Positions 1 to 64,000 of a DNA stretch of 64,000 nt are shown piece by piece; the stretch's first letter is position 1, and the number at the start of each line of letters is the position of its first letter. The notes under the pieces are model-generated. The model was not told the DNA's origin. It was given only the letters and a program-made list of their open reading frames with translations, and did no database searches. This DNA is from Brevundimonas sp. (GTDB taxonomy: Bacteria; Pseudomonadota; Alphaproteobacteria; Caulobacterales; Caulobacteraceae). Made by a program: the position numbers and the translations under genes. Location of the stretch: the NCBI GenBank assembly GCA_052436175.1, contig JBQVNM010000009.1; one strand, written 5' to 3'.

Positions 1-706
1 GGAGAGCGACGAGGGCCAGGCCGCCGTGGCCCAGGTCATCCTGAACCGCGTGCGCGACCCCAACTATCCGGCCAGCGTCTGCGGCGTGGTGTTCCAGGGC
101 GCCGAGCGGGTCACCGGCTGCCAGTTCAGCTTCACCTGCGACGGCTCCATGGCCCAGGCGCCGGTCGGCTGGGCCTGGGACCGGGCGTCGAAGGTCGCGG
201 CTCGCGCCCTGGCCGGCCATGTAGCCACACAGGTGGGCACCGCCACCCACTATCACGCCGACTACGTCCATCCCTGGTGGTCGCCGACCCTGGCCAAGAT
301 CACCCAGATCGGGGCGCACATCTTCTATCGCTGGAAGGGCGTCTACGGCGAGACCGCGGCCTTCCGCCAGGCCTATGCGGGCGCCGAGCCGGTCATCGAC
401 GAAGCGCGCTTCTCTCGCCCCAGGGTGATGATGGCCAGCCAGGAGGTCGACGGGAAGGCTCTGACGGTCGCTCCGGGCGCCGCCGCCACCGGCGAGCTCA
501 AGACCGTCGAGATCAACGGCCAGACCCGCGTCGTGGGCGTCATCAGCCTGGGCGGCCGTCGCCAGCCGACGGCCGAGGACATCGCCGCGATCAACGCCCG
601 CCTGCGCGACTACGAGGCGCCCAAGCCCGCCCCATCGCCCTCTGCCCCCGCGCCCGCCGGGGTCGTGACGATGGAGGTCGAGGAGGTCGGTCGTCCGACG
701 TCGTGA
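1..706 (+). CDS. cell wall hydrolase, SleB-domain family (5' partial, runs off the window start)
   Basis: The reading frame is open back to position 2. 'AVAQVILNRVRDPNYPASVCGVVFQG...CQFSFTCDG' matches the conserved SleB/hydrolase_2 core. The C-terminal tail is Ala/Pro-rich. Confidence 0.75.
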   Translation, partial: ESDEGQAAVAQVILNRVRDPNYPASVCGVVFQGAERVTGCQFSFTCDGSMAQAPVGWAWDRASKVAARALAGHVATQVGTATHYHADYVHPWWSPTLAKITQIGAHIFYRWKGVYGETAAFRQAYAGAEPVIDEARFSRPRVMMASQEVDGKALTVAPGAAATGELKTVEINGQTRVVGVISLGGRRQPTAEDIAAINARLRDYEAPKPAPSPSAPAPAGVVTMEVEEVGRPTS

Positions 707-801
707 CGCCGACGCCCCTCCAAATGCCCGCCATGCAACGGCAGCGCTTGACGCGCGTTCTTTGAGACCCGAAACGCGAAACGCCGCCTGCCGCGGCGCT
801 G

Positions 802-2769
802 GTGACCCGTTTGACTTCTCCTCCCCCTTCCGACGCCTGGACCGAGCAAGACCGTCTGTCGGCGCTTCGGGCCTATGGAGTTCTGCACACCGCGGCCGAG
901 GACAGGTTCGACGACCTGGTGGATCTGGCGGCCCGCATCTGCGAGGCGCCGACGGCCCTGATCAGTCTCGTCGATCAGGACATCCAGTGGTTCAAGGCCC
1001 GGGTCGGGCTGGACGTGGACTGCACCCCGCGTAGCGTCTCCTTCTGCGATCATGCGATGCGCGAGCATGAGGTCATGGTGGTGCCGGACGCCACGCTCGA
1101 TCCGCGCTTCGCCGACAACGCCCTGGTCACGGGCGCGCCCCATATCCGCTTCTACGCCGGCGCCCCCCTGGTCACGGCCGAGGGCCTGCCGATCGGCTCT
1201 CTCTGCGTCATCGACTATCGGCCGCGACCCGAGGGGCTGAGCGAGCTCCAGACCCGCACCCTGACCGTCCTGGCCGCCCAGGTGATGACCCAGCTGGAAC
1301 TCGGCCGCGCCCTCGACCAGCGCAGCCTCAGCGAGGACACGGCGCGCCGCGCCCTGCTGGCCTCCTCCTATGTCGGGGGATGGGACTGGGACATTCCGGC
1401 CGACCGGGTCGTCACCGACGAACGGTTCGCGGCCATGTTCGGGGTCGATCCCGACCGGGCGGCGGCGGGCGCCCCGATCCAGGTCTTCACCGACGCCATC
1501 GACCCGCGTGATCGCGACCGGGTGGCCGCCGACATCGCCCGCGCCATGGAGGGCGACGGGGTCTTCCTGTGCGAATACCGGGTCGTCGCGCCGGGTCGCG
1601 AGCGTCGCTGGGTTCTGGCCCGGGGTCAGGTCTATTTCGACCGCGACGGCGCGCCCGAGCGCTTCCCCGGGGTGGCGGTGGACATCACAGAGCGCAAGCA
1701 GCTCGACGCCGACCTGGCCGCCGTCGCCGCCGCCCTGGCCGAGAGCGAAGCAAAGTTCCGCGCCATCGCCGACTCCATGCCGCAGATGGTCTGGTCCACC
1801 CTGCCGGACGGCTTCCACGACTACTACAACGCCCGCTGGTACGAGTTCACCGGGGTGCCGGAGGGGTCGACCGACGGCGAGGGCTGGAACGCCATCTTCC
1901 ACCCGGAGGACCAGCCGCGCGCCTGGGAGGTCTGGCGCCATTCGCTGGCCACGGGCGACCTCTACGAGATCGTATATCGTCTGCGCCGCCACGACGGCGT
2001 CTAGCGCTGGACCCTGGGCCGGGCCGTGCCGCTCCGGAACGAGGCCGGGGAGATCGTCCGCTGGTTCGGCACCTGCACCGACATCGACGACCTGAAGCGG
2101 ATCGAACAGGGTCAGGCCCTGCTGAGCCAGGAGCTCAGCCACCGCATCAAGAACATCTTCGCCGTGGTCTCGGCCCTGATCGCCCTGTCGGCGCGCGAAC
2201 ACCCCGAGGCCAAGGGGTTCGCCGCATCGGTGCGCGACCGTATCGGGGCCCTGGCCCGCGCCCATGAGTTCGTGCGGCCGCACACGGAGGTGTCGCGCCC
2301 CCTGCTGGGCGACATGACCCTGCACGCCTTCCTGTCGGCCCTGTTCCGTCCCTATGCCACGGCCGAGGGCGAGGCGCGGGTGATCGTCTCGGGCGACGAC
2401 GCCCTGTTCGACGATCAGGCGGCCACCTCGGTCGCCCTCCTGTTCCACGAACTGGCCACCAACGCCGCCAAGTACGGCGCCCTGTCCGTGCCCGGGGGCC
2501 GTGTCCGGCTGACCACCTGTCTGGCGGGGGATCGCTTCATCCTCAGCTGGCGCGAGGAAGGCGGCCCCTCCGTGACCGGTCCGCCGTCCCGATCCGGCTT
2601 CGGGTCTTCGCTCGCGACCCTGTCGGTCGAGGGTCAATTGGGCGGCCGGCTGGAACGAGTCTGGCATGAAGGGGGTTTGGAGATGACCGCCGACCTTCCT
2701 GCGACCGCCCTCTCCCGCCGAAAGGCGGCGCGCGATCGTCAGGGGGCCGACGGCCCGAAAATTGCTTAA
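802..2769 (+). pseudogene. GAF-PAS-PAS-HWE sensor histidine kinase interrupted by one in-frame TAG (2002-2004)
   Basis: ORFs 802-2004 and 2026-2769 are in the same frame. The N-terminal part is a GAF domain and PAS repeats. The C-terminal part has the HWE H-box 'ELSHRIKNIFAVV'. The stop falls inside the PAS motif 'RRHDGV*RWTLGRAVPLRNEAGEIVRWFGTCTDIDD', where Tyr is normally found. Confidence 0.8.
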
Positions 2770-2821
2770 CCCCGTCCGGACAGGAAATCGGACACCGCCT
2801 GAGACTGACCCCGCTACGCCC

Positions 2822-3229
2822 ATGACCGCCCGCATCCTCATCATTGAAGACGAAGCTCTTGTCGCCATGGAACTTCGGTTCGTGCTGGAAGACCTGGGCC
2901 ACGAGGTGGTCGGTACCGCAGCCGAGGCCGCGACCGCCCGCGACATCGTGCGCGAGACCGAGGTCGATCTGGCGCTCGTGGACATCCACCTGTCCGACGG
3001 TCCGACCGGGATCGATCTGGGGCGGGATCTGGCCCAGCACGAGAACGTCACCGTCCTCTACATGACCGCCAACCCCGGCATGGTCAGGGGCGGCGTGGCC
3101 GGAACCCTGGGCGTTCTGTCCAAGCCGACGGACGAGCGTGCGGTGAAGACCGCCGTCGACTACGCCCTGCGCCGCCGTCAGGGCGAGCCGGTTCAATATG
3201 CGCCGCCGGAGCTGACCGTCTTCGCGTGA
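2822..3229 (+). CDS. single-domain response regulator (receiver domain)
   Basis: 'MTARILIIEDEALVAMELRFVLEDLGHEVVG...VDLALVDIHLSDG' has the receiver acidic pocket and phospho-acceptor Asp context. It lies directly downstream of the HWE kinase. The start is chosen at the ATG of MTARIL. Confidence 0.85.
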   Translation: MTARILIIEDEALVAMELRFVLEDLGHEVVGTAAEAATARDIVRETEVDLALVDIHLSDGPTGIDLGRDLAQHENVTVLYMTANPGMVRGGVAGTLGVLSKPTDERAVKTAVDYALRRRQGEPVQYAPPELTVFA

Positions 3230-3291
3230 CCTAGGTCGCGTATCGGTTGGTTTCGCCCCGTGTTAAGCTGGCGCGAGCGGCGGAGACGGCC

Positions 3292-3552
3292 ATGGCGCAA
3301 TCCAGATTGATCGGCTTGGGCGTCGCCATTGGCGCGGGCGTGGGAACGGCGATCGGCGCCGCCATCGACAACATAGCTGTGGGGGTGGCGGCCGGTGTGG
3401 CGATGGGCGCAGGGCTCGGATTTGCGCTCTCGGCAAGGCGTTTCCGAACAGCCGGCGGCCGCTCGGACAGTCCAGCGGACGGCGGGGCGACATCCCTCGA
3501 CGGCGGCGGCAGTTGCGACTCGTCGGACGGCGGATGCGGAGGTGGTGACTAG
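3292..3552 (+). CDS. small Gly/Ala-rich membrane protein with a Gly/Cys/Asp-rich C-terminal tail
   Basis: GGAG lies 6 nt upstream of the ATG at 3292. The hydrophobic glycine-zipper-like core is 'LGVAIGAGVGTAIGAAIDNIAVGVAAGVAMGAGLGFAL'. The tail is '[17 protein letters not shown]'. Confidence 0.5.
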   Translation: MAQSRLIGLGVAIGAGVGTAIGAAIDNIAVGVAAGVAMGAGLGFALSARRFRTAGGRSDSPADGGATSLDGGGSCDSSDGGCGGGD

Positions 3553-4556
3553 CGACCTCGCGCCGCCATGGCCTCCAGCACGGCCTTGGCCGCCCGCTCG
3601 GTCTCGTTCAGAGGCGCATAGGTCCAGGTCTCCAGCGTCCCGTCGAACGACCGGGCGGCGCTCAGGCTTTGCAAGTCGGCGTGGAGCCGCGCGAATTTGC
3701 CGGGCGGCTTGAGCGGGACCATCGGCAGAATGTGAACCGGCTTGCCGGTCGCCGCCGCCTCGGTCGCCATGTTGGCGCTGTCCTCGGTGACCAGCACATG
3801 GTCGGCATAGTGCAGGAAGGCGAACAGGGGGTTGTCGCCCGACCCGTCCCAGATCAGGCCGGGCAGGGCGGCCAGCCGCGTCTTCATCGCCGCCTTGGCC
3901 GCCTCCGGCGTGCGCCGCGAGAAGGTCAGCATGAGCGACCCGCGCGTGGAGGCGATGGCCGTCGCGATCCGCTCGGCGAGGGCTGCGGCGTGGTCGGCCG
4001 TCAGGTCGAAGGCCGCCGATCGCCCCCCGATCATGACCGCGACGCGCGGGCGCGGCAGGGCCCCGAGCCGCTCGGCGAAGGCGGTCGCCCCTCCGGCCAG
4101 GACTTCCGGCGTGATGCGATGCGGCGAGCCTGTGATTTCGAAGACATTGTCGCCCGACAGGCCGTCATGAGCCGGGGCCACCACCATATCGAACCGGTTG
4201 GGGTTCAGTCGGGGATCCTGAGTCTGGACCACGCAGGTCCGCCCCCCGGACAGTCGTCGCGCCCTGAGCGACAGCGGCAGGCTGGCCCGGCCCGTCGCGA
4301 TCCACAGATCGGGCCAGACCTCGCCTTCAGCAGGGAAGGGATCGTCGGCTGCCGGATCAAGCATCCAAAGGGCCTTTAAGGCGCTGGGCAGACGGTCGAA
4401 CACAGGCCGCCAGCGCACGCGCTTGATCGCGATCTCGGCGGGGGTCAGGCGTTGGACGGCCTCGGCAAGGCCCAGCGCCTGATTCTCTATGCCCGCACGG
4501 CCGTCGGAGACGACCTGGATCCTCAGAGGACCGTTCCTGGGTCGGTCTAGATCCAC
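3549..4556 (-). CDS. ELM1/GtrOC1-family protein (mitochondrial fission ELM1-like, putative glycosyltransferase)
   Basis: '[24 protein letters not shown]...[14 protein letters not shown]...DMVVAPAHD' resembles bacterial ELM1 (DUF1022) family members, judged from memory. Confidence 0.6.
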
Positions 4557-5020
4557 TCGACCTTGAGGATTTCATAGGCCTTCACCCCGCCGGGGGTGTT
4601 GACCTCGACCGAGTCGCCGACCGACTTGGAAATCAGGGCGCGGGCGATGGGGGACGAGATGGAGATCTTGCCCTGCTTCACGTCCGCCTCGTGTTCGCCG
4701 ACGATCTGATACTTGCCCTCGTCCTCGGTGTCCTCGTCGACCACGGTGACGGTGGCGCCGAACTTGACCTGGTCGCCGGACAGTTTCGACACGTCGATGA
4801 CCTGGGCGCGGCTGATCTTGTCCTCGATCTCGGCGATCTGGCCCTCGATCCAGCCCTGGCGTTCCTTGGCGGCGTGATACTCGGCGTTCTCCGACAGGTC
4901 GCCGTGTTCACGGGCCTCGGAAATGGCGGCGATGACGCTTGGACGCTCAACCGACTTCAACTGCTTCAACTGATCGTCGAGGACGCGATAGCCCTCGCCC
5001 GTCATGGGCACTTTTTCCAT
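4547..5020 (-). CDS. greA: transcription elongation factor GreA
   Basis: Full-length match to the GreA pattern: '[20 protein letters not shown]...[40 protein letters not shown]...[12 protein letters not shown]'. Confidence 0.95.
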
Positions 5021-5163
5021 AGGTATCAGAAATTTCTTGTTTCGCCCGGAAATCCGGTAAGGACTGGGAGGTAGGGTCGGCGTGGGTCGCTGGGCGCGCG
5101 CGACCGGCCAAAGAGACTAGGGCGCCTGCCTCGAAAACTCAAGGTCGTCCCTGATGTCGCCGA

Positions 5164-5376
5164 TCAGCCGGTGGTGAGCCGGTCCTGCGCCCGCCGCCGC
5201 GCAACCCGCCGCATCATGGCCCGCTTGGCCGTCACATAGATCAGGACGCCCAGCGCCGCCGATCCGATCAGGGCGAAGGCGGCCGACAACAGGAACACGC
5301 CTGCAGAGATGAAGGCGATGACGAAGGCGACGGCGGACATAAGTCCCAGGGTCAGGGGGGCGGTCTTGAAGGGCAT
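5164..5376 (-). CDS. small hypothetical membrane protein
   Basis: 70-aa ORF with two hydrophobic segments and a basic tail. GC3 is high. No family recognised. Confidence 0.4.
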   Translation of the reverse strand: MPFKTAPLTLGLMSAVAFVIAFISAGVFLLSAAFALIGSAALGVLIYVTAKRAMMRRVARRRAQDRLTTG

Positions 5377-5412
5377 GCACCCCTTAACGCGCCGGCCTCA
5401 CGCCGGTTGCCG

Positions 5413-6084
5413 TTATGCGTAGGCGTAGGGTCCGCCCCGCTCCAACGCGCGCTGATAGGCGGGGCGGGCGTGGATGGTCTCTAGGAAGGCCTTCACATGC
5501 GGCTTGTCCGGCCCGAAGGGCGCCCGCGCCGCGCAGGCCTCGATGGGGAAGCTCATCATGATGTCGGCGGCGGTGAAGGCGTCGCCCGCGAACCAGGCCG
5601 TCCTCGACAGTTCGCCCTCCCAATAGGCCGTATGGGCGGCGATCTGGGGGTCGATGAAACTGGCCTGGGCCTTGGTCGAGACGCCCTTGACGATCGGCTT
5701 GATGAGACCCGGCGCGCGGTTGGGCAATTGGCCGAACACCAACTTGAGCAGCAACGGCGTCATGGCCGACCCCTCGGCGTAGTGCAGCCAGTAGGTCCAG
5801 CGGCGGGCCGCCTCGGTTCCGGGCGCGGGCTTCAACGGCGACCCCGGATGGGTCTCCATCAGATATTCGATGATGGCCCCGGTTTCGGCGACCAGGGCGC
5901 CGTTTTCGGTGTCCTCGATCACCGGCGACTTGCCGAGCGGATGGATCGCCCTCAGCTCGGGCGGCGCCAGCATGTTGTGGGCGTTGCGCTCATAGCGCTT
6001 CACCTCATAGGGGACGCCCAGTTCCTCCAGCAGCCACAGCACGCGTTGCGAGCGGGAGTTGTTCAGGTGATGGACGACGATCAT
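5413..6084 (-). CDS. glutathione S-transferase
   Basis: N-terminal thioredoxin-like motif 'VVHHLNNSRSQRVLWLLEELGVPYE...HPLGKSPVIED...LVAETGAIIEYL', followed by a helical C-domain. Confidence 0.85.
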   Translation of the reverse strand: MIVVHHLNNSRSQRVLWLLEELGVPYEVKRYERNAHNMLAPPELRAIHPLGKSPVIEDTENGALVAETGAIIEYLMETHPGSPLKPAPGTEAARRWTYWLHYAEGSAMTPLLLKLVFGQLPNRAPGLIKPIVKGVSTKAQASFIDPQIAAHTAYWEGELSRTAWFAGDAFTAADIMMSFPIEACAARAPFGPDKPHVKAFLETIHARPAYQRALERGGPYAYA

Positions 6085-6175
6085 GCGAAACCCCGTGGCG
6101 GCGACCCCGCCACTAAGGCCTCTTTACGCAAGGGACGGCAAGCCGGATCGAAATGCCGGCGGGATCGGCGCCAAA

Positions 6176-6409
6176 TCAGGCGCGGCGTCCGCTCCAGCGC
6201 CGGCGCGGATGGGGCGCGGCTTTCCCGGTCCCGGATGCGGCGCCGGCGGCCGTATTCGCGCTCGGCGCGCCGCGTCCGCGATGCTGCTGATACAGTTCCC
6301 AGGCCAGGGTCGCGAGCGCCAGCTTGCCCGCGTGACGACCGGCGAACCGGCGCCCGCCCTTCGACAGCAGTAATCCTCCGACGACGGTGGCGATACGCGA
6401 CAGGGCCAT
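6176..6409 (-). CDS. hypothetical small basic protein (uncertain)
   Basis: 77-aa ORF with GGAG about 9 nt upstream and high GC3. No recognisable domain. Confidence 0.3.
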   Translation of the reverse strand: MALSRIATVVGGLLLSKGGRRFAGRHAGKLALATLAWELYQQHRGRGAPSANTAAGAASGTGKAAPHPRRRWSGRRA

Positions 6410-6584
6410 GGTCTTCAGTCTCCGTTACCCGACAGAAATGGCCCGCAGCCGTTTCGGTTCAACGACGCAGGCCGACGCCGCGACGATCTGTCTTCAGGTC
6501 TTCTCCCGGGCCTTGCAGAAACGGCGCCTCGTCGGCCAGAAATCGGGTTCGCCGCCGCCCCGCGGGTAATGCTAGGCTTTCGCC

Positions 6585-7886
6585 ATGGCTCTCTCCCGTC
6601 TCCGTACCGCCCTGACCTCGCTCAGCGCCCTGGTCCTGTTCGCCCTGATCGCGGGCCTCGTCGTCGGGGGGCTTGCCGCAGGTGGGTCCGCCGAACCGCA
6701 TGGACCCTGGATTCCCGTCCTGTCGGTGCTGGAGAAGCTGGGCCAGACCTGGCTCAACGCCCTGCGCATCACCGTCATTCCCCTGATCTTCGCCCTGCTG
6801 GTCACCGGGGTGGCCGCCATCGCCGACGCGGCCTCGACCGGGCGGCTGGCGGCGCGGGCGCTCATGGTGTTCGGCGTCCTGATCGTCTTCGCCACCGTCT
6901 ACGCCATCCTTGCCGGCCTCGGTCTGCTCAACCTCTGGCCCATCGACCCCGTGGCCGGGCGCGCCCTGCTGACGGCCCTGCCGGCCGATCAGGTCGCGAC
7001 CGTCAGCGAGGCGGCGCGCACCGACGGCTTCTCGGCCTTCCTCAACAGTCTGATGCCCAACAACATCGTCCGCGCCGCCGCCGAGGACGGGGTGCTGGCC
7101 GTGGTGGTCTTCGCCCTGGCCTTCGGTTTCGCCGCCACCCGGCTCCAGCCCGAGACCCGTCGTCCTCTGGTCGCCCTGTTCGGCGCGACGGCCGAGGCGA
7201 TGATCGTCATGGTCCACTGGGTGCTGCTGGCCGCGCCGTTCGGCGTCTTCGCCCTGGCCCTCGGGGTCGGTCTCCACGGCGGCTTCAGCGCGGCGGGCGC
7301 CCTGGGTCACTACATCGCCATCGTCTGCCTCAGCCAGATCGGCCTGATCCTGCTGACGCTGCTGATCGCCGTGGTCTGGGGCCGCATCGGCCTCGGCCGC
7401 TTCCTCGCCGCCTCGGGCCCGGCCCTGGCCGTGGCCGTCTCGACCCAGTCGTCTATCGCAAGCCTGCCGGGGATGATCGAGCGGGCCCGCGACGCCCTGG
7501 GGGTGCCCCAGGCCCGCGCCGGTCTGGTTCTGCCCCTGGCCGTGGCGGTGTTCCGGATGACCAGCCCGGTCGCCAACCTCGCCGTCTGCCTCTATGTCGC
7601 CCAGTTGCACGGCGTCGAACTGGGCCTGCCGGTCCTGATCGCCGGCGGTCTGACCGCCATCGCCGTCTCCATCGCCTCAGTCGGCCTGCCGGGTCAGGTC
7701 AGCTTCTTCGCCTCCGTCGGCCCCATCTGCCTGGCCATGGGCGTGCCGGTCGGCGTCCTGCCCCTGCTGCTGGCGGTCGAGGTGATCCCCGACATCTTCC
7801 GCACCCTCGGCAATGTCACCGCCGACATGGCGGCGGTGCGGATCGTCGATGCGGCCGAGGGCGAGACGGAGCCCGCTCCCCAATGA
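6585..7886 (+). CDS. dicarboxylate/amino acid:cation symporter (DAACS family)
   Basis: 433-aa polytopic membrane protein. 'VIPLIFALLVTGVA', 'STQSSIASLPGMIE' and 'VIPDIFRTLGNVTADMA' are typical of the sodium:dicarboxylate symporter family. Confidence 0.75.
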   Translation: MALSRLRTALTSLSALVLFALIAGLVVGGLAAGGSAEPHGPWIPVLSVLEKLGQTWLNALRITVIPLIFALLVTGVAAIADAASTGRLAARALMVFGVLIVFATVYAILAGLGLLNLWPIDPVAGRALLTALPADQVATVSEAARTDGFSAFLNSLMPNNIVRAAAEDGVLAVVVFALAFGFAATRLQPETRRPLVALFGATAEAMIVMVHWVLLAAPFGVFALALGVGLHGGFSAAGALGHYIAIVCLSQIGLILLTLLIAVVWGRIGLGRFLAASGPALAVAVSTQSSIASLPGMIERARDALGVPQARAGLVLPLAVAVFRMTSPVANLAVCLYVAQLHGVELGLPVLIAGGLTAIAVSIASVGLPGQVSFFASVGPICLAMGVPVGVLPLLLAVEVIPDIFRTLGNVTADMAAVRIVDAAEGETEPAPQ

Positions 7887-7889
7887 TCC

Positions 7890-8040
7890 GTCACCCTCGG
7901 GCTTGACCCGAGGGCCGGAGGTTCCGCCGCTCACCAGGGCCTGATGAGCCGCCGGCGTCTCCGTTCGCCTGTCGCCACGCCCCGGCGCCCGATCCTCGGG
8001 TCCGTCATCCTCCGACTTGATCGGAGGACCGAGGATGACG
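7890..8040. repeat. family-2 structured repeat (GTCAYCCTCGGGCTTGACCCGAGG type) plus a nested palindrome
   Basis: 7890-7918 is 'GTCACCCTCGGGCTTGACCCGAGGGCCGG'. 8003-8040 is 'CGTCATCCTCCGACTTGATCGGAGGACCGAGGATGACG'. Both lie in a convergent intergenic region. The same core recurs at 41870-41979. Confidence 0.7.
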
Positions 8041-8057
8041 AAAGGGGGAGGGCAGGC

Positions 8058-9392
8058 TCAACCCGCCACCTTCGGCATCAACCCCTCCGCCGCGATCACG
8101 CTGGCCTCGACGCCCAGGGTCACCGAGGGTTCCGGCGTGATCTTGAACAGGGGCGAGTGGTGGCCCGCCGCCCCTTCCAGTTCGGCCTCGGGCGTGCCGC
8201 CGACGCTGAAATAGACCCCCTTCACCCCGCTCTCGGGCGTGACGAAATAGGCGAAGTCCTCCGCCCCCATGCCGGTGCGCTCCCCATCGTGAAGCACCTC
8301 CGCCCCGAAGGCCGAGGCGAACAGATCGCGGACCCTCTGGGCCGTGGGCGCGTCGTTGATGGTGGGCGGGGTGGTCTCGGTCTTCGATCGCGTCACCACC
8401 GGCAGGCGATCCTCCGGCACGCCCAGCGCCAGGGCGGTGTTCTTCGCGATCCGGTCGATTCCGTCCAGCAGCTGGGTTCGCACCTCGGGGCTGTCGGACC
8501 GCACCGTGAGCTGCAGGTCCACCTGTTCGGAGATGATGTTGTGCTTGATCCCGCCGTGGATCGAGCCGACCGTCACCACGGCCCCCTCCAGCGGATTGAC
8601 CTCGCGGCTGCGCAGGGTCTGCAGCGACACCACGATCTGGGACGCCACCAGCACTGGGTCGACCCCCAGATGCGGATAGGCCCCGTGGGTGCCCACCCCC
8701 TTTACCGCGATGTCCACGCTGTCCGAGCTGGAGGCCGTTATCCCCAGGGGGGCCTCGATCTTGCCTGTCGCCAGATCGGCCGAGACGTGAAAGGCCAGGG
8801 CGTAGTCTGGCTTGGGGAAGCGGGTATAGAGGCCGTCCTCGATCATCATCCGGGCGCCGAAGATCCGCTCCTCGGCCGGCTGGGCGATCAGGACCAGGGT
8901 GCCGGACCAGTTGGCCTTCCTCGCCGCCATCTGACGCGCCGTTCCGACCAGAGCGGTGATGTGCACGTCGTGGCCGCAGGCGTGCATGACGGGCTTCTCG
9001 GTCCCGTCGGCGTCGATTTGGCGCGCCGTGGAGGCGTTGGCGAGGCCGGAGCGCTCCTGAAGGGGCAGGCCGTCCATGTCGGCCCGGATCATGACGGTCG
9101 GCCCGACGCCGTTCCTCAGCACCGCCACCACCCCGGTTCCGCCGACGCCGGTGGTCACGTCATAGCCGAGCGCCGTCAGCTCCTGCGCCATCCGCGCCGA
9201 GGTCTGGACCTCGCGCCCCGACAGCTCCGGATTGCGATGGAACCAGTCGAACAGGGCGCCCAGATTGGCGTCATAGTCGGCCTGCACCGCCGCCTTCAGC
9301 GCCGCGTCGCCGCCCGGCCCGGACGTCTGGGCCGAAGCCGTCCCGCCCCACAGCGCCGCCGCCGCGACCGTCGCCAGAATGATCCGTTTCAT
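8058..9392 (-). CDS. M20-family amidohydrolase/peptidase (secreted)
   Basis: Signal peptide 'MKRIILATVAAAALWGGTASAQ'. Metal-binding motif 'MHACGHDVHITALVG'. Dimerisation-domain layout typical of M20D amidohydrolases. Confidence 0.8.
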   Translation of the reverse strand: MKRIILATVAAAALWGGTASAQTSGPGGDAALKAAVQADYDANLGALFDWFHRNPELSGREVQTSARMAQELTALGYDVTTGVGGTGVVAVLRNGVGPTVMIRADMDGLPLQERSGLANASTARQIDADGTEKPVMHACGHDVHITALVGTARQMAARKANWSGTLVLIAQPAEERIFGARMMIEDGLYTRFPKPDYALAFHVSADLATGKIEAPLGITASSSDSVDIAVKGVGTHGAYPHLGVDPVLVASQIVVSLQTLRSREVNPLEGAVVTVGSIHGGIKHNIISEQVDLQLTVRSDSPEVRTQLLDGIDRIAKNTALALGVPEDRLPVVTRSKTETTPPTINDAPTAQRVRDLFASAFGAEVLHDGERTGMGAEDFAYFVTPESGVKGVYFSVGGTPEAELEGAAGHHSPLFKITPEPSVTLGVEASVIAAEGLMPKVAG

Positions 9393-9479
9393 GACTATCC
9401 CCCTTGTCCCGAAGCGACCTTAGCGGTCGAGGGCGGGGGCACAAGGGCGGACGATCATGGCCGGGCCGCCTTCGGCCGG

Positions 9480-10037
9480 TCAGGCCGCGTGCCGCCCCTC
9501 GGCGAACTCCTCGATCATCTTCGCACAGAAGGCCGGCAGGTCGTCGGGATTGCGCGAGGTCACCAGGCCATTGTCGACCACGACCTCCTCATCGACCCAT
9601 TCGGCTCCGGCGTTCTCTAGGTCGGCCTGGAGCGAGGGCCATGAAGTCATGCGGCGACCGTCCACCGCCCCGGCGTTGATCAGGGTCCAGGGACCGTGGC
9701 AGATGGCCGCCACCGGCTTGCCCGCATCGGTGAAGCGCTTGATGAAGGCGATGGCCTTGGCCTCGATCCTCAGGGCGTCGGGATTGATCACCCCGCCCGG
9801 CAGGACCAGCCCGGCGTAGTTGGCGGCGTTGGCCGTCTCCAGGGTGCGGTCGACCCTGACGGTCTCGCCCTTGTCATGATGCTCGAAGCCCTGAATCTCT
9901 CCGGCCTTGGGCGACACGATCTCGACCTCGGCTCCCGCGGCGCGCAGGGCCTCCACGGGCTTCGTCAGCTCGACCTGTTCGAACCCGTCGGTGGCCAGGA
10001 CCGCGATCTTCTTTCCGGCCAGGGTGTGGCTCGCCAT
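9480..10037 (-). CDS. DJ-1/PfpI family type 1 glutamine amidotransferase-like protein
   Basis: 'KKIAVLATDGFEQVELTKP...YAGLVLPGG...KPVAAICHGPWTLI' with the nucleophile-elbow Cys-His. Confidence 0.85.
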   Translation of the reverse strand: MASHTLAGKKIAVLATDGFEQVELTKPVEALRAAGAEVEIVSPKAGEIQGFEHHDKGETVRVDRTLETANAANYAGLVLPGGVINPDALRIEAKAIAFIKRFTDAGKPVAAICHGPWTLINAGAVDGRRMTSWPSLQADLENAGAEWVDEEVVVDNGLVTSRNPDDLPAFCAKMIEEFAEGRHAA

Positions 10038-10157
10038 GTCGTCATTCCTTCTGCTGGGGACAGAGGGACAACGGAGCGGTCGGGCGGATCGTTCCTGCGG
10101 TCGTCGTCGGGACGCTCGCCGATCAGCCAGACGCCGCCGCCGAACCGCAGTTGGGGC

Positions 10158-10826
10158 CTAGATCAGGGCCAGAACCAGAAACAGAGCCATGACATAGACC
10201 GCGATCCGTAACACAGCCCAGGTCGTCAGCAGGCCGGCCTGTCTCCAGCTCAGGGACAGCTTGGCCCGGAACCAGGCCGTTTCACAGCCGACGAACCACG
10301 CCAGCCCGGCCAGCATGACGGCCACGCCGATGGCGTTGTTCATGTCGGGGCGCTGGGTGATGACGCCGCCGGCGGACATGACGGCGGCGATGGGCGTGGC
10401 GAGATAGCACTGGGCGTAGAAGGGCGTCCTCAGGCTGCCACGGCTCAACTTCTTGCCCTGATGACGCAACAGGGTCAGGGCCATGACCAGAGGCGCCAGG
10501 CTGAACACCAGCGAGCGGAACAGGATCAGGTTCTGCTGTGACGCGGAAATGACCCGCACGGCGTCCGAGCCGTCATGGGGCGGCGTGATGTGCAGGGCCG
10601 AAGCGATGACATTGGCCAGCACCAGGGTGGCCAGCAGCATCAGCGGCGGGCTGATGGCGTCGTCGTAGCGGTTCTCCTCGCTGTCCGACTGTTCGCGGTC
10701 GGAATACTCCATCGTCTTCAGCGGATGGCGGACGATCCGCCACATCGTCAGCGGCAGGAAGACCAGCCAGCTCGTGGCCTCGACGATGAACTCCTCGAAG
10801 CTGCGCAGGATCTTCAGGAAATCCAT
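10158..10826 (-). CDS. hypothetical polytopic membrane protein
   Basis: The start is taken at MDFLKILRS (ATG at 10826, GGAGG about 8 nt upstream). It has 5-6 hydrophobic segments. The upstream part of the 361-aa track ORF is basic, Arg/Pro-rich and looks non-coding. Confidence 0.55.
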   Translation of the reverse strand: MDFLKILRSFEEFIVEATSWLVFLPLTMWRIVRHPLKTMEYSDREQSDSEENRYDDAISPPLMLLATLVLANVIASALHITPPHDGSDAVRVISASQQNLILFRSLVFSLAPLVMALTLLRHQGKKLSRGSLRTPFYAQCYLATPIAAVMSAGGVITQRPDMNNAIGVAVMLAGLAWFVGCETAWFRAKLSLSWRQAGLLTTWAVLRIAVYVMALFLVLALI

Positions 10827-11022
10827 CGTTCGCCTCCGTCTTGCGCCGCGCCTGCCATGGCGGCGGCGCCCGGTGCAGGGTGGCGACTTTTGCCGGGGCC
10901 GCAAGTCCGGCGATGCCGCTTTCCTCGCGGAGCCTTCGACCAGCGGCGTTCGCGTCGGGAGATGGGGCAATCTCGCCCGACCTCGCGATTGACCTCTGCC
11001 GGACTTCCCGCATTCTACGGGC

Positions 11023-12141
11023 GTGGATCGAAGATCCGGCGGATCGATGGGGGCGATGATGGACGTGTCGAGGGGAACGTGGCCGATCCGGATCGCCGCC
11101 GTCGCCTGGTTCGTGGGTGGAGCGGCCTTTCTGCTGGCCGTGCCCGTCATCCTGCAGGCCTGGGTCTTCCTGCTTCCCGCCATCGTCGTCCTGGCTGCGG
11201 GGCTGGCCTTTCCGCTGGCCTGGGTCTGGCGCTGGATTCGCAAGCGGGGCGGTCTTGGCGCGGCGTGGCTGAAGACGGCGGTCGTCCTGACCTTCCTGAT
11301 CTCGGTGATCGTTGCAGCGCCCGTCTATTTCATCGCCTTCTACACGCAGTTTCGCCCGGCCCTGGCGCCTCAGGTCACCCTGACCAATGGCGAAAGGACC
11401 GTCGTGATCCAGGGCATGCAGCATGTCGCGACCGACCAGTTCTACCGCAGCGTGGTGTTCGATCTCGAACAGGCTCTCTCCCAAGGCTCGGTCCTGTTCT
11501 ACGAGGGGGTCCGTGACGCGGACCCTGAGTCCAGCCGCTGGTTCCAGACAGTCGTGACCGATGGCAAGGATCTGACCGACGCCTATCGCGAGCTGGGCGA
11601 CATCTGCGGACTTCAATTTCAGAACGACTATCTGCAGGTCGTGGTGCAGGACGCGGTGGCCCACCCCGCCTCACACATCGTGGCCGACGTTTCCACGGCG
11701 GACCTGAAGGCCGAGTACGATCGGCTCATGGCCTCCGATCCGGCCTTTGCCGAAGCCATGGCCCATCGCAAGACGGACGACGCCTCGACGGACGGAGTCG
11801 AACAGGCCATCGCCTTCCTGAAGAACGGCACGGCGGGTCAGCGCGAACTTGCAGGCGTGGTCTGCCGGGGGGTCATGACCATGGTCATGACCCGCGCCAA
11901 TGATCCCCAGGCGCACGATGACCTTGATCCGCTGATTCTGGACTACCGCAGCCGGATCCTGGCGGAACGGCTCCTGGCCGAACGCCGCCCGCACAGCTAC
12001 GTGACCTATGGGGCCAAGCATATCGCGGGCACGTTCCAGGTGATGAAGGCCGCCGATCGGAGATGGCGGGTGGCCTCCGTCAAATGGGTGCGGACCATCG
12101 ACACCCCCCAGACCTACACCCGCGTCCTGGCCTTGTCCTGA
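11023..12141 (+). CDS. membrane-anchored hypothetical protein, possibly TraB/GumN-like (start uncertain)
   Basis: N-terminal transmembrane segments are followed by 'VVIQGMQHVATDQFY...' and 'YVTYGAKHIAG', reminiscent of the TraB/GumN His motifs. The family assignment is tentative. Confidence 0.45.
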   Translation: MDRRSGGSMGAMMDVSRGTWPIRIAAVAWFVGGAAFLLAVPVILQAWVFLLPAIVVLAAGLAFPLAWVWRWIRKRGGLGAAWLKTAVVLTFLISVIVAAPVYFIAFYTQFRPALAPQVTLTNGERTVVIQGMQHVATDQFYRSVVFDLEQALSQGSVLFYEGVRDADPESSRWFQTVVTDGKDLTDAYRELGDICGLQFQNDYLQVVVQDAVAHPASHIVADVSTADLKAEYDRLMASDPAFAEAMAHRKTDDASTDGVEQAIAFLKNGTAGQRELAGVVCRGVMTMVMTRANDPQAHDDLDPLILDYRSRILAERLLAERRPHSYVTYGAKHIAGTFQVMKAADRRWRVASVKWVRTIDTPQTYTRVLALS

Positions 12142-12149
12142 ACCGGGAT

Positions 12150-12178
12150 CACGCCCACCCCTGAACGGTGTGGGCGTG
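12150..12178. terminator. stem-loop between convergent genes (candidate bidirectional terminator)
   Basis: Perfect 9-bp stem CACGCCCAC (12150-12158) / GTGGGCGTG (12170-12178) with an 11-nt loop, between the stops at 12141 (+) and 12191 (-). Confidence 0.45.
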
Positions 12179-12190
12179 AGGCGTGCGGGC

Positions 12191-12982
12191 TCAGAACCGC
12201 CGGTCGCTGTCCATGGCGTGACACTCGCCGTCGAAGGGCGTCAGGCCCTCGATCTGGATATGGCCGGCGCGGCGATCGATGGTCAGCTTGGGCTTGTTCA
12301 GGCCGCTGAACCGGAACTCGGCCCGGACGAAATCGCGCGAGACCGACAGGTTGTTGAGGTCGTACCAACCGTCCTGGGCTCCGCTGTGGAGGGGCGGCAC
12401 CATGTTGCTGGCCGGACGGATGCGCCCCTGATTCCCGTCGATCTCGATGGTGACCGAGGTGTTGTAGTCCTGCTCGTTCCAGGTGTAGCCCGAGCGCGGC
12501 ACATACCGGTTCTTGTCCGAGTCCCACTGGTAGCCGGTATCGGGCCGGGCCTCCTGGCGGCGTCCCGCTCCGTAGCAGATCAGGGCCAGATGCTCGCGGT
12601 ATCCGCTGCGGTCGTAGGAGTCGCCATAGCCGAACTCGGGCGGGCGATACCCGCCGCCGCCGCTGTTTCCGTCACGGCCGCAATCGGCGGCCGGGGTGCT
12701 GACGATGGAGTCGTAGCGGCCGTTGCGGGTCGCCACGCTGATGCAGGCGTTCTGTCGTCCATTCCACCAGTAGGTCCAGGACCGATCGTCACCCACGGCG
12801 CCCCCGGCGTTGACATAGCCGCGTTGCTGAAGGGCGCTCTCTCCGCTGGAGCCGCGCGCCCCGACCAGATCCCGGAGCTCCGGCGGCGTCGACTGGGCCA
12901 AGACAGGGCCGGCCGACAGAAGCGCCGCCCCGAGCGCGGCGACGCTGATACGCAGTCTGAAATCCTTACGGTACGCGTTCAT
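12191..12982 (-). CDS. secreted hypothetical protein
   Basis: Signal peptide 'ISVAALGAALLSAGPVLAQ'. Good GC3. No family recognised. Confidence 0.5.
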   Translation of the reverse strand: MNAYRKDFRLRISVAALGAALLSAGPVLAQSTPPELRDLVGARGSSGESALQQRGYVNAGGAVGDDRSWTYWWNGRQNACISVATRNGRYDSIVSTPAADCGRDGNSGGGGYRPPEFGYGDSYDRSGYREHLALICYGAGRRQEARPDTGYQWDSDKNRYVPRSGYTWNEQDYNTSVTIEIDGNQGRIRPASNMVPPLHSGAQDGWYDLNNLSVSRDFVRAEFRFSGLNKPKLTIDRRAGHIQIEGLTPFDGECHAMDSDRRF

Positions 12983-13144
12983 GGCTGTTCTCCCACCCCG
13001 GCCACACCGACAGCGATCGTCGGTCCGTGAAACCTGACAGAGCCAATGCGCCCGCGCTAGAGGGAGTTCCCCGCGTAAACCATCTTGGCCATTTCCCCCC
13101 GGTCGAGGCCTGGCCAGACCGGGGGACGACGACGCCTTAGACCG

Positions 13145-16603
<3,459 letters not shown>

Positions 16604-16622
16604 GGGAGAGCCTCTTGTTCTT

Positions 16623-16937
16623 CTAGTTCGTCACGACCGCGCATTCCCAGCCGTCATAGTCCAGCTGGAAGGCGGCGGCCCAGGATTGCATCATGGCGGA
16701 GATGGGGGCGAAGGAGGTCTCGTCCACCGCCGTCGTCGTCTCCAGAACGGTCATGTCGTCCGACCCGCTGGTTACGAAGCCTGCCCGGCGCGCCACCTCG
16801 TTCAGGTCGTCGTGGTCGCCGTCCCCATGAAAATAGAACAGGGTGTGGCGCGGCGTGATCCCGCTGTCGCCGTGCTCGGCCAGGGCCGCGCGCACCATGG
16901 CGTCGCGTTCGTCGTGGCTGATGACGTCTTCATGCAC
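16623..16937 (-). CDS. RraB-like protein (regulator of ribonuclease activity B family)
   Basis: Acidic 104-aa protein. 'HTLFYFHGD...' and the C-terminal 'QLDYDGWE' align with the RraB/YjgD pattern (...YDGWG). It lies 20 nt upstream of carB on the same strand. Confidence 0.55.
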
Positions 16938-17066
16938 GGGCGCGGCGATCCTCTATGCGCGCGAAGGCCCGGCGCGAGAATCGCGGCCGTTCCGTCGGGT
17001 TGTCGGTTAAGCGGCCCGTCTAGAGAAGGGGGGGCGGGGGAGCAAGGTGGAATCTCTGATTTGCGT

Positions 17067-17255
17067 CCCTCTCCCGGCGGGAGAGGGCTTGAGCGCACGC
17101 GGGCGCCAGCGCGCGTTCTTGCGCGAAAGGGTGAGGGGCTGGCGTTGGAGTGGGCATAAGCCTCATCGCCGTGCGACGGCTGGCGCCGACTGGGCCGCCA
17201 ACCCCTCATCCGTCTCGCTGCGCGAGCCACCTTCTCCCGCCGGGAGAAAGGAAGG
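17067..17255. repeat. family-1 structured inverted-repeat element (variant, 'empty')
   Basis: Hairpin cores: CCCTCTCCCggcgGGAGAGGG (17067-17087) and CCTTCTCCCgccgGGAGAAAGG (17230-17251). Flanking 'GGGTGAGGGG' (left) and 'CCCCTCATCC' (right) are in inverted orientation. The element ends 9 nt from the HAD gene stop. Confidence 0.7.
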
Positions 17256-17263
17256 TTCGCGCC

Positions 17264-17962
17264 CTACCCCCCCACCGCCGCGATCCAGTCCGGCAACTCC
17301 CCGATCCGGCTCAGGGAGACATAGCGGGGGTGCCCCTCCGGCGCGTCGGCCACTTCGTGGGCCCAGGTGACGTGGTAGGGGATGTGAACCCCGAAGGCGC
17401 CGGCCTCGAGGGCGGGCAGGACGTCGGACTTCATCGAGTTGCCGGCCATCACCGCCTCGGCCGCCCCGGTGCCGTGGCGGGCGAAGACCCGCTCATAGGT
17501 GCTGCGATCCTTCTCCGAGACGATCTCGACCGCCGCGAACAGGTCGCCCAGGCCCGAGGCGGCCAGTTTGCGTTCCTGATCCAGCAGGTCGCCCTTGGTG
17601 ATAAGGACCAGCCGGTATCTTTCCGACAGTTCGGCGATGACCTCGTCCACGCCCGCCAGGGTCTCGACCGGGTGAGCCAGCATCTCGCGCCCGGCGGCCA
17701 GGATCTCGCGCACCACCTCGGGCGGGGCGCCGCCGTCGCACAGCTCCATCGCCGTCTCGATCATCGACAGGGTGAAGCCCTTCACGCCATAGCCGTAGAG
17801 CCTGAGGTTACGGCGCTCGACCTCGGCCAGCCGAGCCTCAATCGTTTCCAGATCGCCGTGGTCGTCCAGCAAATCGACGAACCGCGCGTGGGTCAGGCGG
17901 AAGATGGTTTCGTTGTGCCAGAGGGTGTCGTCGGCATCGAGGCCGATGGTCGTGATCGGCAT
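17264..17962 (-). CDS. HAD-superfamily hydrolase
   Basis: Motif I 'IGLDADDTLW', motif II 'LVLITKG', and a C-terminal acidic motif. Confidence 0.8.
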   Translation of the reverse strand: MPITTIGLDADDTLWHNETIFRLTHARFVDLLDDHGDLETIEARLAEVERRNLRLYGYGVKGFTLSMIETAMELCDGGAPPEVVREILAAGREMLAHPVETLAGVDEVIAELSERYRLVLITKGDLLDQERKLAASGLGDLFAAVEIVSEKDRSTYERVFARHGTGAAEAVMAGNSMKSDVLPALEAGAFGVHIPYHVTWAHEVADAPEGHPRYVSLSRIGELPDWIAAVGG

Positions 17963-17990
17963 GGGTGTCCGTCGTCGTTGCTTGCCGCTT

Positions 17991-18069
17991 GGTGAGTAGT
18001 GCTAGTGAGCATGAGGTGAGTGTCGGGCCGAGGATCGCGCTCACCCCTCGCTCACTAGCACTACTCACC
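17991..18069. repeat. 79-bp palindrome in a divergent promoter region
   Basis: Perfect 20-bp arms GGTGAGTAGTGCTAGTGAGC (17991-18010) / GCTCACTAGCACTACTCACC (18050-18069). The 39-nt spacer contains a second imperfect inverted repeat (GAGGTGAG.../...CTCACCCCTC). Confidence 0.85.
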
Positions 18070-18106
18070 CCTGCGTTCGCAATCGACACAAAGAGAAGGT
18101 CCCAGC

Positions 18107-18793
18107 GTGACGACATCGGCGATCATCATCGGCGCCTCGGGCGGGATCGGCGCGGCCGTCGCGACGGCCCTGCGGGCCTCCAATCGGTTCGCCGTCGTCC
18201 ACGCCCTGTCGCGCTCCGGCACGGGTCTGGATCTGGAGCACGAGGCCTCCATCGCCGCCGCCGCCGCCCGGGTCGCCGAGGGGCCGGCGCCGACCCTCGT
18301 CTTCGTGGCCACCGGCGTCCTCCATTCCGGCCATGACCCCGAGCGCAGCTATCGGGCGATGACGGCGGAGCATCTGCTGCGCGACTACCGGATCAACACA
18401 GTCGGCCCGGCGCTCGTCGCCAGGCATTTCCTGCCTCTGCTGCCGCGTGACCGGCCCGCCGTCTTCGCCGCCCTGTCGGCCCGGGTCGGGTCGATTTTGG
18501 ACAACCGGCTGGGCGGCTGGCACAGCTACCGGGCGTCCAAGGCGGCGCTGAACATGATCCTTCGAAACCTCGCCGTCGAACTGGCCCGCAGCCATCCGCA
18601 GGTGGTGGTCGCGGGCCTGCACCCCGGCACGGTCGCCACAGACCTCAGCGCCCCGTTCCAGAAGGGGGTGAAGCCGGACAAGCTGTTCACGGCCGAATAT
18701 TCCGCCGAACGCCTGCTGGCCGTGCTCGACGGCCTGACCCCGGCCGACAGCGGCGGCGTCTTCGCCTGGGACGGCGCGCGAATCCCCGGATAG
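18107..18793 (+). CDS. short-chain dehydrogenase/reductase (C-factor-like SDR)
   Basis: GTG start. 'AIIIGASGGIGAA' Rossmann motif and the 'YRASKAALN' catalytic YxxxK. Confidence 0.85.
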   Translation: MTTSAIIIGASGGIGAAVATALRASNRFAVVHALSRSGTGLDLEHEASIAAAAARVAEGPAPTLVFVATGVLHSGHDPERSYRAMTAEHLLRDYRINTVGPALVARHFLPLLPRDRPAVFAALSARVGSILDNRLGGWHSYRASKAALNMILRNLAVELARSHPQVVVAGLHPGTVATDLSAPFQKGVKPDKLFTAEYSAERLLAVLDGLTPADSGGVFAWDGARIPG

Positions 18794-18802
18794 TCTGACG
18801 CC

Positions 18803-20119
18803 ATGAGCCAGACCGAAGTCATTCCCGTTCCCACTGCCCGCAAGCTGGGCTGGGGGCTGGCCGCCCTGGTGGTGGCCGGGAACATGATTGGGTCGGGCGT
18901 CTATCTGGCGCCGGTCAGTCTCGCGGCCGTCGGGTCGTCCAGCCTGATCGGGTGGCTGATCTGCGGGGCCGGGGCCATGGTGCTGGCGGCGGTCTTCGCC
19001 GGTCTGGGGCAGCATCAGCCGGACGCCGACGGCCTGTCGGACTTCACCCGGCGCGGGCTGGGCCGGTTCATGGGCTACCAGACCGCCATCGCCTACTGGG
19101 CCGTCTGCCTGACCGGCAATGTGGCGGTGGCCCTGGCGGGGACCGGCTATCTGGCCTTCTTCTTTCCCGTCCTGAAAGAGCCCCTGTTCGGCGCCCTGTC
19201 CAATCTCGTGCTGATCGGCGTCACCACGGCGGCCTATGCGTCGGGCGCGCGGACGGCGGCGCGACTGGGGGCGGCGACCCTGGTCATTGGTCTGCTGCCC
19301 ATCCTGTTCGCCATCGTCGCCGGCGCCCTGGCCTTTTCGCCCGCGACCTTCAACGCCTCCTGGAGCCCCGAGGGCCAGCCTCTGGTCCAGACCATCCCGG
19401 CCTCTCTGGTCATCGTCTTCTGGAGCTTTCTCGGGCTGGAGAGCGCTGCGGCCCTGTCGCGGCTGGTCAGAAATCCGGCGCGGGACGTGGGCCGGGCCAG
19501 CGTCGGCGGCGTGGCCCTGGCCCTCGTGGTCTATGTCTGCGCCTCCGTCGCCGTCTTCGGTGTCATCCCGGCGGGCGAACTGGCCGCCTCGACCAGCCCC
19601 TTCGCCGATCTGGCCGCGCGGGTCTTCGGCGCCTCCATCGCCGGGATCGTGGCCGCCTGCGCCGTCATCAAGGCCCTGGGGACCATCGCCGGCTGGACCA
19701 TGCTGGGCGGTGAGACGGCCCGCAGCGCGGGCGAGGCGGGCTATCTTCCGCGCGTCTTTGGGTCGGCCGCCACGCCGGGGCGGCTGCCGTTGAGCAACCC
19801 GCTGATCAACGGCGCGATCATGGCCCTGCTGGTCGTGGCCACGATTCAGCCAACCCTGGCCGGGCAGTTCGGCCTGCTGATGGGGGCCTGCACCGTCCTG
19901 ACCATCTGCCTCTACGCCCTGTGCTGCATCAGCCTGTTCCGCGCGACCCGGTCGTCCGCCTGGCGTCTGCTGGCGGGGGTGGGACTGGTCTTCTCGGTCG
20001 GCACCGTGATCGCCGCCTCGCCCGGATCGGTCGTCCCGGCCATCGTCCTGTTCGGCGTGACGAGCGTCGGGTGGTTGTGGGTGCGCCGGACCGGCGGGCG
20101 GGCCGACATCATCCGTTGA
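18803..20119 (+). CDS. APC-family amino acid permease
   Basis: 438-aa protein of about 12 transmembrane segments. '[15 protein letters not shown]' is typical of amino acid/polyamine antiporters. Confidence 0.75.
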
Positions 20120-20187
20120 CCCGACCTCCCGCACTCTTTAGTGACGCCGCCGTTTGCCCGTCGGGATTCGGTGCTAAGGAGGCCGCC

Positions 20188-21351
20188 ATGACCACTCAGC
20201 TTCTCCCCGGTTGCACCGGCGTCCTGGCGCTCGCGGACGGCACGATCCTGCAGGGAATCGGCGTCGGCGCCCACGGTTCGGCCTTGGGCGAGGTGGTCTT
20301 CAACACCGCCATGACCGGCTATCAGGAAATCCTGACCGACCCCTCCTACATGAGCCAGATCCTGGCCTTCACCTTCCCCCACGTCGGCAATGTCGGTGTG
20401 AATGTGGAAGACATCGAACAGATGGGCGGCGGCTCCGACACATCGGCGCGCGGCGCGATCTTCCGCGACGTCCCCACCGATCCGGCCAATTGGCGCAGCC
20501 AGAACAGCTTCGACGGCTGGATGAAATCGCGCGGCGTGGTTGGCCTCGCCGGGGTGGACACCCGCGCCCTGACCCAGATCATCCGCGACAAGGGCGCGCC
20601 CCACGCCGTCATCGCCCACGATCCCGACGGCCGGTTTGACCTCGAGGCCCTGGTCGCCCGGGCGCGGGAGTGGACCGGGCTGGTCGGTCTCGACCTCGCC
20701 AAACCCGCCTCGACGCTGCAGGCGTTCGAGTGGGACGAGGGTCTGTGGGAATGGCCGGAAGGTCATCCGAAGACCGAGGGCCGCAAGACCGTCGTCGTCA
20801 TCGACTACGGGGTGAAGCGCAACATACTGCGCGCCCTGGCCTCGACCGGCGCGAAGATCACCGTCGTGCCCGCCACCACGACGGCGGAGGAGGTGCTGGC
20901 CCGCAACCCAGACGGCGTCGTCCTGTCCAACGGTCCGGGCGACCCGGCCGCGACCGGGGAATACGCCGTGCCGGAGATCAAAAAGCTGGTCGACAGCGGC
21001 AAGCCGGTCTTCGGCATCTGCCTCGGCCACCAGATGCTGGCCCTCGCCCTCGGCGCCGCCACGGTGAAGATGGATCAGGGCCACCACGGCGCGAACCATC
21101 CGGTCAAGGATCTGACCACGGGCAAGGTCGAGATCGTCTCGATGAACCATGGCTTCACCGTCGATCGCGACAGCCTGCCGGACGCCGTGCAGGAGACCCA
21201 CGTCAGCCTGTTCGACGGCACCAATTGCGGCATCCAGCTGAAGGACCGCCCGGTGTTCAGCGTCCAGCATCACCCGGAGGCCTCGCCCGGGCCGACGGAC
21301 AGTCTGTATCTGTTCGACCGCTTCCACGCCCTCATGGACGGCGCCGCCTGA
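20188..21351 (+). CDS. carA: carbamoyl-phosphate synthase small subunit
   Basis: AGGAGG lies 5-6 nt upstream of the ATG at 20188. '[21 protein letters not shown]...' and the GATase triad region 'GICLGHQ...HHGANHPV' are present. The N-terminal extension in the track ORF (from 19921) is rejected. Confidence 0.95.
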
Positions 21352-21575
21352 GGCTGGAGAACGGCGTGACGCTCTGACGCGGGGCGCCACGCATCCTTCC
21401 GACGCCTTCTGCGTATCTGCAACCGGCGGCGGTCCAATTATCCTGCGTCTCATTCTTGGCGGATGCCGCGACGGAATGTAGGAGGTCCGGCGTTCAAGCC
21501 TCGCCGCCTCCGGTTCGGTCCCCCGGGATTGGAACGACGGATGCGCGGTTTCCTCTACGCCGGAGCGTGCTGTTC

Positions 21576-22703
21576 GTGATCAAACGCCACTTCTTCCTGA
21601 TCGCGGCGGGCGTTCTGCTCGGTCTGATGGTCATCGCCGTCGTCTTCAAGCTGGCCTTCGCCGGCGACGGCGCCGAGAAGAAGGGCGGACCCGGCGGCGG
21701 TCGGGGCGGACGGGGTCAGGCCGTGGCCGTGGCGACCGTCTCCACCCGCGACTTCTCCGACCAGATCCGCGTCCTGGGCGTCGCCCGGGGCCAGCGTTCG
21801 GTCAACATCACCTCCTCGACCTCCGAACTCATCACCCGGGTGATGTTCACCGACGGCCAGCGCGTCGCCGCCGGAACGCCTCTGGTGCAGCTTCAGGCCC
21901 GGGAAGAAGACGCCGGCATCATCGAGGCCCAGGCCCAGGTCGATCAGGCCCAGCGCCAGTATGACCGCTACAAGACCCTGGCCGATCGCGGCATCGCCCC
22001 GCGCGTCACCGCCGAACAGGCCGAGACCGACCTGGCCTCGGCGCGCGCCGCTCTCGCCGCAGCCCGCGCGCGTCTGGGCGACCGGGTCATCCGCGCGCCA
22101 TTCGCCGGGATCATCGGCCTGACCACCGTCACCCCCGGCACCCTGGTCAGCCCCGGCGGCGTCATCGCCACCCTGGACGACACCAGCGTCATCCGCGTCG
22201 ATTTCCCGGTGCCGGAGCGCTATCTCGGCGTGCTGCGCCCTGGCCTGCCCCTGACGGCGACGGCCGACGCCTATCGCAACGAGGCCTTTTCTGGCCGCAT
22301 CGCCCTGATCGACAGCCGCATCAATGAAACCACCCGCGCCGTCACCGCCCGGGCGGAGTTCCCCAACCCCGGCGGTCGCATCCTGCCCGGCATGATGCTG
22401 CGGGTCGCGGTGGCCCAGGGCCAGCGCACCTCGACCGCCGCCCCCGAGGCCGCCGTCCAGTACGAGGGCCAGACGGCCTATGTCTACCGCATCGTGCGCG
22501 GCGATCGCGGCGAGACGGCCCAGCGCGTCGAGGTCCAGGCCGGCGCGGTCGAGGGCGGCTTCGTCGAGATCCTGTCCGGCGTCGCCGCCGGGGACCGCAT
22601 CGTCGCCTCGGGCCTGAACCGGATCCAGCCCAACGCCCCGGTCACGACGGGCAATGGCCAGCGTCAGGGCGGCGCCGGCAAGGCCGGAACGCCCGCCCGA
22701 TGA
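21576..22703 (+). CDS. RND efflux periplasmic adaptor (membrane fusion protein); start uncertain
   Basis: Transmembrane anchor 'HFFLIAAGVLLGLMVIAVVF', coiled-coil hairpin and beta-barrel motifs ('VIRAPFAGIIG'). It overlaps the pump gene by 4 nt. A GTG at 21576 with GGAG 10 nt upstream is preferred over the track start at 21456. Confidence 0.8.
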   Translation: MIKRHFFLIAAGVLLGLMVIAVVFKLAFAGDGAEKKGGPGGGRGGRGQAVAVATVSTRDFSDQIRVLGVARGQRSVNITSSTSELITRVMFTDGQRVAAGTPLVQLQAREEDAGIIEAQAQVDQAQRQYDRYKTLADRGIAPRVTAEQAETDLASARAALAAARARLGDRVIRAPFAGIIGLTTVTPGTLVSPGGVIATLDDTSVIRVDFPVPERYLGVLRPGLPLTATADAYRNEAFSGRIALIDSRINETTRAVTARAEFPNPGGRILPGMMLRVAVAQGQRTSTAAPEAAVQYEGQTAYVYRIVRGDRGETAQRVEVQAGAVEGGFVEILSGVAAGDRIVASGLNRIQPNAPVTTGNGQRQGGAGKAGTPAR

Positions 22704-25700
22704 TGATTTCAGACCTTTCCGTCCGCCGCCCGGTCTTTGCGGCGGTGGCGGCCATCGTGCTGTGCGTCATCGGGGCGGCGGCCTTCTTCTTCTTGCCGGT
22801 CCGCGAACTGCCGGACGTCGATCCGCCGGTGGTCTCGGTCAATACCACCTATGCCGGCGCCTCGGCCGAGGTCATCGAGAGCCGCATCACCGAGCCGGTG
22901 GAGCAACAGATCGCCGGCATCCAGGGCGTCGAGCGCATCACCTCGACCAGTCGCGACGGCCGCTCGAGCGTCAACATCGAGTTCTCGCTGGACCGCAACA
23001 TCGACGACGCCGCCAACGACGTGCGCGACCGGGTCAACCGCGTCGTCGGTCGTCTGCCGGACCAGGCCGACCCGCCGGAGGTGGCCAAGGCCGATTCCGA
23101 CAGCTCTCCGATCATCATCCTGTTCCTGCGGTCCACCTCGATGAACCGGCTGGAGCTGACCGACTACGCCGACCGCTATCTGGTCGACCGCCTCGCCACG
23201 GTCCCCGGTGTCGCCCAGGTCAACATCTTCGGCGAGCAACAGTATGCGATGCGGATCTGGCTGGACGCCGCCGCCATGGCCTCGCGCGGCCTGACGGTCA
23301 CCGACGTCGAGACCGCCCTGACGACCCAGAACGTCGAACTGCCCGCCGGCCAGCTGGAATCGGGCCAAAAGGATTACACCGTCCGCGTCGCCCGCACCTA
23401 TTCCCGGCCCGAGGACTTCCGCCAGCTGCCGATCGGCACGCGCGGCGCGGCCACCACCACCACGGCGACCCAGACCACCGGCGCGGCCACCGCCGCCGCC
23501 CTGCCCAGTGGGGCGTCCGGCGCCATCCAGGGCCGCACCGGCTATGTCACCCGCCTCGGCGACATCGCCCGGGTCGAGGAGGCGCCCGCGGAGGACCGCC
23601 GCCTGTTCCGCGGCAACGGTCTGGATCAGGTCGGTCTGGCCGTCACCCGTCAGGCCCAGTCCAACGACCTCGCCATCTCCGAAGGCGTGACCCAACTGGT
23701 GAAGGACGTCCAGTCCAGCCTGCCGCCCGGCGTGACGCTGGAGGTCGGGTCGGACAACTCGGTCTTCACCTCCCACGCCATCGACGAGGTCTGGATCACC
23801 ATCGGCATTTCCATGGCCCTGGTGGCCTTGGTCAACTTCATCTTCCTGGGCAGTCTTAGGGCCGCCCTGATCCCGTCGATCGTGGCGCCGATCTGCCTGC
23901 TGGCCACCTTCATCGTCCTGGCCCCTCTGGGCTTCTCGCTGAACCTCCTGACCCTGCTGGCCCTCGTCCTGGCCATCGGTCTGGTGGTGGATGACGCCAT
24001 CGTGGTGGTCGAGAACATCCAGCGTCGCCTCGACCATGGCGAACCGCCCCTGGTGGCCGCCGAGCGGGGCGCGCGTCAGGTCTTCTTCGCCGTCGTGGCC
24101 ACCACCATCGTCCTGCTGTCGGTCTTCGCGCCCCTGCTGTTCCTGCCCGGATACGTCGGCCGCCTGTTCGTCGAGCTGGCCGCCGCCATCGCCGCCGCCG
24201 TGGCCTTCTCGGCCTTCCTGGCCCTGACCCTTTCGCCGATGATGGCGTCCAAGATCCTCAAGCCGGCCCTGCACGGCGGCTGGCTCAATCGCCGGGTCGA
24301 CTGGGCGATGGACAAGCTCAAGTCTTCCTACGGAAACTCGCTCTCGGCCCTGTTGGGTCGCCGCGTGGCCCTGTTCGGCGTCATCGGCCTGATCGTCGTG
24401 GTCGCGGGCGGCGCCGCCGGCATGTTTCTGTCCCTACCCAATGAACTGGTCCCGGGCGAGGATCGCGGCCGGGTGCAGATCCGCGTCGCCGGGCCCGAGG
24501 GCGCCGGCTTCGACTACACGAAGAAGATCATGCTGGGGCTGGAGCCCATCCTTCAGGAGTATCGCGACAGCGGCGAGGCCGATTCCTACCTCGTCTCCTC
24601 GCCTGGCTTCGGCGGCGGCAGCTTCAACTCCGGCAACGCCAACATGATCCTGGCCGACTGGTCCAAGCGGGATCGCACCGCCGACGAGATCGCCCAGGAG
24701 ATCAACGGCAAGCTGCGCAACCAGACCGACGCCCAGGTCAACGCCTCGGTCCCCGGCGCCTTCCAGCGCGGCGGCGGCGGCGGCGGCGGATCGAACTCGG
24801 TCGAGATGATCGTCACCGGCGCCGAATACGCCGACATCTACAACTGGCTCCAGCCGGTTCTGGCGGCTTCGCTGGAAAATCCCGGCTTCTCGCGCCCGCG
24901 CCTGAACTATGAGCCGACCTCGCCGCGTCTGCTGGTCGATGTGGACCCGGAGAAGGCCGCCGGCCTCGGCGTCTCGTCCCAGGCCATCGGCCGCACGCTC
25001 GAGACCATGTTCGGCTCCCGTCGCGCCACCACCTACATCAAGGGCGGCCAGGAATACGACGTCATCCTCCAGACCGACCGCGACGAACGCCGCACGGTGG
25101 ACGACCTGGAAAGCCTCTATGTCGCCACCGGCTCGGGCCAGCTCGTGCCCCTGTCCTCTGTCGTCACCACCCAGACCTCCGGCGACACCCCCGACCGCCG
25201 TCGCCTCGACCGCCAGCGGTCGATCAGTCTCTCGGCCGATCTCAATCCCGGCTACACCCTGGACGACGGGGTCAAGTTCCTGACCGACGTCGCGGCCCAG
25301 CAGCAGCAGGGCGTCGTGGCCCTGCGCTGGGGCGGCGCCGCCCGCGACCAGCAGGAGGCCGGCGGCGCCGTGGTCGCGGCCTTCGGCCTGGCGCTCCTGC
25401 TCGTCTTCCTTGTCCTCGCCGCCCAGTTCGAGAGCTGGATCACGCCCGCCGTCATCATGCTGACGGTCCCGCTCGCGGCCGCCGGCGGCCTGTTCGGTCT
25501 GACCATGGCGGGGTCAAGCCTCAACCTCTACTCCCAGATCGGCCTCATCATCCTGATCGGTGTGGCGGCCAAGAACGGCATTCTGATCGTGGAGTTCGCC
25601 AACCAGTTGCGGGATCAGGGCCGGTCCATCACCGAGGCCATCATCGAAAGTTCGACGCTCCGTCTTCGCCCGATCATCATGACGTCCATCGCCACCGCCT

Positions 25701-25933
25701 TCGGCGCCCTGCCTCTGGTCCTGTGGCAGGGGGCGGGCGCCGGCAGCCGCCAGACCATCGGCGTGGTGATCTTCGCCGGGGCGATGTTCTCGACCCTGCT
25801 GACCCTGTACGTCGTGCCGGTGATCTACGGCGTCCTCGCCCGCTTCACCAAGTCGCCCGAATACACGGCCCGCAAGATCGAGGAGTGGGAGGCGCAGGAG
25901 ATCAGCGAGGGCCGGCCGAAGCTGGCGGACTGA
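22700..25933 (+). CDS. RND efflux permease (AcrB/AcrD/AcrF family)
   Basis: 1077 aa. 'SDLSVRRPVFAAVAAIVL...' at the N-terminus, 12-TM architecture and two large periplasmic loops. No outer-membrane factor gene is adjacent. Confidence 0.9.
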   Translation: MMISDLSVRRPVFAAVAAIVLCVIGAAAFFFLPVRELPDVDPPVVSVNTTYAGASAEVIESRITEPVEQQIAGIQGVERITSTSRDGRSSVNIEFSLDRNIDDAANDVRDRVNRVVGRLPDQADPPEVAKADSDSSPIIILFLRSTSMNRLELTDYADRYLVDRLATVPGVAQVNIFGEQQYAMRIWLDAAAMASRGLTVTDVETALTTQNVELPAGQLESGQKDYTVRVARTYSRPEDFRQLPIGTRGAATTTTATQTTGAATAAALPSGASGAIQGRTGYVTRLGDIARVEEAPAEDRRLFRGNGLDQVGLAVTRQAQSNDLAISEGVTQLVKDVQSSLPPGVTLEVGSDNSVFTSHAIDEVWITIGISMALVALVNFIFLGSLRAALIPSIVAPICLLATFIVLAPLGFSLNLLTLLALVLAIGLVVDDAIVVVENIQRRLDHGEPPLVAAERGARQVFFAVVATTIVLLSVFAPLLFLPGYVGRLFVELAAAIAAAVAFSAFLALTLSPMMASKILKPALHGGWLNRRVDWAMDKLKSSYGNSLSALLGRRVALFGVIGLIVVVAGGAAGMFLSLPNELVPGEDRGRVQIRVAGPEGAGFDYTKKIMLGLEPILQEYRDSGEADSYLVSSPGFGGGSFNSGNANMILADWSKRDRTADEIAQEINGKLRNQTDAQVNASVPGAFQRGGGGGGGSNSVEMIVTGAEYADIYNWLQPVLAASLENPGFSRPRLNYEPTSPRLLVDVDPEKAAGLGVSSQAIGRTLETMFGSRRATTYIKGGQEYDVILQTDRDERRTVDDLESLYVATGSGQLVPLSSVVTTQTSGDTPDRRRLDRQRSISLSADLNPGYTLDDGVKFLTDVAAQQQQGVVALRWGGAARDQQEAGGAVVAAFGLALLLVFLVLAAQFESWITPAVIMLTVPLAAAGGLFGLTMAGSSLNLYSQIGLIILIGVAAKNGILIVEFANQLRDQGRSITEAIIESSTLRLRPIIMTSIATAFGALPLVLWQGAGAGSRQTIGVVIFAGAMFSTLLTLYVVPVIYGVLARFTKSPEYTARKIEEWEAQEISEGRPKLAD

Positions 25934-26028
25934 CGGCCGGGGTCTGACGGGACCTGACGCCGCCGCTCCCGGGGCTTGGACGTTGCACGCGCGCGAGCGA
26001 TGCTGTGACGTCGGTCGGAGTCCGTGTC

Positions 26029-27072
26029 ATGAAGCTCGCTTTGGTCCTGTCCGCCCTAGCCGTGCTCGGCTCGGCCTCGGTCGCCCGGGCTTGGGTTCAG
26101 ACCCCGACCGAGATCGGCTCCGGCCAGACTGTCGAGGCCCGCATGGCTGCGACCGGCCGGACGGAGGCGGATTGCTTTCGGTTCAAGTCGCCGCGCGGCG
26201 CCATCCACGACGTCGTCGTCCGCTCGACCGCCTTCGACGTCCGGGCCTCGGTCGATTCGTCGTGCAGCGGCGCCGTCCAGAACCTTGACAACGCCGGTGG
26301 CAGGGACGAGCGGTTCGTCGGCTCCAGCCTGTTCAGCTGGGATCGGTTTATCCGGGTGGACGGAGGGGGCGCGGGCGGCGCCTATTCCGTTTCGCTCAAG
26401 GTCTATCCCGTGGACCCCTCGGTCTATGCGCCCCCGCCCGTTCCCTCCGCCATGGCGGGTTGGTCCGCCGATAGGATTTGGACGAGCCTTGACGCTCGCC
26501 TGGGTCAAACGGCGGATTTCAGCCTCCTCTCCGCGGAAGAGTCGCTCTGGTTCCGGTACCACATGGGCCTGAGCTCCGCCCAGAGAGCCGCCGGCATGAC
26601 GCGCTGGGTGGACGCCAACGTCCATTGGCCTCGACAGGCTGCCCAGCGTGCCTCGGCACCGCAGACTCCTGCGCCGGCTCCGGCCCCCTCCGTCGCCGCG
26701 GCCGTCGCTCCGCCCGCATCCGTAACGCCGCCCGCGCCGCGCCGCCTGGGCCGGTGCGTGTCCAGCGGCGTGTGCTATTACGCGGTGGTCGCCCACTTCA
26801 ACGACGAGTACGACCCCTACCAGCCCAGTTACGACGGCACACGGCTGAGCTGGGGCATACAGGTCAGCGACACGGCCGGTTCTCGCTTCACGGAGCCGTT
26901 CACGATCTGCGGCATCCAGGTCTACGCCCAGGCCAACCAGGCGGAACGCATCCGAGGCTATATGAAGCCGACGTCAGAGTCGTATGCGCGGCGTTTCAGC
27001 CTATCGCCCCATGACGGAGGTTTTCCTATCTGCGCCTGGTCGCCGCCCCGTTATACCGGGCCTAACCGCTGA
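26029..27072 (+). CDS. secreted hypothetical protein
   Basis: GGAG lies 8 nt upstream of the ATG at 26029. Signal peptide 'MKLALVLSALAVLGSASVARA'. Pro/Ala-rich linker and a Cys-containing C-terminal domain. No family recognised. Confidence 0.5.
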   Translation: MKLALVLSALAVLGSASVARAWVQTPTEIGSGQTVEARMAATGRTEADCFRFKSPRGAIHDVVVRSTAFDVRASVDSSCSGAVQNLDNAGGRDERFVGSSLFSWDRFIRVDGGGAGGAYSVSLKVYPVDPSVYAPPPVPSAMAGWSADRIWTSLDARLGQTADFSLLSAEESLWFRYHMGLSSAQRAAGMTRWVDANVHWPRQAAQRASAPQTPAPAPAPSVAAAVAPPASVTPPAPRRLGRCVSSGVCYYAVVAHFNDEYDPYQPSYDGTRLSWGIQVSDTAGSRFTEPFTICGIQVYAQANQAERIRGYMKPTSESYARRFSLSPHDGGFPICAWSPPRYTGPNR

Positions 27073-27163
27073 CGCTCCGGCGTCGGCAGGCTTCCACGCC
27101 CCAGGCATCGCGCAGTCTGACGACCACCGTTGGAGGTGGATGGGGCCGGTCGAGCCTTCAAGA

Positions 27164-27979
27164 TCAGACCGTCCTGGCGCTGCGGTCCCCGGCGAACTCC
27201 CAGGGGCCTGTGTGTTGCAGACGGCTCTGCAGGTCCAGCCAGACCTCGCCGCCGATGTCGCGCCAGCGGCGGCAGAAGGTGTAGTCCTCGCTCAGATACT
27301 CGCGCGTCTCCGGGTCGATCATGCAGTCGAACAGGGCGTAGAGGTTCGGGCTTTCGCTGGGTTCGCTGCGGTCATGGGCGGCGCTGAACCGGGTCTCGGG
27401 ATAGGCCTCGATCATCCGCTCCAGGGCGTCACGACGGATCAGCATGAAGCCGGTGCCCGCATATTCCGCCGTGGCGAACCCATTGTCGCCTTCACCCGCG
27501 TGCAGGGGCGTCCCGACATAGCGCAGGGTCGCGGTGGCCAAGGGCTCGCCGGACAGCACATGATCGGCGACCTCCGGCCCGGAATGGAAGATCTTCAGCG
27601 GATAGGAGCCGGCCGTCACCGGTTTGTCGTGACGGATGAGCCGCACGACCTCCTCGGGCGAGAAGCCGATGTCGGCGTCGATGAACATCAGATGGGTCGC
27701 GTCGCTGTCGAGGAACATCGACACCAGGGTGTTGCGCGCCCGCGTGATGAGGGAATCGTTCCCCAGCAACTGCACCGACACCCTCGATCCGTCGTTCTGG
27801 GCCGCCAGGAGCAGGGCGCAGATCGACTGCATGTAGCGCTGATAGACCATCCCCCCGTAACAGGGCGTGGCGATGAACAGGTGCAGCGGCTCGCGGTCCA
27901 AATCAGTATCCCCCTGATCGATTGACGACGGGGATGTTTCAACGGCGTTTGTGTCGGGAGCGGCGCCCGAGTGTTTCAC
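27164..27979 (-). CDS. putative GT-A fold glycosyltransferase
   Basis: 'LFIATPCYGGMVY...SLITRARNTLVSMFL...THLMFIDADIGFSPE...GSYPLK...SEDYTFCRRW' resembles a nucleotide-sugar transferase with a DxD-like 'DAD'. The assignment is from memory and unverified. Confidence 0.45.
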   Translation of the reverse strand: MKHSGAAPDTNAVETSPSSIDQGDTDLDREPLHLFIATPCYGGMVYQRYMQSICALLLAAQNDGSRVSVQLLGNDSLITRARNTLVSMFLDSDATHLMFIDADIGFSPEEVVRLIRHDKPVTAGSYPLKIFHSGPEVADHVLSGEPLATATLRYVGTPLHAGEGDNGFATAEYAGTGFMLIRRDALERMIEAYPETRFSAAHDRSEPSESPNLYALFDCMIDPETREYLSEDYTFCRRWRDIGGEVWLDLQSRLQHTGPWEFAGDRSARTV

Positions 27980-28121
27980 CGCCGACGCAAGCCGGCCCGA
28001 TGGGTTTCAATTCCGAAATCCGATGGCGTCGATCGCAGCCGCCCCCGCAACCTCGGCCGTCGCACGGCGTTACCCGGTCGACAGGATTAGCCACACGCGG
28101 CGGAATCCACGGAGACACCCC

Positions 28122-29036
28122 ATGACATCGATCAAGACCTTCACCGCCGTTGCGGCCGGCGCCCTCGTCCTCGCGGTCGGGGGGATGACCCAGGCCCAGA
28201 CGCCCTACGGGCAAACCCAGCAGCCCTATGGCCAGACCCAGCCCTCGGGCCAGGAGGTCTTCGGCCAGATCCTGCAGAACCTGCTCGGCGGCCAGACCAC
28301 GGGGACCGTCGACGCCGAATGGAGCCGCGGTCGTCGCGCCTTGGCCGCGCAACAGGCGACCTTCAACACCCGCCTGACGGCCCAGGTGCGTTCGGGCGCT
28401 CTCCAGCAGTATTCGGCGGACCGCATCCGCTCCGACTATGACGCCCTGGTCCAGCTCGAGGCCCGCTATGGCCAGGACGGCCGCTTCACCACCCAGGAAC
28501 GCCAGGACCTGACCGCCCGGTACGAGGCCCTGACCACGGCTCTGGAGGATGGCGGCTATGGCGATGACCTCGGCGGCTACCAGTCCGTCGCGGCCGGCCG
28601 CGCGGAGTTCGAGGCGCGCATCGACGCCGCCGTCCGCGCCCGCACACTGACCCGCACCGACGCCACCCGCCTGCGCGCCGACTACGCGGCCCTGAGCCGG
28701 ACCGAGGCTGAATACTTCATCGATGGTCTGACCGCCCGTGAGCGTCAGGACATCGAGACCCGTCTGGATGCTCTGGACGCCCGCATCGGCGACACCGGCT
28801 ATGGCAATGGCGGCGGCTCCGCGACCCGCACGCCCGAGGCGCGCCTTGACGCCATCGCCCGCGCTCTGCCGTCCAGCGGCCTGGGCGCCACGGCCCAGGC
28901 CCAGTTGCGCGTCGAGCATGAGGACCTGACCCGCCTCGCCGCCGCCTATGCGCGCTTCAACGCCTCGGCCGACGATCGCGCCTATCTGGACCGCCGCCTA
29001 GCCGATCTGGAAACCCGCGCCCGCGTGCGCCGCTGA
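28122..29036 (+). CDS. secreted/periplasmic repeat protein (hypothetical)
   Basis: GGAG lies 7 nt upstream of the ATG at 28122. Signal peptide 'FTAVAAGALVLAVGGMTQAQ'. Two clear and one degenerate internal repeat of about 50 aa (R-x-R-x-DY-x-AL...ERQD...GYG). Confidence 0.55.
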   Translation: MTSIKTFTAVAAGALVLAVGGMTQAQTPYGQTQQPYGQTQPSGQEVFGQILQNLLGGQTTGTVDAEWSRGRRALAAQQATFNTRLTAQVRSGALQQYSADRIRSDYDALVQLEARYGQDGRFTTQERQDLTARYEALTTALEDGGYGDDLGGYQSVAAGRAEFEARIDAAVRARTLTRTDATRLRADYAALSRTEAEYFIDGLTARERQDIETRLDALDARIGDTGYGNGGGSATRTPEARLDAIARALPSSGLGATAQAQLRVEHEDLTRLAAAYARFNASADDRAYLDRRLADLETRARVRR

Positions 29037-29060
29037 TCCTCAAGCCGGGTCGGGCTGGAG

Positions 29061-29615
29061 CTAGATCAGCAGGGCGCCTTCGTGGCGCAGCAGCCAGGTC
29101 TTGCGCTCCAGCCCGCCGCCGAAGCCGGTCATGGAGCCGTCGGCGCCCACGACCCGGTGGCAGGCCAGCACCAGGGCGATCGGGTTGCGGTTCAGCGCCG
29201 CGCCCGCCGCTTGGGCCGCGCTGGCGTGGAGCCCATCCGCCTCGCCGACCCGTCGCGCCATCTCGCCATATTAGATCGTCCGCCCGGGCGGCACTTCGGT
29301 CAGGGCCCGCCAGACCCGGGCCTGGAATCCGCCTGACGACCGCGCCCCGTCCAGCGACCAGCCGATCCGCTCCAGCGCCGTCCGGTCGCCGTCGAAGTAG
29401 TCGCGCGCCGCCGCCACGACCGCCTTCGGCGCCGCCCCCCGTTCCAGCGCCGCCGACGGATACTCACGCCGCATCGCCCGCGTCAGCCCGCCTGCGACCT
29501 CGCTGTCGAAGCCCAGCCCCCGCAGCCGCCCCTGCGCATCAAACGCCAGATCCAGCGGCCCGATCGGGCTGTCGATGCGATCTAGGATCAGTCGGTCGGG
29601 CGGGGCGGCGGCCAT
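29061..29615 (-). pseudogene. ogt: methylated-DNA--protein-cysteine methyltransferase (ogt) interrupted by one in-frame TAA
   Basis: ORFs 29271-29615 and 29061-29261 are in the same frame. The read-through sequence is '[27 protein letters not shown]...[37 protein letters not shown]', which fits the Ogt pattern FQ..VW..L..IP.G.T.SYGE...PCHRV. Confidence 0.8.
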
Positions 29616-29672
29616 GGCCCCAGAATGCCGCGATCGCCCGTCCTCGTCTCGCGGTTTTCGGACGGGTTTCGC

Positions 29673-30449
29673 TCAGCTCATCCAGCCGTTCATCTTCCCG
29701 TAGTCGAGGGCCTCGTCCGACAGGGGCGTCGAGCGGCCGTCCGTCAGGAAGGCTCTCGTCACGGCCGCCGCCCGGCCGAGCGTGGCCTGCGCCAAGCCGG
29801 ACCCGGCGCTCAACCGACGCACGCCAAGGGCCTCCAGAGTTGTGGCGTCCGGCAAGGTCGGCCGCGCCATCAGGTTCAGGGGCAGGGGCGTCGCGGCGAC
29901 CATATGCGCGATGTCGTCGGTGTCGGTCAGGCCTGGAGCGAAGAACCCGTCGGCCCCCGCGTCGGCGTAGAGCCCGGCCCGACGCGCGGCCTCCGCCACG
30001 GGCGCGTCCGGGGCCAGCCCTCTCAGCCAGACGTCGCAGCGGGCGTTGATGAACAGGGCGTCGCCGACGGCCGCCCGGATCGCCGCGATCTTGGTGCCCA
30101 GCGCCTCAGGTGTTCCGCCGCCGTCCTCGATATTGATCCCCTGCGCCCCCGCCTCGACCAGCCGCGTCGCCAGGGCCGCGATCTCGGCCGGATCGTCGGA
30201 ATAGCCGCCTTCCATGTCGATGCTGACCGGCAGGCCGCGCGCCGCCCGCACGATGTCGGCCGCCGCCTGCACCAGCCGATCCACCGGCAGGACGTCCCCG
30301 TCCGGCCAGCCAAGGGCCCAGGCCACGCCCGCGCTCGTCGTCGCCAGGGCCCGGGCGCCGGCCTCGCGCACGATGGCCGCGCTTCCTCCATCCCAGACAT
30401 TGGGCAGGATCAGCAGGCCGGATTGATGCAGGGCGTGGAACGGGGTCAT
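29673..30449 (-). CDS. isocitrate lyase/PEP mutase family protein
   Basis: AAGGAG lies upstream of the ATG at 30449. 'LLILPNVWDGGSAAIVREAGARALATTSAG...PVSIDMEGGY...GAQGINIEDG'. Confidence 0.75.
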   Translation of the reverse strand: MTPFHALHQSGLLILPNVWDGGSAAIVREAGARALATTSAGVAWALGWPDGDVLPVDRLVQAAADIVRAARGLPVSIDMEGGYSDDPAEIAALATRLVEAGAQGINIEDGGGTPEALGTKIAAIRAAVGDALFINARCDVWLRGLAPDAPVAEAARRAGLYADAGADGFFAPGLTDTDDIAHMVAATPLPLNLMARPTLPDATTLEALGVRRLSAGSGLAQATLGRAAAVTRAFLTDGRSTPLSDEALDYGKMNGWMS

Positions 30450-30628
30450 GGCGATCTCCTTGCGCCCATTCCACCCCATCCCGGCGTCGCGGTCCGGCGG
30501 AATTCGGACAGGGTCAGTCCGGAGGGCGACTTGCAACCCTGCGCCCCCGATGGGGTTGTGCCGTCATGGGCGCGGCGTAGGGTCGGGCCGGCCGCGACCG
30601 GCGGCGTCAATCGAGAGGCGGTTCCACG

Positions 30629-31465
30629 ATGTCTCGTTTTCGCACCTTCATCCTGACCGGCGCCCTGGCGCTCGCTGCCACGGTTTCGGCCGTCGCCGTC
30701 GCCCAGGAACGCTCCAGCCCCCCGCGACCGGGCGGACAGCTTCCGTCGGGCAGCTATCAGCAGACCTGTCGCGGCGCGAACATGAACGGCAATATTCTCA
30801 GCGCCCAATGCACGAACAACCGCGGCGCCCCGGTCTTCTCCTCGATCGATACCAACGGCTGTCGCGGGCGGGACATCTTCAACGACAACGGCTACCTGCG
30901 CTGCGGCGCGGGCGGCGGCGGTGGCCCGCAGCCCCCGATTCCGCCCCGGCCGACGATCCCGGCGGGCAGCTATCAGCAGTCCTGTCGCGGCGCCTCCATG
31001 CGGGGCAATATCCTGACCGCCCAGTGCACCAATCGTCAGGGTCGGCCGGTCTCTTCGAGCCTGGACGTCAACAGCTGCCGGGGCCGCGACATCTACAATG
31101 ACAACGGCTACCTGCGTTGCAACGCCGGGGGGCCGGGCGGCGGCGGCTGGAACCCCGGCGGTCCGGGCGGTCCGGGCGGCCCGGGAAATGGCGGCGGCGT
31201 CCAGCCTCCGACCGGCGGCAACTATGAGGCCATCCTCTACACCAGCGCCAACTATGGCGGTCGGTCGCTGCGCGTGCGGGGCGCCGCGCCCAACCTGGCC
31301 TGGTATCCGGGCTTCAACGACAATGTCCGCTCGATCCGCATCGTGCGCGGCCGGGCCCAGGTCTGCGTCGACGCCAACTTCCGGGGCGCCTGCCAGACCC
31401 TGAGCCGTTCGGTCTCCGACCTGAACCGCATCGGCATGGGCAACCGCATCTCCTCGGTGCGATGA
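30629..31465 (+). CDS. secreted protein with two cyanovirin-N-like (CVNH) repeats and a C-terminal beta/gamma-crystallin domain
   Basis: Signal peptide 'FILTGALALAATVSAVAVAQ'. Repeats: 'GSYQQTCRGANMNGNILSAQCTNNRGAPVFSSIDTNGC..IFNDNGYLRC' and 'GSYQQSCRGASMRGNILTAQCTNRQGRPVSSSLDVNSC..IYNDNGYLRC'. Greek-key motifs: 'LYTSANYGG...NDNVRSIRI' and 'VDANFRGA...GNRISSVR'. Confidence 0.6.
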   Translation: MSRFRTFILTGALALAATVSAVAVAQERSSPPRPGGQLPSGSYQQTCRGANMNGNILSAQCTNNRGAPVFSSIDTNGCRGRDIFNDNGYLRCGAGGGGGPQPPIPPRPTIPAGSYQQSCRGASMRGNILTAQCTNRQGRPVSSSLDVNSCRGRDIYNDNGYLRCNAGGPGGGGWNPGGPGGPGGPGNGGGVQPPTGGNYEAILYTSANYGGRSLRVRGAAPNLAWYPGFNDNVRSIRIVRGRAQVCVDANFRGACQTLSRSVSDLNRIGMGNRISSVR

Positions 31466-31523
31466 AGCCAGGCGGGGAGGGCGTTCGCGTCCTCCCCGAC
31501 CGCCTCACCGACAGAAGGCCCTC

Positions 31524-32264
31524 CTAACGACAGAAGGCTTGGCCCGGCTCCAGATGCAGGTGGTCGCGGTGCTCGGCGTTATACTCGGGCGAGAGCACCG
31601 TGCCGAACACCCGGCATCCCTCGTCCCGGATCCGCTTCAGGAACTCGCCCTCCGCCCCGCCGTCGTTCCAGTCGGCCAGCACCGTGATCCGCCGCCCGTC
31701 GCGGAGTCTGACGCCCGCGAAATCGAACGCCGCCGCCCGCGAATGGGCGCTGGGCCGCGCCCCCGCCCGGTTGTTCACCGGCCGACAGGCGTAGGTCCCC
31801 ATGTGGTCGATCTGGATCACGTCGGCGCCCAGCACCTCCCGCGCCGCCGGCTCGACCACCTGCCGTCGCCAGACGCTCAGGGCCAGGGCCAGTTCGCAGG
31901 TCGCGGTGGGCTCCGCCGGCGTCAGTCGCGCGATCGTGCCCATGTCGGGCCCGATGACGCCCGCGTTCTGCAAGAAACAGGTCTCGCTGTTCACCCGGTC
32001 CGCCGAGGGCACATAGTTGATCCGCGCCGACTGAAGCTCGGCGACGCACTGCTGCGGGTCCGCCGCCGTCCGCGTGATCCGGTCGCGCGTCGAACCGTCC
32101 ACGGGCCGATCCACCAGCCCGCTGCCCATCGGTGTCTGCGCCGGCTGATAGGGCCTCGGCCCCGTCTGCGTCGGCTCCCTATACGGGGACCTGGACGCAT
32201 CCGGTATCAACCGCCCGCAGCCCGCCAGCAGCATCACCCCGATCACGACCCAGATTCGTTTCAT
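31524..32264 (-). CDS. extensin-like C-terminal domain lipoprotein
   Basis: Lipobox 'LLAGC'. The C-terminal 'HSRAAAFDFAGVRL..G..ITVL.DW...FL..IRDEGC..FGTVLSPEYNAEHRDHLHLE' is typical of the bacterial extensin-like family. Confidence 0.7.
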   Translation of the reverse strand: MKRIWVVIGVMLLAGCGRLIPDASRSPYREPTQTGPRPYQPAQTPMGSGLVDRPVDGSTRDRITRTAADPQQCVAELQSARINYVPSADRVNSETCFLQNAGVIGPDMGTIARLTPAEPTATCELALALSVWRRQVVEPAAREVLGADVIQIDHMGTYACRPVNNRAGARPSAHSRAAAFDFAGVRLRDGRRITVLADWNDGGAEGEFLKRIRDEGCRVFGTVLSPEYNAEHRDHLHLEPGQAFCR

Positions 32265-32381
32265 CCGCCGACCCTATCCGCTTTCGTCGCGGCCGACCCT
32301 GCCTTGCGCTTTTGTCAGCATCCTGTCGTCGGCCCGGCGCGTTGACTGGCGTCCCCTGCCGCCTCGACCTACATTCCGTTC

Positions 32382-34721
<2,340 letters not shown>

Positions 34722-34724
34722 GTC

Positions 34725-34925
34725 CTAGCTGGTATGGCAGGCCGAGCAGCAGTAGGCGCACCCGTTGGCTTTCGAGTAGGTCTTCTTCGCCTCGGTCACC
34801 GCCGGGCCGCACGAGGCAAACTCGCCGAGATACTTTCGGTCCGATGGAAACCAGGTGCATGTGGCGACGTGAACCTCATGGTCACCGTTGGGCTGGGCTT
34901 TGTTGTTCACGTAGTATGACGCCAT
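34725..34925 (-). CDS. small Cys/His-rich hypothetical protein
   Basis: 66 aa: 'YVNNKAQPNGDHEVHVATCTWFP...LGEFASCGPAV...NGCAYCCSACHTS'. GC is lower than the flanks. It is divergent from the methyltransferase gene, and its stop is 3 nt from the uvrB stop. Confidence 0.55.
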   Translation of the reverse strand: MASYYVNNKAQPNGDHEVHVATCTWFPSDRKYLGEFASCGPAVTEAKKTYSKANGCAYCCSACHTS

Positions 34926-34945
34926 GGCGACAATCCTTTCTCAGC

Positions 34946-34964
34946 GGATCGAATCATTCGATCC
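34946..34964. promoter_or_regulatory. perfect palindrome in the divergent Cys-ORF/methyltransferase intergenic region (candidate operator)
   Basis: GGATCGAAT-C-ATTCGATCC has 9-bp arms and contains two GATC cores. It is followed 2 nt later by TTGACA (34967-34972). Confidence 0.4.
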
Positions 34965-35024
34965 AGTTGACAGGTAACGACTCGCACGCTTTTCGTTCGC
35001 GATATGTTCCGGGAGTCTGCTGCC

Positions 35025-35894
35025 ATGTCAACCGCGCTCGCATTTCCGCATCGCTTCGACGACCAATCCATCAGCCGCGTCGCTTGTGAGGACAACCTCG
35101 CCTTCATGCGTCCGATGGCCGATGAGAGTTGCGACCTGATCGTCACCTCACCGCCCTACAACATCGGCAAGGCCTATGAGCGCCGGAGCCCCCTTGAGGC
35201 TTACGTGCAGCAGCAGGCTCAAGTGATTTCCGAGTGCGTAAGGCTGCTCGCTCCAAAGGGTTCGATATGCTGGCAAGTCGGAAACCACGTGCAAAACGGC
35301 GAGGTGTTTCCGCTCGATCTGGTCCTTTACCCTGTGTTTTCGAGCCATGGGTTGAAGCTGCGGAACCGCATCGTCTGGCACTTTGAACACGGACTCCACT
35401 GCACCAAGCGGCTTTCTGGCCGACACGAGACGATCCTGTGGTTCACTAAGTCCGACGACTATGTCTTCAACGTTGACCCGATCCGGGTGCCGTCCAAGTA
35501 TCCTGGAAAACGTCACTTCAAAGGACCAAGGGCCGGGGAGCTGTCGGGCAACCCGCTTGGCAAGAATCCGGGCGACGTTTGGATAATTCCCAACGTCAAG
35601 TCCAACCATGTTGAGAAGACAATCCACCCCTGCCAGTTTCCCGTCGAACTCATCGAACGGCTGGTATTGTCGATGACTCGCCCCGGCGATCGCGTATTTG
35701 ATCCGTACATGGGCGTGGGCTCTTCAATTGTTGCTGCGGTCATGCATGGACGCCAGGGCGTCGGCTGCGACATCACCCAAGAATACGTCGATGTTGCCGT
35801 CCAGCGCCTGTCCGAACTCCGGGCGGGACGGTTACGCACACGCCCTATGAATAAGCCGGTCTACGATCCATCTCTGCCGCGCGGAGGACACTGA
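35025..35894 (+). CDS. DNA methyltransferase, beta-class, SPPY motif (N4-cytosine type predicted)
   Basis: Motif IV 'DLIVTSPPYN' precedes motif I 'VFDPYMGVGSS', which is the beta-class order. GGGAG lies 10 nt upstream of the ATG at 35025; the alternative start is 35004. GC is lower. Confidence 0.85.
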   Translation: MSTALAFPHRFDDQSISRVACEDNLAFMRPMADESCDLIVTSPPYNIGKAYERRSPLEAYVQQQAQVISECVRLLAPKGSICWQVGNHVQNGEVFPLDLVLYPVFSSHGLKLRNRIVWHFEHGLHCTKRLSGRHETILWFTKSDDYVFNVDPIRVPSKYPGKRHFKGPRAGELSGNPLGKNPGDVWIIPNVKSNHVEKTIHPCQFPVELIERLVLSMTRPGDRVFDPYMGVGSSIVAAVMHGRQGVGCDITQEYVDVAVQRLSELRAGRLRTRPMNKPVYDPSLPRGGH

Positions 35895-36509
35895 GTGCAG
35901 ATTGTAGCCCAGCATTCTCACCTAAACGGCTTCGAATTCATCCAGTATCACAAGAGGCAACTCTGGTCAGAAGTCGTTCACGCTATCGAGGGCATCGATG
36001 CCGAAGCGTGCAAAACGAAGGAGTCTCAAGAGAAGCGTAAGCAGGGGAAAGGCCTTCTCTATTCGCCGACCGCGATCAACGAGGCCGCTAAAGCCTTGCT
36101 CCAGCCACTAGGCTGGCATTCGCACCAGACACCAAACTGGGTGTGCGAGAATCCGAGCCTACTAGCGAAGCTGGCTTCTTTATCGCCGCCTGAGCAGAAG
36201 TCGTTCATCGAGGCCAATGGTCACGAGGCAATATATACATACAACCAGACTGATTTTATTAAGGACCGTGTTGCGATAGAGTTTCAACTCGGAAAGTACT
36301 CGTTTGTTGCGCATGATCTCTTCGTGAAACACATGAGCTTCTTCACTAACGGCGACATTGATGTCGGCATCGAAATCGTGCCTATGAAGTCTATGGAGCG
36401 CCAGATGTCGAGCGGCGTGCCTTACTACGAGCGAGACCTGTTCAATCTGCTCCGCCAAGGACGAAGCACTCCTGCCGTTCCGATGGTCCTTATCGGGATT
36501 GCTCCTTAA
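35895..36509 (+). CDS. type II restriction endonuclease, BglII/BstYI family
   Basis: The GTG start directly abuts the methyltransferase stop, with GGAGGA 7 nt upstream. 204 aa. 'NQTDFIKDRVAIEFQLGKYSF' aligns with the BglII catalytic segment 'DFGKRDTLVEVQF' (D-X8-E-X-Q). The C-terminus is 'PAVPMVLIGIAP'. The family call is from memory. Confidence 0.7.
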   Translation: MQIVAQHSHLNGFEFIQYHKRQLWSEVVHAIEGIDAEACKTKESQEKRKQGKGLLYSPTAINEAAKALLQPLGWHSHQTPNWVCENPSLLAKLASLSPPEQKSFIEANGHEAIYTYNQTDFIKDRVAIEFQLGKYSFVAHDLFVKHMSFFTNGDIDVGIEIVPMKSMERQMSSGVPYYERDLFNLLRQGRSTPAVPMVLIGIAP

Positions 36510-36549
36510 CGCGGCCATCTGAACGCCGAGCCCCGCCAAACGCCGGGTC

Positions 36550-37212
36550 ATGGACGGCTCCTACGGCGCAAAGACCTTGCGGCTGAAGGCGCGGAACAAC
36601 CCCAGTCTGATGGTCATGGGCTATGATCAGGCGCGTACCCGCGTCACCGACCTGATCGTCGTGCCCGCCCACTTCTTCACCGAGGCGATCATCGAGCCGA
36701 GGAAGCCGCTGTCGATGACCGCCCGCCGCGCCGGCTGGCAGGGCTGCAACATCCTGATCGGCCAAGTGCCCTTGGCCGGGCGCATCTCCCTGATCCGCAC
36801 CGGCCTGCATGTGCCCAAGGCGACGGTGCTGGACCAGTGGCGATCCACCCTGTTCCTGCGCGACACGAAACAGACCGCGCGCGGCTGGCTGCTCGCCGTC
36901 ATGAACGCGGTCGAGGCGATCGGGCGGCCCGAGTTCAACCTCGACGACGTCTATGCCCACGAGGCGGCGCTCTCGGCTCTCTATCCCGGCAACAACAACG
37001 TCCGCCCGAAGATCAGGCAACAGCTTCAGATGCTGCGGGATCGCGGCTGGTTAGAGTTCAACGGGCGGGGGACATATCGCTTGGCGGCATCCCTCTCCCG
37101 ACGGGAGAGGGGGCTGTGGTGTGAGCCACGTCCGCCCCTGACGCACCAACGCCCTATCCTCCGAGTCCATGACCGAGGAACCCGTTCGCTTTCGCCGCAA
37201 AATTCGCCCTGA
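36550..37212 (+). pseudogene. 5'-truncated DpnI/DRP-family (methyl-directed GATC endonuclease-like) remnant; the 3' end runs into a repeat arm
   Basis: 'DGSYGA...NNPSLMVMGY...VVPAHFF...IEPRKPLSMTARRAGWQGCNILIGQVPLAGRISL...NNNVRPKIRQQLQMLRDRGWLEFNGRGTYRL' aligns with about residues 78-254 of DpnI as I recall it. The Zn-Cys4 and D..ExK catalytic N-terminus is absent. The ORF tail 'SLSRRERGLW...' is encoded by repeat hairpin 37091-37112. Confidence 0.55.
37091..37140. repeat. solo family-1 repeat arm (CCCTCTCCCgacgGGAGAGGG hairpin)
   Basis: 37091-37112 is the same hairpin type as 17067-17087. It lies between the DpnI-like remnant and the ORF at 37169. Confidence 0.55.
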
Positions 37213-37723
37213 CGCCGTCTGGGCCGAGGTGCGGAAGGCGTGGGAGGGCGGGGAGACGGCGCGGTCGGTGGCGCGGCGATATGATGTGGGGGTGCCGGCC
37301 CTGTGGAAGCGGCGGGAGGCGGAGGGGTGGCGGCGGCCGGAGGCGGCGTTCGGGCCGGTCGAGCCGGCGGAGGGATGGTCGGCGTTCGCGGCGGGGCAGT
37401 ATGAGGCGTTCGAGGCGCGTCTGACCGAGGCGCAGGAGCTGGCGACGGCCCTGGCGGCGGGGATGGTGGGGAAGCGGCCGGAGGATTTCGACCTGTGGCA
37501 CCTGCCCTTCATCCTGCACTGGCGCGCCGCGCATCTGGGCCCCGAGGTGGCGGCGGACGACCGGGCGCGGAACCGGGATCAGGACTGGGCCGGGGCGATC
37601 TGGGACGCCGAGGGGAAGATGGGGTCGGTGCGGGCGATGACCTGGGCCCTGGTGCGGCTGAACCGGACGGCGTGGCGGGAACAGCATGGGCTGCCGGAGG
37701 GCGTGGCGGAGGGGTGGCCTTGA
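37169..37723 (+). CDS. hypothetical protein with a putative N-terminal HTH
   Basis: 184 aa with good GC3. 'GETARSVARRYDVGVPALWKRREAEGW' looks like a helix-turn-helix. No Shine-Dalgarno seen. It is bracketed by family-1 repeat arms. Confidence 0.45.
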   Translation: MTEEPVRFRRKIRPDAVWAEVRKAWEGGETARSVARRYDVGVPALWKRREAEGWRRPEAAFGPVEPAEGWSAFAAGQYEAFEARLTEAQELATALAAGMVGKRPEDFDLWHLPFILHWRAAHLGPEVAADDRARNRDQDWAGAIWDAEGKMGSVRAMTWALVRLNRTAWREQHGLPEGVAEGWP

Positions 37724-37731
37724 TCAGGCGT

Positions 37732-37887
37732 CCTTCTCCCCTTGTGGGAGAAGGTGGCAGGCGAAGCCTGACGGATGAGGGGTCATGCCGGCGGCTGGAG
37801 TTTGGGTCGAAAGATCGCCGACTTTCGAGGTCTGGGTGACCCCTCATCCGCCCCTCCGGGGCACCTTCTCCCACAAGGGGAGAAGGG
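37732..37887. repeat. family-1 structured inverted-repeat element ('empty' pair)
   Basis: Left arm 37732-37782 is 'CCTTCTCCCCTTGTGGGAGAAGGTGGCAGGCGAAGCCTGACGGATGAGGGG'. Right arm 37840-37887 is 'CCCCTCATCCGCCCCTCCGGGGCACCTTCTCCCACAAGGGGAGAAGGG'. The spacer is 57 bp. Confidence 0.85.
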
Positions 37888-37891
37888 AAGC

Positions 37892-38307
37892 CTAGTGGTC
37901 CTTCAGCCGCTCCATCAGTTCGATCAGGACGCCGCCCATCGCCTTGGGATGCAGAAACACCACCGGCGTCCCGTGCGCCCCGATGCGGGGTTCGCCTGTG
38001 CCGAGGATGGTGACGCCCTTGGCGCGCATGTCGGCGACGGCGGCGTGGATGTCCTCGACCTCGAAACAGACGTGGTGCTGGCCGCCCCTGGGGTTTTTGG
38101 CGAGGAAGCCGGTGATGGGGGACGTGTCGTCATAGGGCTCGATCAGTTCGATCTGGGCCGTGGGGGTGTCGATGAAACAGACCTTCACCCCCTGGGCGGG
38201 CAGGTCGAAGGGCTCGCCGATGCGGGTGGCGCCGAGGACGTCGCGGTAGAGGCGGATGCTGTCAGCGATGGAGGGGGTGGCGACGCCGACGTGGTTCAGG
38301 TTGCCGA

Positions 38308-38311
<4 letters not shown>
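37892..38311 (-). CDS. mce: methylmalonyl-CoA epimerase
   Basis: VOC-fold '[11 protein letters not shown]...VKVCFID...QIELIEP...[13 protein letters not shown]'. A 4-nt overlap links it to the mutase gene. Confidence 0.9.
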
Positions 38312-40463
<2,152 letters not shown>

Positions 40464-40467
<4 letters not shown>

Positions 40468-41846
40468 GCGGCGGCCTCCTCGAAGGATGCGGCGGCGCGG
40501 ACGGGCGTGAGGGGGGCGATAGCGATGGCGGGCCTTGGCACGGGGGCTTTGGACGAGGGCTCCACGGGCGCGGGCCTGACGTCAGGATCGACGTATTTCG
40601 TCACGCCGATGATCTGGTCCCGGCCGTCGGCGAAGGCGGCGAGCCAGGCGGTGCGGGCGGCGGCGATGCGCGACTGGACGGCGCCGCCTTCGAGGGAGGC
40701 GATCAGGCCGCCTTCGCGGGCGATGCGCTGGGCCTCGTCCCACCCGGCCCTGGCGAGGTCGTGGGTGCGGCTGTCGAGGAACCAGGACCCGGCGGCGGGA
40801 TCGTCGACGCGGCCGAGGTGGGCCTCCTCCATCAGGACGATCTGGGCGTTGCGGGCCTGTCGCCGGGCGAAGGCGTCGGGTCGGCCCGAGGCGCGGGTGA
40901 AGCCGTCCAGCACCACGACGTCGGCGCCGCCGACCGCTCCGGCGAACCCGGCGGCCGTCAGACGCAGCAGGTTGGGCCAGGGATCGCGCGCCGCCAGCAT
41001 CCGCCGCGACGACCGGGCCTCGATGACGGCGGGGGTCTCATGGCCATAGGCGCCCGAGAGGGTCTTCCAGATCAGCCGCAGGGCGCGGACCTTGGCGAGG
41101 GCGTCGAAATAGGTCTGATCGACCGAGACGCCGAGAACGACGCCGGACAGGGCGCGCTCGACGGAGAGGCCCGCGTCGATGGCGGCGTCCACATAAGTGA
41201 TGGCCGAGGCGGCGGCGAAGCCCAGCTCTTGTGCGGCGCTTCCGCCCGCCTCATGGACCACGCGGCCGGAGGCGAGGAAGAGGCCGGCGTCGGGATAGGT
41301 GGCGGCGTGGCCGGCGGCGCAGGCGGCGGCCTCGGCCAGATGATCCGTCAACGGACGATCCGCGCCGCCGGCCTCGGCGAAGGCGGAGACCGGATCGAGG
41401 TGGAAGGCCAGTCTGGCGCGGGGCGACCCCTTGGCGACGGCGGACAGGGCGTCAGCGGCGGCCGGGCCTTCGAGACCGGCGTCGAGGGCGACGGCGGCGA
41501 GCTCCAGCGCCACCCCGTCGAGGGCGCGGGCCAGGGCGGCGGTGTCTGTCGCGACGGCGCCGGAGATCAGGACGGAGGCGGCGCCGCCCTCGAGGTCGGT
41601 CAGGACAGCGGCGTTGACGGCCTCGGCGTCCTCGCCCTCGACCAGGGTGCGCAGATCCCAGGCGCGGCCGTCGGCGTCCGACGGGCGGGGGGCGAAGATG
41701 GGCTGGATGCCCGTCGCATCGCCATAGAGGGGGCGGACGGTCAGGTGATCCGCGTCGAGGTGGATCAGGGATTCGAGCGGGCGATCCTTGAGAGCTTTCT
41801 GGGCGGAGTCGCGCCATTCGAGGGGGGTGGGGAGGGGGAAGGTCAT
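40464..41846 (-). CDS. methylmalonyl-CoA mutase small (beta) subunit, short form
   Basis: The N-terminal '[19 protein letters not shown]...TVRPLY' and the barrel region resemble MutA. At 460 aa it has no recognisable C-terminal B12-like domain. A 4-nt overlap links it to the large-subunit gene. Confidence 0.7.
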
Positions 41847-41869
41847 GCTTTCGCTTCCACACCCAAACC

Positions 41870-41979
41870 CGTCATCCTCGGGCTTGACCCGAGGAGCGGA
41901 TGGTCCGCCGACTGTGCGAGGACGGTTGGCGGAACGCCGAACCCACCGCCGGCCCTCGGGTCAAGCCCGAGGGTGACGG
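41870..41979. repeat. family-2 inverted-repeat element inside the propionate operon (mutA-pccA spacer)
   Basis: 41870-41899 'CGTCATCCTCGGGCTTGACCCGAGGAGCGG' and 41950-41979 'CCGGCCCTCGGGTCAAGCCCGAGGGTGACGG' are inverted copies. The core is the same as at 7890-7918. Confidence 0.75.
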
Positions 41980-42009
41980 AGGGGAGGAGAGGCGGGTGCG
42001 ACCGCCCCA

Positions 42010-44018
<2,009 letters not shown>

Positions 44019-44022
<4 letters not shown>

Positions 44023-44471
44023 TTCCCTGTCGCCTTGGCGACCGCAGTAACGAGGCGCTCGGCGCGCAGGACCTCGTCCTGAACCGCGAGCACGACCTCT
44101 TCGGCATCGAATTTTGACACGGAGTGTGGAGCGAAGGCGACGTCGCGGATGAAGTCGATGCGTTCGTCTTCAGTCATCGTCCACCAAGGCAAGCTGCCCT
44201 CTTTGGCGTTCTGCAGGATGCAGGCGGCGACTTCGTCTCTGAAATCGGCATCCCATTTCCCATCTTGGGCGTCCTGAGACGGCCAGTCTGCCGACAGGTC
44301 CTTCGCGAGACGGGTCATCCATCCGTTCAGAACGGCATGCCGTTCCAGCGGGCGGGCGAATTTGGCGCGAAGTAGCAGGCCAAGCAGCAGGGTTCTGCCG
44401 GACTTGCCGGAGAACGCCACGTCACCGTCGGGCGAGAGTGAAATGCCGTTGGGTAGATCCAGCGCTTTCAT
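44019..44471 (-). CDS. orphan hypothetical protein embedded between pccB and pccA
   Basis: 150 aa. Its ATG shares 1 nt with the pccB stop (TGATG), and its stop overlaps the pccA start (ATGA). GC is visibly lower and it uses AAA/AGA/TCA/CTA codons. No family recognised. Confidence 0.55.
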
Positions 44472-46003
44472 CACAGCGGAATGTTGTCGTGCTTCTTCCA
44501 GGGATTGTCCTGGACCTTGTTCTTCAGCGTCCGCAGGGCCTTGATCAGCCGCCGCCGGGTGCCGTGGGGCATGATGACGTCGTCGATGAAGCCGAGGTTG
44601 GCGGCGACGAAGGGGTTGGCGAAGCGGGCCTTGTATTCGGCCTCGCGCGCCGCGAGGGCCTCGGGGTCGCCGGCCTCCTTGCGGAAGATGATCTCGACGG
44701 CCCCCTTGGCGCCCATGACGGCGATCTCGGCGGTGGGCCAGGCATAGTTGACGTCGCCGCGCAGGTGTTTGGACGACATCACGTCATAGGCGCCGCCATA
44801 GGCCTTTCGCGTGATCAGGGTCAGTTTCGGCACGGTCGCCTCGGCGTATGCGAACAGCAGCTTGGCCCCGTGTTTGATGAGGGCGCCGTACTCCTGTTTC
44901 GTGCCGGGCATGAAGCCGGGGACGTCGACCAGGGTCACGATCGGAATGCCGAAGGCGTCGCAGAAGCGGACGAAGCGGGCCGACTTGCGTGAGCTGTCGA
45001 TGTCCAGCACCCCGGCCAGGACCTGGGGCTGGTTGGCGACGATGCCGACCGGCTGGCCGTCCAGACGGCCGAAGCCGCAGATGATGTTCTTGGCGAAGTC
45101 CGCGCCGATCTCGAAGAAGTCGGCCTCGTCGACCGTCTTCAGGATCAGCTCCTTCATGTCATAGGGCTGGTTCGGATTGGCCGGGATCAGGGTGTCGAGG
45201 CTGGCCTCGTCCCGCTCCGGGTCGTCGTAGGAATCGCGGACCGGCGGCTTCTCGCGGTTGGACAGGGGCAGGAAGCCGATCAGGCGGCGGACCTCACTCA
45301 GGGCCTCGATGTCGTTCTCGAAGGCGCCGTCGGCGACGCCCGACTTGCCGGCATGGACGCGGGCGCCGCCCAGATCCTCGTGGCTGACGACCTCGTTGGT
45401 CACCGTCTTCACCACGTCCGGGCCGGTGACGTACATGTAGGAGGTGTCCTTCACCATGAAGATGAAGTCGGTGATGGCCGGGGAATAGACGTCGCCGCCG
45501 GCGCAGGGGCCCATGATGACGCTGATCTGGGGGATGACGCCCGAGGCCAGCGTGTTCTGGAGGAAGATGTCGGCGTAGCCGCCGAGCGCCTCGACCCCCT
45601 CCTGAATGCGCGCGCCGCCGGCGTCGAACAGGCCGATGATCGGGGCGCCGTTGGTCAGGGCCATCTTCTGCAGCTTGACGATCTTGGCCGCATGGGCGCC
45701 CGACAGGGAGCCGCCGAAGACGGTGAAATCCTTGGAGAAGACATAGACCAGACGGCCGCCGATCGTGCCCCGGCCGGTGACCACGCCGTCGCCGGGAATG
45801 CGCTGCTTCTCCATGCCGAACTCATGCGAGCGGTGCTCCACGAACATGTCGGTCTCCTCGAAGGAGCCCTCGTCCAGCAGGACCTCGATGCGTTCGCGGG
45901 CGGTCAGCTTGCCCTTGGCGTGCTGGGCCGCGATGCGGGCCTCGCCGCCGCCGAGCCGGGCCGCGGCGCGGCGCTGTTCCAGTTGTTCGAGAATCTGCTG
46001 CAT
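44471..46003 (-). CDS. pccB: propionyl-CoA carboxylase beta subunit (carboxyltransferase)
   Basis: 510 aa. '[29 protein letters not shown]...[12 protein letters not shown]...GPCAGG...DNIPL'. Confidence 0.95.
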
Positions 46004-46068
46004 GGAAATCCTACCGGCGAGTAGAAAGTGGAATGGCGGAATGCGGGTACAGGGTCAAGGCGCGGGGG

Positions 46069-46710
46069 TCAGCGGGGTCTCAGACCTTCGGCGAAACTGT
46101 CCCACAATCGCTCCGCGATCTCTTCGGGGCTGAGCTTGCCGGAGGGGGCGTACCACTGGGCGATGGAGTTCATGGCGCCGGAGATGGCGAAGGTGGACAT
46201 GCGGATGTCGGCGCTGCGCAGGGAGCCGTCGCGGACCCCCTCGCGCAACAGGTCGCGGATGCGGGCGTCGACCTTGCGCTTGACGGCGCGGAGCCGGTCG
46301 CGGACCTCGGGCGTCAGCTCGACATCGGGCACCCGGTGCAGGCATCGGCCATGCACGGTAGTGGTGATTTCCACATATTTCTGAACGACTTGATGCAGAC
46401 GCTCGCGGCCGGTCACGCCGCTGACCGCCTCGTCCTCAACCGCATCGGAATAGGCGTCCAGGGCCAGGGTGAAGCTGGCGCCCAGTAGCTCCTGCTTGCC
46501 GCCGACATGGTAGTAGAGGGTGGGTTTGGAGACGCCCAGCCGCTCGGCGATGTCGTCGACCGAGGTAGCGCCATAGCCGTGCTCGACGAAGGCCGTGGCA
46601 GCGGCGGTCAGGATGGCGTCGCGGCGGGCCTCGGCGCTGCGGGCGCGCGGGGAGGGCGGGGGCGGGCCGTCGTCAGAGGTGGTCGCGTCGGGGCCGGAAA
46701 AACTCTCCAT
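46069..46710 (-). CDS. TetR-family transcriptional regulator
   Basis: HTH 'ATSVDDIAERLGVSKPTLYYHVGGKQELL'. It lies immediately upstream of pccB on the same strand. Confidence 0.85.
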   Translation of the reverse strand: MESFSGPDATTSDDGPPPPSPRARSAEARRDAILTAAATAFVEHGYGATSVDDIAERLGVSKPTLYYHVGGKQELLGASFTLALDAYSDAVEDEAVSGVTGRERLHQVVQKYVEITTTVHGRCLHRVPDVELTPEVRDRLRAVKRKVDARIRDLLREGVRDGSLRSADIRMSTFAISGAMNSIAQWYAPSGKLSPEEIAERLWDSFAEGLRPR

Positions 46711-46833
46711 CCGGGTAGGAAACAGCAGTTGGCGACCGAACGCCAGCCCTGCGGCCGATGGGCACGGGTCTGTTGTGGCGGTTCAGGCGTTGCTAGGGCC
46801 TCCCCATCACGCCGCCCCGCAGGAACCGACCCC

Positions 46834-48864
46834 TTGATCCAGGACGCGCCCGCCAGCCCTCCCGCCCTGTTGCCCGAGGTCGTGGTGACCGCCGCGCGCC
46901 TGCCGCCCGCCGCCGGGGACGCCGCCTTCGCGGTGATCCGGCTGGACCGGGAGGCATTGCACGGGGCGCAGAGACTGGACGAGGCGCTGCGGTCGGTTCC
47001 CGCCGTCTCCCTGTTCCGGCGCACGACCAGCCTGTCGGCCAATCCGACGACGCAAGGGCTGTCGCTGCGGGCTGTGGCGCCGTCCGGCGCCGGACGGGCG
47101 CTGGTGACGCTGGACGGGGCGCCGCTGAACGACCCCTTCGGCGGCTGGGTGATCTGGTCCCAGGTCGCGCCGGAGAGCCTGTCGGGGCTGGACGTGGTGC
47201 GCGGCGCCGGGAGCGGACCCTATGGCGCGGGGGCGTTGACCGGGGTCGTGGCGCTGCGCGAACGCTCCGGCGAAGGCGGGGTGCTGGATCTGTCGGGCGG
47301 CGAGGACGGCGGGCGAAGGCTGGCGGCGGCTGCGGGGCTGGAGCAGGGGCGGGTCGCCGTGACCGGGTCCCTGCTGCGGGAACAGTCGGACGGATACACG
47401 CCCGTGCGCGGGGCGGCGGCGGGGGCGGCGGACACGCCGCTGGACCTGCTGACCACCAGCGCGGCCTTGCGGGCGGACGTGGCGCTGGACGGCGATGTGG
47501 CGGTCTCGTTGCGCGCCTCGGCCTACGACGAGGATCGCGGATCCGGGTTGGCCGGCGCCCGCTCCTCGGCCAGCGGCCACGCCCTGACGGCCACGGCGGC
47601 GCGGTCGCCGGGGGAGGGCCGGACCGGCTGGCGGGCCCAGGTCTGGCGGCGGGAGAGCGATTTCTCCAACACCTCCGTCGCGGTGGCGGCCGACCGGATG
47701 AGCACGACGCCGGCCAACGACCAGTATGCGACCCCCGCCGTCGGCTGGGGCGGCAATCTGGCGCTGCGACGGTCGGGGATCGACTTCGGCGGCGGGCGGC
47801 TGGAGTGGGAGCTGGGCGCTGACGCCCGGTTCAATCGCGGCGAGACGCAGGAGCGGTTCCGCTACATGGCCGGCGCCTTCACCCGCGGCCGGATCGCGGG
47901 CGGCGAGACCTCGGTGGTCGGGGCATACTCCGAGGGGGCGTGGGAGGCGGGGCCGTGGCTGGTCGCCGGCGGCCTGCGGCTGGACCGGTGGGAGAATTCG
48001 GACGGGCGGCGGCTGGAAACCGATCTGGCCACCGGGGCGGCGACGCTGGACGAGGTCGAGCCGGACCGGTCGGGGGAGGTGACCAGCGCGCGGCTGGGCG
48101 TGCGGCGCGATCTCGGGGGCGGATGGGCCCTGCGGACGGCGGCCTATTCGGGTTTCCGGCCGGCGACCCTGAACGAACTGCATCGCCCGTTCCGTGTCGG
48201 CAACGACCTGACCGAGGCCAATGCCGGTCTGGAGCCGGAAAAGCTTCAGGGTCTTGAGGCAGGGCTGAGCCGGGCGGTCGGCGGGGCCACATTCCGCGCC
48301 ACGGTCTTCGCCAACCGGATCGAGGACGCCATCGTCAATGTCACCATCGGCGTCGGTCCCGGGACCTTTCCCCGCGCGGGCTTCGTGCCGGCCGGCGGCG
48401 TGCTGCGCCAGAGGATGAACGCAGGGACCATCGCGGCGACGGGGGTGGAGCTGAGCGCCGAACACCGGCTGGACCGGCTGACCTTGGCGGGGGCGGTGTC
48501 CTGGACCCGGGCCGAGGTGGACGGAGGATCATCCGCGCCGCAGCTGACCGGCCTGCGCACCGCCCAGGCGCCCCGTTGGAGCGCCACTGCAGGGGCGGAC
48601 TGGCGGGCGACGGAACGGCTCACCCTGTCTGGACAGGCGCGCTACGAGAGCGCCCGGTTCGAAGACGATCTGAACAGCCGGGTGCTGGACGCCGCCGTGA
48701 CCGTGGACGGGCGGGCCGAATGGCGGCTGAGGGAGGGCGTCAGCCTCTATCTGGCCGGAGACAATCTGGCGGACGCAGACGTGCCGGTTTCCGTCACCGG
48801 CGACGGGGTCGAGGGCTATGCCCCGCCGCGGACCCTAAGGGCGGGCGTCACGGTCAACTGGTGA
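46834..48864 (+). CDS. TonB-dependent receptor (BtuB-size); no signal peptide found, start uncertain
   Basis: Plug domain 'EVVVTAARLP...DEALRSVPAVSLFRR...GLSLRAVAPSG..RALVTLDGAPLNDPFGG'. The C-terminal beta-barrel ends in 'GVTVNW'. The only in-frame start after the TetR gene is the TTG at 46834. Confidence 0.75.
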   Translation: MIQDAPASPPALLPEVVVTAARLPPAAGDAAFAVIRLDREALHGAQRLDEALRSVPAVSLFRRTTSLSANPTTQGLSLRAVAPSGAGRALVTLDGAPLNDPFGGWVIWSQVAPESLSGLDVVRGAGSGPYGAGALTGVVALRERSGEGGVLDLSGGEDGGRRLAAAAGLEQGRVAVTGSLLREQSDGYTPVRGAAAGAADTPLDLLTTSAALRADVALDGDVAVSLRASAYDEDRGSGLAGARSSASGHALTATAARSPGEGRTGWRAQVWRRESDFSNTSVAVAADRMSTTPANDQYATPAVGWGGNLALRRSGIDFGGGRLEWELGADARFNRGETQERFRYMAGAFTRGRIAGGETSVVGAYSEGAWEAGPWLVAGGLRLDRWENSDGRRLETDLATGAATLDEVEPDRSGEVTSARLGVRRDLGGGWALRTAAYSGFRPATLNELHRPFRVGNDLTEANAGLEPEKLQGLEAGLSRAVGGATFRATVFANRIEDAIVNVTIGVGPGTFPRAGFVPAGGVLRQRMNAGTIAATGVELSAEHRLDRLTLAGAVSWTRAEVDGGSSAPQLTGLRTAQAPRWSATAGADWRATERLTLSGQARYESARFEDDLNSRVLDAAVTVDGRAEWRLREGVSLYLAGDNLADADVPVSVTGDGVEGYAPPRTLRAGVTVNW

Positions 48865-48981
48865 AGCCCGGTGTCGAGGACGGGTTCGGCAAAGCTCGCG
48901 GCCCCCCTTGAGCCCGGCCCCAATCCCGCCCATCTAGCCCCGACAGGCCGACGCACGGTTGCGTCGGGAGGGGCTCGCCGC

Positions 48982-50343
48982 ATGGCCGATCAGGAACCGC
49001 TTTCGTTCGACCAGCTGGTCGAGGCGATGTCGAAGGGCGCCAAGCCCAAGAGCGAATGGCGCATCGGCGCCGAGCACGAGAAGTTCGGCTTCGATCGCTC
49101 GACCCTGCGTCGCCCCGGATATGAGGGGCCGAACGGCATCCACGCCATGCTGACCGGTCTGCAACGGTTCGGCTGGTCGCCGGTCGAGGAGGGCGGCTTC
49201 CTGATCGGGCTGGAGCGGAAAAACGCCGAGGGCTTCACGGCATCCGTGTCGTTGGAGCCGGGCGGCCAGTTCGAGCTGTCGGGCGCGCCCCTGCGCACCA
49301 TCCACGACATCTGTTCCGAGACCGGCCAGCACCTGATGGAGGTCAAACAGGTCGCGGACCAGCTGAACCTCGGCTTCCTCGGCGCCGGCTTCGACCCCCT
49401 GTGGACCCGCGAGGACGTGCCGGTCATGCCCAAGGGCCGTTACGACATCATGCGCGCCTATATGCCGAAGAAGGGCAATCTCGGCCTCGACATGATGCTG
49501 CGCACCTGCACCATCCAGGCCAACCTCGACTTCTCGTCCGAGGCCGACATGGTGGCCAAGTTCCGCACCTCTCTGGCGCTGCAGCCGATCGGCACGGCCC
49601 TGTTCGCCTGTTCGCCGTTCACGGAGGGACGGCCCAACGGCTTTCTGTCGGCGCGGGCCAATGTCTGGACCGACACCGATCCGGACCGCACCGGCATGCT
49701 GGACTTCGTGTTCCGCGACGGCTTCGGCTTCGAGGCCTATGCGAACTATGCGCTGGACACGCCGATGTATTTCGCCAAGCGCGACGGGAAGTATGTCGAC
49801 GCCTCGGGCCAGTCGTTCCGCGACTTCATGGCGGGCAAGCTGCCGGCCCTTCCGGGCGAGTTGCCGACGAAGAAGGACTGGGCGGATCACCTGACCACCC
49901 TCTTCCCCGAGGTGCGGCTGAAACAGTATCTGGAGATGCGCGGCTCGGACGGCGGGCCGTGGAGCCGGATCTGCGCCCTGCCGGCCCTGTGGGCGGGCAT
50001 CTTCTACGACGCCCCGTCGCTGGCCGCCGCCTGGGACCTGTGCAAGGACTGGGACATTCAGGACCACGAGCGCCTGCGCCGCGACGTGACCCGCCTGGGC
50101 CTGAAGGCCGAGGTGGCGGGCCGGTCGGTGCGCGACATCGCCGTGGACATGGTCGCCATCGCCCGCGAGGGGCTGAAGAACCGGGCCATGTTCAGCGGCG
50201 GCATGGTCGACGAGCGCGGCTATCTGTCGGAGCTGGAAGACATCGCCGACAGCGGGGTCACCCCCGCCGAACGCCTGCTGGACCTCTATCACGGCGAATG
50301 GCAGGGCGACGTCAGCCGGATGTACCGCGACTTCGCCTATTGA
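48982..50343 (+). CDS. gshA: glutamate--cysteine ligase, plant/alphaproteobacterial type (GCS2)
   Basis: GGGAGGGG lies upstream of the ATG at 48982. 'WRIGAEHEKFGF...' and 'LFPEVRLKQYLEMRGSD' are typical of the plant-type enzyme. Confidence 0.85.
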   Translation: MADQEPLSFDQLVEAMSKGAKPKSEWRIGAEHEKFGFDRSTLRRPGYEGPNGIHAMLTGLQRFGWSPVEEGGFLIGLERKNAEGFTASVSLEPGGQFELSGAPLRTIHDICSETGQHLMEVKQVADQLNLGFLGAGFDPLWTREDVPVMPKGRYDIMRAYMPKKGNLGLDMMLRTCTIQANLDFSSEADMVAKFRTSLALQPIGTALFACSPFTEGRPNGFLSARANVWTDTDPDRTGMLDFVFRDGFGFEAYANYALDTPMYFAKRDGKYVDASGQSFRDFMAGKLPALPGELPTKKDWADHLTTLFPEVRLKQYLEMRGSDGGPWSRICALPALWAGIFYDAPSLAAAWDLCKDWDIQDHERLRRDVTRLGLKAEVAGRSVRDIAVDMVAIAREGLKNRAMFSGGMVDERGYLSELEDIADSGVTPAERLLDLYHGEWQGDVSRMYRDFAY

Positions 50344-50409
50344 TCCGAGGCGGTCGCCGGATTGGCTCTTGAGCCGGCAGCCGTATTCGCTAGTTTGCGC
50401 CTCGCTTCC

Positions 50410-50483
50410 GCGGGCATGATGTAGTGGTAGCCTGAAAGCTTCCCAAGCTTTTCGTGCGGGTTCGATTCCCGCTGCCCGCTCCA
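50410..50483 (+). tRNA. tRNA-Gly (anticodon CCC)
   Basis: GCGGGCA acceptor stem, anticodon stem-loop AAAGC-TTCCCAA-GCTTT, T-arm GCGGG-TTCGATT-CCCGC, encoded CCA. It is collinear with E. coli glyU as I recall it. Confidence 0.9.
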
Positions 50484-50493
50484 GCGGCCCGTG

Positions 50494-51777
50494 TCAGGGC
50501 CTGATCTGCCCCGTACCGCGCACCACGTATTTGTAGCTGGTCAGCTGTTCGGCGCCGACGGGGCCGCGGGCGTGGAGGCGGGCGGTGGAGATGCCGATCT
50601 CGCCGCCGAAGCCGAACTCTCCGCCGTCGGCGAACTGGGTCGAGGCATTCCAGATGACGATGGCGCTGTCCACCGCATTGAGAAAGTCAGCGGCGGCCTG
50701 GGCGTCATCCGTGACGATGGCTTCGGTGTGGCCCGAGCCGTAGCGGCGGATGTGGGCGACGGCGTCGTCCAGACCGTCCACGACCCTGACCGACAGGATG
50801 GGAGCGAGGTATTCGGTGGTCCAGTCGGCCTCGGTCGCCTCGGTCATGGCGGGGACGAGGCTCATGGCCCGTTCGTCGCCACGCAGTTCGCAGCCGCCTG
50901 CGATCAGGGCCTCGGCCACGGCAGGGAGCAGGCGACCGGCGGCGGCCGCATCCACCAGCAGGGTCTCGGTCGAGCCGCAGACGGAGACGCGGCGCAGCTT
51001 GGCGTTGACGACGATGTCGCGCGCCATGTCGAGATCGGCGGCGGCGTGGAGATAGGTGTGGTTCAGCCCCTCCAGATGGCTGAGCACCGGCACGCGGGCC
51101 TCGGCCTGAACGCGGGCGACGAGGCTCTTGCCGCCGCGCGGGATCAACAGGTCGATGGCGCCGTCCAGACCGGTCAGCAGGGCGCCGACGGCGGCCCGGT
51201 CGGGCGTGGGGACCAGCTGGACCGCATCGGCGGGCAGGCCGGTCTCGGTCAGGCCGCGCACGACCGTCGCATGGATGGCGCGCGAACTGTCCAGACAGTC
51301 CGAGCCGCAACGCAGGAGGGCCACATTGCCCGAGCGCAGGCACAGGGCGGCGGCGTCGGCGGTGACGTTGGGCCGGCTCTCATAGATGATGGCCAGGACG
51401 CCGAGCGGCGTGCGGACTCGGGCGAAGTCCAGACCATTGGGTCGGGTCCAGCGGGCCGTCTCGACCCCGAGCGGATCGGGGAAGCCGGCCACCTCATCGA
51501 CCGCCGAGGCCATGGCCTCGATCCGGGCAGGGGTCAGGGCCAGGCGGTCGATCAGGGCCTCTGTGACGCCGTTATGGCGGGCGCGGTCGATGTCGCGGGC
51601 GTTGGCGGACAGGATGGTCGCCGCGTCGGCGCGCAGGACGGCGGCGATGGCGGTTAGGGCGGCGGAGCGCTGGTCGGCCGTGCAGGCGGCGAGGGGTTGG
51701 GCGGCGGCGCGGGCGCGGCGACCCATGTCGGCCATGAGGGCGGCGACGTCGGTCACGGGTTCGAGCGTGTCGGCCAT
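50494..51777 (-). CDS. proA: glutamate-5-semialdehyde dehydrogenase (gamma-glutamyl phosphate reductase)
   Basis: 'PLGVLAIIYESRPNVTADAAALCLRSGNVALLRCGS...' and 'ASTQFADGGEFGFGGEIGIST'. The start ATG overlaps the proB stop (ATGA). Confidence 0.95.
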   Translation of the reverse strand: MADTLEPVTDVAALMADMGRRARAAAQPLAACTADQRSAALTAIAAVLRADAATILSANARDIDRARHNGVTEALIDRLALTPARIEAMASAVDEVAGFPDPLGVETARWTRPNGLDFARVRTPLGVLAIIYESRPNVTADAAALCLRSGNVALLRCGSDCLDSSRAIHATVVRGLTETGLPADAVQLVPTPDRAAVGALLTGLDGAIDLLIPRGGKSLVARVQAEARVPVLSHLEGLNHTYLHAAADLDMARDIVVNAKLRRVSVCGSTETLLVDAAAAGRLLPAVAEALIAGGCELRGDERAMSLVPAMTEATEADWTTEYLAPILSVRVVDGLDDAVAHIRRYGSGHTEAIVTDDAQAAADFLNAVDSAIVIWNASTQFADGGEFGFGGEIGISTARLHARGPVGAEQLTSYKYVVRGTGQIRP

Positions 51778-52979
51778 CAGGGCGCCTCCAGCACCAGGTC
51801 GTCGCGGTGGACGGCCACGCCCGCGCCCTTGTAGCCGACCAGGGCCTCGATCTCGGTGGAATGGCGGCCCTGGATGCGGGCCATTTCGTCGGCGGCGTAG
51901 GCGGCGAGGCCGACGCCGAGGACGGCGCCGTCCAAGGTCTGGAGGCGGACGCTGTCGCCCTTGTCGAAGCGGCCTTCGATCCGGGCGACGCCGGAGGGCA
52001 GGAGGCTGCGGCCCTTGACCAGGGCGGCGGCGGCCCCGTCGTCGATGACCAGGGCGCCTGTGGGCTCCAGACTGCCCGCGATCCACTGCTTGTAGGCAGC
52101 GAGCGGCGTGGCCGGGGCGGTGAACAGGGTGGCGCGGGCGCCGTCCCGCACCGCCTCGAGCGGATGGGGCTGCAGGCCCGAGACGATCAGGGTGGCGCAA
52201 CCGGCCGAGCGGGCGATGCGGGCGGCCATCAGCTTGGTCGCCATGCCGCCGGTGCCGACATCGGCCTCGGCGTTCGCGCCGCCGCCCAGGGCCATGATCT
52301 CCGGTGTCAGGGCCTCGATCAGGGGCAGATGTTCGGCGGTCGGGTCGCGGCGCGGATCGGCGGTGTAGAGGCCGTCCACATCGGACAGCAGGATCAGCAG
52401 GTCGGCGCGGATCAGCTGGGCCGCGCGGGCCGCGAGCCGGTCGTTGTCGCCGTAGCGCAGCTCTTCGGTCGCGACCGTGTCGTTCTCATTGATGACGGGC
52501 ACGGCGCCGAGGGTCAGCAGGGCCTCCAGCGTCGCGCGGGCGTTCAGCCAGCGGCGGCGGCGTTCGGTGTCGTCGCGGGTCAGCAGGACCTGGGCGGGGG
52601 TCAGGCCGTGGGGCTGAAACGCCGCCTCCCAGCCGCGCATCAACAGGGACTGGCCCACGGCGGCGGCTGCTTGCTTTTCGTCCAGACGCGCGTTCTTCGC
52701 CAGCTTCAGGCGACCGCGACCGAGGGCCACGGCCCCGGAAGACACCACCGCGACCTCACGCCCGCCCGCGCGCAGGGCGGCGATGTCGGCGGCCAGGGCC
52801 TCGAGCCAGTCGGCCGAGGGCGCGCGTGTCTTCGCATCGACGACGAGCGACGAGCCGATCTTGACCACGATCCGGCGCGCGCCCGCGATCGCGCGAGCAG
52901 CGGCGGTGCTTTCGGCAGTGGTCTGGACGGCGGCGTCGGTCACGCGCGGGACCATGCCCGCGCGCGTGCGCTGCAACAA
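51777..52979 (-). CDS. proB: glutamate 5-kinase (start may be at 52955)
   Basis: '[13 protein letters not shown]...[11 protein letters not shown]...' and a C-terminal PUA domain. Confidence 0.95.
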
Positions 52980-52994
52980 GGGTTCAGGCCGCCG

Positions 52995-53849
52995 TCAGAG
53001 TTGGGAAAAGGTATCGCAGACGGCCGGGTCGCCGGATTGATAGCCGCGCTGGAGCCATTCCATCCGCTGGGCCGAGGAGCCGTGGGTGAAGCCCTCGGGC
53101 GAGACGCGGCGGCCCGAGCGGCGTTGCAGGGTGTCGTCGCCGATGGCGTTGGCGGACTGGAGACCGGCCTGCAGATCGCCCGCTTCCAGCGCCACCTGAC
53201 CGCCCGAGGCGGCCGCCGCGTTGGCGGCCCAGACCCCGGCGTAGCAGTCGGCCTGGAGCTCCAGCGCGACCGAATACTGGTTGGCCTCGCCCTGGCTGCG
53301 GGCGCGCTGCTGGGCCTGCTGCACCTGTTGAGAGGCGCCGGTCAGGGTCTGGATATGGTGGCCGAACTCGTGGGCGATGACATAGGCCTTGGCGAAGTCG
53401 GCGCTGGAGCCGCCGAGGTTCTCCAGCTCCTGCCAGAAGCCGAGGTCCAGATAGACGGTCTGGTCCGACGGGCAGTAGAAGGGCCCCATGGCCGACTGGC
53501 CGAAGCCGCAGCCGGTGGGCGTCCCCTGATCGTAGATGACCACGGTCGGGCGCTGGTAGCCGCGCAGTTTCGAGGTCCAGACGTCGTTGATGTTGGTGCC
53601 GACGACCGAGACGAACCGGCCGGCCTCGTCGCGGGGCGTGCCCTCGACCCCCTGCTGCTGTTCGGACTGACCGGCGCCGCCGAACTGGCTGGCGATCTGG
53701 GTGGTGGTCGCGGGGTCGATGCCGAAGACGAAATAGCCGATCAGGCCCAGGATCGCGACGCCGATGCCGCCGCCGGCGACGGCTCCGCCGCCCATGCCGC
53801 GCCGGTCCTCGACATTGCCGCCGTCGTCACGCCCGCCCTGCCAACGCAT
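52995..53849 (-). CDS. YpfJ-family neutral zinc metallopeptidase
   Basis: N-terminal 'GGRDDGGNVEDRRG', a transmembrane segment, 'GPFYCPSDQTVYLDLGF' and the HExxH motif 'VIAHEFGHHIQ'. Confidence 0.8.
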   Translation of the reverse strand: MRWQGGRDDGGNVEDRRGMGGGAVAGGGIGVAILGLIGYFVFGIDPATTTQIASQFGGAGQSEQQQGVEGTPRDEAGRFVSVVGTNINDVWTSKLRGYQRPTVVIYDQGTPTGCGFGQSAMGPFYCPSDQTVYLDLGFWQELENLGGSSADFAKAYVIAHEFGHHIQTLTGASQQVQQAQQRARSQGEANQYSVALELQADCYAGVWAANAAAASGGQVALEAGDLQAGLQSANAIGDDTLQRRSGRRVSPEGFTHGSSAQRMEWLQRGYQSGDPAVCDTFSQL

Positions 53850-53913
53850 CTGCCACGCCTCCTCAAACTGGACGATCAAACTAGAGGTTGAACGACGGGA
53901 GGGGAAGCCGGGT

Positions 53914-54282
53914 TCAGTTCGGACGCCGGTCGAGCCAGGCGTCGATCTGGCGCGTGTCGGCGGGGGGTGGCGGCGTCGGGTCGGGCGGAACCCTGGCGCG
54001 AACAGGCGGCGTGGGCGGGACGGGCGCCTGGCGCGCGCGCAGGGTCTCGAGAGACTGCCGGGCCTGGAGCGACTGGCTGCGGGCCAGATCGCGGTTGGCG
54101 TCGGCGACGCCGCGCAACCGCTCCATCTCCAGCCTGTGGGCGTCGCCGGTCGAGAGGTTACGCGGGGACCAGGCGGGGCGCGTCGGATCGGTCGGCCGCC
54201 AGGGGGCGGTCGAGGTCTGGGCGTCGGCCACGGCCGGAACGGCGGCGAGGGCGGCCAGAAGCGAGGCGAGGACCGGTCTCAT
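53914..54282 (-). CDS. secreted hypothetical Pro-rich protein
   Basis: The start is taken at MRPVLASLLAALAAVPAVADA (signal peptide). No family recognised. Confidence 0.4.
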   Translation of the reverse strand: MRPVLASLLAALAAVPAVADAQTSTAPWRPTDPTRPAWSPRNLSTGDAHRLEMERLRGVADANRDLARSQSLQARQSLETLRARQAPVPPTPPVRARVPPDPTPPPPADTRQIDAWLDRRPN

Positions 54283-54327
54283 GACAGGAAGATGGGGCCG
54301 CACACGGTCATCTCCAAGCGGGGCCAT

Positions 54328-54978
54328 TCAGGGCATGGCCCAGACGCTGGAGCGTTTGACGGCGAAGTCCTCGAGCTCGCGCGTGGTCTCGACCTGGTAT
54401 TCGGCGAGGAAGTTCAGGCCCTCGCGTGGGAAATAGGTGCGGTGGGGGTCGCCGATCAGGACGCGGGCTCCGTTGGCGCGGGCGGCGGCCAGCCAGGCCA
54501 GGACCCGCTCGGTCATCGGCTTCTCATAGCAGACGTCGCCGGCGCAGATGACGTCGACCGGGGGCGGCGGGGCGTCCAGCAGGTTGGCGTCGGTGAAGTC
54601 GAGCGTGACGCCGTTCGCCGCCGCATTCACCGCCGCCGCCGCGCCGCAGAAGGGGTCGATGTCGGCGCAGAGGACATGGGCCGCGCCCGCCTTCATCGCC
54701 GCGATCCCGACCAGGCCCGAGCCCGAGGCGAAGTCCAGCACTCGCTTGCCCGCGACCTCCTGCGGATTATCGAGCAGCCAGCGGCTCAGCGCCTGACCAC
54801 CCGCCCAGGCGAAGGCCCAGAAGGGCGGCGGCAGGCCCAGCTCGCCCAGCTCCTCCTCCGTCATCTTCCAGATCGGGGTGATCTCGTCGGCCAGCCACAG
54901 GGAGATCTCCGGAGCGTGAGGCACGACCTGGAGCCGGGTGTTGGCGAGGATGAAGGCGCGGGGGTCGGGGAGGGTCAC
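54328..54978 (-). CDS. class I SAM-dependent methyltransferase (PrmA-like / ETF-beta lysine methyltransferase-like)
   Basis: 'PPFWAFAWAGGQALSRWLLD...GKRVLDFASGSGLVGIAA...DVICAGDVCYE'. A GTG start at 54978 is assumed. Confidence 0.55.
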   Translation of the reverse strand: MTLPDPRAFILANTRLQVVPHAPEISLWLADEITPIWKMTEEELGELGLPPPFWAFAWAGGQALSRWLLDNPQEVAGKRVLDFASGSGLVGIAAMKAGAAHVLCADIDPFCGAAAAVNAAANGVTLDFTDANLLDAPPPPVDVICAGDVCYEKPMTERVLAWLAAARANGARVLIGDPHRTYFPREGLNFLAEYQVETTRELEDFAVKRSSVWAMP

Positions 54979-55081
54979 GCCCGCTTGGACACCGGTGCGG
55001 GCGGGAGGGCAAGGGCGGCGGAACCGGAGCGACGGCCGGGGGCGAAAGCCAACGCCCGCGTCCAAGGCCGGGAGACTCTGG

Positions 55082-55390
55082 TCAGGCCGCCTGGAATTCC
55101 TCGACCGTGTTCGCGTCCGTCGCGCCGCCGGATGTGCGGCTCACTCCAATGAAGTCGCCGATACGCCAGCTGACGGTCCCGAACAGCTCGACGCCGTCGT
55201 CCAGAACGATGCGAACGCGCCCGGGGGTGTGTGGGCGACGCCCCCGCAACCGCAGACGGGCACCGAGCCCGTCGAGCTGATGCAGGGTCGCCGGAACGCC
55301 GTCGTCGCGCCCGAAATAGACCACGCACGATCGCGTGCAGGCGCGTCGGGCCAGAAGGCGGCGGTCGGGAACGGCGACGGGGTAGCTCAT
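55082..55390 (-). CDS. possible PilZ-domain protein
   Basis: 102 aa with an N-terminal 'RRLLARR' (RxxxR-like) motif followed by beta-rich sequence. The match is weak. Confidence 0.35.
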   Translation of the reverse strand: MSYPVAVPDRRLLARRACTRSCVVYFGRDDGVPATLHQLDGLGARLRLRGRRPHTPGRVRIVLDDGVELFGTVSWRIGDFIGVSRTSGGATDANTVEEFQAA

Positions 55391-55482
55391 GGCGATGTCA
55401 TATGCCTCCGAAGTTGAAGGCCGGTTTAAGCGTCGCCGTTAATATCCGTTCGCCATGGCGGACCGGTTTAGACGATTGGTCT

Positions 55483-56487
55483 TCATGCCGTCGGCGCCGG
55501 CGTCCGGCCTCGCGACGCCTCTCGCAGCACCGTCAGATAGCCGTCCGCCACCTCCATTTCTGCCCCCTGCGGCCGGGCGCGCACGGCGCGGTGCAGGCGG
55601 GGCAGGTTCCAGCAGGGGACGTGCATGAACAGGTGGTGTTCGGCGTGGAAGTTGACCCAGTAGGGGGCGATGAAGGCGCGCTCCAGCCATCCGGTGCGGG
55701 TGGTGCGGGCGGCGCGGAACGGGTCGGTCGCCGAGCCCTCGACGCAGGCGTGTTCGGCGATGTTCCTGAGGCGGGTGACCAGGGGGAACCAGGTCGCCAT
55801 CGGAAGAAGCCACAGCACAAGGAAGGCCCACCAGACGCCGGCGGCCGTGCAGAGGATCAGCAGGCCGAGGTTGAACATCAGGAAGGGCAGGATGGAGCGG
55901 CCTGTGACGACGGCCTCGTAGTCATGGGTATCGGCGACGGCCTCTGTCGTGCCGGCCTGACGCCGCATGGCCAGCGGCAGGAGGACGCGCTGCTTGAAGA
56001 AGGTCTGGCCGGTCAGGTCGCGGATCATCTTGCGGCGCAGGGAGGCCGGGCTGACCGGGAAGGGCGCCGACAGCATCAGGTCGGGGTCTTCCGGCTGCTG
56101 GACGAAGCGGTGGTGTTTCAGGTGGTATGGGCGGTAGGCGGTCAGGGACGCACCGACCGGCACGGCGCAAAGCCAGTGGCCCAGAAAGTCGTTCAGGCGG
56201 GCGTTGCGCGACAATCCACCATGCGCCGCCTCGTGCATGAGGATGGCGAGGCCGAGCTGTCGTGTGCCGACGATCATGACGCAGATTGGGATCAGCAGGG
56301 GCCAGACCACGCCGGCGACCACGGCCAGAATGATCACCGCCCAGCAGTGAGCGACCAGAAGCGGCCCCGCCCAGGCCGGGCGAGACTGGAAGGGCGCCCA
56401 GTCGGCGGGACTGAACAGGTCGGAGGGAGCGATGCGCGGGGCGGCGGGCATGGCGGCAGGATAGCGACTTGAACGGCCAGTCGCCAT
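55483..56487 (-). CDS. membrane fatty acid desaturase family protein
   Basis: Three His boxes: 'HEAAHG', 'HLKHHR' and 'AEHHLFMH'. Multiple transmembrane segments. Confidence 0.8.
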   Translation of the reverse strand: MATGRSSRYPAAMPAAPRIAPSDLFSPADWAPFQSRPAWAGPLLVAHCWAVIILAVVAGVVWPLLIPICVMIVGTRQLGLAILMHEAAHGGLSRNARLNDFLGHWLCAVPVGASLTAYRPYHLKHHRFVQQPEDPDLMLSAPFPVSPASLRRKMIRDLTGQTFFKQRVLLPLAMRRQAGTTEAVADTHDYEAVVTGRSILPFLMFNLGLLILCTAAGVWWAFLVLWLLPMATWFPLVTRLRNIAEHACVEGSATDPFRAARTTRTGWLERAFIAPYWVNFHAEHHLFMHVPCWNLPRLHRAVRARPQGAEMEVADGYLTVLREASRGRTPAPTA

Positions 56488-56488
56488 A

Positions 56489-56565
56489 CGTCAGGCCATC
56501 CTGACGAAATGTCAGGTTGACATGACATAACATCGATGTCAGGTTGTCATTACACGACGTCAGGA
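56489..56565. promoter_or_regulatory. cluster of four GTCAGG-containing operator-like sites in a divergent intergenic region
   Basis: CGTCAGGccatCCTGACG (56489-56506), ATGTCAggtTGACAT (56509-56523), ATGTCAggtTGTCAT (56536-56550) and ACGTCAGG (56557-56564, overlapping the RBS). Confidence 0.45.
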
Positions 56566-56574
56566 GAACCTATC

Positions 56575-56982
56575 ATGTTGTCGATCTGGAAAAACGGGAC
56601 CCCGGCGCATCGGCGCTATGTGATCCGCACCTGGGCCTTCATGGTCCCCTATGTCGCCATCTGTCTGTCGATGTTCACGGGGGCGTTCGAGCCGATCCTG
56701 AACAGTCCGGCGGGGTGGGTGCTGGCCGCCGCCGTCTCGGCGCCCGTGATCGGCCAGATCTGGGCGACCCTGAGCCTGATGCGCGAGAGCGACGAGTTCG
56801 TGCGCGCCCTGACGGCCAAGCAGTTCATCCTCGCGGCCGGGCTGGCCATGGCGGCGGCGGTGTTCTGGGGCTTCGGCGAGACCTTTGCCGGCGCCCCGCA
56901 TATCCCGGCCTGGCTGATCTATCCGCTGTTCTGGGCCTTCTATGGCGTGACGTCGCCCTTCATCAAGGCGACCAACGCATGA
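56575..56982 (+). CDS. small membrane protein co-transcribed with an XRE regulator
   Basis: AGGAG lies 8 nt upstream of the ATG at 56575. It has four hydrophobic segments. Its stop overlaps the next gene's start (ATGA). Confidence 0.5.
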   Translation: MLSIWKNGTPAHRRYVIRTWAFMVPYVAICLSMFTGAFEPILNSPAGWVLAAAVSAPVIGQIWATLSLMRESDEFVRALTAKQFILAAGLAMAAAVFWGFGETFAGAPHIPAWLIYPLFWAFYGVTSPFIKATNA

Positions 56983-57176
56983 AGAACCGGCTGAAGCTTC
57001 TGCGCACCGAGCGCGGCTGGACCCAGGAACAGCTGGGTCAGGCCCTGGGGGTGTCGCGTCAGGCGGTCAACGCCCTGGAGACGGAAAAGCACGACCCCTC
57101 GCTGGACCTCGCCTACCGCATCGCCGTGCTGTTCGCGCGGCCGGTGGAAGACATCTTCGAAAACCCGCACGGCTGA
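56979..57176 (+). CDS. XRE-family helix-turn-helix transcriptional regulator
   Basis: 'LKLLRTERGWTQEQLGQALGVSRQAVNALETEKHDPSLDLAYRIAVLF'. Confidence 0.85.
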   Translation: MKNRLKLLRTERGWTQEQLGQALGVSRQAVNALETEKHDPSLDLAYRIAVLFARPVEDIFENPHG

Positions 57177-57210
57177 GGCCGGCGACCCTTCACATAGACT
57201 GGAGACCTCC

Positions 57211-58134
57211 ATGTTCAACGCCTTCTTCAGGGCGCGACCCCGCCTGCGCGCCATCCTGTTCGGCCTGGCCGTCTGCCTGCCGTCGTTCGTCGTCGGCGTC
57301 TCGACCGCCCTCGCGGAGACGCCCGCCGTCGCCGTTCGCAATGACCGGCTGTCGGTCGAGGTGGGCGGGGCCGGGCCCGACGTCGTCCTGATCCCCGGCT
57401 TCGGATCGTCGCGCGAGGTGTGGCGAGCGACGGCCGACCGTCTGAAGGCCACGCACCGGGTGCATCTGGTCCAGTTGGCCGGGTTCGCGGGCGAGCCCTG
57501 GAGCCATGGCGAGGGCGCCTTCGTCGATCCCGAGGTCGAGGCCCTGGCCGCCTATGTGAAGGACGCCGGCCTGAAGTCTCCAGCCGTGATCGGTCATTCC
57601 ATGGGCGGGCTGTCGGCCCTGCTGCTGGCCCAGCGACATCCGGAGACGGTCGGCCGGGTCATGGCGGTGGACAACCTGCCGTTCTTTTCGGCCCTGTTCG
57701 GACCCCAGGCGACGGTCGAGAGCGCCCGGCCGTTCGCGGCCCAGGCGGCGGCGCAGATCCTGAACGCCGACGATGCCAGCTTCCGCGCCGGACAGGTCGC
57801 CACCGCCGAGGGAATGAGCAAGTCACCCGCGACCCGCGCGGCCATGGTGGCGTGGACCATGGCCTCGGACCGGCAGGCGATGGCGGCGGCGATCCGCGAC
57901 GTCATGACCACCGACGCCCGACCCGGTCTGGCGGCCATGAGGGTTCCGGTGACGGCCCTCTATGCGGCCGACGCGGACGGGGGCGCGCCTGCCGCCATGG
58001 CCGATGCGTTGTGGGCGCGGGAATACGCGGCCCTGCCGGGGGTGAAGCTGATCCGCGTGGACGGCAGCCGCCACTTCATCATGGCCGACCAGCCGGAGGT
58101 CTTCGCCGGGCTGGTGGATGAGTTTCTGAAGTGA
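57211..58134 (+). CDS. secreted alpha/beta hydrolase
   Basis: Signal peptide, nucleophile elbow 'IGHSMGG', and C-terminal 'GSRHFIMADQPE'. Confidence 0.8.
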   Translation: MFNAFFRARPRLRAILFGLAVCLPSFVVGVSTALAETPAVAVRNDRLSVEVGGAGPDVVLIPGFGSSREVWRATADRLKATHRVHLVQLAGFAGEPWSHGEGAFVDPEVEALAAYVKDAGLKSPAVIGHSMGGLSALLLAQRHPETVGRVMAVDNLPFFSALFGPQATVESARPFAAQAAAQILNADDASFRAGQVATAEGMSKSPATRAAMVAWTMASDRQAMAAAIRDVMTTDARPGLAAMRVPVTALYAADADGGAPAAMADALWAREYAALPGVKLIRVDGSRHFIMADQPEVFAGLVDEFLK

Positions 58135-58140
58135 GGTTTT

Positions 58141-58286
58141 CCTTCTCCCCTCGTGGGAGAAGGTGGCAGGCGGAGCCTGACGGATGAGGGGGCGCTGGAC
58201 GCCGACTCTAGACTTGGAGATGAGGGACTGCTGAACCACCCCCTCATCCGGCCCTCCGGGCCACCTTCTCCCACAAGGGGAGAAGG
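58141..58286. repeat. family-1 structured inverted-repeat element ('empty' pair)
   Basis: Left arm 58141-58192 is 'CCTTCTCCCCTCGTGGGAGAAGGTGGCAGGCGGAGCCTGACGGATGAGGGGG'. Right arm 58239-58286 is 'CCCCCTCATCCGGCCCTCCGGGCCACCTTCTCCCACAAGGGGAGAAGG'. The spacer is 46 bp. It sits between two convergent stops. Confidence 0.85.
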
Positions 58287-58294
58287 AAAGCGCG

Positions 58295-59122
58295 TCAGTC
58301 CGCCCGCTTCACCGGCGCCCCGGCGAACTCGTCGGCGTAGGCGGGGTTCAGGAGCGGGCGCAGGGCGGATTGCGGCAGGTCGATCTCATAGCCGCCCTCG
58401 GCATAGGGGCCGGCGACATAGGGGCCGATCAGGACCGTCAGGCCGCCCGCCTTGCCGGGCGTGGTCGAGGCGGCGAGGCCGACGACCGTCTCGGACAGGT
58501 GCGGGCACTTCCAGTCCGCGCCGTTCAGGGTCAGGAGGACCGCCTGCGGGTCGCGCTTGCGCTTCTCGACGTTCAGGGCGGCGCACAGCATCCGGTCCAG
58601 GGCGGCCCGGTCGGCGCCGGGTTTCAGCAGGGCGTTGACGTCGATGCGCCGCTTCAGCGCCTTGTCCCACAGGACCGCCAGATACCCGGGATTGCCGTGG
58701 GCGCCGCCAGTGTACTCATAGGCGTTCCCCAGCAGGCCGAACAGTTTGCCGGTGTCGACCGCGCCTTCGTATTGGACGACCTTTTCATAGGGGGGCATGC
58801 CGCCGTCGCCGCCGAACTCGGTGCGATCAGCCTGGGCGCCCTCGACGAAGGTCTTCAGGTCGGCGACCGAGTTGTCATAGAGGGATTTGTGCAGCTCGGG
58901 CTGGGTCTTCAGGGCCTCGGGCAGGGTCAGTTTGACGCTGGCGAAGGCGTTCTTGGAGTCATAGGCGAGGGGGGAGGCGGCGGTGGCCCCGGCCGTGGGG
59001 GCCGCAGGGATGGCGACGGGGGCGGCGGCCTCCTCCTCGGCCTTGCGGTTGCAGGACGCGAGGGCCGCGGCGACGGCGGCGATAAGGATCAGGGACTTGG
59101 CAGCGGCATGGGGGGAGGTCAT
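58295..59122 (-). CDS. DUF3298/DUF4163-type lipoprotein
   Basis: Lipobox 'ALASC'. 'AYEYTGGAHGNPGY' is the signature of the DUF3298 (RsiV C-terminal-like) domain. Confidence 0.65.
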   Translation of the reverse strand: MTSPHAAAKSLILIAAVAAALASCNRKAEEEAAAPVAIPAAPTAGATAASPLAYDSKNAFASVKLTLPEALKTQPELHKSLYDNSVADLKTFVEGAQADRTEFGGDGGMPPYEKVVQYEGAVDTGKLFGLLGNAYEYTGGAHGNPGYLAVLWDKALKRRIDVNALLKPGADRAALDRMLCAALNVEKRKRDPQAVLLTLNGADWKCPHLSETVVGLAASTTPGKAGGLTVLIGPYVAGPYAEGGYEIDLPQSALRPLLNPAYADEFAGAPVKRAD

Positions 59123-59132
59123 GCGGTCTCCG

Positions 59133-60182
59133 TCAGAAGTGGATCGAACCTAACGCGATGCCGGCCAGAAGGATCAGGCCCGCCTCGCGGTTCGACTTGA
59201 ACAGTTTCAGGGCAAGCGCGGCGTCATCAAGGCGAAGCTTGCGGACCTGCCAGAACAGGTGGGCGGCGTAGGCGGCGAGCCCGAGGTAGAAGAGGGGGCC
59301 GAGACCGGCGGCGAGCCCGGCCAGCAGGGCCAGCAGGGCCGCGACGATGTAGAAGATCAGCACGCCGCGACCGGCCGAGGCGCCCAGACGCCGCGCAGAG
59401 GATTTGACCCCGACCATGGCGTCGTCCTCGATATCCTGAAGGGCGTAAATCGTGTCGTAGCCGAGGGTCCAGAAGACGCCGCCGAGCCAGAGGAGGAGGG
59501 CGATGGTCCGGCCCTCGACATAGAGGCTGATGAAGTATTCGTCGGGCGTCGCGTAGTCGCCGAACCCCGCCATCATGTGCGCCAGAAGGCTCGGCTCATG
59601 CCCGACTGCCGGAGGGAAAAGCGCACCCGCGAGAATCGGCGCCGCCGCCGCAAACCCCATCAGGGCGCCCCAGTTGAAGGTCATGCCGAGCCAGGCCTGG
59701 GGCCACCAGGTGATGCGCTTCATGAAGGGGTAGGCGGCGACCAACCCGAGAGAGGCGACGCCCAGAAGCACCGCTGTCAGGTTCAGGGTCAGCAGGATCA
59801 GCAGGCTGATCAGGGAACAGGCGACGATGAAGGCGAAGGCCTGTTTGACGCTGATGCGGCCCGAGGGGATCGGCCGTGACGCCGTGCGCGAGACCTGGGC
59901 GTCGATGTCGCGATCGACGATGTCGTTGAAGGCGCAGCCCGCCGCCCGCATCAGGCAGGCGCCGAGGGCGAAGGCGACGAACAGCCACAGATGATAGAGA
60001 CCCGGCGCCGTCCGGTATGCCGCCAGCGCCAGTACAATCCCCTGCCAGCCGGGCAGGAGCAGCAGCCAGATGCCGATGGGACGGTCGAACCGGCCCAGCT
60101 TCAGCCAGGGCTTCAACCCCTCCGGCGCATGGGCGTCGACCCAGTTCTGGCGCGCGGCGTCGGGAAGCGGGGCGGAGGACAT
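59133..60182 (-). CDS. ubiA: 4-hydroxybenzoate polyprenyltransferase
   Basis: The start is at MSSAPLP (ATG at 60182). 'RFDRPIGIWLLLLPGW...AGCAFNDIVDRDIDAQVSRTASRPIPSGRIS'. Confidence 0.9.
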   Translation of the reverse strand: MSSAPLPDAARQNWVDAHAPEGLKPWLKLGRFDRPIGIWLLLLPGWQGIVLALAAYRTAPGLYHLWLFVAFALGACLMRAAGCAFNDIVDRDIDAQVSRTASRPIPSGRISVKQAFAFIVACSLISLLILLTLNLTAVLLGVASLGLVAAYPFMKRITWWPQAWLGMTFNWGALMGFAAAAPILAGALFPPAVGHEPSLLAHMMAGFGDYATPDEYFISLYVEGRTIALLLWLGGVFWTLGYDTIYALQDIEDDAMVGVKSSARRLGASAGRGVLIFYIVAALLALLAGLAAGLGPLFYLGLAAYAAHLFWQVRKLRLDDAALALKLFKSNREAGLILLAGIALGSIHF

Positions 60183-60230
60183 GGGAGGGTTATAGACGGG
60201 GGCGCTGAAGAGGGGGAGGGGCGCTGTTTT

Positions 60231-60662
60231 CCTTCTCCCCTTGTGGGAGAAGGTGTCAGGCGGAGCCTGACGGATGAGGGGGCGGCTGGTCCATATGCCG
60301 GCGGATGGCGTCGAACACGACATTGGGATTGCCCAGAACCGTCTCGTTGCCGAACCGAAGCACGGTGAAGCCCCGTCGGCTCAGGTCGTCGTCACGGGCG
60401 CGGTCTTCCTCCTCGCGCAGTCGATGCACTCCACCGTCCAGTTCGATGACCAGCCGCAACTCATAGCAGCAGAAGTCAGCGATCCATGGGCCTATGCGGG
60501 TCTGGCGGCGAAACTTGTGGCCCTCGAAGCGGCGAGCGCGAAGCAGCTTCCACATGGCCGTTTCGGCCATGGTCATGTTTGAACGGAGGCGTTTCGTCTG
60601 GTTAGACATACCCCACATCCGTCGCGCTCCCCGCGCCACCTTAACCCACAAGGGGAGAAGGA
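60231..60662. mobile_element. family-1 inverted-repeat element 'loaded' with a DUF559 gene (candidate selfish or ex-mobile unit)
   Basis: Left arm 60231-60282 and right arm 60611-60662 are the same arms as at 58141-58286 and 37732-37887. Here they are separated by 328 bp that are entirely coding for the DUF559-like ORF. Confidence 0.5.
60256..60609 (-). CDS. DUF559 (Vsr-like endonuclease fold) domain protein
   Basis: 'MTMAETAMWKLLRARRFEGHKFRRQTRIGPWIADFCCYELRLVIELDGGVH...DDLSRRGFTVLRFGNETV' is the typical DUF559 pattern. The last 10 codons and the stop are encoded by the repeat arm. An alternative start lies at 60618. Confidence 0.75.
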   Translation of the reverse strand: MSNQTKRLRSNMTMAETAMWKLLRARRFEGHKFRRQTRIGPWIADFCCYELRLVIELDGGVHRLREEEDRARDDDLSRRGFTVLRFGNETVLGNPNVVFDAIRRHMDQPPPHPSGSA

Positions 60663-60668
60663 AATTGT

Positions 60669-61415
60669 CTAGTCCGCCAGCCTGCCCTTCGCCTTCGTCG
60701 CCGGGAACAGCACGTCCTTGTCCGGCTTGTCGGCGGTCTGGCCGGGGCGGTTCAGGGTGGTGAGGATGTGGCGGATGATGTTCAGGCGGGCGGTCTTCTT
60801 GTCGTCGGTGGCGACGACGGTCCAGGGGGCGGGGCCGCTGTCGGTTTCGTCCAGCATGCGGTCGCGGGCGGCGGAATAGGCGTCCCATCTCCCTTGTGCC
60901 TCCGCGTCGAGGGAGGAGACCTTGAACTTCTTGAGCGGGTCTTCCATCCGCTCGGCCAGCCGTTTGGCCTGTTCGCCCTTGGAGATGTCGAGCCACAGCT
61001 TGATCAGCACGATGCCGCTGTCGGTCAGCATCCGCTCGAACCGGGGGGCATCCTTGAGGAACTGCTCATGCTGTTCGGGGGTGCAGAAGCCCATGACGCG
61101 CTCTACCCCGCCCCGGTTGTACCATGAACGGTTGAAGATCACCGTCTCGCCCGCCGCCGGGAGGTGGGGGACGTAGCGCTGGAAATACCACTGGCTGGTC
61201 TCGCGCTCGGTCGGTTTGGGCAGGGCGACGACGCGGGTCTGACGCGGCGACATGAACTCTGTCAGCCGCTTGATGGCCCCGTCCTTGCCGGCGCTGTCGC
61301 GGCCCTCGAAGACGATCAGGACCTTGAGCCCTTTCTCGATGGCCCAGGCCTGGGTGTTGACGATCTCGATCTGAAGCTTCTCGAGGTCGCGTTCGTAGTC
61401 TTTGTTCTTGCCCAT
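60669..61415 (-). CDS. ppk2: polyphosphate kinase 2
   Basis: The start is at MGKNKDY. Walker A 'FEGRDSAGKDG', plus 'FNRSWYNR' and a lid motif. Confidence 0.85.
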   Translation of the reverse strand: MGKNKDYERDLEKLQIEIVNTQAWAIEKGLKVLIVFEGRDSAGKDGAIKRLTEFMSPRQTRVVALPKPTERETSQWYFQRYVPHLPAAGETVIFNRSWYNRGGVERVMGFCTPEQHEQFLKDAPRFERMLTDSGIVLIKLWLDISKGEQAKRLAERMEDPLKKFKVSSLDAEAQGRWDAYSAARDRMLDETDSGPAPWTVVATDDKKTARLNIIRHILTTLNRPGQTADKPDKDVLFPATKAKGRLAD

Positions 61416-61521
61416 GGATCGACAGCAGCACGGGGCGGCGACGGCGGCAAGTCGCATGACCGACTTGTCAGCTGATCGGGCCGCCTGGGCGGGCTAGGTT
61501 GCCGATCCTCTGGAGCGCCGC

Positions 61522-62631
61522 ATGACCGTTATGAACCGCCGAACCATGATGGCCGCTGTCGGAGCGGGCGTTGTCCTGCCCGGGTTGGCGCGGGCGCAAG
61601 CCAGCACCCAGGGCGCCGATCCGCGAGAGGCGATGCTGGACGCCGCCGCCGCCGTGACCGGGGCCCCTCCGGCCATGGCTGCTGCGGTCGTGACGCGAGC
61701 AGGCGTGGAGTGGTCGGGCGTGCGCGGGGTGCGCAAGTCCGGCGGCGAGGATCAGGCCGGACCGCACGACCGCTGGCACCTGGGCTCCAACACCAAGGCC
61801 ATGACCTCGGCGGTCTGGGCGCGGCTGGTGGAACAGGGGCGGGCGCGGTGGGACATGCCCCTGGCCGAGGCGTTTCCGGACGTGCCGGTGAACGCAGCCT
61901 TTGCGGCGGTGACGGTCGAGGATCTGATGCGGCACAAGGCCGGGCTGGCGGACGCCGACGGCCTGCCCCTGCCGATGGTGGCCCATGCCGATCCCCGGCC
62001 GGTGGGGGCACAGCGGGCGGCGACGGCGGTCGTCCTGACGCGGGCGCCGACGGGGACCGTGGGTCAGTATGTCTATGGCAACCTCAACTATGTGCTGGTC
62101 GGGGCGGCCATCGAACGGATCACGGGCCAGAGCTGGGAGGACGTCGTCCAGGCTGAGGTGTTCGCGCCGCTGGGCCAGACCTCGGCCGGGTTCGGGGCGC
62201 CGCTGACAAATGCGGAGGGCGGGGCCAACGTCTGGGGGCATCGGGTTTGGGGCGGGACACAGACTCCGGTCGATCCGGCCGAGGCCTGGTCGGACAACCC
62301 GCCCATGCTGGGCCCGGCCGGGCGGGTCCATATGACGATGGCCGACTATGGCCGGTTCCTGCAGGCGATGATGGGCGGCGGGCCGGACGGCTGGCTGTCG
62401 GCCGACAGCCTTAAGCGGCTGACAACGGCCTTGCCCGGCGACGGATACGCCCTGGGCTGGATCGCCCCGCCGAACGGGATGATCGCCCACGAGGGCTCAA
62501 ACACCCTGTGGCATGTCATCGCCGTGGCGAAACCGGCGGAGGGGCGGGCGGTGATCGTGGCGTCGAACGGCGGCCTAGCCGGTCGGGCGGCGACGGCGCC
62601 CCTGGCGCGGCGGCTGATCGAGGGGGCGTAG
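61522..62631 (+). CDS. serine hydrolase, beta-lactamase/transpeptidase-like family
   Basis: Tat-like signal 'NRRTMMAAVGAGVVLPGLARAQ'. SxxK motif 'GSNTKAMT'. 'YGNLNYVLVG'. Confidence 0.7.
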   Translation: MTVMNRRTMMAAVGAGVVLPGLARAQASTQGADPREAMLDAAAAVTGAPPAMAAAVVTRAGVEWSGVRGVRKSGGEDQAGPHDRWHLGSNTKAMTSAVWARLVEQGRARWDMPLAEAFPDVPVNAAFAAVTVEDLMRHKAGLADADGLPLPMVAHADPRPVGAQRAATAVVLTRAPTGTVGQYVYGNLNYVLVGAAIERITGQSWEDVVQAEVFAPLGQTSAGFGAPLTNAEGGANVWGHRVWGGTQTPVDPAEAWSDNPPMLGPAGRVHMTMADYGRFLQAMMGGGPDGWLSADSLKRLTTALPGDGYALGWIAPPNGMIAHEGSNTLWHVIAVAKPAEGRAVIVASNGGLAGRAATAPLARRLIEGA

Positions 62632-62737
62632 GGCGGTTCCAGCCTTGCCATTCGGCCCGGCGCGCCTTCACTCTGCCTCGTCCGACGAAGGTCGGGCCCA
62701 CTGAATTCAGGGCGCGGGGCGCCGGGGGAACGAACCG

Positions 62738-64000
62738 ATGAACCACCACGCCCTTTCGCGCGTCCTGATGGCGACCAGTCTGATGACGGCCTGTCTGCTG
62801 GCCCTGCCGCTTGGCGCCTCGGCCCGCGCGTCGGACGACAGGCTGGCCGCCGTCATGGCCGCGCCCAGGTCCACCCCCTGTCCCGCCGAGGCTGCACTGG
62901 CCGCCGCCTGCGCCCGGGACAATGCCAGCAGCCATGCGGTGCTGCGCTGGACCGAAACGGCGCCGGGCGACGGCATGCCGATCCTGCTCAAGGACAATAT
63001 CGAGACCCGGGACATGCCGACGACGGCGGGCTCTCTGACCCTGGCCGGCAATGCGCCGGGCCGTGACGCGCCGCTGGTGACGCGGCTGAGGGACGCGGGC
63101 TTCCGGATTCTCGGCAAGACCAACCTGTCGGAGTGGGCCAATATCCGGTCATCGAACTCGATCAGCGGCTGGAGCGCGGTCGGGGGGCTGACGCCCAATC
63201 CCTATGATCCGGCGCGGACCGCCTGTGGTTCGTCCTCGGGCAGCGCCGTGGCGGTGGCCGTCGGACTGGCGCCCGTGGCGATCGGGACCGAGACCAACGG
63301 CTCGATCACCTGCCCGGCCTCGGCCAATGGCGTGGTCGGGTTCAAGCCGACTGTGGGTCTGGTCTCGCGCACCCACATCGTGCCGATTTCGCATTCCCAG
63401 GACACCGCCGGACCCATCGCCACGACGGTGGAGGACGCGGCCATGGTTCTGACGGCGATCGCCGGATCGGACCCGGCCGACGCGGCGACGGCCGAGGCGG
63501 ATGCGCGCAAGGTCGACTATCGCGCGGCCCTGGACGCCGGGTCGCTGAACGGCGCGCGGATCGGGGTGATGCGGTTCGCCGGGGGCTATTCCGACGAGAC
63601 CATGGCGGTGTTCGAGGAGAACCTGACGAAGCTGCGCGAGGCCGGGGCGGTGCTGGTGGACATCACCGAAGGGCCGGACCTGCCGACCATCGGTCGCCAG
63701 TCGTTCCAGGTGCTGATGTATGAGCTGAAGGCCGATCTGGACGCCTATCTGGCCTCGACCGACCCTGAGCAGGTGAAGACCCGCACCCTGGCCGACGTCA
63801 TCGCCTTCAACGCCGCCACGCCCGAGGAGACGGTGCTGTTCGGTCAGGAGCTGTTCGAGATGGCCGAGGCCAAGGGCGATCTTACGACGCCCGAGTATAT
63901 CGAGGCCCGCGCCCAGTCGTTTCGTCTGGCCGGGCCCGAGGGCATCGACCGGCTGATGACCGAGAACAGCGTCGTCGCCCTGATCGCCCCGACCACCTCA
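62738..64000 (+). CDS. amidase-signature family amidase (3' partial, runs off the window end)
   Basis: This ORF is not in the track because it is open-ended. My own translation from the ATG at 62738 gives a signal peptide, then 'ILLKDNIETRDMPTTAGSL...GKTNLSEWAN...CGSSSGSAVAVAVGLAPVAIGTETNGSITCPAS'. Confidence 0.85.
   Translation, partial: MNHHALSRVLMATSLMTACLLALPLGASARASDDRLAAVMAAPRSTPCPAEAALAAACARDNASSHAVLRWTETAPGDGMPILLKDNIETRDMPTTAGSLTLAGNAPGRDAPLVTRLRDAGFRILGKTNLSEWANIRSSNSISGWSAVGGLTPNPYDPARTACGSSSGSAVAVAVGLAPVAIGTETNGSITCPASANGVVGFKPTVGLVSRTHIVPISHSQDTAGPIATTVEDAAMVLTAIAGSDPADAATAEADARKVDYRAALDAGSLNGARIGVMRFAGGYSDETMAVFEENLTKLREAGAVLVDITEGPDLPTIGRQSFQVLMYELKADLDAYLASTDPEQVKTRTLADVIAFNAATPEETVLFGQELFEMAEAKGDLTTPEYIEARAQSFRLAGPEGIDRLMTENSVVALIAPTTS

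Follow-up and report, generated by a model that had tools for sequence, protein, structure and literature searches.

Why should a small nuclease-like gene sit exactly between the two arms of a structured inverted repeat that recurs elsewhere without it? The question arises from one locus of the window, as we call the whole 64,000-nucleotide stretch of Brevundimonas sp. DNA analyzed here (contig JBQVNM010000009.1), where a gene of the DUF559 family, a widespread bacterial domain that carries the label 'unknown function' in Pfam, has ubiA and ppk2 as its neighbors (Table 1). A first-pass annotation had described inverted arms around a 117-aa DUF559 open reading frame (ORF), with the stop and last ten codons in the left arm and the start abutting the right arm, and had proposed that loaded and empty copies of the repeat stand to each other as autonomous and non-autonomous elements. 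The described geometry holds. Two 54-nt arms, at 60228-60281 and 60611-60664, form an inverted repeat that is 83% complementary with 329 nt between, and the only ORF between them is the DUF559 gene (60256-60609, minus strand, 117 aa). Its TGA stop (60256-60258) falls within the inner-hairpin stem of the left arm, the same arm encodes its last ~10 codons (QPPPHPSGSA), and a single nucleotide separates its ATG (60607-60609) from the right arm. We favor the reading in which 60228-60664 represents a structured palindromic repeat element in its gene-carrying ('loaded') form, and give this explanation, proposed mechanism included, an even chance of being right as a whole.

Within the window, the outer-hairpin pattern occurs in 8 copies (0.05 expected) and the inner block in 3 (0 expected). 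The outer hairpin of the gene-5' arm ends 7 nt ahead of the ppk2 stop codon (60669), and its two mismatches are absent from the closest relatives (L132-L135), where the hairpin is intact. In relatives the 5' terminal block and start codon read GGATGAGGGGT-ATG/GTG, and this block is possibly the ribosome-binding site of the DUF559 gene. A promoter scan found no sigma-70-like site at the window element, and PADLOC returned no meaningful match to anti-phage defence.

Table 1. Loaded element, its parts, and empty elements in the window.
Feature	Position	Strand	Description
Outer hairpin, gene-3' arm	60231-60253		CCTTCTCCC-CTTGT-GGGAGAAGG, 9-bp stem; sequence almost invariant in the family
Inner hairpin, gene-3' arm	60255-60271		GTCAGGC-GGA-GCCTGAC; holds the DUF559 stop (TCA on the + strand, 60256-60258)
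Terminal block GGATGAGGGG, gene-3' arm	60272-60281		Gene strand encodes PPHP; complementary to 60611-60620
DUF559 (Vsr-like PD-(D/E)XK) nuclease gene, predicted	60256-60609	-	117 aa; Pfam PF04480 E=3e-35
Terminal block, gene-5' arm	60611-60620		CCCCACATCC; gene strand GGATGTGGGG, directly 5' of the ATG
Inner hairpin, gene-5' arm	60621-60638		GTCGCGC-TCC-CCGCGCC region; sequence unlike the 3' arm's hairpin
Outer hairpin, gene-5' arm	60639-60661		CCTTAACCC-ACAAG-GGGAGAAGG; 2 mismatches to consensus
Empty element, window family	58141-58286		146 bp, arm spacing 48 bp, flanked by two convergent gene ends
Empty element, window family	37732-37886		155 bp, arms 57 bp apart
Empty element, second arm family	17067-17245		CCCTCTCCC..GGGAGAGGG + CTTGAGCGC..GCGCGAAAGGGTGAGGGG / CCCCTCATCC..CCACCTTCTCCC..GGGAGAAAGG
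Empty element, third arm family	15003-15129		CCTTCCCCC-TTGAT-GGGGGAAGG ... GGGGGTGAC / GTCACCCCC ...

Each arm consists of an invariant 9-bp outer hairpin, an inner hairpin that varies freely in sequence while remaining paired, and a 10-nt terminal block. Pairing of the outer helix is 99% across 44 distinct arms, with hardly any variation. The inner helix covaries, with changes on both sides at 5 of 7 pairs (score 0.265 versus 0.057 in shuffles, 0/500) and 72 cells altered on both sides where shuffles gave 23.7 (0/500); it comprises 79 distinct stems, and a C(GNA)G loop is found in 94 of 140 distinct hairpins. The terminal block was found in 194 of 230 arms. Selection evidently acts on both the sequence and the structure of the arms. 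Element edges show a T-Y / R-A bias and no direct repeat that would mark a target-site duplication, the filled and empty pairs being too distant for the junction to be read.

The annotation had also pointed to two empty copies, and both exist. The elements at 58141 and 37732 fold stably as single-stranded DNA (z=-7.9 and z=-10.5, respectively), as does the third-family element at 15003 (z=-9.5). The statement that their arms match those of the loaded copy almost base for base is borne out for the left (gene-3') arm, at 96%, but the match of the right arm is limited to the outer hairpin and the CCCCTCATCC block; its inner hairpin differs and is still a hairpin. The short spacers of these elements resemble pieces of the gene. 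Both spacer ends at 58141 resemble DUF559 gene ends, and at 37732 the sequence '..ccgccggcatga' is kept ahead of CCCCTCATCC and matches the 3' end of the gene. More generally, among the empties that could be matched to a loaded relative, remnants of both gene ends are retained, 15-30 nt each; many spacers from other lineages have no known loaded match.

Beyond the window, the arm pattern is carried by at least 120 genome tiles (8 kb each) and at least 120 viral contigs. The same arm-gene-arm cassette occurs in at least five unrelated Brevundimonas contexts, namely ubiA-ppk2 (the window and L132-135), by rpoD (L121, L122), gap-pgk (L124-131), L064, and L119, and an arm-encoded PHP tail is present in 94 of the best 120 DUF559 homolog clusters, 30 of which read through the outer hairpin; the expectation that other DUF559 genes would be flanked by the arms is thereby confirmed. 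Gene-less copies number in the hundreds. In 120 genome tiles, empties outnumber loaded copies by about 70 to 2, and they recur with 86-96% identity over arms and spacer at loci that lack flanking homology.

The content of the gap-pgk spacer differs from relative to relative. It holds a loaded element of the window family in L124, a loaded element of the second family in L147 and empty ones of that family in L143 and L145 at the same site, and empty third-family elements in L140 and L142, and it has no element in L146. The second-family element at 17067 in the window aligns with these gap-pgk elements, both the loaded (L147) and the empty (L143/L145). Such presence/absence and turnover of families within one spacer favors selfish dynamics over a fixed host function. 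Presence/absence polymorphism among relatives is therefore real at gap-pgk; at ubiA-ppk2, the spacer that the annotation had singled out for this comparison, the closest relatives (L132-135, 96% nucleotide identity) are loaded, and no clean empty allele was found among the relatives compared. Three candidates for that site were rejected: in L137 homology stops at window position 60667, the element edge, with different genes downstream; in L138 that place is taken by another gene; and L098 has similar spacing and lacks synteny.

Comparison of these loci shows the homology of loaded and empty elements, their dispersal, and their presence/absence polymorphism. Because the cassette lies in at least five contexts, the empties hold gene-end remnants and are dispersed, and the gap-pgk site is polymorphic for loaded, empty, and absent states, a MITE-like relationship, in which loaded and empty elements belong to one family, is strongly supported. 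This much of the autonomous versus non-autonomous proposal stands; its other half, that DUF559 confers the autonomy by moving the elements, rests on inference. Part of the same overall explanation is that the empties are internal-deletion derivatives of the loaded form, which the remnants of both ORF ends in their spacers support, and that they later dispersed as whole units. All loaded copies in the comparison are old paralogs (dS >=0.76), all from different samples, no two of them from one genome, and no near-identical loaded copies were seen at different loci among them; these comparisons therefore do not demonstrate recent movement of the loaded form.

Surveys of DUF559 genes picked by protein similarity show that their association with arms is evidently general. 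Family-specific hairpin arms flank about 22 of 25 such genes from several phyla. At DUF559 loci in a plasmid database, chosen by protein similarity only, hairpins with homopyrimidine stems flank 10-11 of 13 genes and reach a density of 12.8 per 10 kb versus 0.77 per 10 kb in control DNA; a DNA-level search of that database with the loaded element gave no match. On viral contigs hairpins flank all 10 DUF559 genes, on both sides in each of the 7 complete cases. A common architecture unites at least five sequence families, whose complementary terminal blocks are specific to each family, and in Rhizobiales the DUF559 gene lies beside complete elements, not between arms. The E. coli gene ycjD, tried as an independent test of filled and empty sites, was set aside: it is present in 3373 of 5426 genomes, and ycjD-less UTI89 has other genes at that place, so the junction is not clean. 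Phylogenies of nuclease and arms agree broadly, but this agreement is confounded with host phylogeny and is therefore not evidence of cognate recognition.

These data bear on the idea that the arms are repeats with a host function, such as REP-like terminators, mRNA stabilizers, or sites for nucleoid proteins, with the DUF559 link reflecting autoregulation or chance. The elements are indeed intergenic and lie a few base pairs from stop codons, their folds are very stable (z=-8 to -10), and rhizobial intergenic repeats are known to be transcribed (PMC3738161). However, T-tracts typical of terminators are absent from the elements, Rfam holds no matching family (nothing relevant at the gathering threshold over the whole window or in E-value mode over 57900-60900), and the roughly 17-fold enrichment around DUF559 genes excludes chance. 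We consider a host function of this kind very improbable.

The annotation's assignment of the ORF to DUF559 was confirmed by a Pfam HMM search, in which PF04480 reached 120.8 bits where the cut-off is 20.6 (E=3e-35), with a match over positions 5-107 of the 109 in the profile. Otherwise Pfam returned only a weak match to MTES_1575 REase, and NCBIfam PRK09767 scored 87 bits, under its equivalog cut-off of 218. The sequence matches PDB entry 3hrl (E=1.4e-19), and a Foldseek search with an AlphaFold model (pLDDT 82) returned 3hrl (TMt 0.86), 3r3p (TMt 0.72), and 1cw0 (TMt 0.39). The second-best PDB match, 3r3p (TMq 0.60, sequence identity 15-16%), is the catalytic domain of the homing endonuclease I-Bth0305I, and this domain is the nearest functionally characterized fold to the model; I-Bth0305I has been grouped with Vsr/DUF559 (PMC3424549). 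In 30 sequences drawn from 5 phyla or classes, the catalytic-type residues D45, E56, D58, and H62 do not vary. The modeled protein has a Vsr-like restriction-endonuclease fold with conserved acidic and histidine residues, and catalysis is predicted. Purifying selection acts on the gene, as low dN/dS values show (0.04-0.15, at dS of about 0.8-3), while identity among the 3' arms stays at 96-100%. No known transposase domain (DDE, HUH, serine or tyrosine recombinase) was detected, DUF559 being the sole ORF of the element.

The resemblance to I-Bth0305I raises the alternative that the gene is a pure homing gene: the repeats would pre-exist, DUF559 would cut their gene-less centers, double-strand-break repair that uses the arms as homology would then copy the gene in, and the empties would be unoccupied targets. 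Consistent with this, the gene is always exactly between two complementary terminal blocks, loaded and empty alleles share the gap-pgk site, and divergence inside the gene is a mosaic (99.0% then 85.5% identity) that fits gene conversion. The empties tell against it, since those compared with a loaded relative hold the ORF-end remnants that would be unexpected in an unoccupied target, and the start and stop codons, like the proposed ribosome-binding site, lie in the arms or in sequence common to the empties. Moreover, arms of 50 nt are short for efficient recombinational repair, and loaded copies are a small minority of the elements. Pure homing thus seems to us a distinctly unlikely account.

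A further alternative, already raised in the first-pass annotation, takes DUF559 genes as landing pads: repeats that move or arise by other means would settle or persist beside the gene, hitch-hiking, and a host repair nuclease would borrow the arms as ribosome-binding site, stop, or terminator. A host role has a precedent in Caulobacter crescentus VsrA (CCNA_02930), a DUF559 protein with a proposed role in very-short-patch repair that is SOS-induced and functionally tied to the cytosine methyltransferase ScmA (PMC12907096); yet no cytosine methyltransferase gene adjoins DUF559 here, where its neighbors are ubiA and ppk2, or at the other copies, which lie by rpoD or gap-pgk. The arms are also far better conserved than the gene, the same arms bracketing proteins only 43-52% identical, complete elements lie beside rather than around the gene at L058, L012, and L067, and empties greatly exceed loaded copies in number. 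What landing leaves unexplained are the remnants of both ORF ends inside the empties, the occurrence of the whole cassette in five contexts, and the fact that at least five unrelated arm families each have their own DUF559 in the same register (terminal block-ATG ... stop-terminal block). These observations weaken the landing-pad alternative rather than eliminate it, and we regard it as unlikely.

In the explanation we prefer, that of a loaded element and its deletion derivatives, the DUF559 nuclease would act in trans on its cognate arms, a proposal of which we are half persuaded. It may nick or cut a hairpin or cruciform form, or the junction between the two terminal blocks, whereupon copies of the element would reach new intergenic sites by host replication or recombination, in most cases right after stop codons. 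The 5' arm probably supplies the ribosome-binding site, and the 3' arm supplies the last codons and the stop. Such a system would be a functional analog of RAYT with its REPINs, or of a free-standing homing endonuclease, built on a PD-(D/E)XK nuclease. We infer from the sequence associations that DUF559 is the enzyme that mobilizes the elements; its binding and cleavage of the arms, single-stranded DNA as the active form, and the copying route are all predictions. More broadly, and tentatively, since we think it somewhat less than an even prospect, DUF559 nucleases could be the missing partner enzymes of a large and ancient class of structured palindromes, REPIN/RAYT-like and spreading by hairpin or cruciform cleavage with host repair, that occur in Alphaproteobacteria and have relatives in Deinococcus, cyanobacteria, and Neisseria. 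In that case their mode of mobility would be one undescribed for any bacterial element, and a very widespread domain would gain a function.

In the literature searched we found no description of an association between DUF559 and such arms, and the pattern suggests an undescribed nuclease-associated selfish element. The family-specific link offers a testable hypothesis both for the function of DUF559 and for alphaproteobacterial repeats that are reported to be without a dedicated mobilizer (PMC3733652). If our explanation is correct, a PD-(D/E)XK nuclease would join the few classes of enzyme that drive small mobile bacterial DNA. Many mis-annotated ORF extensions would likewise be accounted for, among them the PSPLVGEGG... 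and ...PHPSGSAAHLLPRGEKG tails and calls of DUF559-UbiA fusions. Should a rival be right instead, the arms would still be striking as non-coding DNA whose conservation across orders is much tighter than that of synonymous sites in the gene they flank.

The nearest relatives of the gene and of the repeat come from separate literatures. C. crescentus VsrA belongs to the same protein family and bacterial order and is likewise a solitary gene unlinked to a methyltransferase gene, but it has been assigned a host repair or genotoxic role, and the available passages of PMC12907096 do not mention flanking repeats. The CGTC-tagged REPs of Alphaproteobacteria are similarly abundant, palindromic, and intergenic, often arranged as head-to-head dimers, and 'apparently lack a dedicated transposase' (Di Nocera et al., 2013, PMC3733652). 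Their stems, as described there, are 8-9 bp, start with A/T pairs, and carry a CGTC tag and a CCA tail, whereas the outer hairpin here starts with CC and has none of these features, a separation drawn from that text description only. I-Bth0305I, with its Vsr-like EDxHD domain, shares a similar catalytic fold and the habit of a small selfish nuclease gene with gene-less 'alleles' elsewhere; unlike the present gene, which is hosted by a dispersed non-coding palindromic repeat whose comparable gene-less copies carry ORF remnants, it is encoded within an intron, and the target of its homing codes for protein. MITEs and their autonomous insertion sequences likewise occur in long and short forms with common terminal inverted repeats, the short forms being internal-deletion derivatives that are dispersed and far more common, but here the long form has no recognized transposase, the element edges showed no target-site duplication, and the highly structured termini are not simple copies of each other, since the two arms differ in their inner hairpins. 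Finally, REP/REPIN sequences with their RAYT genes differ in enzyme and in unit: RAYT is an HUH/Y1 (IS200/IS605-type) transposase rather than a Vsr-like PD-(D/E)XK nuclease, and a REP is a single 20-40-nt unit with a GTAG tag, whereas the arms here are ~50 nt, comprise two hairpins and a terminal block, and overlap the start region and stop of the ORF. In organization the two systems are alike, each with a low-copy gene between inverted copies of a hairpin repeat, that repeat scattered through intergenic DNA mostly as gene-less doublets, and family-specific pairs of gene and repeat in which the gene is old and the repeats are numerous.

The DUF559 gene in the ubiA-ppk2 spacer is enclosed by a 54-nt inverted repeat whose arms are 83% complementary and lie 329 nt apart, and, as the first-pass annotation had described, it is the sole ORF in that interval. 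The ORF hits the Pfam DUF559 profile (E=3e-35), and among solved structures it matches 3hrl, a DUF559 protein (E=1.4e-19). Its ends coincide with the repeat as had been claimed: the last ten codons are arm sequence, the stop codon falls within the inner-hairpin stem of the left (gene-3') arm, and the ATG lies 1 nt from the right (gene-5') arm. Arm pairs that lack the gene (empties, as opposed to loaded elements) also occur elsewhere in the window. The match between loaded and empty arms, initially called almost base for base, holds for the left arm (96%); in the right arm, agreement is limited to the outer hairpin and the CCCCTCATCC block, the inner hairpin being of different sequence. The closest homologues of the DUF559 and PPK2 proteins of the window are both from Brevundimonas, which makes that genus the probable source of the DNA. 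Because the arms lack stops in some frames, mechanical ORFs cross them; two such read-through ORFs, one stretching ubiA 47 codons upstream into an arm and the other joining the ppk2 3' region to DUF559, are a source of annotation artefacts.

Features of the window and related elements at comparison loci (L-numbers, which include genome tiles and viral contigs)
Feature	Location	Details
Left arm	60228-60281	
Right arm	60611-60664	
DUF559 ORF	60256-60609, minus strand	117 aa
Empty, window family	58141-58286	arms 48 bp apart
Empty, window family	37732-37886	arms 57 bp apart
Empty, another arm family	15003-15129	127 bp; CCTTCCCCC-TTGAT-GGGGGAAGG ... GGGGGTGAC / GTCACCCCC
Empty, second family	17067-17245	left arm CCCTCTCCC..GGGAGAGGG, right arm CCACCTTCTCCC..GGGAGAAAGG
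Solitary homopyrimidine-stem hairpin	37091-37111	CCCTCTCC-cgac-GGGAGAGGG; ~60 bp upstream of an ATG
TGCCGGCG motif	60296-60303; 37786-37793	3' end of DUF559 gene; corresponding remnant in empty
Mechanical ORF, ubiA	59133-60323, minus strand	
Mechanical ORF, ppk2-DUF559	60256-60996, minus strand	246 aa
tRNA gene	50410-50480	Rfam, 59 bits; sole Rfam match of the window at gathering threshold
Loaded cassette	ppk2-ubiA spacer	window, L132-135
Loaded cassette	adjoining rpoD-dnaG	L121, L122/L123
Loaded cassette	gap-pgk spacer	L124-131
Loaded, same arms	further contexts	L064 (protein 52% identical), L119 (43%)
Empty directly upstream of loaded element	L122, 3786-4379 (rpoD site)	5' outer hairpin of loaded element degraded
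gap-pgk, loaded	L124	window family
gap-pgk, loaded	L147	second family
gap-pgk, empty	L143, L145	second family, same site
gap-pgk, empty	L140, L142	third family
gap-pgk, plain hairpin only	L146	
gap-pgk, other sequence	L144	

Each arm comprises a nearly invariant outer hairpin (9-bp stem, 5-nt loop), an inner hairpin of variable stem sequence, and a 10-nt terminal block (GGATGAGGGG) complementary to that of the opposite arm. By chance, 0.05 occurrences of the outer-hairpin pattern CCTTCTCCC-N5-GGGAGAAGG would be expected in the window, yet there are 8; for the block CAGGCGRAGCCTGACGGATGAGGGG the corresponding figures are 0 and 3. A set of 230 arms yielded 158 distinct inner segments; stems of 4 bp or longer form in 140 of them and represent 79 different sequences. 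Across 44 distinct arms of equal length, changes on both sides were found in 5 of the 7 inner-helix pairs (72 cells vs 23.7 in shuffles, 0/500), with a covariation score of 0.265 vs 0.057 for shuffles and 0.016-0.049 for slid partners. In the outer helix, pairing reaches 99% and there is essentially no sequence variation. The inner-hairpin loop reads C(GAA/GCA/GGA/GTA)G in 94 of the 140 stem-forming segments. C-GNA-G triloops are a textbook example of unusually stable mini-hairpins in DNA, d(GCGNAGC), and these loops hint at a single-stranded DNA form of the element. Whole empties folded as single strands gave z=-7.9 and -10.5, and the 127-bp empty, which has the overall architecture of the window family, gave z=-9.5. 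Inner hairpins differ between the left and right arms of an element, which makes it asymmetric, and empties share the asymmetry of loaded copies. The arms of the second-family empty in the window are of two different outer-hairpin types, a hybrid family also seen in loaded L147 and empty L143/L145. No partner arm was detected for the solitary hairpin.

DUF559 homologues 76-81% identical, with the same arms in the same register, occupy three genomic contexts (Table). The arm-encoded PHP motif ends the protein in 94 of the 120 closest homologue clusters, a count independent of any arm search, and 30 of the 120 read through the outer hairpin (...AAHLLPRGEKG). Comparisons among the window, L121, L122 and L124 gave dN/dS of 0.04-0.15 with dS of 0.76-2.9; thus, the protein is functional and the copies are old. 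The 3' arms of these copies are 96-100% identical to one another, which implies either far stronger constraint than at synonymous sites or homogenization by gene conversion. No variation was seen at E16, W20, F33, D45, F46, E56, D58, G59, H62, R72, G80 or R85 in a set of 30 DUF559 proteins drawn from Alphaproteobacteria, Neisseria, E. coli, Deinococcus and one cyanobacterium. The arm-encoded tail is dispensable: L132-135 have lost 1 nt from the C-run immediately ahead of the 3' arm (orthologous region, window 60256-60290), the tail is out of frame, and gene callers consequently annotate a 481-aa "DUF559 + UbiA" fusion protein. Compared with L132, the window gene is mosaic: identity is 99.0% across the first 210 nt but drops to 85.5% across the following 125 nt. 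The pattern resembles a gene-conversion tract, for which the paralogues compared contained no donor. At the rpoD site, L121 holds a loaded element alone, and its 5' arm is 100% identical to that of the L122 empty.

DUF559 could instead be a host repair nuclease around whose gene the repeats simply collect. This is the main rival, to which we give a minority share of our belief, and one report proposes a host repair role for the C. crescentus DUF559 protein VsrA and links VsrA functionally to the cytosine methyltransferase ScmA (PMC12907096). The motif TGCCGGCG, which fits the ScmA target YGCCGGCR, occurs twice at related positions in the window; it is absent from L124 and therefore may be chance in a genome of 69% GC.

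Presence/absence polymorphism at the ubiA-ppk2 site had been put forward as a check. The closest relatives (96% nucleotide identity) are likewise loaded there, and homology with the next relative (84%) ends at window 60667, the ppk2 stop and element edge, beyond which the genes differ; thus, this site offers no clean empty allele. Such variation was seen in the gap-pgk spacer, where, among 80 loci found via PGK, the Brevundimonas-like ones show loaded, empty and absent states (Table).

In empty spacers, 15-30 nt from the start of the DUF559 gene region and ~20 nt from its end are retained, as seen when the L122 empty is compared with the loaded L121 copy, when the window 37732 empty (..ccgccggcatga / CCCCTCATCC) is set against the loaded element (..ccgccggcatatggaccagccgcc / CCCTCATCC), and in L143, which keeps the start of the L147 gene. 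By their sequence, empties fit internal deletions of a loaded copy. Pure homing of DUF559 into pre-existing repeats would make empties virgin targets; the gene-end remnants do not fit that status, and we regard this route as unlikely. Whole empties (arms and spacer) that lie in non-homologous surroundings, whether in one genome or in separate species of Mesorhizobium and Bradyrhizobium, are 86-96% identical and therefore behave as dispersed repeat families. The exact 33-base arm pattern occurs in at least 120 genome tiles from many alphaproteobacterial orders, in some Gammaproteobacteria including a Legionella massiliensis isolate (L102), in Planctomycetes MAGs (L014/L025/L082/L084) and in at least 120 IMG/VR viral or prophage contigs (L236-L355); most of the matches listed are arm pairs 15-110 bp apart. 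This distribution suggests horizontal spread, possibly on phages, and some of the MAGs may be contaminated.

Similar arrangements surround DUF559 genes picked on protein similarity alone. At 13 plasmid-database loci, perfect hairpins with homopyrimidine stems reach a density of 12.8 per 10 kb, whereas 352 kb of high-GC control DNA has 0.77 per 10 kb; at 10 or 11 of the 13 loci they adjoin the gene. The S. meliloti gene is enclosed by a 114-nt inverted repeat (96% complementary), Sphingomonas and Qipengyuania carry hairpin pairs on either side, the Novosphingobium element is loaded and has blocks specific to it (GACGGAGGGG / CCCCTCCGTC), and flanking hairpins also occur at Deinococcus, Synechocystis and Neisseria loci. 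In a sample of viral contigs, 10 of 10 DUF559 genes have flanking hairpins specific to their family, on both sides in all 7 complete ones; three families (CCTCCCCC-N3-GGGGGAGG with blocks GGTGGGGGGAG / CTCCCCCCACC; TCCGCCCC; and TCTCTCCCC with blocks CAGAGAGGGGG / CCCCCTCTCTG) share architecture and register. In Rhizobiales L058, L012 and L067 the gene lies beside complete elements, not between arms. DUF559 proteins group broadly by arm family, with host phylogeny as a confounder. E. coli ycjD (DUF559) occupies one fixed site, sapF-ycjD-fabI (L230/L233-L235), in 3373 of 5426 complete genomes, with a CCCTCTCCC...GAGGGGG palindrome after its stop; UTI89-type strains have efflux genes in its place.

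In Foldseek, the predicted DUF559 model (pLDDT 82) has 3hrl as its best match. E. coli Vsr ranks below the second match, 3r3p (TMq 0.60 / TMt 0.72), which is the I-Bth0305I homing endonuclease catalytic domain; these results agree with a published grouping of Vsr, DUF559 and 3r3p (PMC3424549). Several apicomplexan and ciliate mitoribosomal proteins (9i05, 9g6k, 6z1p) also match, at TMq 0.52-0.64. DUF559-like domains are reportedly present in Plasmodium proteins, which these mitoribosomal matches echo.

A nuclease-associated selfish repeat is the best explanation, one we hold with belief and doubt in about equal measure. Least probable in our view is that the repeats serve a host function. What precedes any action of DUF559 on its arms is demonstrated. 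Under the proposed mechanism, the nuclease would work in trans on its cognate arms, with the copying left to host replication or repair. A full-text literature search covering Vsr, MITE, REP, homing, REPIN/RAYT, RIME and tagged REPs returned no link of DUF559 to repeats, and the association appears to be the new part. The repeats themselves may already have a name, perhaps as members of the CIR, RIME or CGTC families. Di Nocera et al. (PMC3733652) write that the prevailing REPs of Alphaproteobacteria "apparently lack a dedicated transposase." The DUF559 element resembles in general a RAYT flanked by its REPs, but has no HUH or other transposase domain. Loaded and empty copies recall a parent transposon and its MITEs, yet no target-site duplication was seen at their edges. 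A free-standing homing endonuclease is also similar, except that the empties are not clean targets. The element thus falls short of each of the three on a defining point. A repeat with an associated enzyme gene is a known type, and there is a real chance that the mode of mobility here is new.
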